NCBI GenBank assembly: GCA_963824385.1
Contig: CAWGPD010000001.1
Location: 64,001-128,000, forward strand
DNA: 64,000 nt
Source of the DNA: an uncultured Nitrososphaerota archaeon
Lineage (GTDB): Archaea; Thermoproteota; Nitrososphaeria; Nitrososphaerales; Nitrosopumilaceae
Direction of reading: 5' to 3'
The notes under the pieces are model-generated. The model saw only the letters and a program-made list of their open reading frames with translations. It was not told where the DNA came from and did no database searches. The position numbers were made by a program, and so were the translations under genes. Below, piece by piece: positions 1 to 64,000 of this stretch. Each line of letters opens with the position of its first letter. Position 1 is the stretch's first letter.

Positions 1-289
1 GGATCTCTTTTTGATTATTTCAAGACCTGGATACAAGTCATTAGAGATTATGAAAAGTGTATGTGACTTGCACTTGAGATTGTTTGATCATGAAGGTACT
101 GTATTTCTATCTGCACTCAAACCGCAGCTATTCTTGTGCAACATGCAATCAAGTCTTTGAAAACGGATATCCTCAACTAGTTTTAGAAGATTCAGTATGA
201 TAAAATTTGCATAAATTATCACCACAATCATATTTTCAAGATAGATAATGGGCATTTTACTTTAATACACCTTATACCGATGTTATTCC

Positions 290-766
290 ATGATTAAAAT
301 TCCAGCCAAAGTCCAGGAAATGTTCAAAGATCAAAAGGTCATAGTAGTAGGCTCTGTTGATGCCAACGGCCTTGCAAATTTATCTCCAAGAACTTCGTTT
401 TATTTTACAGATACTGCAGTATACTGGTTAGACTTTTTCAAGCACAAGTCACAAGGAAATTTCAAGACAATTCCCTGGGTAAGTGTAGGAGTATTTGATA
501 AAAAAGAACTCAAGGGATATCAAATAAAAGGCAAGGTTACATTTGTTACAGAATCTAAAGAAAAAGCCAGAATTACAGATATTATAACAAGGTCTGTAAC
601 TGGAAAAACATCAAGTAAGATATTTGAAAGAATGAGTCAGAACAAGACTCCAGATGTAATCATGTTTGCTCCCAAGGCAGTGTACTCACTTAGTCCAAAA
701 GAAGAGTCAGGTGTAGCCATGATAATGGAAAAGGACGGAGAGACTATCTCTCTTCTAGGAAGATAA
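290..766 (+). CDS. Pyridoxamine 5'-phosphate oxidase-like FMN-binding protein
   Basis: 158 aa; VGSVDANGLANLSPR, a KSxxN motif and GYQIKGKV are typical of the PNPOx-like split-barrel family. Confidence 0.8.
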   Translation: MIKIPAKVQEMFKDQKVIVVGSVDANGLANLSPRTSFYFTDTAVYWLDFFKHKSQGNFKTIPWVSVGVFDKKELKGYQIKGKVTFVTESKEKARITDIITRSVTGKTSSKIFERMSQNKTPDVIMFAPKAVYSLSPKEESGVAMIMEKDGETISLLGR

Positions 767-2153
767 CTTTTTTCTTAGAATATCAAGTGTTGTTGTAGGG
801 TCGGCTTTTCCCTTTGTCTTTTTCATGACCTTGCCTACAAGATAGTTAACGGTATCAGGATTCTGTCTTGCTTCTGCTACTGCCTTTTCCTCTTCTTTAA
901 AGACTTCATCAATTATTTTTTCAATTGAATCTGCGTCACTTACATGTCCCAAATCAAGGCTTGACATTACATCCAAAAGAGATCTTCCCGTCTTTACCAT
1001 TTCTTGCAATGCCTGTTTACCTGAGTTTCTTGTCAGTTTGTTATCCATTATAGAATCAGCCAGAGAAGAGATGTGTTGTGCCGTAATTTTTAATTCAAGT
1101 TTCTTTTCTCGCGTATCTGCATAACTTAGTAAATCTGTTGTTATAATATTTGCAACTTCTTTGGCGTTTTTCTCGTTGTGTGATTTTTCAAACAAATCAG
1201 AGTAGAATCTGTCTGAAGATAAAACATCTGCAACTTGTGCAGGAATTCCATATTTTTTGACATATCGTTCTCTTTTTGCAACAATGCTTTCAGGCATTTG
1301 TTTTGTTATATTTTCAGTGTATTCATTTCTAATCAAAACTATCGGAATGTCTGCTTCAGGAATGTATCGATAATCTTGTTCTTCTTCTTTTGATCTTGAT
1401 GATACTGTAATTCGTCTTGCATCATCCCAGTGTCTTGTCTCTGCAGCAACTGGAATTCCTCTTTCAAGAAGGCTCTGTTGCCTTGTTATCTCAAAATGGA
1501 GTGCTTTTTCTATATCCCTAAACGAGCCTACGTTTTTTATCTCAACTCTGTTTCCATCCCCTTCAGATATATTCCCATCTACCCTCATTGCACCCTCAAG
1601 ATATGGGTCAGATACGCCAATGTTTTCAACAAGGTCTGCCAATACATTTAGAAATATTCTGACCTGTTTTGGAGTCTCAAAGTCTGGCTCTGTTACAATT
1701 TCAACAAGAGGAGTTCCTGCCCTGTTATAGTCAACAAGTGTTAACATGGATTTTCCCTCATAGACTAGTCTTCCAGGATCTTCCTCTAGCTGTATTCTTC
1801 TGATTTGTATCTCCTTTCCTTGAATTGTAATCTTGCCATCTGAGCCTATACTTGTTGGACCATATGCATTATACTGAGTAATTTGGAAATTTTTTGGCAG
1901 ATCAGGATAAAAGTAATTTTTCCTAAAAAAGCCAATTTTATGTGGAATCTTGCATCCAAGTGCAAGTGAGATCATGGCAGCTTTTTCAACTGCCTTTTTG
2001 TTCAATATGGGAAGCGAGCCAGGAAGACCTGCGCATACTGGACAGATGTTAGAGTTTGGTTCAAGGTTTCTATATTCTGCCTTGCATGAACAAAATAGTT
2101 TACTTTCAAGTCTTTGTAAGTTGGCAGTGAATCTCTAGTCCTATTCTTGTCAA
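755..2153 (-). CDS. gatB: Asp/Glu-tRNA amidotransferase subunit B (apparent +1 frameshift at ~2111)
   Basis: RKNYFYPDLPKNFQITQY, LEEDPG, DYNRAGTPLVEIVTEP; the N-terminus MTRIGLEIHCQLT is in another frame from TTG 2153 and rejoins if one base is removed at AGTCT 2109-2113. Confidence 0.95.
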
Positions 2154-3601
2154 AGCGGTACCTCTGGAAGAGCGGTAGTTTCTTGTAACGCATGTGCAGC
2201 TTGGAGTAATTTTTTCTCTTCAAATGAATTTGCAAATAGTTGTATGCCAATTGGAAATCCTGAACGTGATATCTCAAATGGAACAGAAATGGCAGGAATT
2301 CCAGAAAGATTTGCTGTAACAGTATTGATATCAGTAAGATACATCTTTAATGGATCGTCAATTTTTTCGCCAACCTTAAATGGTAAAATAGGCATTGTTG
2401 GAGATATCAAAAAGTCTACTTTCTTAAATGCCTCATCAAGCTGAGCCTTTATCATCGCCCGAACTTTTTGGGCCTTGAGATAATATTTTCCATAATATCC
2501 TGCAGATAATACAAATGCACCAAGCAACATCCTTCGTGTCACTTCAGGGCCAAAATTACTTCGCGCTTTAGAGATAAATGCCTTGAACTCATATCCTTCT
2601 GTCCCAAAGTCAAATCCATATCTTAGATTATCATATCTTGAAAGATTGCTACTTGCTTCTGCTGATGCTATTGTATAATACGCTGCAACAGAGTGTTCTA
2701 CAGCATCAAGAGAAACTGGAATACATTCAGCTCCGAGTTCCTGTAGTTTTGATATTGCCTTGTCTGTTGCAGATACAACTTCCTTGTCTACACCTTCGCC
2801 AATCATCTGAGTTATGATTCCAATCTTTTTTCCAGAGATTCCCAAGGAGATGTCTTTGGTATAATCAACACGGTCATTTTTTATCGTAGTATTATCATGT
2901 ACATCATATCCTGAGATAATATTTAGTAAAAACGCCACATCTTCTACAGTTCTTGCCATGGGGCCGACCTGCTCTATACTGTTGGCATATGAGACAAGGC
3001 CATATCTGCTAACTAGTCCATAAGTTGGTTTTAGACCAACAACAGAACAGAAACTTGCAGGACTTCGAACAGATCCACCTGTATCAGAACCTAGTGAGGC
3101 AAGACATTCTAGTGCGCCAACTGAGACACCACTGCCCCCAGAAGAGCCACCTGGCACATAATCAACATTCCAAGGATTTCTACTTGGTCCAAAATAACTA
3201 AATTCAGTTGTAGAGCCCATTGCAAATTCATCAAGATTTACTTTACCAATAATTATGGTATCTTCAGATTTTAGCCTAGATACAACAGTTGCATCATATG
3301 GCGCAACAAAATTCTCAAGCATTTTAGATGCACAGGTTGTTTTTATTCCAGCAGTGCAGATGTTGTCTTTGATAGATACAGGCATTCCAAAACAGATTCC
3401 GACTTTATCTTTTGACTTTATTTTTTTATCAATCTCTTTGGCTTTATCAAGTGCGTTTTGGTTATTTACAGTAATAAAAGCATGAACTTTATCATCGACT
3501 AGTTTTATTCTGTCTAATGTTTTTGCAACAAACTCTTCTACAGATAGTGCACCAGATTTTGCCTGAGATACAAATTCAGTGGCTGAAATTCCAAGATTCA
3601 T
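2150..3601 (-). CDS. gatA: Asp/Glu-tRNA amidotransferase subunit A
   Basis: Amidase signature GGSSGGS...GSDTGGSVRSPA, GLKPTYG; lies between gatC and gatB. Confidence 0.97.
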   Translation of the reverse strand: MNLGISATEFVSQAKSGALSVEEFVAKTLDRIKLVDDKVHAFITVNNQNALDKAKEIDKKIKSKDKVGICFGMPVSIKDNICTAGIKTTCASKMLENFVAPYDATVVSRLKSEDTIIIGKVNLDEFAMGSTTEFSYFGPSRNPWNVDYVPGGSSGGSGVSVGALECLASLGSDTGGSVRSPASFCSVVGLKPTYGLVSRYGLVSYANSIEQVGPMARTVEDVAFLLNIISGYDVHDNTTIKNDRVDYTKDISLGISGKKIGIITQMIGEGVDKEVVSATDKAISKLQELGAECIPVSLDAVEHSVAAYYTIASAEASSNLSRYDNLRYGFDFGTEGYEFKAFISKARSNFGPEVTRRMLLGAFVLSAGYYGKYYLKAQKVRAMIKAQLDEAFKKVDFLISPTMPILPFKVGEKIDDPLKMYLTDINTVTANLSGIPAISVPFEISRSGFPIGIQLFANSFEEKKLLQAAHALQETTALPEVPL

Positions 3602-3868
3602 TTAAACCATTTTTGGTGCACGGATAAAGTTGTCTTGGTCTTTTTTGAGGTGATCAATTAACGATATATCATATGGTTCATGTTTGTCATCTCTGAGATT
3701 CTCTGCATCAACTTCATTTCTTAGAGTATCATCAGAATTGAATTCAACAGTATCAAGTCTATCAAAATATTTTATTATCTGCTCTACCTGCTTGATGTAT
3801 TTTTCTGGCTCTTTGAGTTCAACCTTGACCAAATCCCCCAGATGCTCAATCTCTTTTTTTTCTACCAT
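3602..3868 (-). CDS. gatC: Asp/Glu-tRNA amidotransferase subunit C
   Basis: 88 aa directly upstream of gatA; LRDD motif and C-terminal FIRAPKMV. Confidence 0.9.
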   Translation of the reverse strand: MVEKKEIEHLGDLVKVELKEPEKYIKQVEQIIKYFDRLDTVEFNSDDTLRNEVDAENLRDDKHEPYDISLIDHLKKDQDNFIRAPKMV

Positions 3869-3878
3869 ATCGTTTCAC

Positions 3879-5190
3879 TTACGGTGTAAGCCTATCGACA
3901 TCACGTGGATAAAAGGTAGCATCTCTGATATTTTCAGTTCCAGTAAGTGCCATCATTAATCTCTCAAGGCCTATACCACATCCTGCGTGAGGTGGGACTC
4001 CATAATCAAAGACACGCAAGTGATAATCAAATGCTTCCAGTTTGAAGCCCTTGTTTTTCATCCTCTCTTCTAGTTCAAGTCTTTTTTCAATTCTTGTACT
4101 GCCTGAAGACAATTCAAGATCTCCAAACATCAAGTCAAATGACTCGGATGTCTTTTGATCATCATTTTTGGCTTTAACATAGAATGGTTTTGGAGCAAGT
4201 GGCCAGTCCTTGATAAAGTAAAATCCGCCAAGATTGATCTTTTTTAATTGTGAAGGATACAAGTCATCTCCCCATTTTGTAGTGGCTCCTGCATTTTGCA
4301 TCTTTTCCACCAATTCAGTATACGCATACTGGGGAATTTTTTCAGGAATTTCCGGAACTTTGTAATCAGTTGTCTTTATCAAATCACAATAGTCTCTTAC
4401 TACACCAATTGATCTTTTAATTATATTTTCAGTGTGCATCATTATATCATTATAATCTGCAAATGCTTCTTCAATATCTATTGAGATTGCCTCTGAGAGG
4501 TGTCTGTTAGTTCTAGATGCTTCGGCTCTAAATATTGGCGCAATCTCAAATATTTTTTCAAATGATAACGTCAGCTGTTCTTTGTAAAGCTGAGGACTCT
4601 GTGCTAAAAATGCCTCTTTGTTATAGTAAAATATTGGAAACAATGCAGCACCGCCTTCTGTTGCAGTTGCAATCATCTTGGGGGTGTTTACTTCAAGAAA
4701 TTCTTTTTCATACAGATAATCGCGAATTGATTTTAAGACCAGGCCTCGCATCTTAAAGATATGCTGTAAGATATTTCGTCTAAGATTCTATTGCCCTAAG
4801 TTCAAGTCTTGTATCGATATTTGGAACAACTTTGGTCTGCCATGTAAAGGGCGCAATTTTTTCAACTATTGAAAATACACGTAGTTCACTTGGTGTTATC
4901 TCAACTCCCCTTGGAGCCTTGGGAGAAGGTTTTACAATTCCTTTTATTGCTATAGTAGATTGCTCTTTGAGGTTTACAAGACTAGCTTTAATCTCATCTG
5001 GACAGACACCTGCTTTTGCAGTAATCTGTATCTGTCCCTCTTTGTCATTTAGCATGACAAATACTAGATTTCCATGATCTCGCACACTTGAGACCCAACC
5101 CATGACAATGACCTCTTTTCCATCCATCGAAGTATCAAGTTGAGTAGAATAGATAGTCCTACGCCAATCCCCAAGTTCTGTGCCTATCAT
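3879..5190 (-). CDS. aspS: Aspartyl-tRNA synthetase, probably non-discriminating (apparent frameshift at ~4786)
   Basis: OB-fold ORF 4780-5190 plus catalytic ORF 3879-4751 (LAQSPQLYKE, FRAE, PPHAGCGIGLERL) join by removing one base at GATTC 4784-4788; Pro in KAPRG anticodon loop; adjacent to gatCAB. Confidence 0.93.
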
Positions 5191-5262
5191 GTTTTCATCA
5201 AATGTCTTTTGGTTAGTGTTAATTTGTGTTACTAAAAGCGGTTAGAATATAGTAGTACGACA

Positions 5263-6081
5263 TTATGGGGTTGTCCCAGTCTTTAATTTTTTTATTACCA
5301 TACTGCCGCCCAAAATAGATCCATTTCCAATTAAAATCTCTGTGTCATCATCTAGAATAGTTGTAAATCTTGAAGTTATCTTGGTAACAATACCAGAATA
5401 TTTTTCTGAACCATTTGATAACTCGATCTTGTCACCTTCTGCATATGGCAAGTGTGTTGTCAGAGGTGGTTCTTTTAAGATGCGAACGTTTCCCTGAATT
5501 ATGGCAGAATTTGGAACAAGGTATTCCGTTCCATCCACAGTATTGATCTTTGTATATAATGCACTTATCTCTGCAATCATTCCACGTACGTTGTCATTCA
5601 CTATGAAAATTGAATCGCCTATCTTTGCAGGAAATGTAGTGAGCATTATAGCTCCAGAAAGTACGTTTCCCACTATAGTTGAAACACCTAAACCTACAAC
5701 TATAGCTGCAACTCCCCCTCCCAAGAGAATCGTTTGAAGTTGTACGCCCCATAGGTATAGCAGTATCAATGATGCAATTAGTGTTATTATTATGATTGAA
5801 AAAAAAGAAATACTTGCAACAAGGTGAGATGGCATAACATGTGGAATTCTTTTCAAAGCACCTCTAATTGAAGAAATCACTACAAATGATACAATTACAG
5901 TTATCATAGTTTCTCCAATCAGAATGTGGTTATGCCCCAATCCCAAATTTTGTGCAAAGTAGTTCTCAAATATCGCGATGCTTATCCTTGTCGTCACTAT
6001 CAAAATTGCCAATTTTATTATCAGGGTTTTAAACTCCCCCCTGGTCGATTGTTTATTTGATTTTATTTTCTGGTCTTGCAA
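5263..6081 (-). CDS. Small-conductance mechanosensitive channel (MscS family)
   Basis: TM helices, GGGVAAIVVGLG...GNVLSG, PAKIGD and VPNS motifs; duplicated beta-domain at the C-terminus. Confidence 0.88.
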   Translation of the reverse strand: MQDQKIKSNKQSTRGEFKTLIIKLAILIVTTRISIAIFENYFAQNLGLGHNHILIGETMITVIVSFVVISSIRGALKRIPHVMPSHLVASISFFSIIIITLIASLILLYLWGVQLQTILLGGGVAAIVVGLGVSTIVGNVLSGAIMLTTFPAKIGDSIFIVNDNVRGMIAEISALYTKINTVDGTEYLVPNSAIIQGNVRILKEPPLTTHLPYAEGDKIELSNGSEKYSGIVTKITSRFTTILDDDTEILIGNGSILGGSMVIKKLKTGTTP

Positions 6082-6236
6082 TATTTATTCAACCCTGTTC
6101 CAATTTACTTCAAAATAATGGTGTTTGTCAAGATATTTTGCATTGTCATCGCATATGAAGGACTTTTTTTAAAATAATGAAAAATTGTACGAACAATAAC
6201 GGCTATGTAGAAATACAAGTTAGAATCACATAACAC

Positions 6237-6407
6237 ATGGTTGGACCAAAAGATGGAGGATTTGGTTTTGATGGCGCTCCAAAATATACTAAACTAGAAG
6301 GCAAAAATGCCATATGCGTACAATGTCAAGCAGGCCAACATAGCAAATGTCACGCTAAAGATAATCCGGAGATACTTTGCGATTGCGAACTATGTCTAAT
6401 TTCTTAG
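6237..6407 (+). CDS. Cys/His-rich microprotein (56 aa), putative metal-binding
   Basis: Manual translation MVGPKDGGFGFDGAPKYTKLEGKNAICVQCQAGQHSKCHAKDNPEILCDCELCLIS; below the ORF-track cutoff. Confidence 0.65.
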   Translation: MVGPKDGGFGFDGAPKYTKLEGKNAICVQCQAGQHSKCHAKDNPEILCDCELCLIS

Positions 6408-6473
6408 TTGATATGATTCTAAATATGATCACACATAAAATTACTGGATTAATTTTGGTCCATGCAGAACATC

Positions 6474-7434
6474 TTACTGAGTAGCATTTACGTTAAACTG
6501 TATTGTTGCTTGTAGTCCACTCATAGTTGCATCCTCAAGATTCATTTGAAGAATTACATTTAACTCGCCGGCTGTTGTAATCTGATATAACGCATCGTAT
6601 ATCCCAATTCCACTTGCGACTGAGACTTCATTTGGTTTGACATTTTGCATCATAGGAGGACATGTAAGTCCACTATTTGGAACAAGTTGTCTTTGAACAC
6701 TAGACGGCGGATTAATTTCCCAATGTAAAGAAGGAACAGTTCCACAGCCTACTAGGTTTTGAAAGATCTCTTTATCTGAGATATTCTGGTATGTCACAGT
6801 AAATTGCGGATTATCTCCAACTTTTAATGGGTTAGGAGTCATTTCTACAGACAGTATTTTTATTTCAGGTTTTGTCATAGTAATTGTCAGATTTGCCGGA
6901 GAAAAAGGCTGACTTGTAACACTAGTTTTATTTTGAATTACTATTGGAGTTGAGGCAGTATTAACAGTTGGTGGAACTGAGGTAGTATTGACAAATTTTG
7001 GAGCGGGAGTAGTGTCGACAGATGGTGGAATTGAGGCAGTATTAACAGACATGGGAGATGGCTGAGATATTTTATCTTCAAGTGATGCAAGCCTATCACT
7101 AAGCGATTTAATTTCCCCATCTAGATTCTCGGTATTTTGCTGAAGTTGAGTTATCGTAATATTATTTTCTTGCTCAATCTGTTTACTAACACTTAGTTCG
7201 CTGGAAAGAGATTGTATTAATTTATCTTGATTCAGCTGTCTTGTTTTTTAGGTCACTCATTTGCAAACTTTCATTGAGCCCAACAGTCAGATGCTGAATT
7301 GCAATATCCTGTTCAGTAGCCTTGGAGTTCATATTTTTCATATCTGATTGTAATTTTGTATTACTTGCAACCTGCAATCCAAGACTAATTGAGGCTATAA
7401 TTACAGCTATTATTACAATATGTTGTATTTTCAT
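6474..7434 (-). CDS. Membrane-anchored/secreted protein with coiled coil, Pro/Thr/Ser linker and Ig-like C-terminal domain (apparent frameshift at ~7230)
   Basis: ORF 7222-7434 (N-terminal TM) joins an open frame running into ORF 6474-7052 after a 1-nt removal at GATTC 7229-7233. Confidence 0.7.
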
Positions 7435-7574
7435 TTTCTACAACACTGTTTTTGAGACTTTTTGCTATAAACATCTTCTAGCTTAAAAATGTGTTCACAC
7501 TATCAAAAACATTTGATCAATTCAGATTACAAAAATAATTAACAGCCCATAGATGGCAACAATATGCTTGGAAA

Positions 7575-8499
7575 TTAGTTTACTTCAGGGGCTTTGTATA
7601 ATTCCAGTGATTTATTTTCTACAATTACATATCCATGACATTTTATCAAGGATTTTAGATCATCAGAAGGAACTTTTGAAACATCATACGCACATAAAAG
7701 AACAATCTGCTGATATGGCTTTACCCCCAAACGAGGATTCTAGTTTCAAGTGTTCCACACCAAGGTCATTGCGTATGTACCATGTACAATCTTGATCTGC
7801 AAATCTTGTAAGATAACCGGAAATATTACATGAATGCATATTATTAATCCAGTCGGATAATTTTTTGACGGTCTTTTTCATATCTATTTCTATATTGGAC
7901 TCTTTTTTAATTACATCAGGACCACTCCTTATCTTGAATGTATCAGAAGTTGGCAACAGGTCTTTCTGATACAGCCCAGATAGCACATCATAAGTAATGT
8001 TTCTGATATCTTTAATTTTCGTGGGAAATTCAGAAACAAGTCCGAGTGGAGCCTGTGTCCTCATACTAAAAAAATCGGTCAAAATAATGTCAATAGTTTC
8101 AGCGTGTTTGTAAAGTACAAGTATGTGTTCGGCAGTAGACCTGTTAATTATGAAATCATATACACTGTACTCCTTTACTTTAGCAATTATTTCATCAGTT
8201 TTATGAGCAATTGATTTCAAATGAGTGTATTTTAACAGTTCTTCTTTTATTACATCCATCATGAGATTTGCAGAAACGGTTCCGGTTAATTGTTTCAAAG
8301 CATCCTCAAACATATGAAAATTTTTGATCAATTCAGTTTCAGACATTCCAGTTTTTAAAGTAATTTGTTCCATCAGATCACCATATGACGATTTGCCAAA
8401 AACTTTGAAAGCTTTTTGAATAGATTCATGAAAAATTTTGTCAGCGTTGGGAGGAATCCGAGTATATCCCAACCTAAGTAAAATGTCTATTGATTCCAT
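7575..8499 (-). CDS. Thaumarchaeal sensory protein with C-terminal MEDS-like domain (apparent frameshift at ~7725-7740)
   Basis: EHILVLY motif; the alternative frame continues ...QIVLLCAYDVSK...KCHGYVIV to TAA at 7575, matching the MEDS CAY...H-x-x-VI pattern. Confidence 0.6.
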
Positions 8500-8687
8500 T
8501 GCCGCATAAATTTTGTACGCATATACTAATAAGATACTAGTTCAAAAAAATAAACAAATTATATATTTTTATAAATTAAATCATAATTTATAATAATTTA
8601 ATCACAATTCATAATAATTACATCTGCATGACATGAATTTTATTTATTTTAGATTAAAATAGAGTACCGTTGAACATACGCTCACAT

Positions 8688-9755
8688 ATGACTGATCTTT
8701 ATCGAGTATTACCAGAGGAGATGGATGATCTTGTCATTAAACTTGGTCAGCCAAGATACAGAGCTCATCAGCTACTCCATGCATTATATCACGAATCACC
8801 AAGAAAAATGTCTGATCTACATCAAATTCCATCCTCCATGAGAGATGCTCTTGTCAATGCGGGATATGCACTGGGTACTGAAAGTGAAGTCAATCACATT
8901 GTAAGTGAAGATGGCAAGACGACAAAGATACTTCTCAAGTTTGACAAGGAAACTCTTATCGAGACTGTACTAATGCAATATCACTCATCAAAAGAAGACG
9001 GGCATCCCAGATCAACAGTTTGTGTTTCCACCCAAGTGGGATGTCCAATGGGTTGTGTGTTCTGCGCTACAGGTCAAATGGGTTTTGAAAAAAATCTAAA
9101 AGCTGAACAGATTGTTGCCCAAGTACTCCACTTTACTCACATTTTACGTCAAAGAGGAGAACATGTAACAAATCTTGTTTTCATGGGGATGGGAGAGCCG
9201 CTTGCAAATTATGATGAAACAGTCCGAGCTGTTAGACTGCTAACACATCCTCGCGCATTTGGATTAGGACAGCGAAGTATTACAATTTCAACAGTTGGTG
9301 TCATTTCAGGAATAGACAAACTTGCAGAAGAAGATATTCAAGTCAAGCTTGCAATTTCACTACATGCACCAAATGATACGTTACGAAAAAAACTAGTTCC
9401 AACGGCAGGACCTCATTCTGTTGAAGATTTAATCTCAGCAGCAAAGCGTTATTTCAAAAAAACTGGAAGGCGTGTCACTTTTGAATATGCGCTAATTGAT
9501 GACATAAATGATTCAAACAAAGTAGCTGAAGAGTTGGCACAAGTTTTGAAAGGTAATGGAGCACATGTAAATTTGATTCCTATGAATCCAACAGCGGGAG
9601 GATTTTCCCGTCCTGCCAGAAAAAGAATACTTGCATTCCAACAGATACTCCGTGACGGAGGAGTAAATTGTACTGTCAGGGTAGAAAAAGGCTCCGAGAT
9701 ATCAGCAGCTTGTGGCCAACTTAGAACAGATGTTATAAAAAATATCACACATTGA
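8688..9755 (+). CDS. rlmN: Radical SAM rRNA/tRNA m2A methyltransferase RlmN
   Basis: CPMGCVFC cluster motif, FMGMGEP, ISLHAP, C-terminal AACGQL. Confidence 0.93.
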   Translation: MTDLYRVLPEEMDDLVIKLGQPRYRAHQLLHALYHESPRKMSDLHQIPSSMRDALVNAGYALGTESEVNHIVSEDGKTTKILLKFDKETLIETVLMQYHSSKEDGHPRSTVCVSTQVGCPMGCVFCATGQMGFEKNLKAEQIVAQVLHFTHILRQRGEHVTNLVFMGMGEPLANYDETVRAVRLLTHPRAFGLGQRSITISTVGVISGIDKLAEEDIQVKLAISLHAPNDTLRKKLVPTAGPHSVEDLISAAKRYFKKTGRRVTFEYALIDDINDSNKVAEELAQVLKGNGAHVNLIPMNPTAGGFSRPARKRILAFQQILRDGGVNCTVRVEKGSEISAACGQLRTDVIKNITH

Positions 9756-9841
9756 GACATTTAAAAAATAAGCAAGGACAGACTTGTCAAATGCCTATAA
9801 CATGACAAACCTCTAAATTAAAAAGAAAACTAACTATACAC

Positions 9842-10057
9842 ATGGTTCTTACAAGTAGGGAGAAAACAGTCATAATTGTATCACATCTAGTTTCACTGTA
9901 TTCAGAAAAAATGGAAGACGGAAAGATACCAGACGGACAATCAGTCATTGACTTTATAATGAAAAACATTCCTCAAGAATACAAGTCAGAGATATCTATG
10001 GATATCATTGACGACGTGTTTAACTTCATTGCAAGCAGCCCCATGGAACTTTCATAA
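9842..10057 (+). CDS. Small hypothetical protein
   Basis: 71-aa ATG ORF co-oriented just upstream of purP. Confidence 0.65.
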   Translation: MVLTSREKTVIIVSHLVSLYSEKMEDGKIPDGQSVIDFIMKNIPQEYKSEISMDIIDDVFNFIASSPMELS

Positions 10058-10084
10058 ACCCCCAAGATTAGAAATGATCACATC

Positions 10085-11110
10085 ATGTCGTCAATAGCAA
10101 CTTTAGGTTCTCATTGTGCGCTTCAAGTCCTCAAGGGTGCAAAAGATGAAGGATTCAAAACCATTCTAGTGTGCGAGAAAAAACGTGAAAAACTGTATAA
10201 AAGATTTCGGTTTATAGATGAATTTGTACTAGTGGATTCATTTTCTGAAGTGATGGATCAGAGATGCTCAAATATTTTAAAAGAAAACAATGCAGTAATT
10301 GTACCACATGGAACTCTAATAGCTCAGATGAGCTCATCAGAGATAGAATCAATCAAGACACCAATCTTTGGAAACAAGTGGATTCTCAGATGGGAGTCTG
10401 ACAGAAACATGAAAGAAAAACTCATGGTGGAATCCAAATTAAAAATCCCAAGATCATTATCTAGTCCAAGTGAAATAAATGGTCTAGTAATTGCAAAAAG
10501 ACACGGTGCCGCGGGAGGAAAGGGATACTTTCTTACAACAAATGAAGAAGAGTACATAAAAAAACGCGACAAGCTAATTGGAGATGGAATAATCAAAGGA
10601 GACTCTGACTTGTATCTACAGGAATATGCGTTGGGAGTTTCAGCGTATTTACAATATTTTTATTCTGAGCTCAAGTGGAGAGCTAGAATTTTTCGGAGTA
10701 GACCGAAGATACGAGTCAGATATTGATGGCCTTGGAAGAATTCCACTCAAGAGCAAATCGACATTGAGTTAATTCCATCATTTAACGTAATAGGCAACAG
10801 TCCTCTAGTATTGCGCGAATCACTACTTGAGGAAGTCTATGCGATGGGTGAGAGATTTGTAGAAGCTGCAAAACGGCTAGTTGCTCCAGGTATGACAGGG
10901 CCTTTCTGTCTTGAGGGAGTCTATGACGAAAACGGCAAATTTACTACGTTTGAGTTTTCTGCAAGAATTGTAGCAGGAACAAATCTGTATGTAGACGGTT
11001 CTCCATATTCATCACTAATCTATAATGAACCCATGAGTATGGGACGAAGAATAGCCCGAGAGATAAAGAATGCAAATACCAAGAATAGCCTATCAAAAAT
11101 AGTTACGTGA
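10085..11110 (+). CDS. purP: 5-formaminoimidazole-4-carboxamide ribonucleotide synthetase (PurP family); two compensating apparent frameshifts at ~10672 and ~10746
   Basis: IATLGSHCALQ, GGKGYF, RESLL...GPFCLE, SARIVAGTN; the middle segment GELEFFGVDRRYESDIDG is in another frame. Confidence 0.9.
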
Positions 11111-11178
11111 TTTTAGCCAATAATATTAGACGATAAAACCAGCACTTGTAGAATATGAAAAATCCAAAAATTCTGGCC

Positions 11179-12027
11179 TTATGCACCACCAAGTGTAACG
11201 ATAAGGTCTGTGACAAAACCAGCACAAAGACCAAAGAAAAGTCCAATCATCAAAACATTATTGGTCGTTTGTTTTCGCCCGGAATTATACATCAACATAG
11301 AAACATAGATCAGTGCACCTCCCGCCATGGATAAAAACAAAATATAGGCAACATTAGATATCCATAGACTTCCCAGCATGGTACCCACAAATGTTGGACC
11401 ACCTCCAATCAGTCCTACTTTGGCAAGAAATTTTGCACTGGGTTTTTTCAATATTCCAGTAAGCGGACCTGCTATACCAAACCCTTCTGTAGTATTATGC
11501 GCTCCAAATCCTATAATCAGTATAATTGCAAGTCCAATTTGTCCTGCCACATACGACTGACCAATTGCTAATCCTTCACTAAAGTTGTGTGCACCAATTC
11601 CAATTGCTATCATCATTGCAAGCCTGTATGCACTTGCATCATGGAAAAGCCTGTGAAGATGATCATCACCTTCTTTGAGGTTATCAAGAGAGAGTATCTG
11701 TGGAAATTGTTTTGTCATCAGTTTTGTTTCGTATAATACCAAACCTAACAGACCAATTGCTATACCACCAAACATTGCGGCAAGATCAATTACTGCATCG
11801 CCAATTGGACCTTTTCCAGAAAAAGCATCAGTTGCTGCACTTGATGCAGTCTCATAGCCATGGCTAAAAACATCAATAATTAAAAATACTAAAATTCCAA
11901 GTGCAAACGCATTCAAGAATCCCTTCTTTTTTGAACTGAGATGTTGTAATACCGCCACAGGAAGGCCAAGAAAAATTGTAAACCCAGCTATTGCACCAAG
12001 TAACAAAAGTTGCCAATAATCAATCAC
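11179..12027 (-). CDS. ZIP-family Zn/Fe permease
   Basis: HNFSEGLAIG and HNTTEG metal-site motifs; multiple TM helices. Confidence 0.9.
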   Translation of the reverse strand: MIDYWQLLLLGAIAGFTIFLGLPVAVLQHLSSKKKGFLNAFALGILVFLIIDVFSHGYETASSAATDAFSGKGPIGDAVIDLAAMFGGIAIGLLGLVLYETKLMTKQFPQILSLDNLKEGDDHLHRLFHDASAYRLAMMIAIGIGAHNFSEGLAIGQSYVAGQIGLAIILIIGFGAHNTTEGFGIAGPLTGILKKPSAKFLAKVGLIGGGPTFVGTMLGSLWISNVAYILFLSMAGGALIYVSMLMYNSGRKQTTNNVLMIGLFFGLCAGFVTDLIVTLGGA

Positions 12028-12136
12028 GGTAATTTCATTAGGATAAGCTAACTTATTTAAATCACGGACTGGTTCTAGAATTTGAGAATTACACCCGCGT
12101 CGTTTAAATAGTTAGGCATGCCTAATTCAAAAAATA

Positions 12137-12466
12137 TTGAAAAAGAAAGTTCCATTATCACAGCTTAAAAAATATGATATCAATCAAAAAATTCTAGAAG
12201 CGTTAGCAGATCTTCAATCAAGGTCAATATTATTTTCAATCATTAAGGAAGGAAAGACAGCACTAGAATTATCAGAAAAATACAGGATTCCCCTTAGTTC
12301 TGTTTACAAAAAGATTTCAGATTTAGAGCAACTTGCTCTAGTAAGTGTTGATAAATGGGTCTTGTCAGAGAATGGAAAAAAATTCAAGGTATACAAGAGC
12401 AGAATTAGTCGGGCCGAAATAAGCATAAAAAAACCAGAGCCGGTTATAATTTTAAGCCCAAATTAA
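12137..12466 (+). CDS. ArsR-like winged-helix transcriptional regulator
   Basis: ILEALAD...SRSILFS, IPLSSVYKKISDLE, GKKFKVY; divergent from the ZIP gene. Confidence 0.8.
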   Translation: MKKKVPLSQLKKYDINQKILEALADLQSRSILFSIIKEGKTALELSEKYRIPLSSVYKKISDLEQLALVSVDKWVLSENGKKFKVYKSRISRAEISIKKPEPVIILSPN

Positions 12467-12514
12467 AGCCGATGTTCAAATAGTTAATATTCAAAGAAAA
12501 CCCACCTCAAAAAA

Positions 12515-13162
12515 GTGAAGAAATACTATTACTTTGCAATACCTGTAATCATAACAATAGCAGCAGCCTATTACATGGCAACACCACATGAAACCAAACA
12601 GAATGAATTGACACCCCAGATGTTAGTGCAAAATGGTTCACCAATGCTTGGAGATCCTAATGCAAAGATAACGATTGTAGAGTTTGGAGATTATCAGTGT
12701 ACATATTGCCATTTGTTTCATGAAAACACCAAAGATGCATTACTTCAAGAATATGTCGATACCGGTAAGGTCAACTTTGTATTTCGTGATTTCCCACTAA
12801 ATGGTCCAGATTCAGTGTTGGCAGCAGAGGGGTCATACTGTGCTGACGACCAGGGCAAATACTGGCAATACCATGATGAGTTGTACAAAAACTGGGCAGG
12901 CGAGAAAACTGGATGGGTAAATCAAAAATCATTGGACAAATTCGCTACAACAGTAGGTTTGGATTTAGATACATTTGATAAATGCATGTCAGATAATAAA
13001 TATGAGCAAAAAGTGTTAGATAATCAAAAATTCGGTGAGAATATAGGAATAGACTCAACACCGTCATTTATCATATTTGATAGTAAGGACGCCACCAAAG
13101 TAGTAGGCGCGCAGCCTTTATCAGTATTCCAGCAAGTTCTGGACAAATTCCAAAATAGTTAG
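12515..13162 (+). CDS. DsbA-family thiol-disulfide oxidoreductase
   Basis: N-terminal anchor; GDPNAKITIVEFGDYQCTYC, RDFPL, STPSF, GAQP. Confidence 0.9.
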   Translation: MKKYYYFAIPVIITIAAAYYMATPHETKQNELTPQMLVQNGSPMLGDPNAKITIVEFGDYQCTYCHLFHENTKDALLQEYVDTGKVNFVFRDFPLNGPDSVLAAEGSYCADDQGKYWQYHDELYKNWAGEKTGWVNQKSLDKFATTVGLDLDTFDKCMSDNKYEQKVLDNQKFGENIGIDSTPSFIIFDSKDATKVVGAQPLSVFQQVLDKFQNS

Positions 13163-13172
13163 GTGATAATTC

Positions 13173-14447
13173 ATGGTCAAACCTAAGATAGAAAAACAAG
13201 ATTCTGTAAAATTATACAAACTTCGAAAGATGTTAGAAGAATTATCCGATAAAGAAGGACGTGGTACGGAATTAATCTCGCTTTATGTTCCTCCAAAAAA
13301 GGCATTGCATGAAGTCATAAACAATCTTCGCGAAGAGCAGGGAACTGCAGATAACATCAAGTCAGACCTTACAAGGACCCATGTAGTAGATGCATTGTCT
13401 AGAGTAATCCAGAGACTAAAACTCTACAAATCATCTCCCGATAAAGGACTGGTCATGTTTTGTGGTGCATTACCACCAGAAGGCGGAGGTCCAATTGGAA
13501 GCGAAGTCATAAAACTATACGAGATCGAACCTCCAAAAGAACTGCAGACATTTCTATACAGATGCGATGATCATTTTCACGTAGATCTTCTCAAGGAAAT
13601 GTTAAGGGATGATAACATGATAGGATTTTTAGCAATTGATGCCAAAGATGCAGGATGGGGATTATTGCGCGGTGACAAATTAGATGTGTTATCAGAGACA
13701 TCATCAGGTGTTGCAGGAAAACATAGACAGGGAGGCCAGTCTGCAAGAAGATTTGAAAGACTAAGAGAGATGGAGCTTAATGATTACTATAACAGAGTAG
13801 CTCATACAACTCGAGAATATTTTATCGACATTTATCCGGTAAAGGGCCTCATAGTTTCAGGACCAGGACCAACAAAAGAGAATTTCTTGAGAGAAAACTA
13901 TCTAGAATATAGACTGCAAAACAATATTCTTGCAACTCTTGACTGTTCTTATGCAGGTTCAGAAGGAGTGCGCGAGGCATTTGCCAAAGCCCAAGATGTT
14001 CTTACAGATTATAGAATGGTTGAAGAAAAAAAGATGGTAGAAAAACTATTCGCCGACATACATTTTTCAAGAGGCCTTGCCACATATGGTCTCAATGAAA
14101 TTATTGATCTTATGAAAAGAAACGTGGTAGAAACAGTACTAGTTACAGATGATACAAATCTGCGAAAAATTGACATCACATGTAGAAGATGTCAAAATGT
14201 CCAGACAGAGATTTTAGAACGTCCAAAGGTCATTCCAAGAGTACAGGTACTACTTAGTCAGCCTTGTCCTAGCTGTAAAAGCATGGACTTGGAATCAACT
14301 GAACGGGACATTGTAGATTATCTAGATCTTCTTGCAGGTCAAACAGGTGCAAAAGTCGAGGTCATCACTGGATCAACTGAATATGGCACAATGCTTTCAA
14401 GCATAGGTAAAGTTGGCGCATTTTTAAGATACAATCCAAATCAGTAA
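13173..14447 (+). CDS. prf1: Archaeal peptide chain release factor aRF1
   Basis: NIKS, YRCD and GKHRQGGQSARRFER motifs. Confidence 0.97.
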   Translation: MVKPKIEKQDSVKLYKLRKMLEELSDKEGRGTELISLYVPPKKALHEVINNLREEQGTADNIKSDLTRTHVVDALSRVIQRLKLYKSSPDKGLVMFCGALPPEGGGPIGSEVIKLYEIEPPKELQTFLYRCDDHFHVDLLKEMLRDDNMIGFLAIDAKDAGWGLLRGDKLDVLSETSSGVAGKHRQGGQSARRFERLREMELNDYYNRVAHTTREYFIDIYPVKGLIVSGPGPTKENFLRENYLEYRLQNNILATLDCSYAGSEGVREAFAKAQDVLTDYRMVEEKKMVEKLFADIHFSRGLATYGLNEIIDLMKRNVVETVLVTDDTNLRKIDITCRRCQNVQTEILERPKVIPRVQVLLSQPCPSCKSMDLESTERDIVDYLDLLAGQTGAKVEVITGSTEYGTMLSSIGKVGAFLRYNPNQ

Positions 14448-14557
14448 TTTTTTAAAATTAGTCATAATGAAACAGACTTTGATAGAAAAGTAAATTCGAT
14501 GAGGCATACCGCCAGCATTCAATAAACAGTAAATATCATTTAGAATTAAGATCAATT

Positions 14558-15265
14558 GTGCATTTTTGGCTTGGATCACATTGTTATGTTGAAAATGGAA
14601 ACACATTATCACATCCAACTCAGGTCACTGCAATTTCAGATGTAATTACACTTGTATCAGATCTAGGAAATCATATTCCCGACAAATCATGGATGCTTTA
14701 TCTTTTGGAATTATTTAATGCACAACAAACCCCTGTTGAACTAAATCTCATATGTTCGTTTAATGACGATGGTAAGTTTCATGCCATATTTGGAGGCGTA
14801 AATCAATTCGAGTTTAAGATCAAACCAATAGTTGAACATTCATACCTACGCCAAATCATCATGGAATCAGCAGAGCAGAGAATTTCATACCATCTCAAAG
14901 ATCTGACAACAGGTGAGACGGATTCATTTGTTTTACAGCAAGGTAAAAATTTGTTTGATTTTACCATAGTAAAGAATTTCACAGGACTTGAATGGCACAA
15001 CAGGGTAGGAAATACCCCATATCCAATCAGATATGAAGTGAAGATATCACATCTTGCGTATGGAATAAATGATAATCGTTCAGATTTACAATCTTTAACA
15101 TATTTTCCATACAATCAATTAATTGCAGATTATGAAGGGCGTTCAAAAGAATATCCGGTATCGTTAGATAATTTTGAGATCAAGGAGGGATTTATCACAT
15201 ACAGGATTGGAAGCGGCAAATATAATTTGGGAATCATAAACAGATTTCTAAAACCATACCTCTAA
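14558..15265 (+). CDS. Hypothetical protein
   Basis: 235-aa ORF with a beta-rich pattern; no family recognised. Confidence 0.6.
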   Translation: MHFWLGSHCYVENGNTLSHPTQVTAISDVITLVSDLGNHIPDKSWMLYLLELFNAQQTPVELNLICSFNDDGKFHAIFGGVNQFEFKIKPIVEHSYLRQIIMESAEQRISYHLKDLTTGETDSFVLQQGKNLFDFTIVKNFTGLEWHNRVGNTPYPIRYEVKISHLAYGINDNRSDLQSLTYFPYNQLIADYEGRSKEYPVSLDNFEIKEGFITYRIGSGKYNLGIINRFLKPYL

Positions 15266-15290
15266 ATATTTTAAAATTTCACGCAAATTC

Positions 15291-15611
15291 ATGGAGCATG
15301 TGACACCAGAAGAATTTGATTCAAAAGTATTAAAATCTGACAAAAAGACACTTGTTCTATTTTATGCAACATGGTGTCCATATTGTTCCAATTTCAAACC
15401 AACTTTTGAATCTGCAAAAATTGAAAATACAGACAAGATGGGTTCAATTATTGACGAGGATGAAAATCCACTCTGGGACAGATTCAATATCCAGGCAGTT
15501 CCCACAATGCTGTTATTTCAAAATGGAAAAATAATTTCAAGAAGAGATGCCAAAAAACATGTAGGTCTTACAAAATCAGACATGGATTCAGTCGTTACTG
15601 AATTATCTTGA
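15291..15611 (+). CDS. Thioredoxin-family protein
   Basis: FYATWCPYC active site and AVPT cis-Pro motif. Confidence 0.9.
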   Translation: MEHVTPEEFDSKVLKSDKKTLVLFYATWCPYCSNFKPTFESAKIENTDKMGSIIDEDENPLWDRFNIQAVPTMLLFQNGKIISRRDAKKHVGLTKSDMDSVVTELS

Positions 15612-16016
15612 TAACATATTGTCTCTAATTTTTTTTGCCAGTTCGTCAAGATCATCATTTGTGCTAATCATTCTTCTTGCCCAAGAATTTCCTATCTTGT
15701 GATATCTTGGAATAATATGAACATGTACATGTGGAATTATCTGGTTGGCTGATTTTCCGTTATTTTGTCCAATGTTAAATCCGTCTGCCCCTGTTGCTGC
15801 AAGAATACTGCGTGCTATAACAGGTACTCTAGAAAACAGTTCACCAACTTCATCATCAGACATGTCAATAATTTTTTCGTGATGTAACTTGGGCATTACT
15901 AGCGAGTGTCCCTTCTGTATTGGATACTTGTCCATAATTGCAATGTGAGTCTCATCTTCAAATATTATATGAGCATCTTGTTTTTTATTCACGATATTGC
16001 AGAAAATACAATCCAT
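15603..16016 (-). CDS. HIT-family nucleotide hydrolase
   Basis: DCIFC, GHSLVMPK, HVHVHIIPR histidine triad. Confidence 0.93.
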   Translation of the reverse strand: MDCIFCNIVNKKQDAHIIFEDETHIAIMDKYPIQKGHSLVMPKLHHEKIIDMSDDEVGELFSRVPVIARSILAATGADGFNIGQNNGKSANQIIPHVHVHIIPRYHKIGNSWARRMISTNDDLDELAKKIRDNMLSR

Positions 16017-16128
16017 GTCTTTTTTGCACAAAGTATTTTATTTATACTCACCTTCATGAGATCTTAAAACTACACTTGCTCATGTCAGATACTGTTATTT
16101 AGGGTAAAATTTTGACTTGTATCGTAAA

Positions 16129-16731
16129 ATGGGAAAAAAAGATAGAGAAGAGCGAGTCCAGGAAAGAGAGAGTTTTTACCAAAAGCGACAAAAGACCCAA
16201 TTTAGAAACAAGGCAATAGCAATAGGCATTTTATCAGGAATTATTGCAGTACTTGCAATATCCAGTTATAATTTCTACATATTATCTTCACAAGTAACAC
16301 CACAAGGCATGCCCGTCGGATCAGGCCCTCTTGGAGGAATTCACATTCATGGAGGACTGTTAACCATGATTTACGGTCAACAATTTGATTATTCGTCTAC
16401 AGCTTACCAGATAAAAAGTCCATACATTAGTTTCCAAAAAGGAAATGGTGAAACAGTATTCATGAATGCTGCCAATGTGACAATGGGATTTCTCTTTGAC
16501 TCATTAAAAATTGGATTAGATGATAAATGCTTTACATTCCCAGACAAACGTGCATTTTGTACAAATGACAAGTACACATTAAAGTTCTATGTGAATCATC
16601 ACGAAGTACCTGATCTGAGAAACTATGTCTTCAAAGACCAAGATAGAATGCTAATATCATATGGCAACGAGAATGACACTCAAATAAATGCCCAGTTGGC
16701 CAAATTAGACGGATTCCAACTAATAACTTAG
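16129..16731 (+). CDS. Conserved thaumarchaeal membrane-anchored protein
   Basis: Basic N-terminus, one TM helix, HIH motif, Cys pair and YVFKDQDRMLISYG. Confidence 0.7.
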   Translation: MGKKDREERVQERESFYQKRQKTQFRNKAIAIGILSGIIAVLAISSYNFYILSSQVTPQGMPVGSGPLGGIHIHGGLLTMIYGQQFDYSSTAYQIKSPYISFQKGNGETVFMNAANVTMGFLFDSLKIGLDDKCFTFPDKRAFCTNDKYTLKFYVNHHEVPDLRNYVFKDQDRMLISYGNENDTQINAQLAKLDGFQLIT

Positions 16732-17954
16732 GATTCAGAGAGTTCGTCTTTTAGTATCTTAAATTCATCCAAAGTAATTTCCCCTTTTGCCAATCTATTT
16801 TTGAGAATAGTCATTGCATAATCCCAATCATGTTGTTCAGGGGTAGGCTCTATTGGCAGTGGTGCATCCTTTATTGTTTCAACTTTGGCGCTTGGAGTTT
16901 TTTGCTTCTTTCTAAGATAAAGTATTGTTACAACTATTCCAACTCCTACAAGGGAAATCATTGGATATAGTATGGCATTAGCAAAGTTTGTAGAACTGCC
17001 TGACGTCAAATTATTTTTCTGCACTCCCACAGATTTTTGTGCAGCCAGATTAGCCGCCATGTCATTCACTCCAATGTTTTCATTGAGTTGAATAGTTTGC
17101 TGGGTGTTTTGTGACGGATTGGAAGATGGACTAGAATTTTGTGCACTAAGAAGTTGTTGCAATTGCCTTGCAGCAGCATATCTTTGTTGGAGAATTTCAT
17201 CTAATGATTGGGTTGAGTTTTGAACAGTGGAGTTTGAATTTTGAACAGTGGAAGAATTAGTATTTTGTACATCAGGCGCAGTTGGAGAGGGCTGAGTAAA
17301 CACAATAGATGCAGATGAAGGAAGACTAGTGCCAGCAGCGTTTACAGTTGACACTCTATAGGAGTGTTCTGAGTTTGGTATCAGGTTCATATCTTGATAA
17401 GTTGTTGTTTGTGAGTTTGCAATAACATTAAAGCCACTACCATCATTTCTTTCAATTTCATATCCTGTTATAGGAAGACTAGTATTGTTTTGAGGAGCTA
17501 GCCAGTTAGAATCAATTTCAGTGGGGGAGACAGATGTTGTTGTCAAATTAGTAGGAGGTGGCGATGTAAGAGATGACCCGTCAGGCGAAAAAGCAAAACT
17601 GACTGTTTTACCATCTGTTTTATTTGCAACAAAGGCAGTTGCATTGTACATTCCTTTAAGAGTCAATAGTTGCTGGTTACTTGGAATACTGGTATCTACA
17701 CTTATCTGAAATGTGTGGTTACTATCAGTGGTTCCAGATGTAAGTAATACAAATTTGTTAGTTGGATCAAAAATTAGAAGTGTGACATTAGGAGGATCAG
17801 TACTCAACGTAGTGCCAGAAAACTGGATCACATCCCCTCCTTTATAAAATAGTGAGCTGGTTTGAAGGGATGTCACATCAGCATAAGCTGGAATTATGAC
17901 AGAAATTGAAATAACAGATAAGAGTGTAACGAGGCATAGTCCATTTTTATTCAT
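16728..17954 (-). CDS. Surface protein with fibronectin type III domain, TM helix and SHOCT domain
   Basis: Signal peptide; PPTNL...W.AP...ITGYEIER...YRVSTVNAAG; C-terminal ILKNRLAKGEITLDEF. Confidence 0.85.
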   Translation of the reverse strand: MNKNGLCLVTLLSVISISVIIPAYADVTSLQTSSLFYKGGDVIQFSGTTLSTDPPNVTLLIFDPTNKFVLLTSGTTDSNHTFQISVDTSIPSNQQLLTLKGMYNATAFVANKTDGKTVSFAFSPDGSSLTSPPPTNLTTTSVSPTEIDSNWLAPQNNTSLPITGYEIERNDGSGFNVIANSQTTTYQDMNLIPNSEHSYRVSTVNAAGTSLPSSASIVFTQPSPTAPDVQNTNSSTVQNSNSTVQNSTQSLDEILQQRYAAARQLQQLLSAQNSSPSSNPSQNTQQTIQLNENIGVNDMAANLAAQKSVGVQKNNLTSGSSTNFANAILYPMISLVGVGIVVTILYLRKKQKTPSAKVETIKDAPLPIEPTPEQHDWDYAMTILKNRLAKGEITLDEFKILKDELSES

Positions 17955-18163
17955 ATCAAGAGTTCAATGAATCCAACTGTTAAAAACTCGGTAGAATTGA
18001 TTCTTTTGGACGTTTAACTTAATGTTAATGCATAGATTCAAAGAAATGACATGATCAAATTCAGATTGGAGATATACCAAAATCCCAAGTCGATCAGTAT
18101 GAAGAATATGATCTCATGCGTGAAAATTTCTAGTATGTATAAAATAGGGGGATGTAAAAGATA

Positions 18164-19849
18164 GTGACAATAATGGAGATATCAAGTAGGAATGTAGTTG
18201 AAGGTACGGCAAGGGCTCCACATAGAGCCATGTACAAAGCAATGGGTCTAGATGATAACGATTTAGGAAAACCATTCGTCGGGGTATCACATAGTGGAAA
18301 CGAAGCCACTCCGTGTAACATTCATCTTGGAAGATTGGCAACTCATGCAAAGGCAGGAGTAGAAAGTGCAGGCGGTACACCAAGAGAATTTTCAACTATT
18401 GCCGTAAGTGATGGAATTGCAATGGGACATGAAGGTATGAAGTCATCTCTTGTAAGCAGAGAAATCATTGCAGATTCAATTGAATTAATGGTAAGAGCTC
18501 ATCAGTATGACGGATTGGTTGGGATTGCAGGTTGTGACAAGAGTCTTCCAGGCACAATGATGGCCATGGCTCGTCTTAACTTACCATCAGTCTTTGTGTA
18601 CGGTGGTACAATAATGCCAGGGGTTTACGAGGGAAAACAAGTTACAGTTCAAGATGTTTATGAGGCAGTAGGTGCGTATGATGCAGGCAATTTAACATTA
18701 GAGGCACTAAAAAATCTAGAAAATGTCGCATGTCCAAATTCGGGTTCCTGTGGAGGAATGTATACTGCAAATACTATGGCATCAATTAGTGAGGCAATAG
18801 GAATAGCACTTCCAGGAAATGCATCACCGCCAGCAGAAGATCCAAGAAGAGAAAAAATGGTCTATGAAAGCGGAAAAGCTGTAATGAATTTACTTGAAAA
18901 TGGAATAAGGCCAAAAGACATTTTGACGTATGAGGCGTTTGAGAATGCAATTACAGTTGCCAATGCAATAGGCGGTTCAACAAATGCAGTATTACACTTG
19001 CTTGCCCTATCACGTGAGATGGGAGTAAAACTAGAACTAGATGATTTTGAGAGAATTAGAAGAAAGACGCCACATCTTGCAGACATGAGACCTGGAGGGA
19101 CATATGTCATGTTGGATTTTGACAAGATAGGCGGAATTCCATTATTGATGAAAAGTTTACAAAAGAAAAATCTCATAAATGAAAATATAGTTACTGTAAC
19201 AGGTAAGACGGTAAAACAGAATCTAGATTCATTACAGATTTCATTTGACGCAAATCAGCAGGTCTTAAAATCAATCGAGTCCCCAATTCATGAAGTTGGA
19301 ACTCTAACAATTCTTAGAGGAACACTTGCGCCAGAAGGAGCAGTGGTAAAGGTTGCAGGAGTTCACACTAAAGAATTCAGAGGAAGAGCCAAAGTATACG
19401 ACAGAGAAGAAGACGCATTTGATGCAATATCAAAACGACAGATAAAGGAACATGATGTAGTAATAATACGATATGAAGGTCCAAAGGGAGGACCAGGTAT
19501 GCGAGAGATGTTAGGAGTAACAGCCGCTCTTGTTGGACAAAATCTGGGTGAGAAAGTTGCATTGATAACAGATGGAAGATTTTCAGGTGCAACAAGAGGT
19601 TTCATGATAGGCCATGTTGCCCCAGAAGCATCAGTTGGAGGAAATATCGCACTTGTTAAAGAAGGAGATGAAATAGTAATCAATCTTGAAAAAAATAGTA
19701 TCGATATAATGGTATCAGAAAACGAACTTGCACAAAGAAGGAAAGATTGGAAGCCAAGAAAACCAAATTATGAAAGTGGCGCTCTTGCAAAATATGCGTC
19801 ACTAGTAACTTCCGCTGCCGAAGGTGCAATTACAAAACCAATCTGGTAA
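18164..19849 (+). CDS. ilvD: Dihydroxy-acid dehydratase
   Basis: [39 protein letters not shown]. Confidence 0.97.
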
Positions 19850-19869
19850 ACATCAGAATTTTCTAGCAT

Positions 19870-20085
19870 CTATTCTTGTGGAATGTGATACTGGCAGAAA
19901 AGCCTCAATTTCATACCAATTCTTTTTGCAGTAATAGATACGCCATCTTCAAGGCCCTTTTGGCATATAGTACAGATTGCCTCTCGTGTGGTTGTTTTCA
20001 CAGGAGTTTTTTTTACTGCAAAATACAGGTCTTGGAACAGCAACGATTTTGCCTTACCAAAATCTGGAATCAGTATTTGAGACAT
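19870..20085 (-). CDS. Small zinc-finger-like protein
   Basis: CTIC...FCQYH ligand pattern; divergent from trpE. Confidence 0.6.
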   Translation of the reverse strand: MSQILIPDFGKAKSLLFQDLYFAVKKTPVKTTTREAICTICQKGLEDGVSITAKRIGMKLRLFCQYHIPQE

Positions 20086-20193
20086 ACCTAATATACAGCA
20101 CAATCAGATATAAAGGTACCGTACCATACCGTAATTATAGTAATCAGATGTGGCTTAATTTTAAATAGAGAGATACAATGAGTTTGTTCATGG

Positions 20194-21549
20194 GTGGCCA
20201 CATTTGGGCATTCAAGCCTTAAGATAATACCTCTAGACTATACTGGCTCCCAATTTGATTTGTACAACAAAATATCGCATGACTTTGATCATGCATTCTT
20301 CTTTGAATCCCTTACAGGACCTGAAGAACTATCAGAGACATCACTGATTGGTTTTGATCCTGCAATTATTATCAAAGGGTATTCTGACAAAGTTGTGCTC
20401 CATTACAAAAGTGGAGGTGCCATGACAATTCAAACAAATGATCCCTTATCTGAAATCAAGAAACTGGTTTACAAAATACCTGATCAAAAATACCGATATG
20501 TTGGAGGAGCAGTTGGAATTATCAATTATGATGCAATTAGATTATGGGAAGAGATTCCAAATTCACATAAAGATTCAGAAGAGCCTTTGATGGAGTTTGG
20601 AATCTACACGGATGGAATACTTTATGACAACAAAGAAAAAAAATCATTTTATTTTTATTATGATAAAAATAGAATTGATGGAATATCATTCTCAAATATA
20701 GAGTGCGGCAAGTTTTCAGCCTCAGAAATTTCAGAGAATTTGGATCAAGACAAATTTGTAGAAATGGTAAAAAAGGCAAAAAAATACATTCATGATGGAG
20801 ATATTTTCCAAGTTGTACTTTCAAGAAAATTCAATTTTGAAGCAGAAGGAGATTATCTTAAAGTATACAAAATTCTAAGACAGATCAATCCTTCGCCATA
20901 TCTCTATCACATGAAACTAGGAGAGAGGACCATAATAGGTTCAAGTCCTGAAATGCTATTACGAATTACAGGAAATCAAGTAGAGACATTTCCAATTGCA
21001 GGAACAAGACCAATTACAAAAGATGAGAAGAGAAACGAGGAACTAAAAGAAGAGTTGCTACATGATGAAAAAGAACTAGCAGAGCATACAATGTTGGTAG
21101 ATCTGGGCAGAAATGATATTGGGCGAGTATGCAAATACGGATCTGTGTACGTCAAAGAACTAATGGCAGTCAAAAAATTCAGCCATGTTCAGCACATAGT
21201 AACTCACGTAGTAGGAACTTTGGATAAAAAATATGACATGTATGATGCCATGAAAGCAGTCTTTCCAGCAGGTACTGTTTCAGGCGCTCCAAAGATTAGA
21301 GCAATGGAGATAATTGATGAATTAGAGCCAGATACTAGAGGACCGTATGCTGGCGCTGTAGGATACTTTTCATTTAATGGCTGTTGTGACTTTGCAATAG
21401 CAATAAGAAGTATTTTCATGAATGGTTCAAAGGGATTCATTCAGACAGGGGCTGGAATAGTCACAGACTCGATTGCCCAAAATGAGTGGATGGAAACAGA
21501 ACACAAGGCAAATGCAATGATATCAGCTTTGAAGGAGGCATCAAAATGA
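20194..21549 (+). CDS. trpE: Anthranilate synthase component I
   Basis: [38 protein letters not shown]. Confidence 0.95.
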
Positions 21550-22133
21550 AATTTTTAATCATAGACAATTATGATTCGTTTGTATACAATATTGCCCAGA
21601 TACTTGGAGAACTAAATGTAGAATCAGATGTGATTAGAAATGACAAAATAACAATAGAAGATATCAAAAAGGGAAATTATGATGCAATAATAATTTCTCC
21701 AGGGCCTGGGACTCCAGAGGATGAAAAATATTTTGGCATATGTACCAAAGTTATCAAGGAATTAGGACCGACAAAACCAATACTAGGAGTATGTCTGGGC
21801 CACCAAGGAATCATACATGCATTTGGAGGGAAAGTTGTCAATGCGGGAGATGTAAGACATGGCAAAACAAGTCCTGTAGAATACACACCATCACCACTCT
21901 TTGAAGGAGTGCAAAATCCATTCAGAGCAACACGATATCATTCCCTAGTTGGCGACAAGACAATAATTCCAGAGGATCTTAAAGTAACTGCAATAGCTCA
22001 GGATGACAAAGAGATAATGGCAGTAAGTCACAAAAAATACCTAATCGAAGGCGTCCAGTTTCATCCAGAGTCAATCATGACTACAGAGGGCAAAAAAATT
22101 CTAAGTAATTTTATCAAGTTGGTGCAAAAATGA
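21546..22133 (+). CDS. trpG: Anthranilate synthase component II
   Basis: IDNYDSF, SPGPG, GVCLGHQ, RYHSL, QFHPES. Confidence 0.95.
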   Translation: MKFLIIDNYDSFVYNIAQILGELNVESDVIRNDKITIEDIKKGNYDAIIISPGPGTPEDEKYFGICTKVIKELGPTKPILGVCLGHQGIIHAFGGKVVNAGDVRHGKTSPVEYTPSPLFEGVQNPFRATRYHSLVGDKTIIPEDLKVTAIAQDDKEIMAVSHKKYLIEGVQFHPESIMTTEGKKILSNFIKLVQK

Positions 22134-23176
22134 TCTCAGAATACATTACCAAGATTTCATCCAACAAGAATCTCAACTATGATGAGATGTCTCAGGTTAT
22201 GAATGAAATTTTGGCTGGGAAAATTTCTGTAGATGAGACAACAAGTTTTCTTAGAACTTTGACAGAAAAGGGAGAGACTGACCAAGAGCTTCTTGCAATG
22301 CTTGATAGAATGCAAGAAAATTCAATTCACATACATCCCAAAATTGATCAGAACATAATTGATGTTTGTGGAACGGGCGGAGATAGACTAAGCACATTTA
22401 ACATTTCAACTACAGTATCATTTGTTATTGCTGCATCAGGTGTGGTAGTTGCAAAACATGGAAACAAATCATCTTCTGGAATAAGTGGAAGTGCAGATAT
22501 TTTTGAATATTTTGGATATGATTTGAACATGGAACCAAATAAAGTAGAAGAAATAATTGAAAAATTTGGAATCGGATTCATGTTTGCACCAAAGTTTCAT
22601 CCAGCCATGAAAAATGTTGCAGAGTCAAGAAAAATCATAGGTAAAAGGACTGCATTTAACCTCTTGGGGTCTCTAACTAATCCTGCATCAGTAAAACATC
22701 AGCTTGTCGGAGTATACTCAAAGGAGTATCTCAGTCGCGTGATATCCCTTTTAGAATCAAGAGGATCAGAAAGCATAATGACTGTAATTTCCGAGGACGG
22801 TCTTGACGAATTATCCACAACATCAAAAAATTACATTTATCAGTTAAACAAAGGCGAAGTAACAAGCTCAGTATTAGATCCCACAGAACTTGGTTTGAGC
22901 AAAGCTAAACTGCAAGATCTCCAAGTCTCAACAAGGGATGAGGCAATCAGTGCATTCGTATCAGTTCTCAATGGAACTGCAAAAAAGCCCATGTTAGAGA
23001 TAACAGCTCTTAATGCAGCAGCAGGGCTGATAGTTGGAGGATTTTCAGAAAAATTTGATGAAGCATTAAGCATATCACTTCAGACAATTAAAAAAGGTAA
23101 GGCATATGATCTCTTCAGGGATTTTATCAAATATTGTGGAGATGTAACAAAGTTGGAGACTTTTGAGAAAAAATGA
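22130..23176 (+). CDS. trpD: Anthranilate phosphoribosyltransferase
   Basis: DVCGTGGD, FNIST, KHGN, GSAD, DGLDE. Confidence 0.96.
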   Translation: MISEYITKISSNKNLNYDEMSQVMNEILAGKISVDETTSFLRTLTEKGETDQELLAMLDRMQENSIHIHPKIDQNIIDVCGTGGDRLSTFNISTTVSFVIAASGVVVAKHGNKSSSGISGSADIFEYFGYDLNMEPNKVEEIIEKFGIGFMFAPKFHPAMKNVAESRKIIGKRTAFNLLGSLTNPASVKHQLVGVYSKEYLSRVISLLESRGSESIMTVISEDGLDELSTTSKNYIYQLNKGEVTSSVLDPTELGLSKAKLQDLQVSTRDEAISAFVSVLNGTAKKPMLEITALNAAAGLIVGGFSEKFDEALSISLQTIKKGKAYDLFRDFIKYCGDVTKLETFEKK

Positions 23177-23946
23177 AAGATATGCTAGAAAAACTTGCCA
23201 AGAATTCACAAAAGGCAATAAATGATAAAGTCTATGAAATTAGTTACAAAAATTCAAAGTCAGAAATAAACATAATTGAACAAATTAGAAACAACAAACA
23301 TGCATCTCTAATAACCGAAGTAAAATTCTCATCCCCCTCTCTTGGAGAGATAAGAGAGATCTCAGACCCTGTTTTAATTGCAAAACAAATGGTAGATGGA
23401 GGTACAACCGGACTATCAGTTTTGACACAGCCATATTTGTTCAACGGGTCACCAGAATATTTTACAAAAATTCGCAAGCAAGTTCAAGTTCCACTTTTAA
23501 TGAAGGATATAGTAATCGATAAAGTTCAAATTGATGCCGCTGAAAAATTAGGAGCCGACATAGTCCTACTAATACAGGCAATATTTGATAGAAATTTTGC
23601 AAGTGATATTGATGAGTTTATAAAATATGCACATAAAAAAAATCTGCTAGTATTACTAGAATCCCATACGAAAAAAGAATTTGCAGATTCAGCAAAAACT
23701 CGGGCCGACATATTAGGCATCAACAATCGCAATCTAGACACTTTGGAAATTGATCTAGATACAACAAAGACCATCTTAAAAGATAGAGATGAAAAAAGAA
23801 TCATAATTTCAGAAAGCGGAATAGGATCGTCAAAAGACATTCAATTCCTTCACAAATGTGGCGCAGATGCATTTCTTGTTGGCAGTAGCATAATGAAGAG
23901 TAAAGATATCAAGGGATTAGTATCAGAGTTGGTATTAGCAATATGA
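23173..23946 (+). CDS. trpC: Indole-3-glycerol-phosphate synthase
   Basis: [26 protein letters not shown]. Confidence 0.95.
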
Positions 23947-25145
23947 AACTAAAATACCCAAAGAATGGCAAATTTGGAGAATTTGGAGGGAGATACATTC
24001 CTGAAACCCTAGTTCCCGCAGTAGAGGAACTAGAAGAGGCATATCTAAAGTACAAAAACGATACAGAGTTTAAGAAAGAATTACGATATTACCTAACACA
24101 GTATGCCGGAAGGCCTACACCTCTTTATCTTGCAAAAAACCTAACAGAGTTTGCTGGTGGGGCAAAAATATATCTCAAAAGAGAGGATTTGTTGCACGGT
24201 GGAGCCCACAAGATTAACAACACTCTAGGTCAGGGACTGCTTGCAAAGAGAATGAAAAAAAGAGAATCATTGCAGAAACTGGTGCAGGACAGCATGGGGT
24301 TGCAACTGCCATGGCATGTTCTGCATTAGGACTTAATGGTGAAGTATACATGGGCTACAAAGATACTCAGAGACAAAAGCTAAATGTATTTAGAATGAAT
24401 TTACTTGGTTCCAAGGTACACCCAGTTAAAGAAGGAACTCAGACCCTCAAGGATGCAATCAATGAAGTCTATACGTGATTGGATTACAAATGTAAAAACA
24501 ACCTACTATCTTTTAGGATCAGCAGTTGGCCCTCATCCATACCCAGTAATGGTAAGAGACTTTCAATCAGTCATAGGAAATGAAATTCTTGTACAGATGA
24601 AGGAATTAGAAAAAAAATCTCCAGATTCTGTCGTGGCATGTGTAGGCGGAGGCTCAAATGCAATAGGAACTTTTTATCCATTAATTGATGAAGATACCAA
24701 GATGTTTGGAATTGAAGCTGGTGGAGAGGGAATCAAAAGTGGTCATCACTCTGCAACACTAGTAGGCGGTTCAAAAGGAATTCTCCATGGCATGCTTACA
24801 TATCTTTTACAAGACAAAGAGGGACAAATTAGTGAGACGCATAGCATATCTGCAGGATTAGACTATCCAGGAGTTGGACCAGAGCATTCGTATCTAAAAG
24901 ATGCAAAGAGAGTAAAGTATGATGCAGTAAATGACAAGGAAGCAGTAGAGGCATTTCTTTTACTTTCAAAACATGAAGGAATCATACCGGCTCTTGAGTC
25001 AGCACATGCAATTGCATATGCAATAAAAATTGCAAAAAATATGCCAAAGAGTGAGAGTATCGTTGTAACATTATCAGGCAGGGGAGACAAAGATGTAGAA
25101 GAAGTTGGGAGATATTTGAGTAAAAATGTCAAGAATAAAAAGTAA
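23943..25145 (+). CDS. trpB: Tryptophan synthase beta chain (apparent frameshifts at ~24260 and ~24468)
   Basis: [16 protein letters not shown] (middle frame), [26 protein letters not shown]. Confidence 0.93.
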
Positions 25146-25932
25146 ATTTCAATATCTCAAGTCCAGAAACCAAAAGGCCTTGATTGCATATGTAATGGCA
25201 GGATTTCCAAATGAGAAAGGTACTCTATCTGCAGTTCGCGGATTAGTAAAGGGAGGAGCGGACATAATAGAACTTGGAATGCCATTTTCAGATCCTTTAG
25301 CAGATGGACCTGTAATTCAAAATGCAGGCTTTCATGCATTGCAAAAAGGAATGAATTTTGAAAAGTTTCTTACCTTGGTGAAAAAAATTCGTAAAGAAAC
25401 AGACATTCCACTTGTTTTGATGACATACACAAATCTCCTTTATAGACATGGGTATGAGAAATTCATATCCATTGTAAAAAAGGCAGGAATTGACGGATTG
25501 ATATTACCTGACATGTCAGTTGATGAATCAAAGGAATTCCTCCAAGCCGCAAAGAAACATGAGATGGATACAATATTTTTAATCTCACCAAATACATCAC
25601 CTGAGAGAATCAGGAAGATAGCAGCGGTTTCATCAGGTTTTCTATATCTAGTGTCAGTATTTGGAACCACAGGAGGTCAACAACAATTCCAAGATTATAC
25701 CACACGTGCAATTAAGAATGCAAAAAAGATACTTGATAGAAAGATTCCACTTGGAGTAGGATTCGGAGTAAGCAATCCAGATCAGGCAAGATTCATAATA
25801 AAATCTGGTGCTGATGCAATAATTGTGGGAAGTGCATTTTTACGAGTGATAGAAAATTCAGCGTCAGAAAAGATTGAAAATAAAATTGAATCTTTTACAA
25901 AGAGCCTAAAGAAATCCACAATTGCAGAATAA
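25126..25932 (+). CDS. trpA: Tryptophan synthase alpha chain
   Basis: [26 protein letters not shown]. Confidence 0.96.
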
Positions 25933-25957
25933 GAAATAAAAAGACCTCCAATCCATC

Positions 25958-27575
25958 ATGGATATGCAGACTGAATCTACAAAATACATTTTCGTAACTG
26001 GAGGAGTCATGTCTGGCCTTGGAAAAGGAGTAGTTTCATCATCTATTGCAAAGTTACTTCAGACTTTCTAATCAAAAAGTCTCTTGTGTGAAATTTGATC
26101 CATATCTGAACTATGATGCAGGAACAATGAACCCCATTGCTCATGGCGAAGTCTTTGTCACAGAAGATGGCGGAGAGTGCGACATGGACATAGGAAATTA
26201 TGAAAGATTTCTCAATCAGAACATACCAAGAACTCATAATATTACAACAGCCCAGATTTATTCAAGTGTAATAGAGGCAGAGAGACGCGGAGAGTATCTA
26301 GGAGCTTGCGTACAGATAATTCCACATGTAACAGATGCAATCAAAGACAGGATAAGAAAGATAGTCAAAATTGAGGGACTGGATATGCTGGTAATAGAAT
26401 GCGGTGGAACAGTAGGTGATATTGAAAGTTTACCGTTTCTTGAAGCATTAAGACAGATGAGATTAGAGGAAGGACCTGAAAATGTAATCTTTGTACATGT
26501 AACTCTAGCACCTTCTCTTGATGTAGTGGGAGAGCAAAAAACAAAACCTACTCAACATAGTGTTCAGGAACTACGAAGAATTGGTATCCAACCAGATTTA
26601 CTTGCAGTCAGATGTACAAGACCGCTTGAGACTGCAGCAAGAAAGAAGATTTCATTATTTTCAAACGTTACTGAGCGTGATGTATTTTCATGTCATGATG
26701 CAGAATCAATTCTTTTGGTTCCTCAGATGCTATATGATCAAGGAATCATCGATGTAATATTCAAGAAATTTGGAAAAGTTGGGTTAGTTAACACTTCTGT
26801 AAACTGGGACAAGTGGAATGCAATCATAAATTCATTTCAAAATACGAAAGAGTCAGTCAAAATTGCAATGGTTGGAAAATATGTTAAACTTGCAGATAGT
26901 TATGTAAGTGTAAATCATGCCCTAAAACACGCTGGTGCAAAGATTGGTAAAAATGTAGTAATTGACTGGATCGATTCTGAAGAATTAAACGGAGATGTAA
27001 ACAAACTGGCATCATATAATGGCATAATCGTCCCAGGAGGTTTTGGAGATAGGGGTTCAGAGGGAATCATCAGTACGGCAAACTATGCACGAGAGAAAAA
27101 TATTCCATACCTTGGAATCTGTTTTGGTTTTCAGTTGGCGGCAGTAGCGTTTGGAAGATATGTATGTGGATTGACAAACGCAAATTCTACAGAAATATCA
27201 CCCAATACAGAAAATCCAATAATTGATCTTCTGCCAGAACAAAAATCAATTGAGAACAAGGGAGGCTCATTACGTCTTGGAGCGCATGATATTACAGTTG
27301 AAGAAAACACACTAGCATTCAAGATTTACAAATCTAATAAAATACAAAAAAGACATAGGCATAGATTTGAATTTAATCAAAAATACTTGGAGACGTTTTC
27401 CTCAAAGGGCATGAAGTTTTCAGGGTACAGTGACAGCAAAAAACGAATGGAAGTATTAGAGATTCCCATGCACAGATTCTACCTAGGAGTTCAGTATCAC
27501 CCAGAGTTTAGCAGCAGACCTGGTCATCCAGAAGAATCATTTGAGGCATTCATCAGGGCATCTGCCAACGCCTAA
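25958..27575 (+). CDS. pyrG: CTP synthase (apparent frameshift at ~26063)
   Basis: The N-terminus [16 protein letters not shown] lies in another frame; [26 protein letters not shown]. Confidence 0.95.
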
Positions 27576-27578
27576 GAA

Positions 27579-28571
27579 TTATTTTGGAATTTCATATATT
27601 CTCTGACGTGTATCACGGAGTGAGACTCTACGTTTGACATATCCTTTCTCAAGTAGGTGACTCAGTGCAAGTCTAACAGTCCTGTCAGGAAGTAGTGTCT
27701 TTTCAGCAAGTTCCTTTTGGGTAAGAGAGCCTTCGTATTCAAGTGTCTTTAGTAGCAACTTGGAGCTTGGAGGCATATTCAACAATTCATCTGCAAGTTT
27801 TACTTTTTTGGCAAGAGCCGAGACAGTAGTAGAGTCCTTTTTCATTCTAATCACATTTGCAGGTTGGGGAAACTTTGTACAAGTCACATTCTTGTCAACT
27901 TTGAATCTGTCTTTTCCATCAACTACAACTTCACATCTCAAACTAGATGATATGTCATCTATTTCGATCAAAGTATCCTCAGGAACTATCAGAGGGCGTC
28001 TTGTAATATCAAGCGAGTTTACCGATACAATACAGAAAACTTTAGAATTTTGATATATTGCAGGACCGCCTGCAGACATGGAGTATGCAGATGAACCAAT
28101 AGGAGTCGAGATAATCAAACCATCACTGCTATCATGCCAAAGTTCTTCTCCATTTACCCGTAAGACGTGTTCAACAAGTGTTGCACTCTTTGAAGAAAAT
28201 ATTGCAACATCGTTTAATGCTGGGTAGATTGCCTTGTCATCAATTTTTACACCGACCCTTGGAAGAGCTTCAATCGAAAAATCACCTTTTTTCAACCTGT
28301 TAAGATAAAGTGGAAATTGTTTAAGATCAGTCTGGGCTAAAAATCCGCTTGATTCGTACTCGTTTATACCAAGTACCGGGATTGTCGAGTTTGTAAAATG
28401 ATGGAAATATGTTCGAACTCCTCGGTCTCCACCTGTTACAATGACATAGTCAATGTCTTTTCCTAGAGGTTTTTTTCCATGGGCTATAGATTCAATCCCA
28501 TGACTTTCAAGTGAAAGTTTGAGAGATTTTACTGTCTGTTCATGATCTTGGCTAAATATGGCAACTTTCAC
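27579..28571 (-). CDS. NAD kinase-like protein fused to a C-terminal winged HTH
   Basis: GGD, NDV, DGLIISTPIGSSAYSMSAGG; C-terminal LTQKELAEKTLLPDRTVRLAL HTH. Confidence 0.85.
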   Translation of the reverse strand: MKVAIFSQDHEQTVKSLKLSLESHGIESIAHGKKPLGKDIDYVIVTGGDRGVRTYFHHFTNSTIPVLGINEYESSGFLAQTDLKQFPLYLNRLKKGDFSIEALPRVGVKIDDKAIYPALNDVAIFSSKSATLVEHVLRVNGEELWHDSSDGLIISTPIGSSAYSMSAGGPAIYQNSKVFCIVSVNSLDITRRPLIVPEDTLIEIDDISSSLRCEVVVDGKDRFKVDKNVTCTKFPQPANVIRMKKDSTTVSALAKKVKLADELLNMPPSSKLLLKTLEYEGSLTQKELAEKTLLPDRTVRLALSHLLEKGYVKRRVSLRDTRQRIYEIPK

Positions 28572-28602
28572 AGGTTTGATTTATGCCGCACACAATAAAA
28601 GC

Positions 28603-29475
28603 CTAGACACTTGAGAATTGCATTAAATTGTAAAGATATGCTGCATTTCTCTCTGTATCTCCAGCGATTGGAACTTTTCCAAGTCCAGTAGCTTTTGTTT
28701 CAAGAGCTGCTTGTGCTGCCCCTACTGCAAAACAGATTGCCCAAATAGGATCTTTTTCTTTCAAATATGTACAAGTGAATGCTGCACAAAATATGTCACC
28801 AACCCCAGTCGTATCACCTATTTCCAGATTTGGAATTTTTAAGTGATACATCCTATCTTTTGTGAGCATCGTGATGTTTTGTTTGTTAGTATAAAGTACA
28901 TGTTTGACACCTTTCTTTTGCAAAGCAATCATTGCTTCTTTTTCTTTTAAACCCGTAAGATAAAATGCCTCATCAGGATCTGTTTTAATTGCAGTTATTC
29001 CCGTTAAGTCAAGCAGTGTTTTTTCCAAAAAGACTTTGCCAGTATCATCCACTCGACGGAGATATCCTTGAGGATCAAGTAATGTAAAATCAAAGTTTTC
29101 TTTTATTGCATCTAGCGTGTCTTCAGAAACTTCATCAAATACAGGACTTACAATTGCAGCATCGGCATCAGATTTTATCGATTCTATTGGATCACATTTT
29201 GTTTTAAGATAGAGTTCACGTTCTATTCCAAATATTTTCAATAAGAATCTAGTACTAGGAGTATCAACGATTGAATTCTGAGAAAGAAAAATTCCTTTTT
29301 TTTCAAGTTCAGTTCTAAATGAAAAATCTTTTCCCACTTTGGTATGAAGATCAATTTCAAACTTCATATTTTTTGCAGTTAGACTGCAATAACATGCAGG
29401 ACCACCAGCAGTTTCAACAATATTATTTTGAGATATCTCGTCTATTGTGCAATGAGAGAAAATTGCAATCTTCAT
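28603..29475 (-). CDS. PfkB-family carbohydrate kinase
   Basis: AGGPACY, DPQG, DTTGVGDIF. Confidence 0.88.
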   Translation of the reverse strand: MKIAIFSHCTIDEISQNNIVETAGGPACYCSLTAKNMKFEIDLHTKVGKDFSFRTELEKKGIFLSQNSIVDTPSTRFLLKIFGIERELYLKTKCDPIESIKSDADAAIVSPVFDEVSEDTLDAIKENFDFTLLDPQGYLRRVDDTGKVFLEKTLLDLTGITAIKTDPDEAFYLTGLKEKEAMIALQKKGVKHVLYTNKQNITMLTKDRMYHLKIPNLEIGDTTGVGDIFCAAFTCTYLKEKDPIWAICFAVGAAQAALETKATGLGKVPIAGDTERNAAYLYNLMQFSSV

Positions 29476-29812
29476 TTAATTTAATGCCGATAACCTTTCC
29501 ATTTAGTCCTTTTTCTGACCCTTTAGACAGGATTGACAGATTATCTTGCCTTTTACTACAACTATATCCACGTTAGAGGCAAGACAGACATGACAGAGGC
29601 CACGCATGTTGTTTTTAGAATCAATATGAAATTTAAATTTTCTACGATATCAGAATTCAATAATCTCTCAATTTCTCACAATCGCCTCAAAGAAATAGAA
29701 TGGAAAACTCTAAACAAGTAAGATAGAGATCCAAGACTTTGTCCGTCAGATCATAAACATGGTAAGAAAGCGGTTCAAATATCGTTATAAAGAGGAGCCT
29801 TACAGGTAAAAC

Positions 29813-30100
29813 ATGCCACTAAAGCGTGCTAGTCGTGGAAGACAGAAGGGAGGAAAAGGTTCCACTGGACGTATTCAATGCACTAATTGCGGTGCTACAG
29901 TTCCACGAGACAAGGCAAAGAAAGTAACATCAAGACTAAACCTAGTAGAACATACTTTGGCAAAAGAGTTAAGAGCTCAAGGGGCATACATTGCATCACC
30001 TACAGTACTCAAATGGTATTGTATTTCATGTGCAATACACTTTGGAATTTTAAAAATTAGATCAGCAGAGTCAAGACGTCAGACTGGCAGACTGAGATAG
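29813..30100 (+). CDS. rps26e: 30S ribosomal protein S26e
   Basis: MPLKRASRGR, CTNCG..VPRDKA, YCISCAIH. Confidence 0.95.
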   Translation: MPLKRASRGRQKGGKGSTGRIQCTNCGATVPRDKAKKVTSRLNLVEHTLAKELRAQGAYIASPTVLKWYCISCAIHFGILKIRSAESRRQTGRLR

Positions 30101-30101
30101 T

Positions 30102-30674
30102 CTAATCTTTTATTCCGTGAGCAGTTGTTATTATTCTCTGAACAAATGTGATTCCTGCAATTATTATGACAATTATTACTGCATAATTTAGAAAACCAAT
30201 CATTCCAATTATTGCAATTACAAGTAATCTTTCTGCACGTTCTCCTATGCCTATTCCTTGAAGTTGAACTCCAAGAGATTCTGCTCTTGCTCTAGTATAA
30301 CTAACAAGTAAAGAAAGTCCTATTGCCAACAATACAAGATACCCTTGGGAATATCCTCCAACTAAGATTCCAAGAAATATTGCAACTTCTGCAATTTTAT
30401 CAAAAACAGAATCAAGAAATGCCCCCTTTTTAGAAGTCTTTCCAGTTATACGTGCAACTTGTCCATCAACAATATCAAAAAATCCTGAAACAAGCAACAA
30501 GATTCCTCCAAGGATAAAAGAATATTCAAGATGAATGGCATAAATAATTGCAGACGCAAATGCAAAACAGAGTCCAACTGCAGTCCAGACATTTGCAGAC
30601 AATCCAGTAGATGCAAAAACCTTGCCAATATTCTGAAGGGTCGGCTTTAGGCTCTCTCTGAAGTTGTTAAGCAT
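30102..30674 (-). CDS. CDP-alcohol phosphatidyltransferase (archaetidylinositol phosphate synthase-like)
   Basis: DIVDGQVAR...GAFLDSVFD signature; SYTRARAE, ERAER. Confidence 0.9.
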   Translation of the reverse strand: MLNNFRESLKPTLQNIGKVFASTGLSANVWTAVGLCFAFASAIIYAIHLEYSFILGGILLLVSGFFDIVDGQVARITGKTSKKGAFLDSVFDKIAEVAIFLGILVGGYSQGYLVLLAIGLSLLVSYTRARAESLGVQLQGIGIGERAERLLVIAIIGMIGFLNYAVIIVIIIAGITFVQRIITTAHGIKD

Positions 30675-30794
30675 TTGATACTAGCCATCTGACAATAATT
30701 TATACCATATATCTTAGAGCATGTCTATCAAAATATGTTCAGATTTGAATAAAATATTAAAAAATCTGATATAATAGGACGTTTTAGAACTCTT

Positions 30795-31007
30795 GTGGGC
30801 CTAATAGCAAAAGGTGCAAAATGCAGTGTTACAGGCTGTGATGAAGCCGGGGTTCGTTCACTTACTGCCTCAAAGGTAGAAGGTACTGGAGTTGACATTC
30901 CACGGGGTTTGAAAAAGGCCATTCTTTGCAAAGAACACTACAAGGAATGGAAGAAAGCAACAAAGGAAGACAGAGATACAGAACAAGCTAGATTTAGTAG
31001 ATTCTAG
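30795..31007 (+). CDS. Small conserved Zn-binding protein
   Basis: CSVTGC...LCKEHYKEWKK. Confidence 0.7.
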   Translation: MGLIAKGAKCSVTGCDEAGVRSLTASKVEGTGVDIPRGLKKAILCKEHYKEWKKATKEDRDTEQARFSRF

Positions 31008-31099
31008 ACAATTAGCAGCCATTTTGAAGGTACTTTTTGTATCATAAATTTCCATGCCAAAATAATTTGAAGAAAAGTATTGCTCACAAATATTAGGAA

Positions 31100-32164
31100 T
31101 TAGCGCTTTTTAGCAAAATATGCTTTAGAAAGATCATCATAATACTTGTTCAATTTCTTGTACAATCGCTTTGGTTTTCTGGGTTTTTCATTACTTAGTG
31201 CATAAAGACAAAGTATTGGAAATGCTATAGTTGCATCAGTGTAAACCATTATCACATCTTCATGAGCATCTTTTACTTTACCCCAGCTCTTTCCTTCTTG
31301 CAAGGTTGCACCAGATAGTCCTCCAGTATCAGGTCTTGCATCTGTGATTTGTATGATATAATTTTGACCGCCATGGCCAAGACCAAGTATTTGATCAAGT
31401 AATGGGCCTGTTTGCTGTGCAGTATTTTTTGGCACACCTCCACCCAATTCAACTATTCCCGATTTCTTGGAATTATATAAAATTGCAGCTTGTTCTATTA
31501 TTTCTCTTACAAAGTCAAGACTATGAATTTTATTTTCTAGTCTTAGAGGAGCCAAGTCCAATGCAAGTGAGGAGTCTTTCAGAGTGGACACATAGACTGG
31601 AACATCATAATCATATGCAGTTACAACAAAACTACGATCCGGATTCTTAGAATGCGCTTTAGAATATTTTCCCATCGCATTACAAAATTCAGCAGTGGTG
31701 AACGGTTTATCAAGCAGATCTTTTGTAAACATTTTTTGTACAATCTTGTCTTCAGCTTTGAGTGTCTCCTCACCCTTGATGTATACGTCACGAATTCGGA
31801 CAATATCCTTTGCATATAGTATCATATCATCTACCTCAAAGTGTCCTTGTTTTACAGGAAGATTCCACGCAAAATGATCTTCATGATATACATTTGCACC
31901 CGTAGAAACTATCCAGTCAACAAAACCTCGTTCAATAAGAGATTTGAATAACCCTCCAAAACCAACAGGGGTCATTGCACCTGCTATGGTAAGACAGATA
32001 GTAGCATCATCTTCAATCATTTTACAGTATAATTTTGCCGCATCACCAAGTTGTCGTGCGTTGTAACCCGTACTAGCAAATATGTCCACTAGGTCATCTA
32101 TCCCCATATCGGGCTTGATCTTAAGGTGTGGGATGTCTTTTCCTTTAAAATTATGATGGTCCAC
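31100..32164 (-). CDS. Deoxyhypusine synthase-family protein
   Basis: STGAN, GGGVPKN, DTGGLSGATLQEGKSWGK, DATIAFP. Confidence 0.92.
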   Translation of the reverse strand: MDHHNFKGKDIPHLKIKPDMGIDDLVDIFASTGYNARQLGDAAKLYCKMIEDDATICLTIAGAMTPVGFGGLFKSLIERGFVDWIVSTGANVYHEDHFAWNLPVKQGHFEVDDMILYAKDIVRIRDVYIKGEETLKAEDKIVQKMFTKDLLDKPFTTAEFCNAMGKYSKAHSKNPDRSFVVTAYDYDVPVYVSTLKDSSLALDLAPLRLENKIHSLDFVREIIEQAAILYNSKKSGIVELGGGVPKNTAQQTGPLLDQILGLGHGGQNYIIQITDARPDTGGLSGATLQEGKSWGKVKDAHEDVIMVYTDATIAFPILCLYALSNEKPRKPKRLYKKLNKYYDDLSKAYFAKKR

Positions 32165-32263
32165 GAACGACTAACTTATTTTTGGGCTAAATAAATACTT
32201 GTAAGGGTTTTACCAAAATAATAATTCAAGACATATGCAGTACAAAAAATAAAAAGTAGAAAC

Positions 32264-32383
32264 CTATTCAGGTAGTTCTACTTCTCTCGTTTCGTGATGG
32301 GAGATTTCTTTATGCATAACAACATGAGACTTTTCTTTGAAAGTCAGATTACATCTGTAACAATGCCATGCTGTCATGCTCAT
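32264..32383 (-). CDS. C2H2-type zinc-finger microprotein (39 aa)
   Basis: Manual translation MSMTAWHCYRCNLTFKEKSHVVMHKEISHHETREVELPE: CxxC-x3-F-x8-H-x4/5-H. Confidence 0.7.
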   Translation of the reverse strand: MSMTAWHCYRCNLTFKEKSHVVMHKEISHHETREVELPE

Positions 32384-32568
32384 GTCATCTATAACGTATT
32401 TTCAATATTTAAGATGTGTGTACAATTCGTTCATTTGATAACAACCTAAATTATTTTGGAAAAATCCTCAAGCGAGTTACAATGGCACATAATCAGAGAG
32501 CATCAAATCAAGAAAAAACAGGTTGTTTGCCACATAGTATTTTAAGAAGAAACCCAACCTTGAATCAG

Positions 32569-34340
32569 ATGCAAGTTTTCAAAGAGGAAAAATGGGTTCT
32601 AAGTGAACTTGTAAAAGATTCAGATTCCCCACAGTTCACTAAGCGTCTTAATGCCATACAGTTAGATGTTAAAAATTTTGAAAAGAACAAGAAAATTCTT
32701 AAACCTACGTTAAATGAAAAAAAATTCATTTCAATGCTTCACACTTTGGAAAAGATAACAGAAGATTTTAGCAGTGTCTCAGGATATGCTTCTCTAGAGT
32801 ATTCGGCAGATACACAATCGGACAAGGCAACCGCATTGCTTTCAAAGATGCGAAAATTAGGAGCACAGTTAGAGAATCAGACATTATTTTTTGATCAATG
32901 GTGGAAGAAACAACTTGATGAGAAAAATGCTCAAAGACTAATGAAAACTGCAGGAGAATTACACGAATTTTTACGATATAAAAGATTACTTGCAAAATAT
33001 TCCCTTACTGAACCTGAAGAGAGAATAATCAATACGCTAGATGTTACAGGCCACTCAGCCCTTGTAAAGATCTATGACAAGATAACAAATGCGTTTGTGT
33101 TTGAAGTAAAGATAGACGGCAAGATAAAGAAATACAATAGAGAGGAATTATCAGTTCTAATTCGAAACCCAAAACCAAGAACAAGGGAGATTGCATACAA
33201 GGCATTATTATCAGAATTTGATAGAAACAAGGGAGTTCTAGGAGAAATTTATCAAAACATAGTTTCAAACTGGAAAGATGAGTGCATTCAGATACGAGGA
33301 TACACATCCCCAATATCAGTTCGGAACATAGGAAATGATGTAGATGACAAGACCGTAGATGCACTTCTTTCAGTTTGTAAGAAAAACTCGGATGTATTCC
33401 GAAAGTTCTTTTTGCAAAAAGCACGCATCTTAAAAATGAAAAAATTACGCAGGTATGATATTTATGCACCAATTCAGAAAAAGGAAGAAAAAATATACAG
33501 CTATGACAAAGCAGTAAAATTAGTTCTTGAGACTCTAAATGATTTCAGTCCAAAACTAAGCGAGTATGCCAAGAGAGTATTTGTCCAAAGACATGTGGAT
33601 TCTACTATCAGACCAGGAAAGAGAAGCGGTGCCTTTTGCAGTACAATATCCCCAAAGATAACACCATATGTCATGATAAATTTCAAGGGTAGAACTAATG
33701 ATGTCTTTACTTTGGCGCATGAGATTGGTCATGCAATACACAGCATAGCAGCATCGGATAAATCAATATTCATATCAGAAGCACCCCTGCCACTAGTCAG
33801 ACAGCTTCAACATTTTCTGAAATGCTTTTGTTCAACAAGATTCTTGACCAGATATCAGATGAAGAGCAACAATCTAGACTCATGGAACACTTGGATGACT
33901 TGTATGCAACAGTAGGACGACAGGCATACTTTACACTATTTGAGATAGCAGCACATGAAAAGATTGGGAATGGGGCAATGGTGCAAGACATAACATCAGA
34001 ATACATGAAGACGTTAAAAGATCAGTTTGGTAACTCGGTGGATATTACTCCAGACTTTGGAACCGAATGGACGTGTATTCCACACTTTTACCATTCACCA
34101 TTTTACTGTTATTCCTACTCTTTTGGAAATCTGTTATCATTATCACTATACCAGCGATACAGAAAAGAAGGAAGATCGTTTGCTTCCACATATGTAGACA
34201 TTTTAGCTGCGGGCGGTTCAAAAAAACCAGAGGACTTACTCAATGAACATGGAATAGACATAACATCAGAAAGTTTCTGGCAAGAAGGTTTTGAATATAT
34301 TAGAAATCAAACACAGCGACTTGGAAAAGTAATTAATTAA
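32569..34340 (+). CDS. pepF: M3-family oligoendopeptidase F (apparent frameshift at ~33797)
   Basis: GKRSGAF, HEIGHAIH, ETASTFSE in the second frame, IPHFYHSPFYCYSYSFG. Confidence 0.9.
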
Positions 34341-34413
34341 AGCGCCTGGCAGTCAAGCGCCCCCAACTGCCAGGCAATGTTCCCCTACGGTTTGAACCGA
34401 TGTCAAGGACATT
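34341..34413. ncRNA. Candidate structured small RNA (two adjacent hairpins)
   Basis: GCCTGGCAGT(34344-53)/ACTGCCAGGC(34366-75) perfect stem, followed by an AATGTTCC...GGACATT stem with inner CGGTT/AACCG; GC-rich island in AT-rich DNA. Confidence 0.45.
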
Positions 34414-34466
34414 AAACACGCATTATAATTTAAACCTAGAGTTTAGATCGAGAACTGTTTTATTTC

Positions 34467-34643
34467 ATGGGAACCATTACTGCACGAGTGAAATATCTAA
34501 GATGCTGTAATAGAGAATCAGAGTATTTGATTACTTATGACTGCGGACCTGATCCACAACAAACCATGCTAGTCTGCAAGTATCATTACAAGGAAGAACC
34601 TTTTCAGAGATTTGCAGTAAAGATAGAAAAACTACGAGAGTAA
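34467..34643 (+). CDS. Cys/His-containing microprotein (58 aa)
   Basis: Manual translation MGTITARVKYLRCCNRESEYLITYDCGPDPQQTMLVCKYHYKEEPFQRFAVKIEKLRE. Confidence 0.6.
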   Translation: MGTITARVKYLRCCNRESEYLITYDCGPDPQQTMLVCKYHYKEEPFQRFAVKIEKLRE

Positions 34644-34675
34644 ACTTAATAGTTCGATTTCAAAAGTTGCTTTAA

Positions 34676-35875
34676 ATGAAAAACCTACTTGCATTATCGA
34701 TGATTTTTGCATTATTACTGACTTCATTTACTTCTGTTTATGCGCAACAACCCCAGCTTGCATCATACCGAGAAACGGCCAACATACTGATTGATGAAAA
34801 AGTACAAAATAAGACTAGCGCGTTTATCACCCTGGCATCTACAAGCCCAGTGGAAATGAGAGTTCCCTCAGGACTTAATGAAAATATTACAAATACGGCC
34901 AATGTAACTTCAGTAGTAATAACAAATGCAGAGAAGTGTGTAGAAGGAGTTACTGAAGACCAAGGGTGTGTCATAATAAACATAGTTTCTCCATCACTTA
35001 TTGAGACTTACAACATTACAACAATTCAGACAACTGCCAAGCAAGTAGGAGACACTTTGATTGGCGGTATCAACAAGGCATTTGCCACAGATGCCACATT
35101 TTGGTCTACGTTTGTCAATCCAAAAGGAGAACTTAACAATGCTCTTGGCACATCAGGAACAATATCAGGAAACAGAACTATATCAGTTGTATATACAATG
35201 TCAAGACCAGATTCTTCTTATCTTTTTGATGGGTTATCTACCATATTGATACCAAAACAAATTCGTGACGACGGAGGATTTTTTGATGCAGCACAAAAGA
35301 TGGCTCAAGATTCCAATTCTTCAGTTACATTTGTAATTACGCCGGGAAAAGCAGCATCACTTTATCAATTACAAGTCTCAAAAGTCGTTCCAATCAAGGG
35401 CAAAGTAACTACAGTCAACCCACTTGAGTTGCTAGGTGTTGACAAACTAGAAAGATCAAGTTACTATAGTGTGGGTTTCTTTCCTTTGAATTCCATCCTG
35501 CAAGTAACAGCAATATCTAATGATAATATTGCAGTAACAGGATATAGTGGAGATTTAACTCCTACTACTATCAAAGACGGCCAAAAATTTCCAACAGATC
35601 TGACTAAAGCAGGTTGGATATTTGACCCAGACTCGGGCAATAGAATTTCCGCAATATACCTATTTGGAACAACAACGTCATTTACAGGTAATCAATCTTC
35701 ATTGACATTAGGTAGTGCATCAGCACAGAGCCAAATCACACAAACCAATACTACAACCATACAACCAACATTACCAACAGTTACACAATCTTCCAACAAT
35801 TATTCCACTTATGCTCTAATTGGAATAATTGCAGCAGGCGCAGTTGCAGTATACATATTCATAAGAAGAAGATAA
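34676..35875 (+). CDS. Exported surface protein with C-terminal TM anchor
   Basis: Signal peptide, Thr/Gln linker, terminal TM helix followed by RRR. Confidence 0.75.
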   Translation: MKNLLALSMIFALLLTSFTSVYAQQPQLASYRETANILIDEKVQNKTSAFITLASTSPVEMRVPSGLNENITNTANVTSVVITNAEKCVEGVTEDQGCVIINIVSPSLIETYNITTIQTTAKQVGDTLIGGINKAFATDATFWSTFVNPKGELNNALGTSGTISGNRTISVVYTMSRPDSSYLFDGLSTILIPKQIRDDGGFFDAAQKMAQDSNSSVTFVITPGKAASLYQLQVSKVVPIKGKVTTVNPLELLGVDKLERSSYYSVGFFPLNSILQVTAISNDNIAVTGYSGDLTPTTIKDGQKFPTDLTKAGWIFDPDSGNRISAIYLFGTTTSFTGNQSSLTLGSASAQSQITQTNTTTIQPTLPTVTQSSNNYSTYALIGIIAAGAVAVYIFIRRR

Positions 35876-35878
35876 AAT

Positions 35879-36429
35879 TTAGAGAATCAGTACTGCTGCA
35901 GTAAATACTGTAGTCCAGTGACCTTTTGCATCCCCTACTGCACTCTGTGTGATGTTTCTAGTCTTGTATATTTGTCCAGATATCTTCCACTGTTGTCTTT
36001 TTTCATCCCACTCTTGTTTACATCAAAGGATATTCCAAGCGAGGATGCAAGCATCTGCGCAGCAATATCTTCGGCATAATCACCTGCTTCTTTTTCAGTC
36101 TCTCCAAATGAGATGTATTCAGATAGATAACCATACTTTGTCTTGTCTTTAGGTTCTGCGATTCCAACTGATGCAGCCATCAATCTATGAGGCTCATTAC
36201 TTTCCTGTCTTGAATAAATTGCAAATGTAACACTACCAGGGCGTATCAGTTTCAGGCCTTCAGCTTTTGAAATCAGTTTGCAGCCTGGTGGAAATATACT
36301 AGATATCAAAACCAAATTTGTTCCGGCTATTCCAGCATCTCTTAATGCATATTCAAAACTTGTTAGTCTGTCAGGATGTACGCCCTTACCTTTAGTAAGA
36401 AATATTTTTTTTGCTACTAAATCCAGCAC
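35879..36429 (-). CDS. pdaD: Pyruvoyl-dependent arginine decarboxylase (apparent frameshift at ~36011)
   Basis: SFEYALRDAGI, NLVLISSIFP (SS cleavage site), GYLSEY; the C-terminus WDEKRQQWKISGQIYKTRNITQSA...WTTVFTAAVLIL is in another frame. Confidence 0.92.
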
Positions 36430-36483
36430 AAATCAAGTCTTAACTCACATCTTTAAAAATATATTGAATTGATAAAAATTCAA

Positions 36484-36939
36484 TTATTTTAAATTCTGTA
36501 ATGACGAAATTATTTCTTGACCATGTTTTTCAGGACTTATATCTCTGAAAATTTTTGAAATCTTACCATCTTTATCTATAATGAATGTAGAACGTTTTGC
36601 AAGTCCTGCAATATTTAATCCGGCATAAGTCTTGCAAGCGATCTTTTGCATATCACTTAGATGAAGATATGGGACATTATACTCCTCAACAAATTTCTTT
36701 TGATCTTCAACTGTGTCTATAGATATTGCAAAGAGTTCAGCTTGCTCTTTTATCTTAGGATATGCCGCAATTATGGCCTCTGCCATTTGAAATACCTTCT
36801 TTGATGGGCATGCAAAGAGATGATTTTTAGGATAGAACGATAGTACGACATTCTTTTTTCCTTTAAACGAACTTAGTTTTATGGTATTACCATCATTTGC
36901 TACAAGCTCAAAATCGGGAGCCAGGTCGCCTTCGTTCAC
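36484..36939 (-). CDS. Peroxiredoxin-like (BCP/AhpC-TSA) protein
   Basis: [13 protein letters not shown]...[15 protein letters not shown]. Confidence 0.85.
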
Positions 36940-37013
36940 ACCTATTCATCTACAAATACAGGTTAATACCATTTCTGTTGTAATTTTTTTATCCCAGAAC
37001 TAAATCTATCAGA

Positions 37014-37544
37014 TTACTTTTTGAATTTCTTTTGATACAACTTTATTCCAGCAAGGACTTCTTTCTTTGCGCTAACAGCGTTTTTCCATCCCAATATCTC
37101 GACTTTCTTTCCTTCGAGTTGTTTGTACACTTCAAAAAAGTGAGCAATTTCTTGCAAATAGTGTTTGTCAAGGTCAGCAATATCCTTTAGATTATCATAT
37201 CTTACGTCGTCTTTTGCAACACATAAAATCTTGTTATCCATTTCACCTCCATCTTTCATACGAAGTATTCCAATCGGACGTGATTCTATTAGAACGCCTG
37301 GATATGTGTGGTTAGTAACAAGTACAAGTGCATCCATTGGATCGCCATCTTCTGCATATGTTTGTGGAATTATGCCATATTCTCCTGGATAGAAAAATGG
37401 TGAAAATAATACTCTATCAAGTTTAATGATACCTCTTTTTTTATCATATTCGTATTTGTTCTGAGAACCTTTTGGGATTTCAACTATAACGTTAATCACA
37501 GATGGGGTTTTCGGGCCAGTTTCAATGTCATGCCACAAGTCCAT
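37014..37544 (-). CDS. ppa: Soluble inorganic pyrophosphatase (family I)
   Basis: EIPKGSQNKYE, YGIIPQT, EDGDPMD, FFEVYKQLE. Confidence 0.96.
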   Translation of the reverse strand: MDLWHDIETGPKTPSVINVIVEIPKGSQNKYEYDKKRGIIKLDRVLFSPFFYPGEYGIIPQTYAEDGDPMDALVLVTNHTYPGVLIESRPIGILRMKDGGEMDNKILCVAKDDVRYDNLKDIADLDKHYLQEIAHFFEVYKQLEGKKVEILGWKNAVSAKKEVLAGIKLYQKKFKK

Positions 37545-37684
37545 GACGAATTGTCAGAAATATGTCCTATTTAATTTACATCATACGACGAAAATTTCCT
37601 TATAACGAATTTCTTATTTTTCAAGACATCAAAATAGGATTACTTCGGAAAAAGATAAAACGCCAATCAAGATTCATCTGAATA

Positions 37685-38728
37685 ATGAAGGCAGCATATG
37701 TTTCAGGACCAGCAGATGTCCAGATAAAAAATGTAGAGAGACCACAAGTTGGCAAGGGAGAGATACTAGTTACCATGAAAGCATGTGGCGTATGCGGTTC
37801 TGACTTGGAAAAGATTTATGGAAAATACAGTCAGCCTTCCATGAGATTAGGCCATGAGCCTTCTGGAATAGTTTCTGCAGTAGGTGAAGGTACAATCGAT
37901 TTTAAAAAAGGAGATAGAGTATTTACGCATCACCACGTACCATGTTATTCTTGTCACTTTTGTACACATGGAAATGAGACAATGTGTCAGAAATATTCAG
38001 AGACAAATCTTTCACCGTGTGGACTAGCGGAGGAGTTTATTGTTCCCGAGTGGAATGTATCACATGGCGGGGTTATAAAATTACCAGATCATGTAAGTTT
38101 TGAAGAAGCATCTATGATAGAACCATTAGCATGTTGTGTACGAGCATGGAATAAAATAAAATTCAAAAAAGGAGACTCGATTGCAATTCTCGGAGCAGGG
38201 CCAACAGGCCTTATGCACCTCATGTTAAGCAAGGTGTATGGAATTGAAGAGGTATTTTGTTTTGACCTCAATGATTTTAGATTAGATTTTACAAAAAAGT
38301 TTGGCATAACAGAAGCAATAAGATCAGATGATAAAGACGCATATCAAAAAATTCTTTCAAAGACTAGTAATCGTGGAGTAGACATAGTGATGGTTGCAAC
38401 TGGAAGTCTTGATGCCATATCTCAAGCAATTGATTTTGTAAGAAAAGGCGGTACTGTCATGTTATTTGGAGTTCCTTCAAAAGATGCAAAGATGTCACTT
38501 GATATGAGTAAAGTATATTCTAAAGAAATTACAATCACACCAAGTTACGCATCTTCTGAAAGGGATACAAATGAAGCATTCAAGCTAATTGAACAAGGAA
38601 TAGTGGATGTAAAAAAATTGATCACCCACAAGTTTGATCTTACTGAATCTGCAAAAGCTTTGGATTATGCTCATCAAGGAAATGATTCCATGAAAATAAT
38701 AATTACAAATTCAGAAACGCTTAACTAA
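37685..38728 (+). CDS. Zinc-dependent alcohol/polyol dehydrogenase (MDR)
   Basis: CGSD, GHE, CYSCHFC...C structural Zn site, GAGPTG. Confidence 0.9.
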   Translation: MKAAYVSGPADVQIKNVERPQVGKGEILVTMKACGVCGSDLEKIYGKYSQPSMRLGHEPSGIVSAVGEGTIDFKKGDRVFTHHHVPCYSCHFCTHGNETMCQKYSETNLSPCGLAEEFIVPEWNVSHGGVIKLPDHVSFEEASMIEPLACCVRAWNKIKFKKGDSIAILGAGPTGLMHLMLSKVYGIEEVFCFDLNDFRLDFTKKFGITEAIRSDDKDAYQKILSKTSNRGVDIVMVATGSLDAISQAIDFVRKGGTVMLFGVPSKDAKMSLDMSKVYSKEITITPSYASSERDTNEAFKLIEQGIVDVKKLITHKFDLTESAKALDYAHQGNDSMKIIITNSETLN

Positions 38729-38750
38729 GGCAAATTTTTTTGATGAAGAT

Positions 38751-39588
38751 ATGGATTGGGGACTCAAAAACAGGCTTGCAAAAATAATCAAACCGCAAAA
38801 CAGGCGCGGTGTCATGCTTGCAGTAGACCATGGATATTTCCTTGGACCTACAGAGAGATTAGAAGTGCCCAGAAAAACCATAGCCCCATTGTTACCTTTT
38901 GCTGATTCTCTCATGCTTACAAGAGGTGTTCTAAGAACATCGGTTGACGCAAATTTTCCAGTACCAGTTGTGCTCAGAGTATCAGGAGGAGCAAGCATCA
39001 TTGGAAAAGATCTTTCAAATGAAACAATAACCACATCGGTAAAAGAGGCAATTAGGCTAAATGTATCAGCCCTTGCAATGTCAATATTTATCGGAGCACC
39101 TCATGAACATGAATCACTTGTCAGCCTAGGCAATCTTGTAAATGAAGGTGAAGAATATGGAATACCAGTACTAGCAGTTACCGCAGTAGGTAAAGAATTA
39201 GAAAAACGTGATGCAAGATATTTAGGATTAGCATGTAGAATGGCTGCAGAATTTGGCGCACACCTAGTCAAGACATATTATTGTGAGAACTTTGAAAAAG
39301 TAGTAACAGCATGTCCAGTGCCAGTCATAATTGCCGGAGGTCCAAAACTTGCAACAGAACTTGACGTATTTAATTTAACATATGATGCATTACAAGCAGG
39401 TGCATCTGGAGTTGACATGGGACGAAACATTTGGCAAAACGATCATCCAGTTGCCATGATAAAGGCAGTAAGAGTCTATAGTACACCAAAAAGTCACAGT
39501 CAAGGAAGCCAATGAAATTTTTAAAAAAATAAAGGGAGAGTTGCCTCAAAAAAGTAAACCGGCACCAAAAAGTAAATCAAAAAAATAA
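38751..39588 (+). CDS. lsrF: LsrF-type class I aldolase/thiolase (apparent frameshift at ~39475)
   Basis: MDWGLKNRL, MLAVDHGY, VKTYY, IAGGPK, GVDMGRNIWQ; the tail AIVHQKVTVKEA is in another frame. Confidence 0.85.
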
Positions 39589-39592
39589 ATTC

Positions 39593-39997
39593 TTAATCTG
39601 AAATTTTTGTCAAATGTATGTGGACTATCTTCCACTTTGTATTTTTTATAAAAACAAAGGTTGCTCTGCTTTCCATTGCAAGGTGTTGTCCTCTAAAGCT
39701 ATAATTATCTACAATCATTCCAGATTGTTTTACAGTAAAGGTTGCAACCGCAAAAGTCTCAAACAGATCCACTCGAGTATTTTTTAATTCAAAATCATAA
39801 TCAGAGATGCTTACAAATCGTAATTGTTCTAATGCAGTTGTAGTTGCAAAGTCTTTTAGATCAAATGGGGGAACATCACTGTATGAAGAAAATCTCGGAT
39901 CATCAAGTTGGATGACACTTAACGGTGCAACGTTCTTGGTCCTTCCGGCAGTAAAAAATGTCACAATTACATCAAGAATTTCTTCTTTATCGCTCAA
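39593..39997 (-). CDS. NTF2/SnoaL-like protein
   Basis: RATFVFIK...WKIVHIH C-terminal pattern. Confidence 0.75.
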   Translation of the reverse strand: MSDKEEILDVIVTFFTAGRTKNVAPLSVIQLDDPRFSSYSDVPPFDLKDFATTTALEQLRFVSISDYDFELKNTRVDLFETFAVATFTVKQSGMIVDNYSFRGQHLAMESRATFVFIKNTKWKIVHIHLTKISD

Positions 39998-40114
39998 AAT
40001 CGGTATTGCTTAAGACAAATCTACTTTAAGTCTTATGACATGCTAAACGCAGGTTAAATTTGTGCCTAGCAATATCCAATACATGGTGGATTTAGGACAA
40101 TCTCTATTACAAAT

Positions 40115-40381
40115 TTATGAACGCTTAATGGCCCGTTTGACTGATTCCCTATTTTTTAGAAGATAAAATGTAGAACTACTGGATTTGAAGTTCACTTTTA
40201 CTATGCTGCTTGTTACTAACCTGACAAGTTTTGCTGGATGAGTCTCTACATCAAACCATTGCCAACCCTGGTATTGCTTGTTGGACAGATTCTCTTCCTC
40301 TTTTTGTACGGCTAGTTGAAGTGTCTTGAGATATTCGGGCTTCTGAGTGAGTAATTGTACCGTGTTGTTAAAATCTTGCAT
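40115..40381 (-). CDS. Small putative winged-helix protein divergent from hyfB
   Basis: Likely start ATG 40381 (MQDFN...); GWQWFDV..HPAKLVRLV...FKS...FYLL helix-wing pattern. Confidence 0.55.
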   Translation of the reverse strand: MQDFNNTVQLLTQKPEYLKTLQLAVQKEEENLSNKQYQGWQWFDVETHPAKLVRLVTSSIVKVNFKSSSSTFYLLKNRESVKRAIKRS

Positions 40382-40519
40382 TAATACACATACATATACA
40401 TACACATATACCTTTTTCTCATAAACAATTAAATGCATATTGCATGAATTTAGCCTCAAAGATCCATTCTATGAAAAATAATTTCAACAACATTATGGGA
40501 TCAACACTGGCTGACAATA

Positions 40520-42556
40520 ATGATTAGTAGTCTTGTTTTATTTCAAATTCTAATTGTGCTATTCATAGTAGGAGCACTATCTGGGTTATTATCACGAAAT
40601 AGCAGACTTACACGACATCTGACATTTGTCCCTGCCATGATTGGTTCGATTTTTACCATCATATTTTCAATCGAGATCATAACTGGCGCACCACTAAAGT
40701 TGGCCGTATCAAACATACTTCCTTTCTTCAATCTTGAGATCTTGGTGGATGGAGTATCTGCATTTTTCATGTTAATAATTGGATTAGCATCATTTGCGGT
40801 TTCATTATACTCTATCGGATATTCAAAGGAGTATGAAACTAAAAAAAGAATATCTGCTTTTGGATTTCTATTTAATATTTTTATTTTATCAATGATTCTC
40901 GTCGTGTCATCAAACAACGCATTTTTCTTTTTGATATTCTGGGAATTAATGTCGCTTGTTTCATTTTTCTTGGTAATCTATGATCACGACAAGGAAGAAA
41001 ATCTAAAATCAGGAATTACATATCTTGTCATGACACATTTTGGAACTGCTCTTATTTTTGTATCATTTCTACTTGGATATATTCAGACAGGCAGTTTTAG
41101 TTTTGATTCACTGCGTGAATCTTCTGCTTCATTTCCGTTATTAGTAAAAAATCTCGTATTTGCTTTTGCGTTTGTTGGATTTGGAGTAAAAGCAGGAATT
41201 GTTCCATTACATACTTGGCTGCCCCATGCACATCCATCTGCTCCAAGCAATGTTTCTGCATTAATGTCTGCAGTTATGATAAAAATGGGAATCTATGGTA
41301 TAGTTAGAACAGTTTTTGATTTTTCCGGCTTTGGTGCCTCCCCAGACTTTGCATGGTGGGGCGTACTCATGATTGCCGTAGGTTCCATATCTGCAGTAAC
41401 CGGTGTGCTATATGCCGTAATTGAGCGGGACATAAAGCGAGCCCTTGCTTATTCCAGCATAGAAAACATAGGAATAATCCTAATCGGATTGGGGCTCTCT
41501 GTAGTCTTTTCCGCATATCACCTCATAGCACTCTCAGTCTTGGCATTTATTGCAAGCATGTATCACACCATAAACCATGCAGTCTTCAAGGGATTGCTTT
41601 TCATGGGCGCGGGCTCTGTCGTATACGCCACCCATACTAGAAACATCGAAGATCTTGGTGGAATAATCAAGCAAATGCCATGGACTTCGTTGTTATTTCT
41701 AATTGGAGCTGTCTCAATTGTTGGATTGCCACCATTCAATGGTTTTGTAAGCGAATGGTTAACACTGCAATCTTTTCTTTCAAGTTATCAGATACCATCT
41801 ACAATACTGCAAATATCAATCGCATTTGCAAGCTTGCCCTTTGCACTCACAATAGGGATTGCATCTGCAACATTTGTCAGATTGTTTGGAATAACATTTC
41901 TTTCAAGAGCACGAAGTAAACATGCTCTTAACATCAAAGAAGTTCCACGCAGTATGATTGTAGGAATGGCAGTGTTGGCAGCTGTTTGTATCTTACTTGG
42001 AATACTTGCATCCTTAGGAATTTCGTTGGTAAGTTCTGCATTCCATTTACCATCACAACCTTCCAGTCCATTGGACAGTATAACATTACACAACAATGTA
42101 AATCCAGTACATCTCTCCATGCCATTTATTCTGATTTTGTTTTCAGCTATTACAGTGGGCGCTTTTGGTTTTATTCGAACAATTGGTGGAAAAACCAGCA
42201 AGACAATCTATGGAACATGGGATTGCGGATTTGGAAATCTAAATGAAAAAATGGAATACACTGCAACATCATTGTCTCAACCAATACGTGCAGTCTTCAA
42301 AGTTTTTTTCAAGCCACACAATATAACCAGTAAGGAATTTTTTGTATCGACAAATCAATACTTGATAAAATCCATCAAATTCAGTTCCATAACAAAAAAT
42401 ATCTTCGAAGAAAGCCTATACCAACCAATAATATCTTCAACCCTTAGAGTCTTGGACAAGATTCGGAAAATCCAGACAGGAAAGATAAACGCATACTTGC
42501 TATACATAATGATAACCGCAGTCTTACTTCTCTTGTTTGTGAGGTTGAGCCATTGA
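40520..42556 (+). CDS. hyfB: Hydrogenase-4/Ehr antiporter-like subunit B
   Basis: FWELMS, KAGIVPLHTWLPHAHPSAPSNVSALMS, AYSSIENIG, WDCG. Confidence 0.9.
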   Translation: MISSLVLFQILIVLFIVGALSGLLSRNSRLTRHLTFVPAMIGSIFTIIFSIEIITGAPLKLAVSNILPFFNLEILVDGVSAFFMLIIGLASFAVSLYSIGYSKEYETKKRISAFGFLFNIFILSMILVVSSNNAFFFLIFWELMSLVSFFLVIYDHDKEENLKSGITYLVMTHFGTALIFVSFLLGYIQTGSFSFDSLRESSASFPLLVKNLVFAFAFVGFGVKAGIVPLHTWLPHAHPSAPSNVSALMSAVMIKMGIYGIVRTVFDFSGFGASPDFAWWGVLMIAVGSISAVTGVLYAVIERDIKRALAYSSIENIGIILIGLGLSVVFSAYHLIALSVLAFIASMYHTINHAVFKGLLFMGAGSVVYATHTRNIEDLGGIIKQMPWTSLLFLIGAVSIVGLPPFNGFVSEWLTLQSFLSSYQIPSTILQISIAFASLPFALTIGIASATFVRLFGITFLSRARSKHALNIKEVPRSMIVGMAVLAAVCILLGILASLGISLVSSAFHLPSQPSSPLDSITLHNNVNPVHLSMPFILILFSAITVGAFGFIRTIGGKTSKTIYGTWDCGFGNLNEKMEYTATSLSQPIRAVFKVFFKPHNITSKEFFVSTNQYLIKSIKFSSITKNIFEESLYQPIISSTLRVLDKIRKIQTGKINAYLLYIMITAVLLLLFVRLSH

Positions 42557-43497
42557 TGCCTAACCTTGCAGATATTGTAATTGGCATAGTCCAGACTCTT
42601 TTCATCATAGCATTTGCGCCTTTGATGGTTGGAATAATGAACAAAACCAAGGCAAGAACCCAGAAAAGAATCGGCTCAAGTGTATTTCAGCCTTATTATG
42701 ACATCATAAAACTTGTCCACAAAGATGAGGTAGTAACAGACCAGAGTTCGTGGATTTTCAGATCATCACCGTGGATTAACTTTGTAGCTATAGGTACTGC
42801 CGCATTTTTTATTCCCATATTTATTTCATATTCACCATTTGGATTGGTAGGTGACATACTGCTAGTCATTGGCCTGTTTGCTCTTGCCAGATTTTTTACA
42901 ATGTTGGCAGGCCTTGATGTATCTAGTTCCTTTGGTGGATTTGGAGTAAGCAGAGACATGATGATGTCTATGCTTTTGGAACCTGCATTGTTTCTTACAA
43001 TATTTGTTACATCTCTCACATATGGAGGATCAAACATCAGTGGAATAGTAACCGCATCTGCTAATTCCTCATTGGTTTTGCATCCACAACTAATCTTTGC
43101 GCTGATTGCAATGTTTGTTATAACATTAGGTGAAACGGGTAGATTGCCATTTGGTAATTCTTCAACACACCTTGAACTTACCATGATTCATGAGGCAATG
43201 ATTCTAGAATATTCAGGCAAGAGCCTAGCACTGGCAGAATGGTCATCAGCAATAAAGCAACTCATACTGTTATCATTAATTATCAACATCTTTGTTCCAT
43301 TTGGAATATCTACAACAGTATCAGCGCCATTACTAACAACAGGACTGTTATTGTTTGTCGTAAAAGTTTCATTACTTGCTACATCTATTGCATTTCTAGA
43401 ATCAAGAGTTGCAAGGTGGCGTCTTTTTAGATTACCAGATTTGATTGCAATGGCAATTGCAAGTTCCATGATTGGAGTGGTCTTTTTCTATCTCTAG
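42553..43497 (+). CDS. hyfC: Hydrogenase-4/Ehr subunit C (NuoH-like)
   Basis: QPYYDIIKL, SSFGGFGVSR, ETGRLPF...THLELTMIHEAMILEYSG. Confidence 0.9.
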   Translation: MMPNLADIVIGIVQTLFIIAFAPLMVGIMNKTKARTQKRIGSSVFQPYYDIIKLVHKDEVVTDQSSWIFRSSPWINFVAIGTAAFFIPIFISYSPFGLVGDILLVIGLFALARFFTMLAGLDVSSSFGGFGVSRDMMMSMLLEPALFLTIFVTSLTYGGSNISGIVTASANSSLVLHPQLIFALIAMFVITLGETGRLPFGNSSTHLELTMIHEAMILEYSGKSLALAEWSSAIKQLILLSLIINIFVPFGISTTVSAPLLTTGLLLFVVKVSLLATSIAFLESRVARWRLFRLPDLIAMAIASSMIGVVFFYL

Positions 43498-44166
43498 TTG
43501 ATGATTATGGACACAAATCAAATCATGATGTTTTCTGGTGCAATTCTTCTCATTGCTACCTTTGGTATTGTCACAAGGCGTGGATTTGCAGACTGGCTTG
43601 GCGCATATCGATATCAATCAATTGTTCTTGCAGCAATCACTGCACTAATTGCATATGTTACAGGAATTTGGGAGATCTATGTTGCTGCAGGTCTTACCTT
43701 TGTAATAAAATCAATAATAATTCCCAAAGTCTTGCTGTACGTAACAAGAAATCTTGAGATAGAATTCAAGGTAGAGACAAATCCATACGTAAGTCTTAGG
43801 GCGTCAGTAATAATTTCCGCGTTTCTTGTTGCATTGTCATATTTTCTAACACAGCAAATACCGTTCAAGTCAGATCCGATAGTAAGCACTTACTTGCCAA
43901 TATCTATCGCATTATTTCTCATAGGTCTTTTTGTTATCGTAAACAGGAGATCTGCACTCAATCAGGTAGTAGGCCTTTTGATTATAGAAAACGGACTCTT
44001 TCTTTTCACCCTGACATTGACACATGGCGTATCACTCATCATCGAGATGGGCATTTTTGCAGACATATTGGTTGGAATCATAATTTCATCCATACTGCTG
44101 CTCAGGATTAGTCGCACCTTTGATAGCCTAGATGTTGGAAAACTGCAAAACTTGAGGGATGATTAG
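43498..44166 (+). CDS. hyfE: Hydrogenase-4/Ehr subunit E
   Basis: KSIIIP, QVVGLLIIENG, EMGIFAD; position in the operon. Confidence 0.88.
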   Translation: MMIMDTNQIMMFSGAILLIATFGIVTRRGFADWLGAYRYQSIVLAAITALIAYVTGIWEIYVAAGLTFVIKSIIIPKVLLYVTRNLEIEFKVETNPYVSLRASVIISAFLVALSYFLTQQIPFKSDPIVSTYLPISIALFLIGLFVIVNRRSALNQVVGLLIIENGLFLFTLTLTHGVSLIIEMGIFADILVGIIISSILLLRISRTFDSLDVGKLQNLRDD

Positions 44167-45672
44167 ATGGAGTTGACAGATATTTTCAGCGGATCAAACG
44201 GTACTATACTTGCACTACTCTTCACTCCAGTCATCGGAGCAATTCTTGTTACTGTAACAAGACAAAAAAGAATATCGGAGATTGTAACAGTGGCTTCCGC
44301 ATTTTTGATTCTGATACAGGTATTTTTTATTGTATCAAGAATCATTAGCGAAAAAACAATCACGGCATTTGGCAATACATTTTACATCGATTCATTTGGA
44401 GCAATAATACTTTTACCAATATCTATTGTCGGTCTAGTTTCTGCGATGTATTCTGTAAATTACATGGGAAGACAGTATGACAATGGGATGATAGACATGA
44501 AACATGTTACAAGATACTATCAAGGCCTCAATGTTTTTCTGCTGACCATGCTTATTGTTCCAATTTCAAACAACATGGGAATAATGTGGGTCACAGTTGA
44601 AGCTACCACACTTGTCTCTGTTCTTTTGATAATGCTGTATTTCAAACAAAATGCCATTGAGTCTGCATGGAAGTATCTGATAATTGCAACAGTCGGATTA
44701 TCTTTTGCCTTGATAGGTACAACATTTTTTTATTACGCAAATATCAATGTGGAAAATTCAGCAGATGCAATGAACTGGACTTCGATGATGCATAATTCAA
44801 AACTCTTTGATCCTAATTTGGTTAAGATTGCATTTGTTTTCATACTGATTGGTTTTGGGACAAAGGCAGGTCTTGCCCCAATGCACACGTGGCTCCCAGA
44901 CGCACATAGTGAGGCGCCTACACCAGTTAGTGCATTATTGTCAGGAGTTCTCCTCAATTGTGCTTTTTACTGCATAGTACGTTTTCATATAATCAGCAGC
45001 AGTACCATAGGCCCTGCATTTTCAAGCCAACTTTTGATAATACTTGCCGTAATATCTGTAGGAATAGCAGCTGCATCCATCTACTTCCAAAAAGACATGA
45101 AGCGAATGCTTGCCTTTTCCAGTGTAGAACACATGGGTGTAATATCCCTAGGAATTGGTTTTGGGGGCTTACTTGGCGTCTATGGCGCTCTGCTTCAGAT
45201 AATCAATCACGCAATAGTAAAGCCAATGATGTTTTTTGCAAGTGGAACAATCACCCAGAAATACGAGACAAAAGCAATTTCAAAAATAACTGGAGTGATC
45301 AAGGTGATGCCAGCTACAGGTGTTTTGTTTTTGATTGGAGGGCTTGCCTTGGTAGGAATGCCACCATTCAATATTTTCTTGAGTGAGTTTTTGATACTCG
45401 GTGCTGGTCTAAAGTCAGGACAATTTCTTGCCACATCACTTGTAATAATTTTCCTTGTCATCACATTTGCAGTATTTCTCAGACATGTAATCAGGATGGT
45501 TTTTGGAAATCCATCTCCCGAAATAAAAAATGGTTCAATGGGAAGACTTGCAATAATTCCAGTTGTAATTCTTGGCTCACTTGTATTCATACTTGGAGTA
45601 TACATTCCACAACAGTTACAAACACTTGTACACAATGCATCAGCCATAATTAATCTAGGAGGAGTCACATGA
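44167..45672 (+). CDS. hyfF: Hydrogenase-4/Ehr antiporter-like subunit F
   Basis: VEATTL, ESAWKY, GTKAGLAPMHTWLPDAHSEAP, SSVEHMG. Confidence 0.9.
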   Translation: MELTDIFSGSNGTILALLFTPVIGAILVTVTRQKRISEIVTVASAFLILIQVFFIVSRIISEKTITAFGNTFYIDSFGAIILLPISIVGLVSAMYSVNYMGRQYDNGMIDMKHVTRYYQGLNVFLLTMLIVPISNNMGIMWVTVEATTLVSVLLIMLYFKQNAIESAWKYLIIATVGLSFALIGTTFFYYANINVENSADAMNWTSMMHNSKLFDPNLVKIAFVFILIGFGTKAGLAPMHTWLPDAHSEAPTPVSALLSGVLLNCAFYCIVRFHIISSSTIGPAFSSQLLIILAVISVGIAAASIYFQKDMKRMLAFSSVEHMGVISLGIGFGGLLGVYGALLQIINHAIVKPMMFFASGTITQKYETKAISKITGVIKVMPATGVLFLIGGLALVGMPPFNIFLSEFLILGAGLKSGQFLATSLVIIFLVITFAVFLRHVIRMVFGNPSPEIKNGSMGRLAIIPVVILGSLVFILGVYIPQQLQTLVHNASAIINLGGVT

Positions 45673-47294
45673 ATAAAATTTTGTTAGAAAAATATAAAAA
45701 AGACATTCTAGGAAAATTTGAAAATAAGATAGACAAGACATTAGAAAACCATAATGAATTGCATCTCTTCTTGAGAAATGATCAAGACATACCTGAAATT
45801 TGTAATTATATCTACATTGAATTGGGCACACGTCTTGCCACAATGATATGTACCGATGAAAGAAAATTAGGAAATGGTTTTGTAATTCGTCATGTCTTTG
45901 GAAAAGATAACGGCGAAGATGTGTTTATTTTTGTCACTTCAAAGATAGATGAATCCATTTTATCATATCCAAGTATTACCACAACAATTCCTGCTGCAAC
46001 TCTTCATGAACGTGAGATACATGACATGTTTGGAATCATTCCAATCAATAATCCTGATGCCAGACCCCTTGTTTTACATGATCACTGGGACAGAACCATA
46101 TTTCCTCTGAGAAAGGACTTTGGCCTAAACACGAATATCCCAAGACAAAAAGAGGAATACCCATTTCTCAAGGTACACGGAGAAGGAATCTGCGAAATAC
46201 CTGTAGGGCCTGTTCATGCTGGAATCATAGAGCCGGGTCATTTTCGATTTAGTGTAATGGGTGAGAACATAATCAATCTGGAAACACGCCTATTTTACAC
46301 CCACAAGGGAATCGAAAAACTTGCCGAGTCTATGAAAATAGACGATGTTCTGCTTTTAACTGAGCGCATAGCAGGTGATGAATCAGTTGCAAATTCTACT
46401 GCCTTTTGTCAATCAATAGAAAAAATTGCCAACGTTACAATCCCAAGGAGAGCACAGCAGATAAGAACAATCTTTGGAGAATTGGAAAGACTTTACAATC
46501 ACATGGGTTCACTGGCAGGAATTTCAGCAGATGTTGGTTTTCCATTTGGTTCAGCAAGACTCAACATACTCAAAGAGAGATTGATGAAACTAAATGAATT
46601 ACTTAGTGGAAGTAGAATTCTTTTCGGTGTAAACAGAATTGGAGGAGTAAGATGCGATATTACAGATGAAAGTAAACAAACAATTACAGAATCCACAGAA
46701 TCCATTTTATCTGACTTTGAAAATGTTGTAACACTTCTCAAATCAAAATCATCTTTTATTGACAGACTAAAAGATACTGGAATGATATCAAAACAATTTG
46801 CACATGATCTTGGACTGGTCGGAGTTGCTGCAAGATGTATCGGAATAGATGTAGATACAAGACGCGATCACCCCTACTCTGCATATTTACTGCATAGAAA
46901 AGAAACCCCGCAAGAAGTAATGCAACGAGAGATATCAATGCAAAAAAGAAATGGGGATGTTTTGACAAGATTTGAAGTCAGAGTGCAAGAGGTACGAGAA
47001 TCAGTTGATATCATAGGAGCATCTCTTGATTTAGAAAATGATAATTTGTATGTCAATATACAGCAAAATCTAGAACCATTCAGATCCGCTCTTGGGTATG
47101 TAGAATCACACAGGGGACAAACAGTTCACTGGGTTATGACAGGTGAGAAGAATTCCATATTCAGATACAAGATAAGAACGGCCTCATTTTTCAACTGGCC
47201 AATAATTGAGCAGGCTGTGTTAAACGATATTGTTCCTGATTTTCCTCTAGTCAACAAAAGTCTAGACTTGTCATATTCGGGGAATGACCTATGA
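45669..47294 (+). CDS. hyfG: HyfG/HycE-like large subunit (NuoC+D), lacking NiFe-binding cysteines (Ehr type)
   Basis: GPVHAGIIEPGHFRF, HKGIEK; RIAGDE in place of RxCGxC; C-terminal DFPLVNKSLDLSYSGNDL in place of DPCxxC. Confidence 0.88.
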   Translation: MNKILLEKYKKDILGKFENKIDKTLENHNELHLFLRNDQDIPEICNYIYIELGTRLATMICTDERKLGNGFVIRHVFGKDNGEDVFIFVTSKIDESILSYPSITTTIPAATLHEREIHDMFGIIPINNPDARPLVLHDHWDRTIFPLRKDFGLNTNIPRQKEEYPFLKVHGEGICEIPVGPVHAGIIEPGHFRFSVMGENIINLETRLFYTHKGIEKLAESMKIDDVLLLTERIAGDESVANSTAFCQSIEKIANVTIPRRAQQIRTIFGELERLYNHMGSLAGISADVGFPFGSARLNILKERLMKLNELLSGSRILFGVNRIGGVRCDITDESKQTITESTESILSDFENVVTLLKSKSSFIDRLKDTGMISKQFAHDLGLVGVAARCIGIDVDTRRDHPYSAYLLHRKETPQEVMQREISMQKRNGDVLTRFEVRVQEVRESVDIIGASLDLENDNLYVNIQQNLEPFRSALGYVESHRGQTVHWVMTGEKNSIFRYKIRTASFFNWPIIEQAVLNDIVPDFPLVNKSLDLSYSGNDL

Positions 47295-48095
47295 AGAAAA
47301 AATCAGATAAGGAAATACTTGGAAATGGCATTGAAACAGTTAGGCATATTGACGAACAGTTCATTTCATCAAATTATAGGGGTAGTATTTCATTTAATGC
47401 CGAGTCTTTCAAAGGAAATGAAGAATCCATTTTAGATTCATGCCCCACAAGAGCATTATCTGCCACCAAGGATAATCAACATGCAATAATCGCAGTAGAC
47501 CATGGCAAGTGTATAATGTGTGGACATTGTAATCAGGTAGCACCAGAATTTATTACGATTAAAAATAAACCTGCGGCACCTACTAAAATCAAAAAACAGT
47601 TATCAGAATATTCTAATTCTCAGGTTCAATCTGAAAAATCATTTGAGGAGATTGGAAAGGAACTCAGAGAAAAAATAAAAAAAATGTTTGGACGTTCACT
47701 GGCCATACGTGAAATTGATGCAGGCTCATGCAATGGCTGTGAAATAGAAATCACTGCTCTGAATAATCCAACATATGACATTGAAAGATTTGGAATTCAT
47801 TTTGTTGCATCACCAAGACATGCAGATGTCTTGCTTGTTACAGGGCCAGCTTCAAAAAATATGGAACTTGCTCTACGCAGAACATATGAAGCAACACCTA
47901 GCCCCAAAATCGTAATTGCAGTTGGTGCATGTGGATGTAGTGGAGGAATATTCGGCGATACATATGCAACAACAGGGGGCATTGACAAGATAATTCCTGT
48001 CGATGTGTACATTCCCGGATGTCCTCCAAGACCAGAAGTGTTGATTCAAGGATTGTTGTTAGTCTGTTGATAGGATGACTGTAAATGGGGAGTAA
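47291..48095 (+). CDS. hyfI: HyfI/NuoB-like small subunit with N-terminal ferredoxin domain (apparent frameshift at ~48063)
   Basis: CPT and CIMCGHC; GSCNGCE, SPRHAD, GAC, IPGCPP. Confidence 0.88.
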
Positions 48096-48240
48096 GGAGA
48101 TTTACTGTTCAACATGTAAGAAAAATCTAGGCAAGTATAATGAGAAATATTTTTCTGATGAAAAATTAAATTCAATTATTGCTACCAATCATACTCAGTG
48201 CATACGCGAAGGTCATAATGTGGTAATTTTAAGACCATAG
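48085..48240 (+). CDS. Zn-finger-like microprotein (51 aa) at the end of the hyf operon
   Basis: Manual translation MGSKEIYCSTCKKNLGKYNEKYFSDEKLNSIIATNHTQCIREGHNVVILRP. Confidence 0.6.
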   Translation: MGSKEIYCSTCKKNLGKYNEKYFSDEKLNSIIATNHTQCIREGHNVVILRP

Positions 48241-48412
48241 GGAGTACAAGGTAGTTTTAATGAAAGCGAACAACTGTGATGACCCTTTAAAGTGGGTTTT
48301 CCACCAGAATTCCACAAATCATGCCTAAGCGTGCCTATTTGATCAATAAGATATTAAGACTTTTAGACAAAATGCTTATTAATAATTTTAGAGGGAAAAT
48401 CATTAGATAAGT

Positions 48413-48475
48413 ATGAAAAAAGTAGATTCGACAAGCATTTCAAGTATTTTGTTGCTAGTCGAGGTTATGCTGTAA
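48413..48475 (+). promoter_or_regulatory. Candidate ilv leader peptide (uORF) MKKVDSTSISSILLLVEVML
   Basis: 20-codon ORF with 9 Ile/Leu/Val codons, ~30 nt downstream of TATA-like TTATTAAT (48376-83), followed by hairpins ending at the ilvB ATG. Confidence 0.55.
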
Positions 48476-48504
48476 AATACAGCAATTTTCGGAGATAGAA
48501 AATT

Positions 48505-50194
48505 ATGGAAAAAATTTCAGGTGCAAGGTCTTTGATGATCGCTTTGGAAAAAGAGGGCGTCGATATTGCCTTCGGACTACCGGGAGGTGCAAACTTGCCA
48601 ATATACGACGAACTTTACAAAAGCAACATACGACATATTCTAGTAAGACATGAACAGTCTGCGTCACACATGGCAGATGGATATGGCAGAGTAAGTAGAA
48701 GACCAGGAGTATGTTTTGCAACATCAGGTCCAGGTGCAACGAACATTGTTACAGGAATTGCAACAGCTCAGGCAGACTCCTCTCCAATGGTTGCAATCAC
48801 AGGTCAAGTTCCTTCAAAAATGATTGGTCGTGACGCATTTCAAGAAAGTGACATCATAGGAATTACAAACCCCATTGTAAAATATGCATTTCAGCCAATG
48901 ACTCCTGGAGAAATTCCAGAAGTAGTAAAGAAGGCATTCTATATCGCATCAACTGGAAGACCTGGTCCTGTTTTAATAGACATCCCAAAAGATGTGCAAC
49001 AAAACGAAGCAGAGATTCAATTCCCTTCCGAAGTTAAAATTAGAGGATATCATCCATGGGTAGATCCTGACATAAGAGAAATTGAAAGGGCAACTGAGAT
49101 GTTACTATCTGCAGAAAGACCAATTATTCTTGCAGGTGGAGGAGTCATAATTTCAAGTGCATTTGCAGAACTTCAATCAATTGCAGAATTACTCATGATA
49201 CCGGTTGTAACAACTTTCAAAGGAAAGGGTTCATTTCCAGAAAATCATCCACTTTCACTTGGACCAATTGGAATGCACGGTCATGCAGAAGCAAATAAGA
49301 TGATGACAGAAGCTGACTGTGTGCTAGCTTGTGGTTCCAGATTTTCAGACAGGTCAGTTGGTACATTTGAAGAATTTGAGAGAAATTTGAAGATAATACA
49401 CATGGATGTAGATCCTGCAGAGATTGGAAAGAATCAGACTACAAACGTAGCAGTTGTTGGAGATGTAAAGACATCACTTAGAATCATGGTAAAGATGCTA
49501 ATTCAAAAGGCTATCAAACGAAATGGAGAAAGCGCATGGGCAAAAAGAGTTAAAGAAACTAAAGAATACTATAGAGAAAACATCAAGATTCACCCACATC
49601 CATTAGCAGCCTCCAAAGTTCTCAAAAAGTTAAGAGAGGTTCTTCCTGGTCAGTCTATTGTTACTACCGAAGTAGGTCAACATCAGATGTGGGCATCATT
49701 ATTCTTTGATGTCATACACCCAGGGACATTTTTTAGCTCTACAGGTCTTGGGACGATGGGGTGGGGATTCCCAGCAGCAATAGGTGCAAAAGCTGCAAGA
49801 CCAGATGTTCCAGTTTTAGACATTGCAGGAGAAGGAAGTTTTAACATGACAGAAAATTCACTTGCAGTATCAGTATTAGATGATCTTCCAGTAATTGTAT
49901 TCTTACTAAATAATTTCTCACTTGGTATGGTAGCCCAATGGCAGAGAACATTTTATGATAGAAGAATGATAGGAATCGACCTTAAGAATTGTCCAGATTA
50001 TGTCAAAGTAGCAGAAGCATACGGTGCACAAGGAATCAGAGTCGACTACAATTGACGAGATTGGAAAAGCAGTCCAGACAGCATTAAAGAGTAACATTAC
50101 AACTGTCATAGACATACCAATTGATCCACTAGAAGACGTATTACCATTTGTAGCACCTGGAACATCTCTCAAGGACATGATCTTACCATCATAG
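48505..50194 (+). CDS. ilvB: Acetolactate synthase large subunit (apparent frameshift at ~50045)
   Basis: RHEQ, TSGPGATN, DAFQE, GRPGPV, GQHQMW, GEGSF...NN; the tail IDEIGKAV...PFVAPG is in another frame. Confidence 0.95.
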
Positions 50195-50203
50195 TGAAAT
50201 AAC

Positions 50204-50695
50204 ATGTGGTCAATTATTTCCGTTCTAGTAGAAAACAAGCCAGGTGTCTTGTTCAAGATTACAAACTTGTTTAGATCAAGAAACTATAACATTGACAGCA
50301 TATCAGTAGGGATAACTGAAAATCCCGAAGTCTCTAGAATGACAATTACTACAGAAGCAGATGAAAAACAGCTAAATCAAATAATAAAACAACTAGACAA
50401 ATTGATTGATACAATAGAAGTAAAACTATTAGATGAGAAGAAGAGCATATACCGAGAACTTGTCATGATGAAGATCAAAGTAACAAAACCAACTGACATC
50501 AAAGAGATAACAGACCTTGCAAACGCCTTCAAGTGTGACGTTCATGATGTAAGAAAGTCTTCCATCATATTAGAGATAACTGCAACGCCAGATAGAATTA
50601 ATGCCCTTGAAGACCTTGTCAGAGGATATGGAATACTTGAAATGGCAAGAACTGGAATATGTGCATTAGCAAGAGGAGAAAGAAATGAAGGTTAG
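50204..50695 (+). CDS. ilvN: Acetolactate synthase small subunit
   Basis: VENKPGVL, NIDSISVG, SRMTI, RELV, EMARTG. Confidence 0.95.
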   Translation: MWSIISVLVENKPGVLFKITNLFRSRNYNIDSISVGITENPEVSRMTITTEADEKQLNQIIKQLDKLIDTIEVKLLDEKKSIYRELVMMKIKVTKPTDIKEITDLANAFKCDVHDVRKSSIILEITATPDRINALEDLVRGYGILEMARTGICALARGERNEG

Positions 50696-52208
50696 AATTT
50701 TTGATACCACATTAAGAGATGGAGAGCAGACACCGGGCATAGCCTTGACTCCAGATCAAAAACTTACCATAGCACAAAAATTAGATGATCTAGGTGTTGA
50801 TGCAATAGAAGCAGGTTTTCCAATTGTTTCAGAAGGAGAGATGACAGCAATTAGATCAATAACAGGCGCAGGATTGAAAGCAGAGATTTGCGGACTAGCG
50901 CGAACAGAGAAAAAAGACATTGATGTAGCTGTAGCAGTTGGGTTAAAGTACATCCACACATTCATTGCAACTTCAGACATACATCTCAAGTACAAGCTAA
51001 AATTAACTAGAGAGCAAGCATTAGAAAAAGCAGTTGAAGCAGTCCAGTATGCCAAGTCACTTGGATTACAAGTTGAATTCTCTGCAGAAGATGCTACAAG
51101 GACTGATAGAGAATTTCTAAAAAAAGTATTCAAAGCAGTAACAGAAGCAGGCGCAGACAGATTAGACATTCCAGATACGGTGGGATATTCCACTCCACAA
51201 TATATTGCCGAAATTACAAGAGATACAATTGATGCAACACATCTACCAGTAAGTGTTCACTGTCACAATGATTTTGGTCTAGCTGTTGCAAATGCATTGT
51301 CTGCGATACAAGCTGGTGCAAAATGTGCACATGTTACAATCAATGGAATAGGAGAAAGAGCAGGTAATGCGTCTTTAGAAGAACTAGTAATGGGATTACA
51401 ATGCCTCCAATGGGATAAGGACAGAAAATTTGAGACAAATATTAACACCAAACTTCTTTACGAGACTTCACGATTCATCTCAAAGATAGTAGGAGTACAG
51501 GTTCAGCCAAACAAGGCAATTGTGGGAGAAAATGCATTTGGTCATGAATCTGGAATTCATACACATGGAGTATTGAGCAATCCGTTAACCTACGAACCAA
51601 TCAGTCCTGAACTTGTGGGTAGAACAAGATGGTTCCAAGTAGGAAAACACGCAGGAGCACATGGAGTTTCTGCCATGCTTGAAGAATATGGAATCCAACC
51701 TTCAAAAGAGCAGACGCATGAAATTTTAGAGAAGATCAAAAAGCTTGGAGACCTAGGAAAACATGTAACAGATGTTGAGCTTTTAGGAATTGCCGGAGAG
51801 GTAATGCAACAACAGGGATTAAAGAGACTAGTCCACCTCGTAGGTTTTTCAGTATCAACGGGAATTGGAAATATGCCATATGCATTTGTAAAGTTAAACA
51901 TTGAAGGAAAGGACTTTATCAGTACAGATTACGGGGTAGGCCCAGTAGATGCGTCAATAAACGCAATACAGAAAATTACTGGGGAAATATCCAAAGTCAG
52001 GGTAAAAGATTACAAGTGAGATTCAATCTCGGGAGGTTCAGAGGCATTATGTGAAGTTACCATCAAAGTTGAAGACGCATATGGAAACCAAGCCTCTGCA
52101 AAATCAGTAGGAGAAGATATTGTAATTACAAGTGTACAAGCAGTAATAGATGGCATAAATAGAATAATGCTTAAAAAAATTCTTAAACAAAAAAACTTGG
52201 GACAGTAA
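50685..52208 (+). CDS. leuA: 2-isopropylmalate synthase (LeuA/CimA family); in-frame TGA at 52017-19
   Basis: DTTLRDGEQ, HCHND, GERAGNA, HESGIH; the regulatory domain continues in frame after the TGA (DSISGGSEALCEV...) to TAA 52208. Confidence 0.88.
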
Positions 52209-53225
52209 ATGTACAAAATATCACTTATCACCGGAGACGGAATAGGTCCAGAATTATCAGAATCAGTTATCGAAGTATTGAATGCAGTAAATGACAAATT
52301 TGGAGTAAAGTTAGATATTACAAAATTACAAGCAGGTGATACAGCACTCAAAAAAACAGGAAAGGCACTTCCAGATGAAACATTAGATGCAATAAAAAAG
52401 TCTGATGCATGTCTCAAGGCACCTGTTGGTGAAAGCGCCGCAGATGTGATTGTGGTATTGCGAAGAATGTTAGACCTTTATGCAAACATCAGACCTGCCA
52501 AGTCTTATCCAAACATGCCAGCATTAAAGCAAAACATAGACATGATAATAGTAAGAGAAAATACGGAGGACCTATACACAGGTATGGAATTTGACCTTGG
52601 AGAGACATCTGTTGCATTACGTACAATCTCAAAGAGAGCATCAGAGAGAATTGCAAAATATGCATTCATGACAGCAGAGCAGCGAAATGGAAAGAAAAAG
52701 GTAACATGTGTACACAAATCAAATGTGATGAAAAAGACAGACGGTTTGTTTTCAAGGTCATGCCAGGAAGTGGCAAATAACTATCCTAAAATTTCATTTG
52801 AGCAGATGTATGTAGATGCATGTGCCATGAATCTAATAAGACAGCCAGAGGATTTTGACGTTATAGTAACTACCAATTTGTTTGGGGACATTTTATCAGA
52901 TGAGGCATCACAGGTTGTAGGAGGATTGGGAATGGCACCGGCAGCAAACATTGGAGACAAATTTGCATTATTTGAGCCAGTTCATGGCGCAGCATTTGAC
53001 ATAGCAGGAAAACAAGTTGCAAATCCATCCTCGTTTATTTTATCTGCAAAGATGATGTTTGAGTGGCTTGGAATGAAAAATAATGACAAGGCATGTTATG
53101 ATATAGCAAAAAAGATAGAAGATGCAGTATATGGAATTGTCAAAGAAGGAATCAAGACAAAAGATATTGGCGGTAACAAGAGCACTGTGGAATTTACACA
53201 GAGTGTAATATCAAAAATTACTTGA
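52209..53225 (+). CDS. leuB: 3-isopropylmalate dehydrogenase
   Basis: GDGIGPE, RENTEDLY, HKSNV, NLFGDILSD, EPVHGAAFD; follows leuA. Confidence 0.88.
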   Translation: MYKISLITGDGIGPELSESVIEVLNAVNDKFGVKLDITKLQAGDTALKKTGKALPDETLDAIKKSDACLKAPVGESAADVIVVLRRMLDLYANIRPAKSYPNMPALKQNIDMIIVRENTEDLYTGMEFDLGETSVALRTISKRASERIAKYAFMTAEQRNGKKKVTCVHKSNVMKKTDGLFSRSCQEVANNYPKISFEQMYVDACAMNLIRQPEDFDVIVTTNLFGDILSDEASQVVGGLGMAPAANIGDKFALFEPVHGAAFDIAGKQVANPSSFILSAKMMFEWLGMKNNDKACYDIAKKIEDAVYGIVKEGIKTKDIGGNKSTVEFTQSVISKIT

Positions 53226-53559
53226 CGTCAGACGCAGGTGGTTCTCTTGACCAAAAGAACATTGCAAGACTAATTGGAACCATAATCATTATTGCAACTC
53301 CTAATGAAATCCAATAAAATGCAGGATCAATTCCTTTGATAAAAGGAACTGGAAATACGGTATACGCCCAGACAAACGCAATAAATCCTAAGAGTACTTT
53401 ATTTTTTTTAAAAATACGCCATCCAAGTTTTCTTTTTGCTATATAGCAACGCTTGCATCTAGTCCTGTCATCAGTCATGCATGAAGTGCAACAGTGTTTT
53501 TCACAAAAGTAGCATGTTCTATCACCAAATTCAGAACCGCAAAAATCACATTGTCGCAC
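53218..53559 (-). CDS. Cys-rich zinc-finger membrane protein
   Basis: CDFC..CYFC..CCTSC..CKRC plus two TM helices. Confidence 0.75.
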   Translation of the reverse strand: MRQCDFCGSEFGDRTCYFCEKHCCTSCMTDDRTRCKRCYIAKRKLGWRIFKKNKVLLGFIAFVWAYTVFPVPFIKGIDPAFYWISLGVAIMIMVPISLAMFFWSREPPASDVK

Positions 53560-53657
53560 AATTCACCTGTATGTGATCAAAATTTATCTTTTTATGAGTA
53601 CATTTTGTACACGGATAATTCTGTGATAGTATTTGAACCACGAGACATCTAGCAATA

Positions 53658-54967
53658 CTACCTTGTAGGGAAGTGATGTATGTTATGTTGGTGATGTGGT
53701 ACATGTATTGGGTGACCACTAGTCTCAACTACAAGATCTGCAAACCATGTGGATCCAGGCACTCCAAGTGCCTCATTATTTACCACATTGTTCATGAATT
53801 GATCATTTATGCTAGTCACATTTGCATTAGATGAATAGTCTGTGACTAACAATCCTACAGGATTATTCTGGAAGAAGTTATTTGTGCTCGTTCCGTTGAA
53901 GCTGTCAAAGACAACCCCATAGCCATAGTTTTTCAGAAAGACATTATTACTTGCATCATTATTTGCTGACAATGTATTGTCACCTCCTACCCACATTCCA
54001 ATGTCACTGAGTGACACTGCATTGTTTGATATTACTACACCAGGTGCATCAAATAACAATATACCAGTTGCCTGATAAAGGGAGGTGAAGTAGTCTTCAG
54101 TATCAGATGCAGTCTGAATAACTATCACCGCTTATCTGACTGTTCTCTATTGTTCCTGTTGCACCATATGCTATCTGGACACCATTTTGTGCCGTAAGAG
54201 TGGTCTGTCCAATGCCTGCTACAACATCATTAGAAACATCACATGAGGTACCAGCATCATTACATGTTATTCCATTTTTTTGATAATTAGTTATGCTACT
54301 ATCCTTAATCAGTACATTTGAGTTTAGACCTGTTGCGGTCTGTACAAATATTCCAAGACCCGCGTCATCCTGACATCCAAATAATGCCTGGTTGCTTTCA
54401 ACATCAAGGCTAACAACATCATCAATTGTTCCAGATGCACTCTGGAACATAATCCCTACAGGTTCAGGATTACTTGCATCCAAACCACAGTCAGTTAGTT
54501 TGCTTCCAATTATGTTACCATTTACCTCAAGATTTTGTATGGTTACACCAGTCAAGCCTGCTGATCCTCCTTGTACAAGTATTATAGGAGCACTGAGATT
54601 ATGCGAATTATCAATATCTGAAGTTGTTGACACAAGATTTGTTGGCTCCAATATTGCAATATCATTCAAGTTATGCGATTCACCGTTTTGTATTGCATGC
54701 CCAACGCCCTCCAATGTCAAAGGCTTGGTTATCACAATATTTTCATGATATACAGTCTGCATCTAGACATATTGTAGAACCAGAGGCAGAAGCATCTATT
54801 GCAGATTGAATTGCATTATCTCCAACATTTTCTCCGTTTATTGTAACTGTGCAGTGTTGATTCAGAGTAATGTTATCAGGGTCATTTGTCGCAAAGGCAA
54901 CACTGCCAAAAAGTAATGAACTGATTGCAAATATGCTTAATATCGATAGAAACGCCTGCAAATTCAC
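53658..54967 (-). CDS. Secreted right-handed parallel beta-helix protein (apparent frameshifts at ~54113 and ~54756)
   Basis: Signal peptide, IQSAID...YHENIVITKPLTLEG, Asn/Gly ladders (YQKNGI, AQNGVQI); three ORF fragments rejoin by 1-nt removals. Confidence 0.78.
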
Positions 54968-55000
54968 TGACGAATAGTTCTTCTACAACTTATTATAGAT

Positions 55001-56290
55001 TTATGGGAATAGTCTTTCAGGATCACGAGGATATAGTACAACCTCTCTAACATTGTCAATCTGCGTTAAAACAGCCATCAGCCTATCCAAGCCTAATCCC
55101 CAACCAGAATGAGGTGGCATCCCCCAGTCAAATGCTTTCAAGTGGTCTTCAAATTGTACAGGATCTAGTCCTTGTTCTACCAGTCTAGATCTTATCTTGG
55201 CAGGATCATGTAGTCTTCTACCTCCAGAAGACAATTCAAGATATCCAAATTGGAGATCAAATGATTTTGAAGTTGTAGGATCATCTTCTTTTTCATGGAT
55301 GTAAAACGGTTTTAGTTTAAGTGGCCAATCAGTCAAAAAGTAAAATCCAGGATGAATCTCACCAAGTTTTCTCAGATGCGAGTCAAGTAAATCATCCCCA
55401 AATGTAAGACCAAGTCCTTGTTTTCCAAGATCTTCAATTGCTTGTCTGTATGTCACCCTATCAAAAGGTGTTTTTGGCGTTTTAATTTCAATTCCCAAAT
55501 TCTTTTGTTCTTCAGTACAGTTTTTTTCTACATACTCAAAAACAGATACAACTAGTTTTTCTAAAATTTCCATAACATCGGTATAATCCATAAATGCAGA
55601 TTCAATGTCAACGCTTGTAAATTCTGTCAGGTGTCTTACAGTATGAGAGTTTTCAGCTCGATAAAAAGAAGATATTTCAAATATTCTCTCAAGTCCAAGT
55701 GTTAGTTGTTCTTTGTAAAGTTGTGGACTCTGTGCAAGATATGCTTGCTTGTCAAAATATTTTAAAGAAAATAAATCAGCTCCACCTTCACTTGCACTTC
55801 CTATAATTTTTGGAGTAGTCACTTCAAGAAAACCAAGTTCGGTCAGTGTCTTGCGTATGGAAAGAAGAACATGATGTCGTATCTTAAAGATGGATGCAGT
55901 TTTTTGGTTGCGAAGATCAAGCGCTCGTGCATTTAACCTGTTATCAATTCCACTTTCTAATCTACCAAGTGGGTCTATTGGTAGAGGATGTATTGCTCTT
56001 GATAAAATCTCAATTTTCTCAGCCTTTATCTCATATGTAAAATCTCGCGCTTTAGATTCTTGTACTGCGCCTGCAATTCTCACAACACTCTGTCTGCTAA
56101 GGTCTTTGACTTGCTGCAGGTTTTCTGGACCTGCAACTACAATCTGCGATACGCCTGTGACATCTCTCAAAGTAAGAAATGTGAGTTTTCCCAATTCTCG
56201 TAAATCTTCCACCCAACCTGCAACTATGACTTTTTGACCTTTCATCGAAGGTCCAAGTGAACCTATATTGTGAGTTTTTGTAATATCCAT
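55001..56290 (-). CDS. aspS: Second aspartyl-tRNA synthetase, probably discriminating
   Basis: GWVEDLR OB fold, LAQSPQLYKE, YRAE, PPHSGWGLGLDRL; no Pro in the anticodon loop (KARD). Confidence 0.93.
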   Translation of the reverse strand: MDITKTHNIGSLGPSMKGQKVIVAGWVEDLRELGKLTFLTLRDVTGVSQIVVAGPENLQQVKDLSRQSVVRIAGAVQESKARDFTYEIKAEKIEILSRAIHPLPIDPLGRLESGIDNRLNARALDLRNQKTASIFKIRHHVLLSIRKTLTELGFLEVTTPKIIGSASEGGADLFSLKYFDKQAYLAQSPQLYKEQLTLGLERIFEISSFYRAENSHTVRHLTEFTSVDIESAFMDYTDVMEILEKLVVSVFEYVEKNCTEEQKNLGIEIKTPKTPFDRVTYRQAIEDLGKQGLGLTFGDDLLDSHLRKLGEIHPGFYFLTDWPLKLKPFYIHEKEDDPTTSKSFDLQFGYLELSSGGRRLHDPAKIRSRLVEQGLDPVQFEDHLKAFDWGMPPHSGWGLGLDRLMAVLTQIDNVREVVLYPRDPERLFP

Positions 56291-56300
56291 TAAATCCAGC

Positions 56301-56810
56301 CTACTTTCTCTCAAATTCCACTACTAGTTCTATCTTTCTAAGATCGTGTGCAATTGCAATTACCCTGTTTACATCTATTGGAAATTTTGCGGTCTTTTTT
56401 CCAGACACTATGACTTTGGTTTTTCTAAGACCACCCAAAGCCCAAACTTGGTTTATTGCAAGTATTTTGATTGGAAAGAATACATCTTCGATGAATTTCT
56501 TGTCATCAGAGTTTTGATGGACAAGCCAAATTTTTCCTGAAAATTCACCTTGAAGTATACGATAAAGTTCTCTACTTTGTCTAATAGTCATAATATCCTG
56601 ACTCCCAAGATAGATTACAAAATCACCGTTTGATTCACTGCATGAATTTAAGGTGAATTTTTCTATTTGTGGTATCTTTTGAGAAAGTTTTACAAGTTTT
56701 ATGGAGGCATTAACATCTGCCTTTGTTAGTACTCCATGATCTAATTTTGACTCACATTGAGGACACAGTATACCATTCATTGCATCAAAATTACAAATTG
56801 GTGTCCTCAT
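56301..56810 (-). CDS. NusA-like KH-domain protein with N-terminal Zn motif
   Basis: PICNFD...LCPQC, then the KH-like region typical of this archaeal family. Confidence 0.75.
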   Translation of the reverse strand: MRTPICNFDAMNGILCPQCESKLDHGVLTKADVNASIKLVKLSQKIPQIEKFTLNSCSESNGDFVIYLGSQDIMTIRQSRELYRILQGEFSGKIWLVHQNSDDKKFIEDVFFPIKILAINQVWALGGLRKTKVIVSGKKTAKFPIDVNRVIAIAHDLRKIELVVEFERK

Positions 56811-56852
56811 GGAAATCGATTTTTTGCTTACAAAACTGGAAGATAAACTATG

Positions 56853-56860
56853 CGAAATTA
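56853..56860. repeat. 8-bp target-site duplication CGAAATTA (left copy)
   Basis: Identical to 60673-60680 and directly abuts the terminal inverted repeat. Confidence 0.92.
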
Positions 56861-56910
56861 GGTTCTGTTCATTTGACGATTGATCTTCTCCGTGTTCAAA
56901 ATCGGTTGAT
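56861..56910 (+). repeat. Left terminal inverted repeat of element 1
   Basis: GGTTCTGTTCATTTGACGATTGATCTTCTCCGTGTTCAAAATCGGTTGAT, the exact reverse complement of 60623-60672. Confidence 0.95.
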
Positions 56911-56935
56911 GATTAAATAATTTGACACTGGTAAA

Positions 56936-57418
56936 TTAACATGGTACGGCATACTCTTCACCAGCCTCGAATAACCGAACTGGCGTATGCCTTGGATCCA
57001 ATCTTCTCACATTTTTATAGTTATGAAGAACCCCCCCATCACTTGTTACAATAATTACTTCAGGTTGATTTAATAAATTTAAAAAAGACAATTCACCAAC
57101 CTGACACTCAGGAATAAGTGGTAGTAAACCTATTTTGTTAGTTATCTCTTTCACTATTTGTTTGTCAATGGATGGTATACTCACTCTGCGAAGAACATTG
57201 GTAAGATGTTTAATTGCCAAGTTTACGCCCTTACTACTTATTTTTCTAGCATAATACAGTCTCATTACTAATTCAATCACTACTACTGGGGTAACGATGA
57301 ACATGCCCTCATTACTACTAATTGTATTTTTTAGCCACTCTCTTACATTACTATTTTTGTTAACAAAGTAGTCTTCCCATACTGTAGTGTCTGTTACATA
57401 GAGAGGGGAAAGACTCAA
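56936..57418 (-). CDS. PIN-domain (VapC-like) protein
   Basis: YVTDTTVW, TPVVVIEL, GE, IVTSD acidic PIN pattern. Confidence 0.75.
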   Translation of the reverse strand: MSLSPLYVTDTTVWEDYFVNKNSNVREWLKNTISSNEGMFIVTPVVVIELVMRLYYARKISSKGVNLAIKHLTNVLRRVSIPSIDKQIVKEITNKIGLLPLIPECQVGELSFLNLLNQPEVIIVTSDGGVLHNYKNVRRLDPRHTPVRLFEAGEEYAVPC

Positions 57419-57810
57419 TTCTCTGCTGAATCCAATATCTCATCAATCTTATCTAACGCTTTTACCGCATCTTCGCCTTCAAGTTTTTTCCCTATTACAA
57501 TCTGTTTTAGGTCTTCATCATATATGTCTGCAAATAATTCATCCCCTACTTTCCAATTGAGTTTATTGGTTAGATCGAATGGGAGTACTAATCCATTATT
57601 TTCATTAAGCATTACTTTTGGTTCAACATTAAAAAATGACATATTTTGGAAAGACTCTGGATAATTTAATTCAGCATAGTAAGGAGTTTTGTATACACCT
57701 TTAACTTCAGCTAATAGCCATATTTTTTCTTGTTTTCTCGGGATAACTTTGATTGGTTTTTGTTCCTTTGGAACAATATCATACCATTCATCTTCTTTTT
57801 GTTTACTCAT
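57415..57810 (-). CDS. Protein with AbrB/MazE-like domain (putative antitoxin)
   Basis: GLVLPFDLTNKLNWKVGDEL...QIVIGK; overlaps the PIN gene start. Confidence 0.6.
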   Translation of the reverse strand: MSKQKEDEWYDIVPKEQKPIKVIPRKQEKIWLLAEVKGVYKTPYYAELNYPESFQNMSFFNVEPKVMLNENNGLVLPFDLTNKLNWKVGDELFADIYDEDLKQIVIGKKLEGEDAVKALDKIDEILDSAEN

Positions 57811-58433
57811 TGTCCTTTCACCTTCTTTACATAAGATTCAGCCTTCTCTATTTGTTTTTCCATATTCTGAAGTTCTTTGATTAGTTTTTTTACTTCGGTT
57901 TTGGTGAGTTCAAAACTTACTGGTCGTTTGTCTCCTGCTTCAGTAATTTTAAAATTTATGTTACAACATGGATAAAGATATTCGTCAAAATGAGGTGGTG
58001 ATAATAATCTTACATCATAATCAAATGAACGAATGTCTAAAGTAGGAGTTGCAGAATGAAATTTGTAATCTATATCATGTAATATTCCTTCTTTTTCTAA
58101 TCTATCTGAAAGAGTTAGTAATCTATCAGCATCCTGTTTTGAAATTTTAAGACTACTTTCCAGTGTATTTTTATTTTTAACATAATGTAATAGAGTCTGA
58201 GTAGCATCCATTATTTCACCCAATATTGTGACTAGTTGTTTTGTCTCTAATCCTTGTATTTTGATTTTGTTAACTTCAGGTGCATGTGTGTACAGTCCTA
58301 CTCCCTCGTCTACAGGTTCAACTACAATTGTACAGTCAGACCATAATCGTACAAATGTATCTAAAACCTGATTAAATTGATCGGGAGTTAATTTGAATAA
58401 ATTGGGAAATCCAAAAGTATTTTGTTCAGACAT
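57807..58433 (-). CDS. COMMD-like protein (helical N-domain plus COMM-like C-domain)
   Basis: PTLDIRSFDYDVR...PCCNINFKI...VSFELTKTEVKKLIKELQNMEKQI resembles the COMM consensus; TATA-like TTTAAATA upstream of ATG 58433. Confidence 0.55.
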   Translation of the reverse strand: MSEQNTFGFPNLFKLTPDQFNQVLDTFVRLWSDCTIVVEPVDEGVGLYTHAPEVNKIKIQGLETKQLVTILGEIMDATQTLLHYVKNKNTLESSLKISKQDADRLLTLSDRLEKEGILHDIDYKFHSATPTLDIRSFDYDVRLLSPPHFDEYLYPCCNINFKITEAGDKRPVSFELTKTEVKKLIKELQNMEKQIEKAESYVKKVKGQ

Positions 58434-58476
58434 AGTATTATCCTGCAAAAAATTCTATTTAAACATAAGCAAGTAA

Positions 58477-58602
58477 CTATGATGTAGGTTTCCAGTATTC
58501 CGTAATTCTATGTCTACAATCATCACACCATAAATATTTGATTTGATAATCATAGTCAGCATCCATTCGGATTTTGCATGAGGGACATTCGTATGTAGTC
58601 AA
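58477..58602 (-). CDS. Zn-ribbon microprotein (41 aa)
   Basis: TTG start overlapping the transposase TGA; MTTYECPSCKIRMDADYDYQIKYLWCDDCRHRITEYWKPTS. Confidence 0.65.
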   Translation of the reverse strand: MTTYECPSCKIRMDADYDYQIKYLWCDDCRHRITEYWKPTS

Positions 58603-59729
58603 GATTCTCTTCTGCTGGCATTCTGTATCAAGGTAATCCACTTGTTATCTCCCTCAATCTTGATTCCTGCAACTTCGCTAGGAGTTTTTCCTTCTAATCC
58701 CATATGAGGTCTAATGTAGTTGTGATAGATTTGATAACCTGTGAGAATTGGTGTATTGTTTATTTTCAATCCTCTCATTACTTTCTCACGGTCACGAATC
58801 TCACCGTTTAGTCTTTCCATCATGTTGTTGTGTCTATCACCTTTGAGAGTTATATGAGATTCATGAACTACTCTTGGTAGTTCTCTTGTCCAATATTCCT
58901 TCAAAAATGCTTCTCGGTATGCAGGTAATCCATCAGTGATTAGTTTGGTTGGCTTCTTTTCTGCTATTGCTCTAGCCATTCTAAAGAGATTCTTTGCATC
59001 ATGATTGTTCTTTGTTTCTGCCACTTCTTGAGCAATCAAGAACCTTGTTTCATCATCCATCATTGCAAATAGATATTTTCGATTTCCTCGAATCTTGATG
59101 AATACTTCATCTGCTCTCCAAATGTCTCCTACTTGTGGTGTAATGTCATCTAGGTATTTTTCCATAAGATTTGTGTATTTTTTGATCCAGTTGTAAACAG
59201 TAGCATGAACTACATCAACACCAAGCAATTTTAGAGATTTTGTGACATTTCTCAGTGATTCTCCGCTAAAGTATAGTTGCATGGCGGTTGTAATTGCTCT
59301 AGGATTGTGCTTCATTCTCTCAAAGCCTATATTGAGACTGAAAGTTTTGTGGCAATCAGAGCAAACGAATCTCTGAATATCATAATTCTTGTTGTGTCTT
59401 ATTCCAAATTTCTTAATGTTGTTCGATTTGCAGAATAGACAGGAATCAATGTTTATTGGTTGAATTGTTACCTTGTTCTTCTGTATTACCTGTTCTCTGA
59501 TCTTGATACTAAGTTCTACGCCATGAATATGCTTACAACAAATATGTCTGAATGCGTAATCTTTACAATTACAAGTCCATCCTGCATCTGTAAATACTAC
59601 AGCATATTCGCCTTTAGTTGTTTGTGATTTTACTTTGTATTGGTTTGCGTTGATTCTGAAAATCTGTTGATTCGGATTCTGTGCAATCTGTTTTCCTTTT
59701 TCTTCACGTGGATTCGCTCTGTTTTCCAT
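58599..59729 (-). CDS. IS6-like DDE transposase with SWIM and Zn-ribbon domains (element 1)
   Basis: CNCKD...CKH (SWIM), CLFC...CSDC, HTH, WRADE / ITDG / MERLN catalytic triad, YNYIRPH. Confidence 0.93.
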   Translation of the reverse strand: MENRANPREEKGKQIAQNPNQQIFRINANQYKVKSQTTKGEYAVVFTDAGWTCNCKDYAFRHICCKHIHGVELSIKIREQVIQKNKVTIQPINIDSCLFCKSNNIKKFGIRHNKNYDIQRFVCSDCHKTFSLNIGFERMKHNPRAITTAMQLYFSGESLRNVTKSLKLLGVDVVHATVYNWIKKYTNLMEKYLDDITPQVGDIWRADEVFIKIRGNRKYLFAMMDDETRFLIAQEVAETKNNHDAKNLFRMARAIAEKKPTKLITDGLPAYREAFLKEYWTRELPRVVHESHITLKGDRHNNMMERLNGEIRDREKVMRGLKINNTPILTGYQIYHNYIRPHMGLEGKTPSEVAGIKIEGDNKWITLIQNASRRES

Positions 59730-59730
59730 G

Positions 59731-59787
59731 TATGTGTATTATACACATAACTATAAAAGTATTGTGTATAATGTGTATAATGCACAA
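59731..59787. promoter_or_regulatory. Palindromic operator(s) between the divergent transposase and RHH genes
   Basis: TATGTGTAT-T-ATACACATA (59731-49) plus repeated TGTGTATAA and TGTGTATAATGCACA. Confidence 0.65.
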
Positions 59788-59818
59788 ATGATAAATAGTT
59801 GATAGTAATAATTACAGC

Positions 59819-60046
59819 ATGGGAAGAATAGACATCATACTACCAGATGATTTAGAAGATAAATTGAAAATGGAGGCAGGAAAAAGATTAGGTGCAAAAA
59901 GAGGAGCATTTACTGAAGCAATCAAGGATGCAATTGGTCTATGGTTAGATCCAAAAACAATGGAATTGATGGAAAAATATACTGGCAAGTCATTAGATGC
60001 AGAAACTAAAGAAATTTTGAAGAAGTATCGGGGTAATGTTGATTGA
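59819..60046 (+). CDS. Ribbon-helix-helix regulator
   Basis: MGRIDIILPDDLEDKL...GAFTEAIKDAIGLWL RHH pattern. Confidence 0.8.
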   Translation: MGRIDIILPDDLEDKLKMEAGKRLGAKRGAFTEAIKDAIGLWLDPKTMELMEKYTGKSLDAETKEILKKYRGNVD

Positions 60047-60453
60047 TTATAGAGTATGATCCGAGAAAAGAGACAACCACTGTGAATGGACTCTGTGAAA
60101 AATGTGACAACAAATGGATCGTGAGTCGGGATAATAGTGTTTATCAACTTCCAATGGAATTAAAAGAAAAATGTCCGAAATGCGGTCATGTTAACATACT
60201 TTTCTATCCAGACGAAGAAATGAATAAACAAATGATGAATCAGAAATATGTCTTAGATTTACCCCTAAAATTTGAGAATGCAAAAAAGACAATTGAGAAG
60301 TTAAAAGAAGAGAGAGATGCCCTAAAGGTAAGAAATACCGAATTATTTGATGAAAATAAGATTCTAGTAAAAGCGATTGACATACTTACCGCCAAACTTG
60401 AAAAACTAAATATCAAATTGGACGGTGGAACTGAAAATCCACTTGCTAAATGA
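60043..60453 (+). CDS. Zn-ribbon plus coiled-coil protein
   Basis: CEKC...CPKCG followed by a heptad-rich C-terminus. Confidence 0.7.
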   Translation: MIIEYDPRKETTTVNGLCEKCDNKWIVSRDNSVYQLPMELKEKCPKCGHVNILFYPDEEMNKQMMNQKYVLDLPLKFENAKKTIEKLKEERDALKVRNTELFDENKILVKAIDILTAKLEKLNIKLDGGTENPLAK

Positions 60454-61514
60454 GTAGTCAAATGTCAAATACGATACTATGCCCTAAATGTGAGGCGTTG
60501 TTAATAAAGGAGGAATTTGAAACCCATGATTGTATTTCTAATTACAAATTTGATGGAAAATATCTATTAATTAGACGAAACGGAAAATGGCGTTCAATTT
60601 ACTTGCCATTATTATTCAGATTATCAACCGATTTTGAACACGGAGAAGATCAATCGTCAAATGAACAGAACCCGAAATTAGGTTCTGTTGCGATCACGGG
60701 TGATAGACGTTTGACACAAAAATTTTCTGCCTGTTACAGTCGGGTGATGGATCACCCTCGATCATTAAAAGCAAAAATAACCGCATGGTTCAAAGTTTTC
60801 ATGGCACGTTCAATCAAGATATACCGTTTTTTCACAGCAAAAAAATCCTCTGAAATATACGATATTCTAAAAGCAAGAAAAACTTCACAGAGCGTTAATA
60901 CTTATCCTGAAATCGCTACGATACAAAATAATCCCGATAGTGTTAGTGGTTCATTTCACATAAGAAAAAAAGTATTAGGATCTTGGGAAATTCTTTTCTA
61001 CGAATTTACTATAAAAACAAAAAAGGCTACACTTTTTCTACAAGGTAAAACTGTGGGAAGATCAGATGCTAATGAATTTCTTGCTGAATTAATTGAAAAT
61101 GGAACTTCCAGATATGATGTGATAAAAGAATATGAGTTAACCAATGGTCAGATGCTACAAATTTTCAATAATGTTACAAAACAATATGCAGATAACATCA
61201 TTATGCGATTGAAAGTTCTTTTTAGTCCTCTAAGCGGATATAAATATAAAGATAAAGAGGTTTATGGCGAGTTATCTTTTCAGTTTATTGGAAATAAATG
61301 TGCAAGCAAACATAATGATTTTAGTAATTTTTTAGAAAACAGTATGGAAGTAGAACTGACGTTTGGACTTCTTAAATGTGCAGGATTGGCAAAGGAACTG
61401 AGAAATACACATATTAAATTAATAGCCAAATCTGATTGCAGTTTTAGAATGTATGTGGAAGTTCCACATGACGATTGGATTACTTTTGTTGAAAAGGTCT
61501 TGAATGTGATATGA
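60450..61514 (+). CDS. Chimeric ORF: element-1 Zn-finger gene reading through TIR/TSD/TIR into an element-2 cargo gene (own start probably 60747 or 60801)
   Basis: CPKC...HDC N-terminus; residues STDFEHGEDQSSNEQNPKLGSV are encoded by the TIR-TSD-TIR junction. Confidence 0.6.
   Translation: MSSQMSNTILCPKCEALLIKEEFETHDCISNYKFDGKYLLIRRNGKWRSIYLPLLFRLSTDFEHGEDQSSNEQNPKLGSVAITGDRRLTQKFSACYSRVMDHPRSLKAKITAWFKVFMARSIKIYRFFTAKKSSEIYDILKARKTSQSVNTYPEIATIQNNPDSVSGSFHIRKKVLGSWEILFYEFTIKTKKATLFLQGKTVGRSDANEFLAELIENGTSRYDVIKEYELTNGQMLQIFNNVTKQYADNIIMRLKVLFSPLSGYKYKDKEVYGELSFQFIGNKCASKHNDFSNFLENSMEVELTFGLLKCAGLAKELRNTHIKLIAKSDCSFRMYVEVPHDDWITFVEKVLNVI
60623..60672 (-). repeat. Right terminal inverted repeat of element 1
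   Basis: Exact reverse complement of 56861-56910. Confidence 0.95.
60673..60680. repeat. 8-bp target-site duplication CGAAATTA (right copy; the only spacer between elements 1 and 2)
   Basis: Identical to 56853-56860. Confidence 0.92.
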
Positions 61515-61524
61515 CAGGGAATGA

Positions 61525-62058
61525 ATGATGAATGAAACCGAAACTTATTATCAACTGTTTGGGAATACAATTACCTTGTCATTAGCAGATCTTCTTGGTT
61601 ATATCGGAATAGGTGTTTCCGTTGGAGTTGGAGTATTATTTGCATCATTAGATTGGAGAAGGCGTGTTACAACCGATAAAAATCATAAAAAAATAATTTG
61701 TTATCACATGAATGAACTTGAAACAATTTTTGCCCACATTATGGTTGATTTCAACAAATTGGAAGAAGATGAAGATGGAGTACCAGAACGTTTGAATCAT
61801 TTTTTAATTGGAAAATATAGACATATTGAGTATTTGATTGATAACATAAAATTGAATAAAATTCAATGTTCAAAATTATCTGATGATGAAGAAAAAGATA
61901 TAGAAAATACATTGAAAATTTCTCAGTGGTTATTGGAAGAATACTGTCCACAGGATGTACTTGAAGCAAGTCGAGTGAGTCTTTGGCGAGAGTACAATCC
62001 AAAACTTAAAGAAAATGCTGAAACATTGGCAAACTCAGTAAAACATTTTGCTAACTAA
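61525..62058 (+). CDS. Hypothetical membrane-anchored helical protein (cargo)
   Basis: One N-terminal TM helix (LLGYIGIGVSVGVGVLFA) followed by an alpha-helical domain. Confidence 0.7.
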   Translation: MMNETETYYQLFGNTITLSLADLLGYIGIGVSVGVGVLFASLDWRRRVTTDKNHKKIICYHMNELETIFAHIMVDFNKLEEDEDGVPERLNHFLIGKYRHIEYLIDNIKLNKIQCSKLSDDEEKDIENTLKISQWLLEEYCPQDVLEASRVSLWREYNPKLKENAETLANSVKHFAN

Positions 62059-62060
62059 TA

Positions 62061-62252
62061 TCATTTCGATTTACTATCTTTGTGACTAGTAACTTCTATT
62101 TTGTTTCCCCTAATGATGAATTTTATCATATCGGGATTTCCAAGAAAATCCATTATAGGTTTTGGCAGATAACTTTGCCATCCCCTAGTTTCATGATATG
62201 AAACATTGACAGGAAATTCTTTTTCACCTTTTTTCCATTTAGGCACACTCAT
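62061..62252 (-). CDS. AbrB-like small DNA-binding protein
   Basis: QSYLPKPIMDFLG...IKFIIRGNKIEV swapped-hairpin pattern; divergent from the transposase. Confidence 0.7.
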   Translation of the reverse strand: MSVPKWKKGEKEFPVNVSYHETRGWQSYLPKPIMDFLGNPDMIKFIIRGNKIEVTSHKDSKSK

Positions 62253-62278
62253 AATTCAGCAAACTAATATTTATACAT

Positions 62279-62321
62279 TCCACGTGGATAATCATAATAT
62301 TAATATATCCACGTGGATATA
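62279..62321. promoter_or_regulatory. Twin palindromic operators between the AbrB-like gene and the transposase
   Basis: TCCACGTGGA (62279-88) and the perfect 18-bp TATATCCACGTGGATATA (62304-21). Confidence 0.7.
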
Positions 62322-62328
62322 CTATAAC

Positions 62329-63444
62329 ATGCAAAATTCCGATTCAAGAAAAGAAAATGGAAAAAAACTTGCCGAATCAAACAATCATGTTAAGAGAATT
62401 GATGAACACCATTACAAAGTAAAATCACAGTCAGGAAATGGCGAATATGATGTAGTTTCTACGGAATCTGGCTTAAACTGCTCATGCCCAGATCATATAT
62501 TTCGAAAGATATGTTGTAAGCACATTCACGCTGTTGAATTTAGTAAAAAGATTAGAGAGCATGTAAAAAATCATGTTACTGTTCAACCAATCACAGTTCA
62601 TTCATGCCAATTCTGTAAATCAGATAACATAGTCAAGAACGCTGTTAGACACAACAAGTATGGAGATCTTCAGAGGTACCTATGCAAGTCCTGTAACAAA
62701 CGATTCTCAATCAATCTAGGTTTTGAAAGAATGAAGGCTAGTCCAAAGACCATCACAAGTGCCATGCAGTTGTACTTTACAGGAGAATCGTTAAGAAACG
62801 TACAGAAATTCCTAAACCTTCAAGGCATTAACGTTAATCATGTTACAATTTACAGATGGATTGACAAGTATGTAGGTTTGATGAAGAAATACCTTGAACA
62901 AATGACACCGCAAGTTTCTGATACTTGGAGAGCAGATGAGGTTTTCATAAAAGTAAGTGGCAATCTCAAATACCTTTTTGCCATGATGGATGATGAAACT
63001 AGATTCCTAATTGCTCAAGAGGTAGCAGATTCAAAGAATAACCATGATGCTAGAAACCTATTCAGAAAGTCAAATGAGGTAGCAGGAAAGAAACCAACTA
63101 AACTAATCACCGATGGATTACCTGCATACAGAAATGCATTTTTAAAAGAATATTGGACAAGGAAATCGCCTAGAATTGAACATGAATCTCATATTACTCT
63201 CAAAGGTGATAGGAATAACAACAAGATGGAGAGGTTAAACGGAGAGATTCGGGATAGGGAAAAGACCATGAGGGGATTGAAGAAATCAGATACGCCAGTC
63301 CTTACAGGTTATCAGATCTATCATAACTACCTTAGACCTCATATGAGCTTGGATGGTAGTACACCATCAGAAATGGCAGGAATTAAAATTGAAGGCGATA
63401 ACAAATGGATTACGCTAATTCAGAATGCAAAGATAACTCAGTAA
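62329..63444 (+). CDS. IS6-like DDE transposase with SWIM and Zn-ribbon domains (element 2)
   Basis: CSCPD...CKH, CQFC...CKSC, WRADE / ITDG / MERLN; a diverged paralogue of 58599-59729. Confidence 0.93.
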   Translation: MQNSDSRKENGKKLAESNNHVKRIDEHHYKVKSQSGNGEYDVVSTESGLNCSCPDHIFRKICCKHIHAVEFSKKIREHVKNHVTVQPITVHSCQFCKSDNIVKNAVRHNKYGDLQRYLCKSCNKRFSINLGFERMKASPKTITSAMQLYFTGESLRNVQKFLNLQGINVNHVTIYRWIDKYVGLMKKYLEQMTPQVSDTWRADEVFIKVSGNLKYLFAMMDDETRFLIAQEVADSKNNHDARNLFRKSNEVAGKKPTKLITDGLPAYRNAFLKEYWTRKSPRIEHESHITLKGDRNNNKMERLNGEIRDREKTMRGLKKSDTPVLTGYQIYHNYLRPHMSLDGSTPSEMAGIKIEGDNKWITLIQNAKITQ

Positions 63445-63640
63445 CTTTTTTTGTTACACAATCTGGACATAGAATCAACCCTGCATTGTTAGTAAGAATA
63501 CTCATTGTTGAACAATATTCTTTGAAGAATTTTTTATTTTCACCAGACCAAACATCTTGAAAGAAAAAAATACAACACAGTGGAAATTTTTCTTCAACGC
63601 CAGCATACAAATATCCATGACCGATCTTTTCTTTAGGCAT
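63410..63640 (-). CDS. Small Cys-containing hypothetical protein (cargo)
   Basis: FPLCCIFFF and LCPDC motifs. Confidence 0.55.
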   Translation of the reverse strand: MPKEKIGHGYLYAGVEEKFPLCCIFFFQDVWSGENKKFFKEYCSTMSILTNNAGLILCPDCVTKKVTELSLHSELA

Positions 63641-63721
63641 AATTATTTAGATTTTAAACGTAATAGAGATCTAAAAGTTTTGTTGTTTTTAATTTGATCT
63701 TTTTATTAAATAAGATGAATC

Positions 63722-63929
63722 ATGAGTCAAGTTTATACGAATCAGGCTCACTGTAATACTAGATTTGCGTCACGAATGTCCAAAATGTCTTAGAACTTTT
63801 GCAACAGATGATACTACACTAGAAAAATTTGTTGGTTTTCGGCTATTTCGTGGAATAAAATATGTGCAATCTTGGTGTAGAAAATGTAGAAAAGAAGATC
63901 TACAGGAAAAACGTAAAAATCAAAAGTAA
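63722..63929 (+). CDS. Zn-finger microprotein (cargo; start uncertain, possible frameshift at ~63765)
   Basis: HECPKC...GFRLFRGIKYVQSWCRKCR to TAA 63929. Confidence 0.5.
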
Positions 63930-64000
63930 TGAATTGGGTAAATGATGTTACAAGATTAAGGCATGACATATTCATCACTTTCATAGAATGCAAAATATCT

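Follow-up and report, generated by a model that had tools for sequence, protein, structure and literature searches.

IS6-type cargo transposons stacked upstream of an archaeal NusA-like gene appear to follow a register set by the TATA box

What places two different cargo transposons end to end upstream of a core gene, with only eight duplicated bases between them? We found this arrangement in a window of 64,000 nucleotides (the whole stretch of DNA analysed, C1:64001-128000 of the source assembly). An earlier note, made from the sequence of the window, had described two stacked IS6-like elements divided only by a duplicated 8-mer, and every letter of that description was found in place. Extension of the contig to the right, a check proposed in the note, revealed, as predicted, the right end of the second element at C1:128554, a third 8-mer and a further unit. 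The array thus reads CGAAATTA / E1 / CGAAATTA / E2 / a third CGAAATTA / a truncated third element (the E3 remnant), and its parts are as follows:

56301-56810, minus strand: NusA-like core gene, 169 aa; the array lies upstream of its promoter
56842-56847, minus strand: TATA-like hexamer TTTATC, read from the sequence, 37 nt before the NusA-like ATG and 5 nt from the 8-mer
56853-56860: 8-mer CGAAATTA, copy 1, the promoter-proximal target duplication
56861-60672: E1, IS6-type cargo transposon, 3812 bp, with 53-nt terminal inverted repeats and identical flanking 8-mers
56861-56913, plus strand: E1 left terminal inverted repeat (GGTTCTGTTCATTTGACG...), from arm pairing
56936-57418, minus strand: E1 cargo, 160-aa protein weakly resembling VapC/PIN (E=6e-4 against NCBIfam VapC, well short of the cut-off)
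57807-58448, minus strand: E1 cargo, 213-aa protein with only a short COMM-domain match (E=3e-6)
58599-59729, minus strand: E1 transposase, 376 aa, with a SWIM zinc finger, a second C4 zinc finger and an IS6-type DDE core
59819-60453, plus strand: E1 cargo, two small ORFs (ORF list), one of 75 aa and one of 136 aa that combines a zinc ribbon with a coiled coil
60620-60672, minus strand: E1 right terminal inverted repeat, from arm pairing
60673-60680: 8-mer CGAAATTA, copy 2, the sole DNA separating E1 from E2
60681-64000 in the window: E2, 3874 bp in all, continuing 554 bp past the window to C1:128554
60681-60705, plus strand: E2 left terminal inverted repeat, matching the right end at all of 25 nt and at 78% over about 85 nt
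60747-62058, plus strand: E2 cargo, 255-aa and 177-aa ORFs (ORF list)
62329-63444, plus strand: E2 transposase, 371 aa, with the domain set of the E1 transposase
C1:128555-128562: 8-mer CGAAATTA, copy 3, beyond the window and directly after E2
from C1:128563: E3 remnant, one end (GGTTCTGTGTAATC...) and about 35 last transposase codons

The flanking core protein was covered over its full length by the NCBIfam model PRK06418 'NusA-like' at 91.6 bits, below the cut-off of 175, and orthologues of its gene were present in 30 of the 40 relatives searched. The arms of E1 are 53 nt each and 98% complementary. Its 160-aa ORF overlaps an upstream 131-aa ORF (57415-57810) by 4 nt in a toxin-antitoxin-like layout; the 160-aa protein had no match in Pfam or PADLOC. 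Searches of Pfam, NCBIfam and PADLOC returned no family above its cut-off for the 75-aa and 136-aa ORFs of E1 and no family match for the 255-aa and 177-aa ORFs of E2, and the defence library PADLOC gave 0 matches at its scale among 11 cargo ORFs.

We found that both transposases pass the NCBIfam IS6 model (transpos_IS6, NF033587; cut-off 125), with 128 bits for E1 and 129.4 bits for E2, which bears out the IS6-like identity given in the earlier note. Both also matched Pfam DDE_Tnp_IS240 (PF13610; E=2-3e-18, with 3e-18 for E1), the SWIM finger of E1 scored 21.5 bits (cut-off 19.6), and D203, D262 and E306 were invariant across 20 relatives. The GG tip and cTGTt motif are present, as GGTTCTGTT, on either end of both E1 and E2, and related elements have them too. 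Ends across the elements begin GGTTCTGT, and the duplications are 8 bp. The duplication is perfect around E1, E2 and 30 of 31 other distinct elements (L138 has 1 mismatch), as it is at a further 47 loci where perfection was demanded by the search script.

GG tips, the cTGTt motif and an 8-bp duplication are the features given for the IS6 family in its review (PMC7986276), and the archaeal elements share all of them together with a DDE transposase that passes the IS6 model. In the parts of that review considered here, IS6 elements are 0.7-0.9 kb with 15-20 bp repeats, one member has a passenger gene, zinc-finger extensions belong to Clostridia only and Nitrososphaerota are absent from the list (PMC7986276). 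By contrast, the archaeal elements have 2-7 kb, several passenger genes, a SWIM and a second zinc finger, repeats of up to 53 nt, a precise target rule and stacking. A small single-gene size, typical of IS6 but not strictly defining, is thus not found among them: E1 and E2 measure 3812 and 3874 bp, and elements elsewhere measure 1.3-7.5 kb, with several passenger ORFs. One element (G052) is flanked by mutually reverse-complementary 8-mers (CGATTAAA / TTTAATCG), which matches the inverted 8-mer copies that the same review attributes to intramolecular replicative inversion (PMC7986276). The targeted mode of IS26 makes no duplication (PMC7986276, in the parts considered), whereas the archaeal elements do duplicate their target. 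IS26-like targeted conservative insertion was rejected, given the two ends and own 8-bp duplication of every unit, and the note's analogy with IS26 insertion beside a resident copy falls with it.

Within the window, GGTTCTGTT occurs in exactly 3 exact copies, at 56861 (plus), 60664-60672 (minus) and 60681 (plus). The 8-mer CGAAATTA alone is not rare, with 4 copies in the window versus 2.3 expected and 51 copies genome-wide, only 3 of them at the array; the non-random feature is the arrangement. As a sequence-specific target the 8-mer was rejected, with 48 of the 51 genomic copies lying away from the array and different 8-mers at different sites. Because the 8-mers vary from site to site, the 8-mer is not itself the target.

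E1 and E2 are not copies of one unit. Their ends are identical over the first 9 nt only, and their transposases are diverged and on opposite strands (minus and plus), both as previously described from the sequence; the two transposases share 68.7% protein identity. Read support for the junction, whose lack the note had named as a refutation, came from Logan contigs only: contig X2, from a different sample (60643-61014), runs from the last 30 nt of E1 through the 8-mer into E2. Gaps in Logan coverage are uninformative because these contigs break at repeats. In another study, contigs X3 and X4 join the promoter flank straight to the E3 end (X3) or the E2 end (X4). We do not take these population variants as proof of insertion order, since unit loss by recombination between 16-17-nt direct repeats yields the same forms.

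Elsewhere, too, related elements often stand one behind the other with 8 nt between them; the earlier note had proposed a test for tandem arrangement. Across 63 genomes of the genus, with 0-30 nt allowed, the spacer was exactly 8 nt in 21 of 23 facing-end matches. Across 401 genomes of the family it was exactly 8 nt in 38 of 69 facing-end pattern matches, with the remaining 31 spread over 16 other lengths at no more than 4 each; the reversed-pattern control in this search gave 29 matches. The 8-mers are identical within an array and different between species. A separate case was seen in G096, where two junctions 23.6 kb apart carry reverse-complementary 8-mers and belong to a different, repeat-rich element type; the transposase query found no transposase within 8 kb of them.

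The same positions are reused in relatives. At the NusA-like site, 12 of 20 genomes have an element end immediately after the 8-mer, and these ends are of at least 9 types. At radA, at least 11 genomes from 4 genera have the flank-proximal 8-mer 40 nt ahead of the ATG, in the same register as at the NusA-like gene, and G006 and G068 carry different solo elements. A third site holds three different elements (G042, G078 and G008). Empty sites, which the note had suggested looking for upstream of the nusA-like gene, were found at all three: G017 at the NusA-like site, G059 at radA and G000 at the third site each have a single 8-mer and no element. Promoter-adjacent elements differ between species in type, cargo and orientation, and what seem to be old, degenerate element ends lie on the distal side of all three recurrent sites.

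What these positions have in common is their distance from a TATA-like motif. The NusA-like site reads TAATTTCG-CATAG-TTTATC, with the duplicated 8 bp 5 bp upstream of the TATA box. In the source genome TTTAWW peaks 28-32 nt upstream of first ATGs, and judged by its sequence and distance to the ATG the TATA-like motif is probably a working promoter. In a first set, 8 of 14 independent sites had TTTA, TTAA or TTAT at offset 5 or 6, against a background of 0.068 genome-wide and 0.108 outside ORFs. Because the motif was defined after inspecting these 14 sites, the second set alone is a fair test. It comprised 30 new sites from Bathyarchaeia, Nitrososphaerales, Asgard-labelled and other records, of which 20 fit (TTTAWA at an offset of 5-6 bp), with a same-loci background of 5.5% (binomial P ~1e-18). 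Of 57 flanks, 14 had TTTA at offset 5; no other offset from 0 to 20 had it in more than 3. The strict motif was missed by 10 of the 30 test sites and 6 of the 14 first-set sites; many of these have other A/T-rich hexamers in the same place, and some have none (L102, L138 and L215). The census counted an element only when its ends were GG, 12 or more of 16 terminal bases matched and the 8-bp duplication was perfect; 47 of its 75 loci yielded an element under these strict criteria and 28 did not, as was the case for several earlier loci. The arrangement seems to result from a rule on the target, insertion at a set distance of 5 bp upstream of a TATA box, and not from the sequence of the 8-mer.

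We propose, with a probability of about 0.65, that an archaeal clade of IS6 integrates at a fixed register by TATA boxes and that repeated hits build polar cargo arrays. Its members, E1, E2 and the E3 remnant among them, have a zinc-finger and DDE transposase, termini that begin GGTTCTGT, duplications of 8 bp and enough passenger genes to reach 2-7 kb. They would duplicate the 8 bases found 5 bp, or sometimes 6 bp, upstream of a TATA box. One 8-mer copy would then remain beside the untouched promoter. Because promoter and adjacent 8-mer would be intact after insertion, the site would stay a target, and different elements would pile up there. Later elements, often of other types, would enter at the same place, and earlier ones would be pushed from the promoter and then decay. 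The outcome would be a polar array in which one and the same 8-mer frames every autonomous cargo unit. What was observed is the anatomy, the spacers of 8 nt, the occupation of shared positions by different elements and the TATA offset. We infer that the TATA-like motif acts as the promoter, that the promoter-proximal 8-mer receives the new insertions, and the way in which the transposase reads its target.

The earlier note had left the choice between site-specific and end-directed insertion open. Site-specific insertion fits best, in the form of a TATA register and not of an 8-mer. In the end-directed model, which we retain as a rival and regard as unlikely, the incoming complex would recognise a resident GGTTCTGT tip and duplicate exactly the 8 bp outside it, in a manner resembling IS30 insertion beside its own inverted repeats. 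It is consistent with a spacer that is always 8 nt, the duplication length, with terminal 8-9 nt common to all subtypes, and with the dual specificity of IS30 for hot spots and its own ends, as described in the parts of PMC9333248 considered. Degenerate end-like remnants are also distal at all three recurrent sites, insertion-free ones included, so a resident end may have aided later insertions. However, this model leaves unexplained the first insertions 5 bp from TATA, including solo elements with no end-like neighbour (L098, L110 and many test-set sites). Different elements also share a position where the sole neighbour is a remnant with a mutated tip (TACACTGG...), and stacking is already predicted by the TATA rule alone. 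In 9 of 9 informative arrays, elements with full-length transposases were promoter-proximal and the truncated remnant was distal. We rejected this polarity as a discriminator, because a one-ended remnant can only be distal and both models therefore predict it.

Two further explanations do without targeting. If each site had received one ancestral insertion that was inherited vertically and then decayed and rearranged locally, position would reflect descent. Old remnants, shared at the NusA-like site and at the radA site, point that way, and related genomes are non-independent samples. This explanation is already disfavoured, and we judge it very improbable: 8-mers are identical inside an array yet different between species, promoter-adjacent elements vary by species in type, cargo and orientation, and distant phyla show the TATA offset again at unrelated sites. 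Least credible is an assembly artefact, or a local tandem duplication of one element, even though the source is a metagenome-derived assembly and the repeated junction interrupts Logan contigs. The ends of E1 and E2 are unlike after the first 9 nt and their cargo and transposases are different as well, the nearest relative of E2 sits in another genome (85% identical), the same stacked architecture recurs in many independent assemblies, single-contig genomes included, and a contig of another sample spans the E1/E2 junction.

The proposed TATA register has partial counterparts in other systems. In the parts of PMC3942029 considered, TnGBS, ISLre2 and ISKra4 have bacterial Mutator-like transposases and insert, for the most part in a single orientation, 15-17 bp upstream of the -35 box. 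These too are DDE transposons whose insertions keep a constant distance upstream of a core promoter element and spare genes and promoter (PMC3942029); for the archaeal elements the corresponding figure is the 20 of 30 test sites against 5.5%, at presumed promoters. The archaeal elements differ in their IS6-type transposase, which matches neither Mutator nor IS256 models at cut-off (25.5 bits versus 150 for IS256), and in their archaeal hosts, the 5-bp distance from TATA, insertion in either orientation and arrays (compare PMC3942029). As with IS30, facing ends are spaced by the duplication length (2 bp for IS30, 8 bp in the archaeal arrays). IS30 joins ends of the same type in reactive transposition intermediates (PMC9333248, in the parts considered), whereas the archaeal neighbours are different elements with their own duplications and persistent junctions, and the TATA rule covers sites without any end. 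Casposons and tyrosine-recombinase elements in Thaumarchaeota, the same organism group, also form tandem arrays at a reused site through site-specific integration that regenerates the target, but with Cas1-type or tyrosine integrases at tRNA genes or ef-2 (PMC6563490, in the parts considered). There, insertion sequences are treated as 1-2-gene elements, and the tandem and array passages contain no insertion-sequence stacking, 'IS6' occurring only within longer names (IS605, IS630) (PMC6563490).

The integron/CRISPR-like locus envisaged in the earlier note holds as an analogy and fails for the machinery. Integron cassette and CRISPR arrays grow in a polar manner beside a fixed anchor, and Ty3 integrates at Pol III promoters through promoter-bound factors; polar growth beside a fixed anchor is the likeness. 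Unlike integron and CRISPR units, the units of the archaeal array are autonomous transposons without integrase/attC or Cas machinery: no integrase was found among the window ORFs, and each unit is bounded by transposon ends and has its own transposase. By analogy with Ty3 integrase and TFIIIB, the transposase might be tethered by the archaeal pre-initiation complex (TBP/TFB on TATA/BRE) and integrate at its upstream edge, in which case polar, integron-like platforms would be anchored by core promoters, among them those of radA and the NusA-like gene. We offer this only tentatively, and TBP or TFB, of which the host has several paralogues, may have a putative role in targeting; recognition from one side despite near-identical element ends hints at an asymmetric host partner.

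The IS6 family is best known for spreading antibiotic resistance, and archaeal promoters resemble eukaryotic Pol II promoters. In literature of limited coverage, we found no report of a prokaryotic transposon reading a TATA box. Our results widen the IS6 family to a cargo-carrying, site-specific clade across several archaeal phyla (80 relatives kept of at least 623). A rule by which 8 bp are duplicated 5 bp upstream of TATA would give a testable case of safe-site targeting in archaea, and might even serve to insert DNA ahead of archaeal promoters while leaving them intact. It would also account for the islands of accessory genes next to core genes in ammonia oxidisers and further archaea. If the pre-initiation complex is indeed what is read, lineages from Nitrososphaeria to Bathyarchaeia and Asgard-labelled archaea would gather restriction-modification, toxin-like and unknown genes at these promoters.

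The letter order described in the earlier note for the two stacked IS6-type cargo transposons E1 and E2, namely CGAAATTA, E1, CGAAATTA and the start of E2, was confirmed at its positions in the assembly (1.68 Mb in 5 contigs; the window is C1:64001-128000, C1 being contig CAWGPD010000001.1). The rightward extension proposed there showed that the right end of E2 matches its left end and that a third CGAAATTA and a third end, that of a truncated unit (E3), lie beyond it. The array upstream of the NusA-like gene reads as follows.

56853-56860, first copy of the 8-mer CGAAATTA, preceding E1
56861-60672, E1, 3812 bp, with terminal inverted repeats of 53 nt that are 98% complementary
60673-60680, second copy of CGAAATTA, between E1 and E2
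after 60680, start of E2, which opens with GGTTCTGTTG...
C1:128554, right terminus of E2 (3874 bp in total, left and right ends identical over 25 nt)
C1:128555-128562, third copy of CGAAATTA, directly after E2
C1:128563-128730, E3 remnant of about 170 bp beyond the third 8-mer, starting GGTTCTGTGTAATC..., with one end and about 35 last transposase codons
beyond E3, unassigned DNA (about 445 bp) followed by an ABC-type ATPase gene

Across the whole genome, the 8-mer occurs 51 times, and ends of this kind are flanked by it only at this array. A 354-aa ORF (60450-61514, plus strand) starts within E1, crosses its right end and the 8-mer and runs into the first gene of E2; it is a fusion made by the junction, and the native start of that gene is likely the ATG at 60747. 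Just upstream of the transposase genes, E2 carries CCACGTGGATA twice (62265-62302) and E1 carries TGTGTATAAT-like repeats (59728-59800); these repeated or palindromic motifs may be operator or promoter elements.

The E1 and E2 transposases score 128 and 129.4 bits with the curated NCBI model for IS6, above its cut-off of 125; both also match Pfam DDE_Tnp_IS240 and have two zinc fingers, one of SWIM type and one with four cysteines. D203, D262 and E306 are invariant among 20 aligned relatives, as are the SWIM residues C51, C53, C63 and H65, and C93, C96, C119 and C122. The available text of PMC7986276 gives GG tips with cTGTt and an 8-bp duplication as marks of the IS6 family; the present elements are atypical in their 2-7 kb size, several passenger genes, long repeats and zinc fingers. 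A 160-aa cargo protein of E1 has a weak PIN/VapC match. We scanned 53 of the 98 ORFs of at least 90 aa in 27 other elements, leaving out transposase-sized ORFs and those overlapped by longer ones, and obtained Pfam hits for 9 of the 53. The cargo hits comprise an MmeI/Eco57I-like enzyme, an N6/N4 methylase, a Dam methylase and a separate HNH-domain protein in one element, a RelA/SpoT-like protein, two proteasome-like proteins, a nested IS110 and a zinc-ribbon protein with matches below Pfam cut-offs. In the radA array of G052, an IS6-type element has an IS110-family transposase gene (8702-9883 of locus L084) nested among its cargo, and a RelA/SpoT-like ORF (7617-8888) on the opposite strand overlaps that gene by about 190 nt. 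Two close transposase relatives, 60-63% identical, lie on contigs (L156, L189) of bacterial-labelled bins (Limnocylindrales, Pirellulales); their flanks have an archaeal-type TATA, and they are probably mis-binned archaeal contigs and less likely transfers.

The tandem arrangement that the earlier note had proposed to look for in related elements recurs in surveys of both genus and family. Searching for facing ends (ACAGMRCC, 0-30 nt, GGYKCTGT), we found an exactly 8-nt spacer in 21 of 23 hits in 63 genomes of the genus (7 hits with the reversed-pattern control) and in 38 of 69 hits in 401 genomes of the family (29 with the control). The remaining 31 hits were spread over 16 spacer lengths with at most 4 per length, and several were orthologous coding sequence. 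Unpublished genomes supply 6 of the 38 (two each in G011's and G070's case, one each from G012 and G310); the count is 32 of 63 without them. In G015 (CAAAAGCA), G368 (TGTTTCGA), G389 (TGTTTGGG) and others, arrays contain three or four units that share a single 8-mer. Among 21 distinct complete elements, from loci retrieved through a transposase hit, 9 have another end 8 nt away, 10 stand alone and the arrangement of 2 is unclear. One bin, G068, has the same 8-mer, CTCAAACA, in a solo arrangement at radA (L108, G068:C155) and in a multi-element array (L086, G068:C198), which suggests strain variants collapsed into one bin. In G052, CGATTAAA and TTTAATCG, mutual reverse complements, flank one element (L084, G052:C134, 2295-5347), and in G096:C1 (L129/L130) the reverse-complementary junction 8-mers CGGTCAAA and TTTGACCG lie 23.6 kb apart; this is the pattern that intramolecular replicative inversion of the IS6 type is expected to give. 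In G096 the elements belong to a different, repeat-rich type, and a search nearby found no transposase.

Insertion positions are reused. At the NusA-like site, 12 of the 20 genomes (10 of 18 if the unpublished G012 and G019 are set aside) have an element end directly after ...GATAAACTATG plus 8 nt, with at least 9 end types and species-specific 8-mers (CGAAATTA, CGAAAGTA, CGAAATCA, CGAAAATA and others). Relatives lacking an end at this position, which the earlier note had envisaged, do exist (G017, G009, G021 and G010). In G015 the 8-mer is immediately followed by a transposase fragment, G020 has another insert, the G004 contig stops within the 8-mer, and most relatives hold decayed remnants only. 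At radA, 11 genomes of 4 genera have the flank-proximal 8-mer 40 nt ahead of the gene's ATG (G015, G010, G052, G071, G060, G006, G068, G368, G389, G130 and G151; G052 was read from flank sequence alone because its contig ends 14 nt into the flank). G006 and G068 hold different solo elements between the same flanks, and in G059 the site is uninterrupted (...CCAGTGTA / TTCAATCA / ATATC TTTATTAGG). The source genome of the window, G000, has no intact element at radA, although E1 and E2 look intact elsewhere in it; a degenerate old end (..GGTAAAAGAATCC / TACATCCA / TAAAC TTATTAGG) lies there at C3 ~240480-240562. The third site (... / TCTGAAAG / ATGGA TTTAAATAC) is occupied in G042, G078 and G008, by a different element in each, and is free of any insertion in G000; the elements of G042 and G078 can be aligned over the transposase gene only (75% identity), and their flanks are 82-83% identical.

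At all three recurrent sites, a TATA-like hexamer starts 5 nt past the 8-mer, on the side of the gene reading away from the array. In a first set, TTTA, TTAA or TTAT stood at offset 5 or 6 in 8 of 14 independent sites (6 of 12 once the unpublished G011 and G019 are excluded), against a background of 0.068 at positions drawn at random from the genome and of 0.108 when long ORFs are avoided. This motif was chosen after those data had been seen and was then tried prospectively on new sites. A scan of one genome per species found at least 623 relatives, and 80 matches at 75 distinct loci were kept, under record titles that include Nitrosotalea, Nitrosopumilus, Nitrososphaera, Nitrosocosmicus, Bathyarchaeia, Methanoperedens and Asgard-type names. 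With GG termini, agreement at 12 or more of 16 terminal bases and an exact 8-bp duplication as criteria, an element was found in 47 of the 75 loci; removing 15 repeats of earlier sites, 1 false detection and 1 element with an end on both sides left 30. The earlier note had proposed testing for a target consensus; 20 of the 30 new sites fit the rule, compared with 5.5% of positions outside elements in the same loci (1731/31294; binomial P ~1e-18). Of 57 flanks, 14 had a TTTA that began at offset 5, and no other offset between 0 and 20 had one in more than 3; typical flanks are CATAG TTTATATG, TAATG TTTATAAG, TAATA TTTATATA and AAAAG TTTATATA. As a rule, a single side carries the motif, and elements occur in either orientation. 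In distant lineages, stacks that retain a single native flank (L166, L173, L181) likewise show the TATA box there. In G000, TTTAWW is most frequent 28-32 nt ahead of first ATGs, and the motif is therefore probably the usual promoter element in this genome. The transposase may read the site through its zinc fingers on DNA or through TBP/TFB.

Under this rule, insertion would leave the 13 bp upstream of the TATA box unaltered, so that the promoter-side 8-mer would remain a full target, and repeated insertion would give the order promoter, 8-mer, newest, 8-mer, older, 8-mer, oldest. In all nine informative arrays (G000, L083, L085, L090, L131, L132, L136, L137 and L141), which are not fully independent because some radA arrays may share an old remnant, units with full-length transposases are promoter-proximal and a truncated remnant is distal; six further arrays were uninformative, with contig ends or a promoter side that is not known. 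The distal remnants (C1:128563-128730; L083 7187-8176; L085 6870-6986; L131 11851-11958; L132 12591-12803; others) nearly always consist of one end and the last 24-105 transposase codons only, a regular truncation for which no mechanism considered accounts. The main rival is that a resident element end may assist later insertions, by analogy with IS30, the precedent in the available text of PMC9333248; a degenerate end-like sequence lies distal at all three recurrent sites, even without a current insertion, and could thus provide such an end.

Population data come from Logan contigs throughout. In X3, a sample from another study, a contig of 44 nt runs from the promoter flank and 8-mer into the E3 letters after GGTTCTGT (depth 3.9, versus 5.9 for E1 and 9.96 for the flank), and in X4, another sample, a contig joins the promoter flank to the E2 end. 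Genomes without E1, or without E1 and E2, therefore coexist with the window form. These variants fit insertion in the order E3, E2, E1, and loss of units by recombination between 16-17-nt direct repeats fits them as well.

In the available texts, including PMC7986276, PMC6563490, PMC13343696 and the abstract of PMC6807381, we found no published case of TATA-box targeting by an IS6-type transposon or by any archaeal one, and no published IS6 stacking; subscription journals and supplements were outside the scope of the searches. The nearest concept is that of the bacterial TnGBS/ISLre2/ISKra4 elements, which, in the available text of PMC3942029, insert 15-17 bp upstream of -35 boxes but differ in having Mutator-like transposases. 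Within the same phylum, tandem reuse of a regenerated site is already known for casposons and tyrosine-recombinase elements, according to the available text of PMC6563490.
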